NCBI GenBank assembly: GCA_051294375.1
Contig: JBJCIZ010000861.1
Span: 1 to 26,109 of the forward strand
Source of the DNA: Paraspadella gotoi
Lineage: Eukaryota; Animalia; Chaetognatha
DNA length: 26,109 bases
Direction of reading: 5' to 3'
Position numbers and translations under genes: made by a program. This document shows positions 1-26,109 of this stretch, piece by piece. Numbering within the stretch: position 1 is the stretch's first letter; each line of letters begins with the position of its first letter. The notes beneath the pieces are model-generated. The model was given only the letters and a program-made list of their open reading frames with translations. It was not told where the DNA came from and made no database searches.

Positions 1-241
1 GTTTTTCAGAATAAAAATTTATATATGGGTTATAGAGTAACATAAAAAAAATTTCGTCTATACAAATTTTTTTAGAAATGCCTAAATTTTCGTGAGAGCA
101 GGTGCTTAATTCAAATTTCTTAACCACCTTACTGAGGGAGGTTACCCCTAACTTGGCTCGTCGAAATTCATGGTTCCCCAAAAAAAATGCAAGACTTCAG
201 ATATTACTTCAAATTTAAAAAAAAGAATTTGATATCTAACT

Positions 242-246
242 AAAAA
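242..246 (-). terminator. Pol III terminator (T5) for tRNA-Asp
   Basis: TTTTT on the minus strand about 15 nt after the tRNA 3' end. Confidence 0.6.
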
Positions 247-260
247 GACTTAAAGAATAG

Positions 261-323
261 CTCCCCGGCGGGGTATCGAACCGCGGTCTCTCGCGTGACA
301 GGCGAGGATACTCACCACTATAC
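261..323 (-). tRNA. tRNA-Asp(GTC), 5' ~9 nt lost in the gap
   Basis: Minus strand reads GTATAGTGGTGAGTATCCTCGCCT-GTC-ACGCGAGAGACCGCGGTTCGATACCCCGCCGGGGAG. This follows the eukaryotic tRNA-Asp pattern (anticodon stem CTCGC/GCGAG, GTTCGA T-loop, G discriminator, no encoded CCA). The T-stem has one C.C mismatch. Confidence 0.93.
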
Positions 324-610
324 NNNNNNNNNNNNNNNNNNNNNNNNNNNNNNNNNNNNNNNNNNNNNNNNNNNNNNNNNNNNNNNNNNNNNNNNNNNNN
401 NNNNNNNNNNNNNNNNNNNNNNNNNNNNNNNNNNNNNNNNNNNNNNNNNNNNNNNNNNNNNNNNNNNNNNNNNNNNNNNNNNNNNNNNNNNNNNNNNNNN
501 NNNNNNNNNNNNNNNNNNNNNNNNNNNNNNNNNNNNNNNNNNNNNNNNNNNNNNNNNNNNNNNNNNNNNNNNNNNNNNNNNNNNNNNNNNNNNNNNNNNN
601 NNNNNNNNNN
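324..610. other. Assembly gap (287 N) between the two tRNA fragments
   Basis: Run of N. Confidence 1.
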
Positions 611-646
611 TACAGTCCTCCGCTCTACCAACTGAGCTATCAAGGG
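611..646 (-). tRNA. tRNA-Tyr(GTA), 5' half only (rest in gap)
   Basis: Minus strand reads CCCTTGA-TA-GCTC-AGTTGGTA-GAGC-G-GAGGA-CT-GTA: acceptor 5' strand, intact D-arm/A-box, and anticodon GTA at 611-613, matching the eukaryotic tRNA-Tyr 5' exon pattern. Confidence 0.88.
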
Positions 647-1004
647 AGATTTTTTTAATTGCAAGTTCGATTGGATTGCTCCCATGTTTTTCTTCCTAAA
701 TGTAGAATTCTCATTAATTCTTACGCTAGAATAAAAAAATTAGCTAAAGAATGCATTACCACTTATAAAAGAAATTTTTGCAGGTATCTCAACTTCAAAA
801 TATTCATCCTTCCTCATGAATATTTTTTTAAGTTTTTATTTTAGATGTGATTATTCATTTTAAATCATTCTAACATTAAAAAAGCATGAGAAAATAATAA
901 AAAATAGAAAAGAAAAAACTTAGAGAAACTGTAGGAGAGAGAGAGAAAAAGAGTCTGAGCAGTATTTCGCACCCTAGACCCGCGACGATCGCCCGTCGGT
1001 AGAG

Positions 1005-1029
1005 NNNNNNNNNNNNNNNNNNNNNNNNN
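1005..1029. other. Assembly gap, exactly 25 N
   Basis: Run of 25 N, same length as 5485-5509 and 19541-19565. Confidence 1.
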
Positions 1030-1470
1030 AAAAAGAGAGAGATGGAAGAGGATAATGAGAGAGGGAAGCAAAATGGAAGAAAAGGAATGGAAGTGAGAGA
1101 GTGGATAGCGTTAAAGGAGTAATAAGGAATGGAAGTGAGAGAGGAAGCAAAGGAGAAAAGGAAGGAGGTAGTGACAGTAGAAGAAGGAAGAATAAAAAAA
1201 AGGAAAAAAAGGGGAAAGAAGTGAGTAGATGTAAGCAAAGGAGGAAGACAATGAAGGTAAAATTGAGGAGGAAGATGCAAAAACTTTTTTCTCTTTCCTT
1301 TTTCCCATTCTCCTTCCTTTCTTTTCTTTTCTCCCTTTCCCTCGTTTTCCCTTTCTTTTTAGCCGTTTTCTCAACAATCTTTAAGACTAACTTTCTCCGT
1401 GCCTCCCTCCCTTCCTCCGTTTAGTTATGTCCTTCTATTCTGCTTCTTTCTCATTTCTTCTTCTGTTCCT
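1030..1470. repeat. Purine-rich then pyrimidine-rich low-complexity tracts
   Basis: GA-rich ~1030-1280 followed by CT-rich ~1284-1470. Confidence 0.8.
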
Positions 1471-1825
1471 TCGCTTAATCCTCAGCAAAACGAATTGAGT
1501 CCTCTCTCACTTTACTAGTATTTTTTTTTCCCTAATCTTCGTCCAACTTTTAGAATGAAGTAAAATACCTTTTCTTTTACTGTCCATTGCATTTGTTTAT
1601 GTAGTGGATTTAGACAGGATTTGTTTCTTTAAAGTTTGTTACTCTGTCTTATCTGACTGTGTGATAATGTCTTTCCTTGTCGATTCTGGTCTGTCAGTCT
1701 GTTCTGTTCTGTCTTTCGTAAGTTTATTATAAGCTGTTAATAGTGAGATGACACGTGGTATAGCAAGGATTTTTCTTTGGGTGTAGATAAGTTTTAAATA
1801 ATTCTATGAAAAAAAATGATTTATC

Positions 1826-1995
1826 GGAGAGAAAGTAAAGAAAGAATAGAAAGAGAATTAGAATAGAATGAAAGAAGAAAAGAAGATAAGATAAGAAAGA
1901 AAGATGAGAAAGAAGGAGAAAAAGAAGGAAAGAAAGAAAGAAGAAAGATAAGAAATAAAGAAAAAGAGAAAGAAAGAAAGACAGAAAGAAGAATA
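1826..1995. repeat. Degenerate (GAAA)n microsatellite
   Basis: Repeated AGAAAGAAAG units. Confidence 0.85.
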
Positions 1996-2383
1996 GCCTA
2001 GATTCGGATCCAGCCTTGAAATTTTTCTGCCCGCGATCCAAGATTGAGATTTCCATCTTTTTCTTCTTCAGATTGTTTGTTGGTGTTTTGTGCGATATTT
2101 TCATCCACTGACCCCGAGGGAGGTTTCGAGTAAGGGATAAAAGGAAGGGAGAGGGAGAGGTGAGCAAAGAAGAAGATGGGGGAGAGGGTAGGTTAGCGGG
2201 ATAGAGAAGGGAGGGGGGAGAAGTCAAGAGAGGAGAGGGAGGGGAGAGGAGAGGGAGACAGAGAAGAGATTGTGAGGGGAAGAGGGAGTGTTACGGAATG
2301 ATGAGACAGGGAGAAATGGGGAGAGAGTTGGTGGGAGGAATGATTAGTGGTTATCAGGGAACGGAGGTAAGCGAGTGAATCAC

Positions 2384-2671
2384 AGAGAGAGAAAAAGAAA
2401 AGAAGAGAGAGAGAAGAGAGAGGATGGAGAGAGAGAGGAGAGAGAAGAGAGAGAGAGAGTAGAGAGATAATAGAGAGAGAGAGCGGATGAGAAGAAGAGA
2501 GAGAGAGAGAGAGAGGAGAGAGAGAAGGAGATAGAGAGGAGAGAGGCGAGAGAGAGGAGAGAGAGAGAGATGAGAGAGATGAGAGAGAGAGAGAGACAGA
2601 GAGAGATGAGAGAGAGAGAGAGAAGATGAGAGACAGTGAGAGAGAGAGAGAGAGAGTAGAGAAAGAGAGAC

Positions 2672-2702
<31 letters not shown>
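2384..2702. repeat. (AG)n microsatellite, interrupted
   Basis: About 320 bp of AG dinucleotide repeat with single-base phase slips. Confidence 0.95.
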
Positions 2703-3550
2703 TAAGGACTTCGGCGACGCATTTCATTTCAAGAATTATTTTTTTTTCACTTTCATTTTTATTCCTTTCTTTCTTCTTTTCTTTTTCTTTTCTTTTTTCC
2801 CATTTTCAAAATTATGGGCCAATTTTCCTTTTTTCGAAAAGAGAACCCCAGATGTTTTTCTTTTTCTTCTCTTTTTTTTTTACCTTCATATTCTTTTTTC
2901 TTTATTTTACAAGGATTTTTTCCCTAATTTTTTTAAAATTTTTTTTTCTTTCTTCGTTTTTCGTGTTTTCTCCACTTTTTTTTTTTTAAGAAATTAAATT
3001 ACAATTTTTTCTCTTTCGAACTTTTTTTGTCTAAAGAACTCTGTTAGTGTTTCGCTTTAAAGCTTTAACTTTTATCTTTTGTGAAAATTAAGGTACGAAA
3101 GAAATAATTAAGGGGAGAAGAAGAAAAATTAAGGATAGAGAGAAATATATTAGGAGCAGAATAAGAATATTAATAAAGAGAAGAGAGAGAAATAAAAAAT
3201 CAAGAAAACATCTTGAGGTGATAAAATAAAATTCGATTGAAAGTTCGGGGAAAAATTTTAAAAGATTCGTTGATGAAAAGTAAAGTGATCGAAAGTAATC
3301 GTAGTGAAAGTGAATGTATTACTCATCAGTTGAAGAGTGAGCTTGATAAAGGACAGTTAAAAGATGATGGGAAAGTGAAAGTGGAAACATGAGAATAATA
3401 GAAACTCAACGGATACGATCTTCACAACGGGAGTGAAAGTGACCAGAAAGAAACTTCGAAGTCGGAAAAAGTTGTAAAAACTCGTAGATCCCGCGACTTT
3501 TTTTTCTTCTTATTGATAATCGATAACAAAGTTCTTGTTTTTTGTTTTGT

Positions 3551-3740
3551 TCTCTCTTCCTCTCTCTCTTGTCTCTGCCTCTCCTCTCTCTCTCTTTCTC
3601 TCTCTACTCTCTCTCTCTCTCTTCTCTCTCTCTCTCCTCTCTCGTCTGCTCTTCTTCTCTCTCGCTTCTGTGCCTACTTATCGTTCTTCTTTCCTCTTTC
3701 CTACTCCCTCCTTCCTCTTACCCTCATATCCTTCTCCTCT
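3551..3740. repeat. (CT)n microsatellite, interrupted
   Basis: CT dinucleotide tract. Confidence 0.9.
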
Positions 3741-4667
3741 GTAAATAAAACTCTCTCCAAAAGATGCTAGATCGAACGCAAAGGAAAGAAAAACAGAGTA
3801 TTTGTGAAGTCTTAAAGCAAAGAAAGGACAAGAAAATGAAAGGAAAAGACAAGCGAAGGACTAAATAAAGTCTTTCTTTCTTTTTTTTTTTGGAAAAAAA
3901 AAGAAACTAGAGAAATTATGAGATTTGTCTTTTTTAAAATTTACATTCACAGTTAAAAAAAAAGAACAAACTATAATCCGAAGATCGGCTAAAGTTAAAT
4001 AAAGAAATGTAGTTTAAAAACAGGAAAGATTGAATTACAAGCTGTTAAGACAAAAATAAGTCATTTTGCTCAGTTCTCGTTTATATTCAATATTATCGGT
4101 TGGCGTTGTCTATTTGTCTGTCCTGTTGATTCAGTTGCAGAACGGACGTTTGTTAAACACGCGTAACTACGTTGATTCATCCTGGAATTATTTTAGGTGT
4201 TGCTACCTTTGGTGTGTAATATTATACTAGTTCTTTTGTGTAGTGTATTGAATTATATCATATGGAACCTTCGTTCTGTTCTGTGGCAGACTTGGAACTA
4301 AAAACGGAAAGTAGAAGCATAACAATGATTCAACAATAAATAAATTAATAATAGGTCAAACCTTTTGGAATTATAAGAAGAGAAATTGATCAAATGCTTA
4401 ATTAGGTCCAGAGAAGCGCGATGAGCAAGAGAGAACGACCGGCCCAATAAAAGGAATGATAAATTCACGTGTGGGTGAGACTGATGATATATTAATTAAT
4501 AATTAAACTTGGATAATTAATAAATATTTTTTAAACAATCTCAGCTTATTGAAACAAAAATGTCGGAGAGAACAAAAATGAGATGAAAAATTCTACAAGA
4601 AGTTAAGTAAAAGAAATAAAAAAAGGAGACAATTTTCCACAAAAGTAGCGTAAAACGAAGAGAACAT

Positions 4668-4734
4668 CAGAGAGAGAAGAGAGGAAGAGAGAGAGAGAGA
4701 GAGAAGAGGAGTAGAGAGAGAGAGAGAGAGAGAG
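4668..4734. repeat. (AG)n microsatellite
   Basis: AG dinucleotide tract. Confidence 0.9.
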
Positions 4735-5279
4735 CATGGAGGTTTGGCGTCGACAATCGACCGAGCCGCGTGGGACAAAAGGCTTCCTTCTCTTCGCCGC
4801 TGCCCTCTCTCTGCTTATCTCTGCGGATCGATAGTCGAGGTTCATGCCGCTGTCGGTGACTCTCAAAAAATGAGCGAAGATCCTTCTCCTTCTGACAAAT
4901 CTATATGTGGAATACACTTACACGTTAATGTTATTAAAAAAACTTATCTCAATTTCCATATCCGCTTTGTACTGTTTAAAAAACTACAACTTTATAAACA
5001 CAGTTTATAAAGGTTCTTTTCGTTTGTTGCGATGTATTTGAAGAATTTCAAATATTTTTGTTTTTGTTTTTCTTGAACTTTTAGGAAAACAAAGCCAAGA
5101 AAGTGAATGAAAACAAGTTGTGCGAGAGAGAATAAGCGTTAGAGAGAGAGAGAGAGAGAGTCTCCTTCGCCCTCCAAGGAAGAATCCTCCACGGAAACGA
5201 AACTGCCGGAATTGTTGTTGTTTGTGTTGTTTATTAATCGTTTCTGTTTGTCGTGTAGTTAAGGAAATGGAAATTGAAA

Positions 5280-5292
5280 GAGGAGAGAGAGA

Positions 5293-5323
<31 letters not shown>

Positions 5324-5483
5324 TGAGAGAGAGAGAAGAGAGAGAGGAGATGCAGAGAGAGACGAGAGAGAGAGAGAGACAGATGAGGAGAGAGAGAAGA
5401 CGAGGAGAGAGAGAGAGAGAAGAGAGAGGAGAAGATAGAGAGAGAAGAGAGGAGAGAGAGAGAGACGAGAGAGAGGAGAAGAA
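5280..5483. repeat. (AG)n microsatellite running into a 25-N gap
   Basis: AG tract ending at gap 5485-5509. Confidence 0.95.
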
Positions 5484-5484
5484 C

Positions 5485-5509
5485 NNNNNNNNNNNNNNNN
5501 NNNNNNNNN
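5485..5509. other. Assembly gap, exactly 25 N
   Basis: Run of 25 N. Confidence 1.
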
Positions 5510-5954
5510 AAATTATCTCCCGCTGAAATGCAAATGCTGATTTTCAAGTTTACAATAAATTTCGATTTCTGACGTCGCAGAATATGGAAGAGAAAAAAAA
5601 TTGGTTCAAAACAAATTTGGTTGGTGAACGACGACCATAACAACGACAACCAAAGGAAAAACAACAACACAAAAAAAAAAGAATTCCAAACACATCCATA
5701 AATTCCGGGCATAAAACGCGTGAGGAATCAATGAAGAGGAACGCCCACCGTCTCCGCCTCCACCACAAACTTACGCCTCCAGTCGCCACCTTCGTCTCGG
5801 TGACTTTGGCGCGAGAAAGGAATCGGTCGTCGTGTAACTTTGTGGCGACGGTAACGTCGTGACGCTGGAAATGACGTTACGGTCTTTTTCTCTTTCGAAG
5901 TCTAAACTTGAATGGACAACAGCCGACGTCCCAGACAGCTTCACCGCTCCACCA

Positions 5955-5989
5955 CCCCACAACCCCACTGCCCCACAGCCCCACAACCC
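5955..5989 (-). repeat. 8-bp CCCCAC(A/T)(A/G) tandem, G-quadruplex motif on minus strand
   Basis: Minus strand GGG-TTGT-GGGG-CTGT-GGGG-CAGT-GGGG-TTGT-GGGG: five G-runs with uniform 4-nt loops. Confidence 0.8.
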
Positions 5990-6093
5990 ACAGTTTTCTC
6001 CCTCCCCCTAATTCCCCATTGGTTGCTCGGACCAAACAAGATGGAAAAAAGTTGGATCCTCGATGCACCTCGCGTCCGATTCGGAGAGACTGC

Positions 6094-6253
6094 TTTTTTT
6101 TTTTTTTTTTCTCTCTTTCCTTTCTTTCTCTTCTTTCTTTCTTTCTTTCTTTCCTTTCTTTCTTCTTTCTTTCTTTCTTTCTCTTTCTTTCTTTCTTTCT
6201 TTCTTTTCTTTCTTTCTTTTCTTTCTTCTTTCTTTCTTTCTTTCTTTCTTTTC
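6094..6253. repeat. poly(T) + (TTTC)n microsatellite
   Basis: About 160 bp of pure pyrimidine sequence. Confidence 0.95.
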
Positions 6254-6598
6254 AGCTTAATTTTATCATTTGTTTTATCTCTTTCCTTTTACTTTGTTTC
6301 TTTGTTTTTTCCCTCTTTCTTTTTTTCTTTCTTTTCCTCTTTCCCCCCCTTTTTTTTCCGTTTACAGCTATTTGTTTATCCGAGTTTTATCTCCCACGTT
6401 TACGATAAAACTTTTTTTCTTTGACCCTTGGTACAGCACGATTCGCATTTATAGATTAAATAACAAAACAGTGCAACTTTTTAAATCATTTATGGCAAAA
6501 ACATAGACCCGGTTAACATCGTTAAATTATGCATTTTGTCAAAAGACTAATATATTTTCCAATAGCTTTTTTTCTTTTTCACACCTCTTCATGATTTT

Positions 6599-6635
<37 letters not shown>

Positions 6636-8051
6636 CGTGCGCCCTCTCGCTCTCTCTTCTCATTCACCTTCCCTCTGCGCACAAAAAAAAAAGGAAATAA
6701 AAGGAAAGGAAAAAAAAATCCCGAAGCTCGCGATATGCCAGATTTGGCGAGACGTAGAGGACCCGTGGGAGTTGGAGGCGGAAGAGAGAAAAAGGGAGGA
6801 AACTGGCGAGAAAGAAGAAGAGCAGATCTTCGACCTGGAAGTCGGAGAGTCTGGTGCCGGGAGCTGGCGAGGAAATGGAATGCCTGGCATGAGGAATGGA
6901 ATAGGGAGAGCGGGCCAAAGAGCATTGGCATGGAGATTGGACTGGCATGGAGGGGGACTGACTTTGAAAACAGTGCCAATAACGTACATGGTATGCATGG
7001 CATGGCGAATTTTGGCCAGTTTTGAGCGAAAAGACAACGAAGTAAGCGGGAGATGCGGAAGTGTCTGGACAATGGACACTTAATGGCGTTTTTCCTATTT
7101 CCTTGCGTGTGAGATATGAACAGAAAGTAAAAGAAATCATTATGACTTTTGGCGCCATTATAATCTTAAATTTAAAAAGGGGCAAGGACTAAGCCATTTA
7201 ATTTCTAGTTTTAGACTTTGTTAAGTTTGTATCTCTATACGGTATTATACATTGTAGATATAAGTGGAAAAGACTAAATATTCGCGTCTTTGAAAAATGG
7301 AAGAAAGCAAAAGGACCGCGAAGGCCAGTCGGGCGCCGGGAGGCGGGAGGCGGTAAACCTGGCCAGGGACATCGTCTGAGAAGGAAACTGAAGATTCGCT
7401 TGATTAAATGCGAGGAGGAAAAAAAAAGGAAAAGGAAAAGAAAGTTGAGAGAAAAAAAAGATGAGGAAAAAGGCGCAAAGTTAAAAAGAGAAAAGGGGGG
7501 GAGGCGAAAAAAAAAGAGGAATAAAAAAATAAGAAATAAAAAAGAAAAAATGCCAGAAAAAAACTTCGTCTGGCATTCGATGCCAGAAATTTTTTTCTCC
7601 CGAAAGTTAAAGGTGAGGCGTGAAGAGTGAGTAAGAAAGTATGAAATTAAAGGTGGGGGAGCGAAATAAAATACCTGATAGAAGATGAATAAAAAGTAAA
7701 AAGTATGATCAAACAAAACGATGAAATAAAAGAATATACTAATGGAAGTGGCCCTTTTATATAATTGAAACATTCTTTGAAACATTATACCGCATATACC
7801 ACTTCATTGATAGGTACTTTGGGAGTGAATAAACTCGACTGCGAGAATGTTTTGATTCAATGCTTGCAGGGATCTGCTGTTTTATTATCTTTTATATTGG
7901 TTGTACCAATTACGTCGCATATATTTTATTGCACTTTGCAAACTAGTTTAAGAGTTGCTAATCATATAATTACTAACTATTTTTCTTCCAACTTCTTTCC
8001 CATTTTTCTCCATTTAAATCTTTAACCTCCGGACCCCTCCCGCTCGTTTTT

Positions 8052-8396
8052 NNNNNNNNNNNNNNNNNNNNNNNNNNNNNNNNNNNNNNNNNNNNNNNNN
8101 NNNNNNNNNNNNNNNNNNNNNNNNNNNNNNNNNNNNNNNNNNNNNNNNNNNNNNNNNNNNNNNNNNNNNNNNNNNNNNNNNNNNNNNNNNNNNNNNNNNN
8201 NNNNNNNNNNNNNNNNNNNNNNNNNNNNNNNNNNNNNNNNNNNNNNNNNNNNNNNNNNNNNNNNNNNNNNNNNNNNNNNNNNNNNNNNNNNNNNNNNNNN
8301 NNNNNNNNNNNNNNNNNNNNNNNNNNNNNNNNNNNNNNNNNNNNNNNNNNNNNNNNNNNNNNNNNNNNNNNNNNNNNNNNNNNNNNNNNNNNNNNN
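8052..8396. other. Assembly gap (345 N)
   Basis: Run of N. Confidence 1.
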
Positions 8397-8499
8397 CTCG
8401 AGGACATGAGATCGAGACACGGCGTGACAGGTCTGACGTTGAGACTTTGAATTCGCGACAAATAACGAGACGAGGGATATAGAAAAAAAAAAAGTTCGG

Positions 8500-8819
8500 N
8501 NNNNNNNNNNNNNNNNNNNNNNNNNNNNNNNNNNNNNNNNNNNNNNNNNNNNNNNNNNNNNNNNNNNNNNNNNNNNNNNNNNNNNNNNNNNNNNNNNNNN
8601 NNNNNNNNNNNNNNNNNNNNNNNNNNNNNNNNNNNNNNNNNNNNNNNNNNNNNNNNNNNNNNNNNNNNNNNNNNNNNNNNNNNNNNNNNNNNNNNNNNNN
8701 NNNNNNNNNNNNNNNNNNNNNNNNNNNNNNNNNNNNNNNNNNNNNNNNNNNNNNNNNNNNNNNNNNNNNNNNNNNNNNNNNNNNNNNNNNNNNNNNNNNN
8801 NNNNNNNNNNNNNNNNNNN
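8500..8819. other. Assembly gap (320 N)
   Basis: Run of N. Confidence 1.
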
Positions 8820-8953
8820 AGGCCTTCCTCATCGAATTTTGGCTGCATGGGTGGATCGGTAGTTTATCAGACAAGGAAAAAATATGGTTGGCGGTTCCAT
8901 TTATACATAGCTCTATTTATTTATCCTTAGATACTAAAAGGTATCATAGTGAA

Positions 8954-8972
8954 TTAGGTTAGGTTAGGTTAG
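8954..8972 (+). repeat. Short interstitial (TTAGG)n array
   Basis: TTAGG TTAGG TTAGG TTAG. Confidence 0.75.
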
Positions 8973-9248
8973 CCTTCTTTCGCTAGGAAACTGTATATAA
9001 AAACGCTCTAATTCATGTTTGATATTATTTACTTACTTTTCTTTAATCTAGAAACGAAAAAAAAAAGCCCCTAGGGATTTTTCGAAGCTCGACGTGTTTG
9101 TCGGTTTTCGCGAAAAACCCAAGATTAAGAGTCGAGGGAAATGAAAAAATAAAAACACAACAACAACAACGACAACAACGACAACCTGAAAAAAAAGGTT
9201 GCCAATCTGCAACTATCGATAAAAAATTGAGCGATATAATTAATTGTC

Positions 9249-9302
<54 letters not shown>

Positions 9303-9393
9303 CAATGAATACAGGAAAAGAATCTTATACGCAACTCTAGGGAGAGAAGAGGAAGATGAAACGAAGAAGCGGCAGCTCAAGTTTTTTAAACAC

Positions 9394-9521
9394 TTCTCAC
9401 CCCTTCCTCTCCCTTTCCACCCCATTTCCACCCCCTTTCCACCCTCTTTCCACCTCTTTTCCACCCCTTTCTTCCCGCCTTTCCACCCTCCTTCCAACTC
9501 ACTTTCCACCCCCCCTTCCAC
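9394..9521. repeat. Degenerate ~11-bp minisatellite (TTTCCACCCCC-like)
   Basis: About 10 imperfect TTCCACC-containing units. Confidence 0.8.
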
Positions 9522-9742
9522 TACCCAAGTTTCAAAACTCAGAAGCCTTCTGCATTCCTCCGTCGTATTTCCTCCTCCTTTCCCTTTTGTTTGCTTTTTT
9601 CCCCCATCGAGTCTCCAAGGGTTTTTCAGATTTTAAAACGTAGCCTCGCTTTGGTTTCCTCTCCGCCAGGCGGCGCTCGGAGTGCCGGCGGCAGCGTCAA
9701 AAAATGAACCGATAAAACGGTTGAGGTAGAGAATGCGAAGGA

Positions 9743-9773
9743 GAAATGGAAATGGAAATGGAAATGGAAATGG
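9743..9773. repeat. (GAAATG)5 hexamer repeat
   Basis: Five tandem GAAATG units. Confidence 0.85.
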
Positions 9774-10552
9774 GGACGAAGGGAAAGAAGAGAAAATAGA
9801 AAAGACGATGGAAAAGAAGAAGCGACGGAAAATTGTCAAATCAGAATTGAAGTAAAAAAGTAAAGAAGGGCGATATAAGGATAGAGAAAAGAATAGAAAA
9901 TGAAGGGACAAAAGTTGAAGCTGATTGGAGCGAAAGACGAAAAATTGGGGAAGATAGAAACAAAGAAATAATCTCGGCAGTAACCTACAATCCTACATCT
10001 TTACAAGTTGCAGTATTTTTAAAATTTATCATGTTTAATTTTTTTAAATTTCTCAAATTTATATTTTGGGGCGAACATAATTTGAGAATTATTCTTACGG
10101 ACACCATTCTACATTATATAGATTTCTCTTACATTAATTATAAAAGTAAACAGACTTGACGCTGAAGTGAAGTCTGCTCATGACTTTATCTCCATAAATT
10201 CTACTCAAAAATTCAAACTCAAAATTAAAGAGAAAAATGTAAAACATGTCGACAATTTTAGTCGTTGTCGCCGTCGTCATCGACTCGTCGTCGTCGTGGT
10301 CGTCGTCGTCTTTGTCCATCAATCATCCAATCAATCGGAAACTTGTTTTTTCTCATTGACGACTCATTTGGCAGGCGTCCTCTCGCTTTGTCTACAGCCA
10401 CGCCTACCACGAAGATAAGTAGAGACAGAAAAAAAAAAACAGAAGCGAATAAATTTACAAAGATAAGAGGAAGCATCAGCGGCGATGGCTTCCAACGCTT
10501 TCTCTCTGATTGCGAAAAAAACGTAAAACTTCTTAGAAATTACAACTGACGC

Positions 10553-10610
10553 GAGAGAGAGAGGAGAGAGAGAGAGAGAGAGAGACGAGAGGAGAGAGAG
10601 AGAAAGAGAC

Positions 10611-10651
<41 letters not shown>
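10553..10651. repeat. (AG)n microsatellite
   Basis: AG tract. Confidence 0.95.
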
Positions 10652-10655
<4 letters not shown>

Positions 10656-11514
10656 AAAATCTCTTTTCTCATGAGTTCTCACTCAATATATAAGTCGGTC
10701 GTGTAAAATGTAAAGTGTCTATGGCAAGAATTTTAGATTGTTTTTTTAGCTCTTCCGTTATCTGTGACGGTTTTTTCGCAATCTGCATCATCGGCTTCGC
10801 CGCAGCTGTCCCCTAGTCCGCGACGCAGCCACAGCTCCGTGCTGCTTGTCCAGCACCCCGCGCTGCACTCTACTGACCTTCACCACAATGACCCCGCGCG
10901 TCGCCGTCCTTTTCAGTTTCTCGGTCACCGATCACGACGTTCGGGCGAGTTCCACTTATTGCGGCCTCGTTGCGTCTCTCTTTGTCCCCTTAGGACCTCT
11001 ACGGACTTACGTCTCTTCCGCTTAGTTCGCGCGCCTCATTATTTTCAGCGCTTTAATATTGCCGCCTAGTTTCGGAAGTCATGTTTAAAAAAAATTATTA
11101 GTTGCCTTTTGAAGGCTATTTTCTCCAAAATGTAATAATAATATTTGTTGCATTTGAAATTATAAAATTTCGTCGACGAAATCGCGAGTTCGATCACAAC
11201 CCTCAATCTGCGCCCGACGTTTCATTTCTCCAGCGTCACACAAACAAACAATCAACTTCGCCAATTCTACTTCAATTCGCCACGCCCCCCTTACAGCCCC
11301 CTCCCCTTAAGCGGTCGGCCGCGCCCCCCCTTTTTCACTTCGCGTCAACAAAACAAACAGAGAAATAAATCACGTCGTCCGATCAACTCTACCCTGTCCA
11401 TCACCAAACCCTCTCCAACGGCCACCCTCATCAACTTCTACTCTTCCACTTCGAAAAAAACGGGTTTTTTTTTTTCGAAACCACCCTTCCACCCAAACTA
11501 TCAAACCACCCATT

Positions 11515-11515
<1 letters not shown>

Positions 11516-11561
<46 letters not shown>

Positions 11562-11609
11562 TCTCTCTTCTCTCTCTCTCTCTCTCTCTCTCTTCTTCTC
11601 TCTCTCTCT
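11516..11609. repeat. (CT)n microsatellite
   Basis: CT tract. Confidence 0.95.
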
Positions 11610-12454
11610 AACTTGGGTCTACACCCGAAGCTATAAAGACGTCCCGTCATAACAGCGTCAAAAACAATAACAAGACGGCGTCGGCGCGGCGGCGGCGCTC
11701 GATGAACCGAGAACGCCGCTTCGCCGACGCCGTCTGAAAATACAAAGTCCGATTACAAACTGGCTTAATTCGATCCAACGGCGGGGAGGGCCACGGGGGC
11801 CGAGCATAAGGGAATAGGGAGGATCAGGGCGTAACAAGTCAAAGAAGGATAAACGCGAATGGCAAGTGGCATAAAATGGAGAACTAATGGCAATGAGAAA
11901 ATTGGAACCCGAGGCTGATGGTGAGAGATTTCCGAAGAGAGAGGGCGAGTTCCGGAAGAGATTCGTAAAGACGAATTGTCAAAGTTGAAAAAGTATTGAA
12001 TGATATTGATAAGGTGATTTCTGAAGAAAAGCAAATGTCGACGAAACATTGTCTGTTGCTTTTTTTTTAATATAATCACAGCTTTCAGCGGAAAAAAAAG
12101 TTTGAGAAAAGACAATTAAATGCAAATTCGAACACCGACCCATTTACGGGCCAAAAAAGAAATCTCTAATTTCGAATATAATAATAAGCTCAAAAATAAA
12201 AAGATTGTAGGTTATGTTATTGTGGAGATCTTAACCCACCATATTCAATGAATGTATAATTTTTCTATTGCTTGTAGTCTTGTGCCAATTTCATAGTAAG
12301 TACAAGTGTGTTTTAACTTTTAAACTTTCTCGGCCAATATTTTGTTACGTATCCTTTCGCGAGTTGACTTTTCGTAATTCAGAAAAAAAATTTTCAACTT
12401 GAAATTCTGTGATTTACAAGCGAGACGTTAGTAGGGGCCGAGGCTATGGGATAA

Positions 12455-12489
<35 letters not shown>

Positions 12490-13229
12490 AAACATGGCGC
12501 GAAGTAAACAATCTGACAGCCAGGACAAATACTTTGAATATACGGCGGAGCACAATGACAACGCTGATGAAGATCAAAACTAGGACGTCCGGGAAGGACC
12601 TAAACAGTAAACACAATCGTGACGTCGTCAAACAAAACATAGTTGTCTCACATATTTTTTTTTATTCAACGCAAAAAGAATTAATTCAGAAACCGAAGCT
12701 TCGGCAACAACAACAACAACAATAACTACGACGACGACGACGATCATGAAGACGACGCGATGAAGAAAAATCGCAGAGAAGAGTTTTTTTTTTAAATTTT
12801 CCCTTTGAAAGTAAAATAGAGAAAAGGAGGAAGAAGAGAAGGTTCCGAGATTCGAGTGGAAGAATTGAAAGCCGAGAGGGAGAAAAAAAATGGCGTAACG
12901 CGATTAAGATTCGAGACGTCAAAACCCATTTGAAATATGTTTGTGAAAACTGGGAAAATAAAAGCCTTCAGTGAAAGAGAGGGAATCGGAGGGAGAAAGG
13001 CGAGAAAGGGAAGTGGGAGGATTGAAAAAAAGAAAAGGAGAGGAAAGTTGGTGAAAAGAAAGAAAAAGGTGACACGAAGACGGAGAAAAGAAATACCGAC
13101 AGAGGGAGAAAGCCTCTGTCATCATGGGGGAACGTAGCACAGAAAGTCACAAAACGGAAAAAAAAATTTTAAAAAAGGAATGGAAAAAAAAAGAAGAAAA
13201 AATCGAACAGTGGAAGAAGAAGCCGCAAA

Positions 13230-13238
13230 AGAGAGAAG

Positions 13239-13301
<63 letters not shown>
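13230..13301. repeat. (AG)n microsatellite
   Basis: AG tract. Confidence 0.95.
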
Positions 13302-13472
13302 AAAGAGCGAGAGTGAGAGCTTACGTCTTCTCAACTTGAGACCATAAGCGTTTTTCCCCTCTCCTTTTTTTCTGGGATTGCTTCTGCCTGAGCCTCAATA
13401 GTTACTTTTATGAAGGAGCATAAAAAAAGAGGAAAAGATAAAAGACGCCGGGATGAAAAGAGGAAGGGAGTA

Positions 13473-13527
<55 letters not shown>

Positions 13528-13624
13528 GAAAGAGGAGAGAGAATGCCAACAACGTGGAATCGTGAAACTTCAGCAAAATTCCCACTCACAAGAACAATGG
13601 GGAGAACAGAGAGAGAGAGAGAAA

Positions 13625-13660
<36 letters not shown>

Positions 13661-13743
13661 CAATGGCGATAGAACCGTCGGCCACGAGAAAGATAAAAAT
13701 GAAAGTAATTTTCTTTCCACGATGGTAACTGCGTCGGTCGGGG

Positions 13744-13799
<56 letters not shown>

Positions 13800-13896
13800 T
13801 TCTTTCTCCTCCCTACCATTCTTCTTTTCTCATTCCCTTCCATAAACCCAGGGCGAGTCGTCCTCGCTCGTGCAAAAATGAAGTGCGGTTTTCGAG

Positions 13897-14047
13897 TCTC
13901 AAAAGTCATTATGGTTTTTTTAAACTCAAAATTCTTTCTGTCAAAAATTGTTTGTCAAAATTAGGATCAGTCAAAATTCTGTCTTTCAAAAGATTGTCAG
14001 TCAAATTCTGTCAAAAAAATCTGATTTTCGAAACGTTGTCAAAAAAC
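13897..14047 (+). repeat. Dispersed array of (G/C/T)TCAAAA motifs, duplicated in A' at ~20117-20266
   Basis: About nine GTCAAAA/CTCAAAA-type units at irregular 10-28 bp spacing, several extended to GTCAAAATTC. Confidence 0.7.
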
Positions 14048-14590
14048 AGGACCGTTAATTCCAATGTGTTGCGTCGCAATGACATATTTTCATGTGTATT
14101 TCCATTTGATCACATGATATGACATGACATGACATGATTAAAAAACTTTATTTATGTCATGCGCTGCGTCAAAATTTTAGGTTTTTTTCTGTCTTAACCA
14201 ATATGAGAATTCAACTATAGGACACCGACCGAAAAGTGACTTATAGAGTTTCTCCGCGAGTACTGGCGGCGCAACTAAAACAAACAAAAAAATACTATCA
14301 TTAAAATCAAAGAAAAAATAAAAAATCAATGACAAATTTGGCAAATTAAGTCCCACCGCATTTAACGAGTCGAAAATGAACGTGTTGACGATATGGAAAA
14401 AGTCAGTTCAGTCAGAAAGTGCTGAAGCCTAACGCTTCTGCCACATCCATGTCAAAGGAAAAAAGATCCAGCCTGTCACCCTCGCTCACACCTCGGCTCG
14501 TCAGCCACGTGCTGGAAGACGTTACCGTCACATCCTGAAAAGGGGAGCAAAATAAGTAATTCGATCTTTTTCCATTTCAACGGAACTATG

Positions 14591-14623
14591 GAGATGGAAC
14601 CGAGATGGAACCGAGATGGAACC
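14591..14623 (+). repeat. (GAGATGGAACC)3 tandem repeat, duplicated in A'
   Basis: Three exact 11-bp units. Confidence 0.9.
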
Positions 14624-16368
14624 GCCATGATAATGGTGGGACTAACGAGCGGCGGCTCAACCGCGATTCTCGATCAGGATCAAAGCGAAGGTAGTCACGA
14701 AAAGTTATGATAATGGCCGGGCGTCCAATCGGCGGCGGTGGGTGGCGGATTGACGAGTGGAGTGTCGGCCGAAGTGGTTGATGGTTTTGGGAAGGTGGGA
14801 ATAGGGAAAGAATGACCAGACTGGAAATACCGAGACCGTGGACACTTTGTGGTCTAGGATGTGGGAAAAGGGGCGGAAGGAGTTAAAACAAATATTGTTA
14901 ATGTGAAAAAAAAACCGTTAATAAACGTCGCGATTAGAGAAAGTCCTATCAAAGAGTGAATGAGGAGATGAGTCTGAGACTCTGATGCGCTAAGAGGTAA
15001 GCATATGGAGTCGTAGCGCGGAGTGGTAGGTAGCAAATGGAGTCTCCGAGAGACGCCGAACGAGGATTGGCGAAATTTGTGAGATGAAAAGAAAGAATGA
15101 AAAGGTTGAGAAAAAGGAAATATGGAAGGGAAAGAAAATGAGAATAGGGAGGAGTAAAGGAATGGATGGATGAATAGAAATTAAGGAAAAGAAGGAAGAA
15201 GAAAAAAGAGGAGAAGAGAAAAGGAAGATGATCAATGGAAATGAATGAAAAGAGAAAAGATGGAAAAAGAGAATAAAAAATCAATAAAAACCTAAAATCT
15301 CATTGCGACTTAAATAATTGTTTTCTTTCTAATTTTACGATCTTTAATGAACACACATAACAATTTATACCGACTTCTCTTAATTTCTGACCTGTTCCGC
15401 CTAAGTGACTATCGTCGACGGAGGCTTGAATTTTTCATAAATGACCAATAGTTGACCTTACATAATTTCCATTACATCCGGGTTCTACTCGACACTTGCT
15501 CTCCGATTCCCTCTCGATTTCCGGCGGCATGACTCCCCGCCCTTTGAGTCTCTCGACCTTAAAATAATCTATCATGACCATAGATTATGGTATTAAAATA
15601 TTTTTTTTTCAAAAAGCTTTCTTCTGAGGGTACTCGCCTAATTAAAAATATTATATTACTATATAGTATAACGTTGAATATTTTCTTAAAATTTTTTGAT
15701 AGAGCATAAAAAGTTAAACAAGAAATATAATTACAGCTTTTAAAAATTCTTACGTTTTCTTACGTTTGAGCTTGTACTCACTCTAAATTTTTGACTCACC
15801 CCATTTGAGTGCGGCTACCCCTATTCTTATCGCGAGAAGAGTCATCGGCAATTTCCAAAACCATTTGTCTCGATTTTTCTTTGCTTCTTTCCTTCCTCTT
15901 CTCTGCAGCCTCCACGAACGAGACGGGTCCGAACGAAGAAGAAAAGAGCAAAAAAGAACAACAACAACAATGAAAAAGATGGGAATGAGCCAACAATGAC
16001 AAACAAGCCGACAACATGGATGCCCCAATAGTAATCGACCAGCCTACTCAGTCGTCCTCAAAGAGATGCTGAAGAGACAAAAGAAGTTCAACGACAACAA
16101 CAACATTGAAATAATAAAACCCCCTGTTGACCTAATTGACAGTTGGAGCTTCTTCTCCCGGCATCCTCGCTCTTCCTCCCGTCTCCGTGCTCCAACTGTC
16201 AATTGTACACTTATTATATTTATATTATACAGTATTTTATTTATTTTTGGTATTTTTCAAATTTGTGTAATTTTGGTATTTTTGCATGTTTAAAACCGGT
16301 TTTTTTATTTTAGTAGCATTACTATATTATTTATCAACATTCTGTTCAATCACACCATATATTATAAC

Positions 16369-16552
16369 AGGGGGGCATGGAGCCGCTCGAGTGAATCAAA
16401 TCTATTACAGAAATAATTCCTCCACTTATGGGATTCGAACATCGAACTCAAGCTCTGGACGACCTGAGTTACAACTCAGAGCCATCCAGACGGCCCTGAT
16501 TCCTCAGAGAATCTAAACCTATTTAAAATTTAAAACCAAAGACATCTTTTGG
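16369..16552 (+). mobile_element. Polypurine tract (16369-16375) and putative 3' LTR starting TG at 16378, paralogue 2
   Basis: AGGGGGG-CA-TG downstream of the pol tail. No partner LTR is visible, so the right boundary is uncertain. Confidence 0.5.
16385..16502 (-). ncRNA. Conserved structured element, paralogue 2 (unassigned family)
   Basis: Helices TCTGGATGGC/GTCGTCCAGA, GAGTT/AACTC, GCTTGAGT/ACTCGAGC and TTCGA/TCGAA co-vary with paralogue 1. Confidence 0.55.
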
Positions 16553-16577
16553 TGAACAGAGCAACTGTTTTAAGAAA

Positions 16578-16765
16578 AACAAAAGATTTCTAAATCGAGA
16601 TTTAAAGCTTTAAATGAAAACAAAATTGCTGAGAAATCAGGGCCGTCTGAGTGGCCCAGAGCTGTAGCTCGAGTCACTCAGAACTTGAGTTTGACGGTTC
16701 AAATCCAACCATGGATGATTATTTTTATAAAAGATCTGATTCGCTCAAGTGGCCGCATGCCCCCT
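16578..16765 (-). mobile_element. Polypurine tract (16760-16765) and putative 3' LTR starting TG at 16757, main element
   Basis: Minus strand ACAGGGGG-CA-TGCGGCC follows the pol 3' UTR. Confidence 0.5.
16635..16750 (+). ncRNA. Conserved structured element, paralogue 1 (unassigned family), with B-box-like GGTTCAAATCC at 16696-16706
   Basis: Helices TCTGAGTGGC/GTCACTCAGA, GAGCT/AGCTC, ACTTGAGT/GCTCAAGT, TTTGA/TCAAA, TCCA/TGGA and AATCAG/CTGATT. Confidence 0.55.
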
Positions 16766-16977
16766 GTTGTAATATATGGTTAAATATATTAAAAACAAAA
16801 ATGTTGTCGTCCATCTTGTGTGACTGAAAGTATGTTGATAATAAATATATAGTAATATATAAAGACCGGTTTAAAATGTGCAACGAAAAATAAAATTTCA
16901 CAAAATCTAAAATTGAAAAATTTCCAAAATAACAACAACAAAAATTTTACAAAATACAAAAAACACTATGGGTAACG

Positions 16978-19157
16978 ATGTAATATTGACAGTCGGAGCG
17001 AGGAGACGGGAGGAAGACCGAGGATGCTGGGACGAAGATGCTCTGACTGTCGATGAGGTCGACAGGGGGTTTTATTTTTGTTTTCTCGTCGTTGTTGTTG
17101 TAGTCATTCTGTATTTTTTGACGTCGAAGCATCTCCTTGAAGAACGACAAGTGTGGTTGATTCGTGATTGGCATCCTGCTAGAAAAGTTCTCTGGCGTTG
17201 GTTTTGAGAATCTTTTGATCGTTTGTTCGTTTTTTCCTTTTTCGTTGTTGTTGTTGTTGTGATTCTCTCTTCTCGCTCTTCTGGGAATTGACTCGTCTCG
17301 CGTGGAGGCTGAGCAGAGAGGGAGGGAGAAAAACGTAAAGGGGAGGAGAGTGGGTCGGGGGAAGGTGGGTGGTTGGAGTGAGAGGGGAAGGAGGAGGAGG
17401 AGGAGGAACCGGTTCGGGCGACGCTGCGCGTTGAATATTTGAACGAGTTGTCCGAGTTGTTTCTGCCGGCGTCCTCGTTCGTAGGCCGGGCTGGCGGCCT
17501 GCTGGGCGTCGCTGAGGATGTCCCTGATCAACCTCCAACGTCCTCGTCGGAAACCCACGCTGGTTTGACGTGGGCGATGTTTAGCGTTTCGTGGCCTTTA
17601 CTTGGGATTTTGATGGTGACATTAAGGCCGTTGCGAATCACTACATATAAGTGGAGGTTAACGCCTGCTCGCCTGACAAAAACATGTGAGCGGTGTCGGG
17701 AGATGGATAACGGGTTTTTGCATGAGCGGATGTCACCGTCGACTGGAGGTGTGCCACTTTGACTCTAAGATTCGAAAGTTGTTGTTGTTGTTGTAAGCTG
17801 CGTTGTCGAGTGAAAGTCATTGAAGATGCATCCGGGGACGCTAATGCCTTCCCCAAAGACCATGTCCGCCGCTGATGCGCCGATGTCTTCTTTTATCGTT
17901 GTTCTTATCGCTAGAAGAGTCATCGCAATTTCCAAAACCATTTGTCTCGATTTTTCTTTGCTAAGGCGATGAGCGATTCTTTGAGTTGCCTTGTGAAAGC
18001 TGATGCTTTATGATGCTTTATCCCCATTGTTTCATGATCAGTTGTCTCCACAAAGCAGAGTTGAATTGTGTTCCCCTGTCTGTAGTGATTACAGACGGGG
18101 TACGAATACATTATCCACTCGAGGCTCAAAAGCGTCTAAGATCGTTGAAGTGAGGTGTTGGGAATTGGTGGCAGCCGGCCATCTTAAGAAACAGTGGCAA
18201 TGTTCTTTTGCCCTCTGGCAATCTAGACAGTCCCTGTCCCCACTTTGAAACATCTTGACGCATGTTAATCCAAAAAATTTCCAGATTTTGCGCGGTCCAC
18301 GCCTGGGTGCCCTAATCCATGTATAACGTTGAATATTTTTCTTCGCCATGACGCCGGTACGAATAGACGGGCAGGTTCATTTGAAGGTCTGACCTTGCTT
18401 CTTCCGCGATTCTCTGGTAATCTGGGTCGAAGAACTTGTTTTGAGCCATTTGCTCGAAATTGGTTTCGAAACTAGTTAGCGATGCAATTACCGCCTGAGT
18501 GTCTTCGAGTCGATTTAGTTTTTATCAATTTTTCTTTCGAGTTTTCCAGATTTTTTGAATTCGCGTTTTCCATCGAGTCGTACTCCATTGCCGATGTAAA
18601 TTCTTTCTTTCCGCGTTGTCAGTGACGTTGTCGTCGTCATCGTCATCTGAGGTGTCATCATTGATATTGACGCTGCTGTAGCTGCCGCTGGCGCCACTGC
18701 TGCTGTTAGTGATGCTATTGCTACTGCTTTGCATCATTATCGACGTCACCGACGATGCTGGTGTTTGATGACGTTATTGACGGTTTCGTTGGCCGCCGAA
18801 TTTGACGTTGAGTTTTGGCGCAAGAGGGCGTGGCCACACGTTCGCTTACTTTTTTAAATAATGCACGTCAGCGATCACTGAGAGCTGATACGACTGACGA
18901 ACGGTCTGAGACTCTGCTTTCTTTTCGAATCGCCGTCACAAGAGTAAATGATCTACCCTTCAACCCAGTGCCTGAATTGGCGGACAGCTTTGAAGGCGCC
19001 GAAAAGTTCTTTATCGAACGGAGGCCATAAGCGTTGGTTTTTTGGCGAGCTTGGCCAAGAAAAGGCCAGAGGCTCCCATCCTTTGGCCTCTCTGCTCCAG
19101 CACTGCTCCAACGGCCAAATCTGAGGAAGTCCATTGTGATGCAACGTTTTGCTCCGG
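16978..19157 (-). pseudogene. pol: Ty3/Gypsy retrotransposon pol remnant (RNase H-like + integrase), copy in B
   Basis: Frameshifted segments GWEPLAF, QRLWPPFDKELFGAFKAVRQFRHWVEG, RLFVPASWRRKIFNVIHGLGHPGV, DRDCLDCQRAK, ITTDRGTQF and RQLKESLIALAKKNRDKWFWKL. Confidence 0.92.
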
Positions 19158-19540
19158 TTCTAGTAGGGAACCACTATGGTTTAATTTTTAAATATGGGGT
19201 ATCAGCAAAAATATTTTAGATGTTTTGACGGTTATATTTAACCATTAATTTTTTTAAAAAATTACGTAATACGTATGTGATTAGTACATCGAAAAATGGT
19301 TTGTCTCAGCCGAAAAAATTACACGTACAAAAGTGCTCTTCCTTCTCCTATAGAAAAAGAAATGTCTTTTTCCTCACTCTTTTATATAGAAATAAAAAGC
19401 TTAAATTATATCAATCAAATTGATATAAAAAAAGTTATTACTGTTAGTGGATATTCGCTGCTTAACTTTACAATCACATTGTAGGTGCTTGGTCGGTCCT
19501 GTCTGTTTGTCTGTCCCACTTATATTTTAAATACGAAAAC

Positions 19541-19565
19541 NNNNNNNNNNNNNNNNNNNNNNNNN
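19541..19565. other. Assembly gap, exactly 25 N, separating the two duplicated assemblies
   Basis: Run of 25 N. Confidence 1.
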
Positions 19566-19684
19566 CCCCCTCTCCTTTTTTCTGGGGGATTGCTTCTGCC
19601 TGAGCCTCAATAGTTACTTTATGAAGGAGCATAAAAAAAGAGGAAAAGATAAAAGACGCCGGGGATGAAAAGAGGAAGGGAGTA

Positions 19685-19723
<39 letters not shown>

Positions 19724-19824
19724 AGAGGAAAGAGAGAGAGAATGCCAACAACGTGGAATCGTGAAACTTCAGCAAAATTCCCACTCACAAGAAACAATGG
19801 GGAGAACAGAGAGAGAGAGAGAAA

Positions 19825-19860
<36 letters not shown>

Positions 19861-19942
19861 CAATGGCGATAGAACCGTCGGCCACGAGAAAGATAAAAAT
19901 GAAAGTAATTTTCTTTCCACGATGGTAACTGCGTCGTCGGGG

Positions 19943-20023
<81 letters not shown>

Positions 20024-21953
20024 CTCCCTCCCTACCATTCTTTCTTTCTCATTCCCTTCCCATAAACCCAGGGCGAGTCGTCCTCGCTCGTGCAAAAATG
20101 AAGTGCGGTTTTCGAGTCTCAAAGTCATTATGGTTTTTAAACTCAAAATTCTTTCTGTCAAAAAATTGTTTGTCAAAATTAGGATCAGTCAAAATTCTGT
20201 CTTTCAAAAGATTGTCAGTCAAATTCTGTCAAAAAATCTGATTTTCGAAACGTTTGTCAAAAAACAGGACCGTTAATTCCAATGTGTTGCGTCGCAATGA
20301 CTATATTTTCATGTGTATTTCCATTTGATCACATGATATGACATGACATGACATGATTAAAAAACTTTATTTATGTCATGCGCTGCGTCAAAATTTTAGG
20401 TTTTTTCTGTCTTAACAAATGAGAATTCAACTATAGGACCGACCGAAAAGTGACTTATAGAGTTTCTCCGCGAGTACTGGCGGCGCAACTAAAAACAAAC
20501 AAAAAAATACTATCATTTAAAAATCAAAGAAAAATAAAAAAAATCAATGACAAATTTGGCAAATTTAAGTCCCACCGCATTTAACGAGTCGAAAATGAAC
20601 GTGTTGACGATATGGAAAAAGTCAGTTCAGTCAGAAAGTGCTGAAGCCCTAACGCTTCTGCCACATCCATGGTCAAAGGAAAAAAGATCCAGCCTGTCAC
20701 CCTCGATCACACCTCGGCTCGTCAGCCACGTGCTGGAAGACGTTACCGTCACATCCTGAAAAGGGGAGCAAAAATAAGTAATTCGATCTTTTTCCATTTC
20801 AACGGAACTATGGAGATGGAACCGAGATGGAACCGAGATGGAACCGCCATGATAATGGTGGGACTAACGAGCGGCGGCTCAACCCGCGATTCTCGAGGAT
20901 CAAAGCGAAGGTAGTCACGAAAAGTTATGATAATGGCCGGGCGTCCAATCGGCGGCGGTGGGTGGCGGGATTGGACGAGTGGAGTGTCGGCCGAAGTGGT
21001 TGATGGTTTTGGGAAGGTGGGAATAGGGAAAGAATGACCAGACTGGAAATACCGAGACCGTGGACACTTTGTGGTCTAGGATGTGGGAAAAGGGGCGGAA
21101 GGAGTTAAAACAAATATTGTTAATGTGAAAAAAAACCGTTAATAAACGTCGCGATTAGAGAAAGTCTATCAAAGAGTGAATGAGGAGATGAGTCTGAGAC
21201 TCTGATGCGCTAAGAGGTAAGCATATGGAGTCGTAGCGGAGTGGTAAGGTAGCAAATGGAGTCTCCGAGAGACGCCGAACGAGGATGGCGAAATTTGTGA
21301 GATGAAAAGAAAGATGAAAGGTTGAGAAAAAGGAAATATGGAAGGGAAGAGAAAATGAGAATAGGGAGGAGTAAAGGAATGGATGGATGAATAGAAATTA
21401 AGGAAAAGAAGGAAGAAGAAAAAAAGAGGAGAAGAGAAAAGGAGATGATCAATGGAAATGAATGAAAAGAGAAAAGATGGAAAAAGGAGAATAAAAAATC
21501 AATAAAAACCTAAAATCTCATTGGCGACTTAAATAATGTTTTCTTTCTAATTTTACGATCTTTAATGAACACATTAACAATATTTATACCGGACTTCTCT
21601 TAATTTCTGACCTGTTCCGCCTAAGTGACTATCGTCGACGGAGGCTTGAATTTTCAATAATGACCAATAGTTGACCTTACATAATTTCCATTACATCCGG
21701 GTTCTACTCGACACTTGCTCTCCGATTCCCTCTCGATTTCCGGCGCATGACTCCCCCGCCCTTTGAGTCTCTCGACCTTAAAATAATCTATCATGACCAT
21801 AGATTATGGTATTAAAATATTTTTTTTCAAAAATGCTTTCTTCTGAGGGTACTCGCCTAATTAAAAATATTATATTACTATATAGTATAACGTTGAATAT
21901 TTTTCTTAAAATTTTTTGATAGAGCATAAAAAGTTAAACAAGAAATATAATTA
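19566..21953 (+). repeat. Block A', copy 2 of the direct duplication
   Basis: Matches 13356-15733 and diverges from it after AGAAATATAATTA. Confidence 0.97.
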
Positions 21954-22679
21954 AGAGAGAGATTTTGACCCGCCTCAATTTAAAAGAGATGTTTCGATCG
22001 CTATTTAGTTTTTCTGGTTAAAATCTTACAAATACTGTTTTGCCAAGAAAAGAAAATATTTGCTGTACAGAGAAAAGTCTTATATTTTTATTATCGACAT
22101 TTTCTCTAGAAAACAGTTCGACAGGTGAACCACGAACGCCACAAACACTTTTTTACATACGACTATTCTATAAAACATATGCACCACAACCATCTTATGG
22201 TTAATCATTTATAAAGTATAACTATGTATTAGATAATTTATATCACGTTTGACCTTTTGATTAAAGGACCTAATTGTATAGTATCTAAAAAGTTTTGGTT
22301 TTCGTATTTAAAATATAAGTGGGACAGACAAACAGACAGACCGACCAAGGCAACCTCAATGTGATTGTAAAGTTAAGCAGCGAATATCCACTAAGCAAGT
22401 AATAAACTTTTTTATATCAATTTGATTGATATAATTTAAGCTTTTTTATTTTCTATATAAAAGAGTGAGGAAAAAGACATTCTTTTCTATAGGAGAAAGG
22501 AAGAGCAACTTTTGTACGTGTAATTTTATTCGGCTGAGACAACCATTTTTCGATGTACTAATCACAACGTATTACGTAATTTTTTAAAAAAATTAATGGT
22601 TAAATATACGTCAAAACTCTAAAATATTGCTGATAACCCCATATTTAAAAATTAAAACCATAGTGGTTCCCTACTAGAA

Positions 22680-24868
22680 CCGGAGCAAAACGTTGCATCA
22701 CAATGGATTCCTCAGATTTGGCCGTTGGAGCAGTGCTGGAGCAGAGAGGCCCAAAAGGATGGGAGCCTCTGGCCTTTTTCTTGGCCAAGCTCGCCAAAAA
22801 ACAACGCTTATGGCCTCCGTTCGATAAAGAACTTTTCGGCGCCTTCAAAGCTGTCCGCCAATTCAGGCACTGGGTTGAAGGTAGATCATTTACCTTGTGA
22901 CGGCGATTCGAAAGAAAGCAGAGTCTCAGACCGTTCGTCAGTCGTATCAGCTCTCAGTGATCGCTGACGTGCATTAATTTAAAAAGTAAGGCGAACGTTG
23001 TGGCCGACGCCCTCTTGCGGCCAAACTCAACGTCAAATTCGGCGCCAACGAAACCGTCAATAACGTCATCAAACACCAGATCGTCGATGACGTCGATAAT
23101 GATGAACAGCAGTAGCAATAGCATCACTAACAGCAGCAGTGGCGCCAGCGGCAGCTACAGCAGCGTCAATATCAATGATGACACCTCAGATGACGATGAC
23201 GACGACAACGTCACTGGACAACGGGAAAGAAAGAGAATTTACATCGGCAATGGAGTACGACTCGATGGAAAACGCGAATTCAAAAAATCTGGAAAACTCG
23301 AAAGAAAAATTGATAAAACTAAATCGACTCGAAGACACTCAGGCGGTAATTGCATCGCTAACTAGTTTCGAAACCAATTTCGAGCAAATGGCTCAAGAAC
23401 AAGTTCTCGACCCAGATTACCAGAGAATCGCGGAAGAAGCAAGGTCAGACCTTCAAATGAACCTGCCGTCTATTCGTACCGGGCGTCATGGCGAAGAAAA
23501 ATATTCAACGTTATACATGGATTAGGGCACCAGGCGTGGACGCGCAAGAAAAGCCGTCTCCGCAAAATTTGTTTGGAATAACATGCGTCAAGATGTTTCA
23601 AAGTGGGACAGGGACTGTCTAGATTGCCAGAGGGCAAAAGTAACATGCCACTGTTTCTTAAGATGGCCGGCTGCCATCCAATTCCAACACCCTCACTTCA
23701 ACGATCTTAGACGCTTTTGAGCCTCGAGGGATAAGTGTATTCGATACCCCGTCTGTAATCACTACAGACAGGGGAACACAATTCAACTCTGCTTTGTGGA
23801 GACAACTGATGAAACAATGGGGATAAAGCATCATAAAGCATCAGCTTTCACAGGCAACTCAAAGAATCGCTCATCGCCTTAGCAAAGAAAAAATCGAGAC
23901 AAATGGTTTTGGAAATTGCCGATGACTCTTCTAGCGATAAGAACAACGATAAAAGAAGACATCGGCGCATCAGCGGCGGGACATGGTCTTTGGGGAAGGC
24001 ATTAGCGTCCCCGATGCATCTTCAATGACTTTCACTCGACAACGCAGCCTTACAACAACAACAACAACTTTCGAATCTTAGAGTCAAAGTGGCACACACC
24101 CAGCCGACGGTGACATCCGCTCATCAAAAACCCGTTATCCATCTCCCGACACCGCTCAACATGTTTTTGTCAGGCGAGCAGGCGTTAACCCTCCACTTAT
24201 ATGTAGTGATTGCAACGGCCTTAATGTCACCATCAAAATCCCAAGTAAAGGCCACGAAACGCTAAACATCGCCCACGTCAAACCAGCGTGGGTTTCCGAC
24301 GAGACGTTGGAGGTTGATCAGGGACATCCTCAGCGACGCCCAGCAGGCGCCAGCCCGCCTACGAACGAGGACGCCGGCAGAAACAACTCGGACAACTCGT
24401 TCAATATATTCAACGCGCAGCGTCGCCCGAACCGGTTCCTCCTCCTCCTCCTCCTTCCCCCTCTCACTCCCAACCACCCACCTTCCCCCCGACCCACTCT
24501 CCTCCCCTTTACGTTTTTCCTCTCCTCCTCTCTGCTCAGCCTCCACGCGAGACGAGTCAATTCCCAGAAGCGAGAAGAGAGAATCAACAACAACAACAAC
24601 AACGAAAAAGGAAAAAAACGAACAAACGATCAAAAGATTCTCAAAACCAACGCCAGAGAACTTTTCTAGCAGGATGCCAATCACGAATCACCACACTTTG
24701 TCGTTCTCAAGGAGATGCTTCGACGTCAAAAAATACAGAATGACTACAACAACAACGACGAAGAACAAAAATAAAATCCCCCTGTCGACCTCATCGACAG
24801 TCAGAGCATCTTCGTCCCAGCATCCTCGGTCTTCCTCCCGTCTCCTCGCTCCGACTGTCAATATTACA
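22680..24868 (+). pseudogene. pol: Ty3/Gypsy retrotransposon pol remnant (RNase H-like + integrase), copy in B'
   Basis: RNase H-like DSSDLAVGAVLEQ..WEPLAFF..DKELFGAFKAVRQFRHWVEGRSF (22703-22895) and KANVVADALLR (~22988-23020). Zinc finger HGLGH..W..CLDC (~23516-23627), core TTDRGTQFNSALW (from 23761), then KLPMTLLAIRTTIKEDIGASAA, HVFVRR and ETLNIAHVKPAW. The RH-then-INT order fits Ty3/Gypsy. No gag, protease or RT is present, and there are many frameshifts. Confidence 0.93.
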
Positions 24869-25094
24869 TCGTTACCCATAGTGTTTTTGTATTTTGTAAA
24901 ATTTTTGTTGTTGTTATTTTGGAAATTTTTCAATTTTAGATTTTGTGAAATTTTATTTTTCGTTGCACATTTTAAACCGGTCTTTATATATTACTATATA
25001 TTTATTATCAACATACTTTCAGTCACACAAGATGGACGACAACATTTTTGTTTAATATATTTAACCATATATTACAACAGGGGGGCATGCGGCC

Positions 25095-25211
25095 ACTTGA
25101 GCGAATCAGATCTTTTATAAAAATAATTCATCCATGGTTGGATTTGAACCGTCAAACTCAAGTTCTGAGTGACTCGAGCTACAGCTCTGGGCCACTCAGA
25201 CGGCCCTGATT
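25095..25211 (-). ncRNA. Structured element, paralogue 1, duplicate copy in B'
   Basis: Reverse complement of 16635-16750. It follows PPT 25079-25085 and TG at 25088. Confidence 0.55.
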
Positions 25212-25293
25212 TCTCAGCAATTTTGTTTTCATTTAAAGCTTTAAATCTCGATTTAGAAATCTTTTGTTTTTCTTAAAACAGTTGCTCTGTTCA

Positions 25294-25958
25294 CCAAAAG
25301 ATGTCTTTGGTTTTTAAAGTTTTAAATAGGTTTAGATTCTCTGAGGAATCAGGGCCGTCTGGATGGCTCTGGATTGTAACTCAGGTCGTCCAGAGCTTGA
25401 GTTCGATGGTTCGAATCCCATAAGTGGAGGAATTATTTCTGTAATAGATTTGATTCACTCGAGCGGCTCCATGCCCCCCGTTATAATATATGGTGTGATT
25501 GAACAGAATGTTGATAAATAATATAGTAATGCTACTAAAATAAAAAAACCGGTTTTAAACATGCAAAAATACCAAAATTACACAAATTTGAAAAATACCA
25601 AAATAAATAAAAAACTGTATAATATAATATAAAATAAGTGTACAATTGACAGTTGGAGCACGGAGACGGGAGGAAGACCGGAGGATGCCGGAGAAGAAGC
25701 TCCAACTGTCAATTAGGTCAACAGGGGGTTTTATTATTTCAATGTTGTTGTTGTCGTTGAACTTCTTTTGTCTCTTCAGCATCTCTTTGAGGACGACTGA
25801 GTAGGCTGGTCGATTACTATTGGGCATCCATGTTGTCGGCTTGTTTGTCATTGTTGGCTCATTCCCATCTTTTTCATTGTTGTTGTTGTTCTTTTTGCTC
25901 TTTTCTTCTTCGTTCGGACCCGTCTTGCGTGGAGGCTGCAGAGAAGAGGAAGGAAAGA
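25294..25958 (-). mobile_element. 3' fragment of the second Gypsy-family element, duplicate copy in B'
   Basis: Reverse complement of 15886-16552. ORF 25555-26034 covers its pol tail. Confidence 0.75.
25346..25464 (+). ncRNA. Structured element, paralogue 2, duplicate copy in B', with B-box-like GGTTCGAATCC
   Basis: Reverse complement of 16385-16502 with small differences that are probably read errors. Confidence 0.55.
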
Positions 25959-26109
25959 AGCAAAGAAAAATCGAGACAAATGGTTTTGGAAATTGCCGAT
26001 GACTCTTCTCGCGATAAAATAGGGGTAGCCGCACTCAAATGGGGTGAGTCAAAAATTTAGAGTGAGTACAAGCTCAAACGTAAGAAAACGTAAGAATTTT
26101 TAAAAGCTG

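What the first reader, a model, noticed from the sequence alone, without database searches (positions are those of the whole stretch)
16385..16750. Co-varying multi-helix RNA/ssDNA module at the start of both putative Gypsy LTRs, folding on the antisense strand
SEEN: paralogue 1 (16635-16750, +) and paralogue 2 (16385-16502, -) keep the same helices despite diverging in sequence. H1 is TCTGAGTGGC/GTCACTCAGA vs TCTGGATGGC/GTCGTCCAGA (two double changes plus one wobble). The inner H1 is GAGCT/AGCTC vs GAGTT/AACTC (one double change). Long-range P2 is ACTTGAGT/GCTCAAGT vs GCTTGAGT/ACTCGAGC (one double change, two wobble swaps). P3 is TTTGA-CGGT-TCAAA vs TTCGA-TGGT-TCGAA (one double change; loop read from the B' copy, the B copy has one G fewer). 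That makes five compensatory pairs in ~116 nt. Two crossing pairings are also retained in both: AATCAG with (C/T)TGATT, and GCCG with the P3 loop YGGT, so a pseudoknot is possible. The non-Watson-Crick pairs are G-U on the strand antisense to pol and would be A.C on the sense strand. KNOWN: LTRs can carry functional RNA domains (hammerheads in retrozymes, 5S-derived sequence in Cassandra elements). This module lacks the hammerhead CUGANGA/GAAA core and the HDV P3-L3 UCCUCG segment, and its arms are not in tRNA order. INFERENCE: a selected, possibly undescribed structured element, either an antisense ncRNA/ribozyme or a fold of the minus-strand cDNA next to the PPT.
Basis: partly seen in the sequence, partly recalled or inferred. 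Interest (0 to 1): 0.8.

Follow-up and report, generated by a model that had tools for sequence, protein, structure and literature searches.

The report
Backwards tRNA-type gene inside Gypsy LTRs
The folded stretch is real and overlaps a tRNA-type promoter that lies backwards in the end-repeats of two related jumping genes and recurs in ten related elements, so it likely makes a small folded antisense RNA, although its transcription and function are untested.

Summary
The helices and all five double changes are there, and the shared fold is specific to the strand antisense to pol: joint fold -45.2 kcal/mol against a null of -25.7 +/- 3.9 (0 of 1500 reach it), and -25.0 on the other strand. Only two independent sequences carry it. 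Ten of 12 informative related Gypsy loci carry such an antisense cassette (one degenerate), and a profile built from them alone finds all four window copies. Here the terminator is mostly the weak TTTCT, so read-through would supply the long-range helices. No ribozyme family matches; the two crossing pairings show no double change. The two LTR starts face tail to tail in a junction with roughly 20-50 times the contig depth of the flank. Closest known: Helenus TRIMs (sense, non-coding) and foamy-virus LTR Pol III RNAs. This scan has noted similar antisense cassettes in other genomes. Verdict: new variant of a known kind; expression untested.

The parts
16629..16757 (+). Module A: folded antisense cassette in the first 129 nt of putative LTR A (GNRA hairpin 16629-16640; P0 16641-16644/16751-16754; H1 16646-16682; P2 16683-16690/16743-16750; P3 16691-16702)
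16652..16661 (+). A-box-like motif of module A (TGGCCCAGAG)
16696..16706 (+). B-box of module A (GGTTCAAATCC)
16722..16726 (+). T-run 25 nt behind G53 of the B-box: T5 in this copy, TTTCT in most short-read contigs (16725 T>C)
16756..16767 (-). Polypurine-tract-like run and TG that starts putative LTR A
   Evidence: same junction in L004, L007, L013, L014, L016
16378..16507 (-). Module B: paralogous folded cassette; A-box-like 16484-16475, B-box 16440-16431, TTTCT 16413-16409
16367..16379 (+). Polypurine-tract-like run and TG that starts putative LTR B
16508..16628 (.). AT-rich spacer between the two divergent cassettes, with a TTTAAA..TTTAAAT box upstream of each (16601-16615 +, 16534-16521 -). 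A common form carries 34 more bases at 16535/16539 that hold a short palindrome twice (candidate LTR ends or PBS-like site)
16950..19187 (-). 5'-truncated, frameshifted Ty3/Gypsy pol of element A (RNase H, integrase zinc finger, integrase core, low-complexity tail)
   Evidence: Pfam on the duplicate copy; tblastn; ORFs
15886..16366 (+). Inverted remnant of paralogue B: probable pol tail and 3' untranslated region; a frequent variant skips 16020-16360
22298..26109 (+). 96%-identical inverted duplicate of 15734-19540, holding A' (25088-25217, -) and B' (25341-25471, +); likely an assembly duplicate
   Evidence: artefact status is inference

Best explanation
The module is a tRNA-type promoter cassette lying antisense in the LTR start of two Ty3/Gypsy paralogues, and it is likely transcribed by RNA polymerase III into a small folded antisense RNA. 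Shown: the A-box, B-box and T-run register, the same cassette on the antisense strand of related Gypsy elements, and a fold that is conserved on that strand only. Inferred: TFIIIC binds the boxes, TFIIIB the AT-rich spacer, and Pol III starts near 16631-16636 (A) and 16500-16505 (B). Relatives would stop at a T4-T6 run and give an RNA of about 95 nt. In this lineage the run is mostly TTTCT, a poor terminator in human Pol III, so part of the transcripts would read through to the LTR edge, where the 3' arms of P2 and P0 lie, and on past the purine tract (next T4 at 16295 for B and 16945 for A: about 210 and 310 nt). The fold would lock up most of the LTR-complementary sequence and leave a tail complementary to the purine tract and 3' end of the element's RNA. 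Most likely role (weakest step): a self-regulating antisense RNA of the element.
For: Register: the T-run starts exactly 25 nt behind G53 in 9 of 10 cassettes from 9 related loci and in module A. A-box to B-box span is 53-54 nt in 7 of 16 loci and 55 nt in module A. B and L014 share the same atypical A-box 10-mer. Independent test: a sequence-only profile built from the relatives finds all 4 module copies on the antisense strand at E 0.00065-0.012; its only better hit is a host tRNA gene fragment at 250-302, and the next hit is at E 0.6. It also finds an untrained degenerate cassette in L002 (E 0.003). All 10 trained cassettes are antisense. Strand of the fold: consensus -45.2 vs -25.0 kcal/mol; 4 of 4 one-sided A/B changes in the named helices give G-U on this strand; a GNRA loop is kept while its variable base changes. 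T3CT is a weak terminator with read-through in human Pol III (PMC3141230, passages). LTR-borne Pol III RNA genes have precedent in foamy viruses (PMC3993851, passages).
Against: No transcript was observed. Covariation rests on two sequences and five doubles (32 of 1500 under the most permissive null). The fold is not shared by the relatives, whose consensus keeps only 5 pairs near the B-box with no double change. The profile hits cover the A-box only for B, so most of the signal is the B-box plus T-run. The A-box lacks the downstream YGG that Helenus boxes keep. P0 and P2 need read-through, and this copy of A has an intact T5. One inner-H1 position is C.A in A on the antisense strand. By contig name 12 of 16 loci come from one sample and the clear cassettes from two samples.
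Confidence: 0.55

Rival explanations
1. The promoter is what is selected, as a TFIIIC/TFIIIB-bound insulator or as a landing pad for Pol III-targeting integrases; the RNA is a by-product and its fold only keeps leaked antisense RNA from pairing with the element's RNA.
For: Across relatives only the boxes and the terminator position are kept, not a fold. A fixed early terminator would limit antisense read-through. The two LTR starts meet just upstream of each other's cassette. Tj1 inserts within 12 bp upstream of tRNA genes (PMC4600332, abstract). Earlier notes report pile-ups at LTR-borne Pol III promoters (unchecked).
Against: The junction lies roughly 50-100 bp from the predicted starts, further than Tj1's window. 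Short-read contigs show one junction form with variants, not a spread of sites (contigs drop rare forms). It does not explain why the terminator weakened where the fold is strongest.
Confidence: 0.2
2. The fold acts in the minus-strand cDNA, or in the sense RNA, during reverse transcription next to the polypurine tract; the Pol III boxes are a separate inherited feature.
For: Double changes work on either strand and in DNA. DNA folding is also strong (z -4.5 and -3.5). A second hairpin in the pol tail likewise has its mismatches as G-T on the minus strand, and in A it lies beyond the first T4.
Against: G-U pairs and a GNRA loop are RNA-type features (established knowledge). The strand advantage for A is small with DNA parameters (-24.1 vs -22.9). 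The fold begins within a few bases of the predicted Pol III start, which this reading does not explain.
Confidence: 0.11
3. A passenger: an old tRNA or SINE head was captured once, and the apparent compensation comes from arm-to-arm template switching in quasi-palindromes, without selection.
For: Conservation is not raised over the neighbouring region. The two adjacent H1 doubles could be one event. The shuffles do not model template switching. Earlier notes read similar cassettes in other genomes as passengers (unchecked).
Against: Boxes and exact terminator spacing persist while the sequence between them diverges freely across elements 63-90% identical in integrase. Template switching predicts no strand bias, but the joint fold exists on one strand only. 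P2 and P0 pair bases 60-110 nt apart. A frequent deletion in B removes the pol tail but stops 6 nt before the purine tract and module.
Confidence: 0.1
4. An undescribed self-cleaving ribozyme with a double pseudoknot, as in retrozymes.
For: Compact multi-helix fold; crossing pairings are sequence-compatible. Other repeats of this genome are noted to join tRNA-like heads to twister folds (unchecked).
Against: No ribozyme among 8 Rfam matches at E <= 10 in 16340-16800 or among 38 window-wide at E <= 1. The crossing pairs have no double change and compete with nested helices favoured in both paralogues. No look-alike among the scan's other windows.
Confidence: 0.04

Closest known systems
Helenus / TRIMp3 (Kojima 2024, PMC10886601; text parts 1-4 of 6 read, passages, supplement term search)
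   Same: tRNA-derived A and B boxes inside an LTR; not a working tRNA; no complementarity to a PBS; animal members are linked to Gypsy.
   Different: Helenus is non-coding and about 0.3-1.3 kb, and its boxes are sense: 44 sense and 0 antisense occurrences of the two B-box forms searched in the supplement. Here the boxes are antisense, sit in pol-bearing elements, keep a terminator position and overlap a covarying fold.
Foamy-virus LTR Pol III small-RNA genes (PMC3993851, passages)
   Same: A-box/B-box/terminator units inside a retroelement LTR that give short structured RNAs.
   Different: Those are shown miRNA precursors of a retrovirus. Here no processing is shown, the fold is a multi-branch structure, and the unit is antisense to pol (foamy-virus orientation not checked).
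CsRn1 clade of Ty3/Gypsy (PMC2582038, passages)
   Same: RNase H then integrase order, TG(T) LTR start behind a purine tract; a related PBS-like motif occurs in 7 of 16 loci.
   Different: Gag, PBS and TSD cannot be seen. The passages read mention no Pol III cassette.
Cassandra TRIM (as described in PMC10886601)
   Same: Pol III promoter and terminator kept inside an LTR.
   Different: 5S-derived, drives the element's own sense transcript, non-coding element of plants.

Membership tests
tRNA-type (type 2) Pol III unit | B-box GGTTCRANNCC | tested here: met
   16696-16706 and B' exact; B has one G fewer in this copy but not in contigs
tRNA-type (type 2) Pol III unit | A-box about 30-60 nt upstream | tested here: inconclusive
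   TGGCY at tRNA spacing in both paralogues, shared with relatives; the downstream YGG is missing
tRNA-type (type 2) Pol III unit | T-run terminator behind the B-box | tested here: inconclusive
   T5 at +25 in this copy of A; weak TTTCT in B and most contigs of A; T4-T6 in 9 of 10 relatives' cassettes
tRNA-type (type 2) Pol III unit | Transcribed by Pol III | not testable with these tools
   only contigs available
Functional tRNA gene | Cloverleaf with acceptor stem | tested here: not met
   ARAGORN 0 in the module and 0 of 16 loci at default; calls appear only at lowered thresholds with inconsistent anticodons
Helenus (TRIMp3) | tRNA-like sequence in the LTR | tested here: met
Helenus (TRIMp3) | Short non-coding element with two LTRs, PBS and PPT | tested here: not met
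   LTR A follows RNase H and integrase sequence; no second LTR in the window
Helenus (TRIMp3) | Boxes in the sense of the element | tested here: not met
   antisense here; 44 sense and 0 antisense in the Helenus supplement
Ty3/Gypsy | RNase H before integrase in pol; PPT then TG LTR start | tested here: met
   PF17919/PF17917, PF17921, PF00665 (below its cut-off, E 9e-5) in that order
CsRn1 clade | CHCC Gag motif, tRNA-Trp PBS, 4-bp TSD | not testable with these tools
   5' part absent from the window and from the loci; no genome held
Known self-cleaving ribozymes (hammerhead, HDV-like, twister, others in Rfam) | Match to the family model | tested here: not met
Self-encoded primer RNA | 3' end complementary to the element's PBS | tested here: inconclusive
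   by reading, the cassette's tRNA-3'-end region has no complement in the spacer; the true PBS is not seen

The most novel reading that the evidence does not exclude
A clade of protein-coding Gypsy retrotransposons carries its own antisense Pol III small-RNA gene, and in this lineage a weakened terminator let it grow into a new multi-helix RNA with a role in the element's cycle; two such genes, back to back, travel as the core of a multi-copy composite element with fused LTR ends.
Probability: 0.3. Interest if true: 0.75.

Novelty: new variant of a known kind. Interest (0 to 1): 0.5.

Why it matters
tRNA-derived promoters in LTRs are described for small non-coding elements, where they drive the element's own sense RNA. 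An antisense unit with a fixed terminator in coding Gypsy elements cannot do that, so it needs another purpose: self-regulation, insulation or target-site signalling. This pair adds sequence evidence that the RNA's structure is selected, and it gives exact predictions (start, two RNA lengths, fold) that one small-RNA library and one in vitro transcription can test. My seven literature searches (open-access PMC and bioRxiv only) found no description of this arrangement; Repbase entries and subscription papers were not searchable.

Tried and rejected
Rfam: only long-hairpin miRNA models far below their cut-offs, explained by the A/B palindrome; 4 chance-level hits in 11 loci. A separate small gene behind pol: no homologue; probably the pol tail, but the support is weak (E 0.03 among 510 segments; E 0.4). 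More copies of the module: 0 in viral contigs, 0 in prokaryote genomes, 0 look-alikes in the scan; relatives by protein 0 in viral contigs and 0 in prokaryote genomes. No genome is held for this window, so the copies could not be collected and no many-sequence covariation test was possible. Expression: no RNA holder listed; run X8 is only guessed to be RNA and was not used as evidence. Ancestral tRNA type: a degenerate pattern, shaped partly by my recall of initiator tRNA, found nothing, so the donor is unknown. The PBS-like motif of 7 loci is absent from the window even at 3 mismatches. The shuffle control is post hoc, because the pattern was written after seeing the window; it matched A and A' only. 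A self-encoded primer as recalled for C. elegans Cer7 could not be verified. No tree was built, because the window's in-frame pieces are too short; one capture versus several is undecided.

Full report
Setting. The window is repeat-rich eukaryotic DNA with N gaps. The stretch 15734-19540 recurs inverted at 22298-26109 and 13356-15733 recurs directly at 19567-21953, both at 96% around a 25-N gap; I take this as one locus assembled twice (inference), so there are two independent modules, A and B. They lie in an imperfect palindrome, 15879-17332 at 65%. Unit A is the 3' end of a broken Ty3/Gypsy pol on the minus strand: RNase H, integrase zinc finger and core in that order, 62-70% identical to 14 database proteins. 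Unit B is an inverted paralogue of A's last 700 bp. Each unit runs into a purine tract followed by TG, the junction also seen in 5 related loci, so each module fills the first 130 nt of a putative LTR and folds on the strand opposite its own pol.

A and B each fold on their own into the same core. Five pairs change on both sides and 4 more on one side, all 4 to G-U on the antisense strand. With the structure fixed from one paralogue, 1.4-1.6 doubles are expected and P(>=5) is 0.004-0.008. Letting each shuffled pair choose its own structure, 32 of 1500 reach five doubles (19 of 1500 with the boxes frozen) and none reaches the joint energy of -45.2 kcal/mol; the opposite strand gives -25.0, equal to the null. 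These nulls do not model template switching between arms. Both use the bases of the proposed crossing pairings, which show no double change, so the pseudoknot is unsupported. No ribozyme family matches.

What it is. The 3' arm of P3 is a tRNA B-box, with a TGGCY motif 44 nt upstream and a T-run 25 nt downstream. A scan of metagenome contigs with the integrase C-terminus returned 16 related loci. Four end at or before the pol stop; of the other 12, nine carry a clear antisense cassette, L002 a degenerate one, and L010 and L016 none in the 800 and about 500 bases available. In 9 of 10 cassettes T4-T6 starts exactly 25 nt behind G53, while the sequence between the boxes varies freely. The cassette sits at the pol stop in most loci and inside the putative LTR in L013 and L014. 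A profile built from the relatives alone finds the four window copies on the expected strand (E 0.00065-0.012), outranked only by a host tRNA fragment; the next hit is at E 0.6. Limits: 12 of the 16 contigs share one sample prefix, clear cassettes come from two samples, and the profile covers the A-box only for B. The relatives do not share the window's fold: the promoter is clade-wide, the fold belongs to the A/B lineage.

Terminator and fold fit together. In B, and in most short-read contigs of A, the run at +25 reads TTTCT. T3CT is a poor terminator that allows read-through in human Pol III (PMC3141230, passages); its behaviour in this host is unknown. The 3' arms of P2 and P0 lie 17-28 nt beyond the end of that run and end at the LTR edge, so the full fold exists only in a read-through RNA or in minus-strand DNA. 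A transcript ending at the run still folds (z -3.8 and -3.3) but differently in A and B.

The junction is repeated. Single short-read contigs bridge both modules in three runs from two studies (X5 301 nt, X9 592 nt, X8 775 nt). Their depth is 590, 1058 and 63 against 15.8, 20.1 and 2.7 for contigs on the flank at 14593-15018, a ratio of 37, 53 and 23; pol A is 420-560 in X5 and 470-1030 in X9. The tool warns that contig depth is no copy number, so this says only 'tens of copies, roughly'. The common form in X5 and X9 has 34 more bases in the spacer that hold a short palindrome twice, two bases apart; it matches each LTR start at 6 of 8 positions by reading. That fits two LTR ends fused tail to tail, or one LTR end followed by a PBS-like site and an inverted piece of B; collapsed contigs cannot tell these apart. 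A frequent variant deletes B's pol tail but keeps its purine tract and module. The module substitutions listed fall in loops, at the LTR start, or keep a G-U pair (4 of 4 listed; 11 rows of that table were not shown).

Mechanism. Most likely (0.55) Pol III transcribes each cassette outward from the shared spacer into a folded antisense RNA that regulates the element; transcription, read-through and role are inferred. Rivals: promoter occupancy as insulator or landing pad (0.2), a fold of minus-strand DNA (0.11), a passenger with homogenised hairpins (0.1), a new ribozyme (0.04).

Comparison. It works like a tRNA-type Pol III unit but is not a tRNA. It resembles Helenus in carrying tRNA boxes in an LTR (PMC10886601; parts 1-4 of 6 read) but fails two defining features: it is in pol-bearing elements and it is antisense, whereas the Helenus supplement holds 44 sense and 0 antisense occurrences of the B-box forms searched. 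Foamy viruses give the precedent for LTR-borne Pol III RNAs (PMC3993851, passages; listing). Assignment to the CsRn1 clade is a recalled lead that could not be tested (PMC2582038, passages). Seven searches found no paper on antisense tRNA-type cassettes in coding Gypsy elements (listings only; open-access library, bioRxiv supplements closed). Earlier notes of this scan report similar antisense cassettes in fungal and protist Gypsy elements, several read as passengers, and gave me the Helenus paper; notes on this genome describe tRNA-plus-twister mini-elements, which prompted the ribozyme check. They are unchecked and are not counted as support.

Verdict. Observation confirmed; interpretation partly supported. 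A real, strand-specific conserved fold on an antisense tRNA-type Pol III cassette of a Gypsy clade: a new variant of a known kind, interest 0.5.

Noticed in passing
window 250-323 (-) and 611-650 (-): Host tRNA genes cut by the N gap: the 3' part of a tRNA with a GTC anticodon (Rfam tRNA 25.4 bits; top hit of the cassette profile) and, by reading, the 5' half of another tRNA.
   Followed up: partly
window 16983-17054 and 16133-16206: A second hairpin of about 15 bp in the probable pol tail of both paralogues; perfect in B, two mismatches in A that are G-U on the antisense strand, one double change by reading.
   Followed up: partly
L001 1306, L004 2176, L005 1309, L006 1287, L007 1352, L008 1300, L009 1556 (+): A 15-nt motif conserved in 7 of 16 loci just upstream of the antisense cassette. 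It resembles the CsRn1-clade PBS of PMC2582038 but lies behind pol; it could be a 3' primer-binding part or an upstream promoter element.
   Followed up: partly
L013 2666-2760 and 3260-3355 (-); L014 2310-2404 (-): L013 has two cassettes, one at the pol stop and one inside the putative LTR; the LTR-borne cassettes of L013 and L014 hold a CTGCAG loop, Cys-anticodon-like by recall.
   Followed up: no
window 15824-15885: A 62-bp copy of integrase sequence (97% to 17902-17962) is joined to the end of the B remnant, next to a repeat of very high contig depth at about 15700-15820; a local rearrangement.
   Followed up: no
window 13356-15733/19567-21953 and 15734-19540/22298-26109: Direct and inverted 96% duplications around a 25-N gap with indel-rich differences; likely the same locus assembled twice.
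   Followed up: partly
window 16378-16757: A Pol II read-through across both modules would fold back as one long imperfect duplex (-157 and -177 kcal/mol), a possible siRNA source.
   Followed up: no
L016 about 2004-2100: The LTR-like sequence runs into TAACCC-type telomere-like repeats at the contig end.
   Followed up: no
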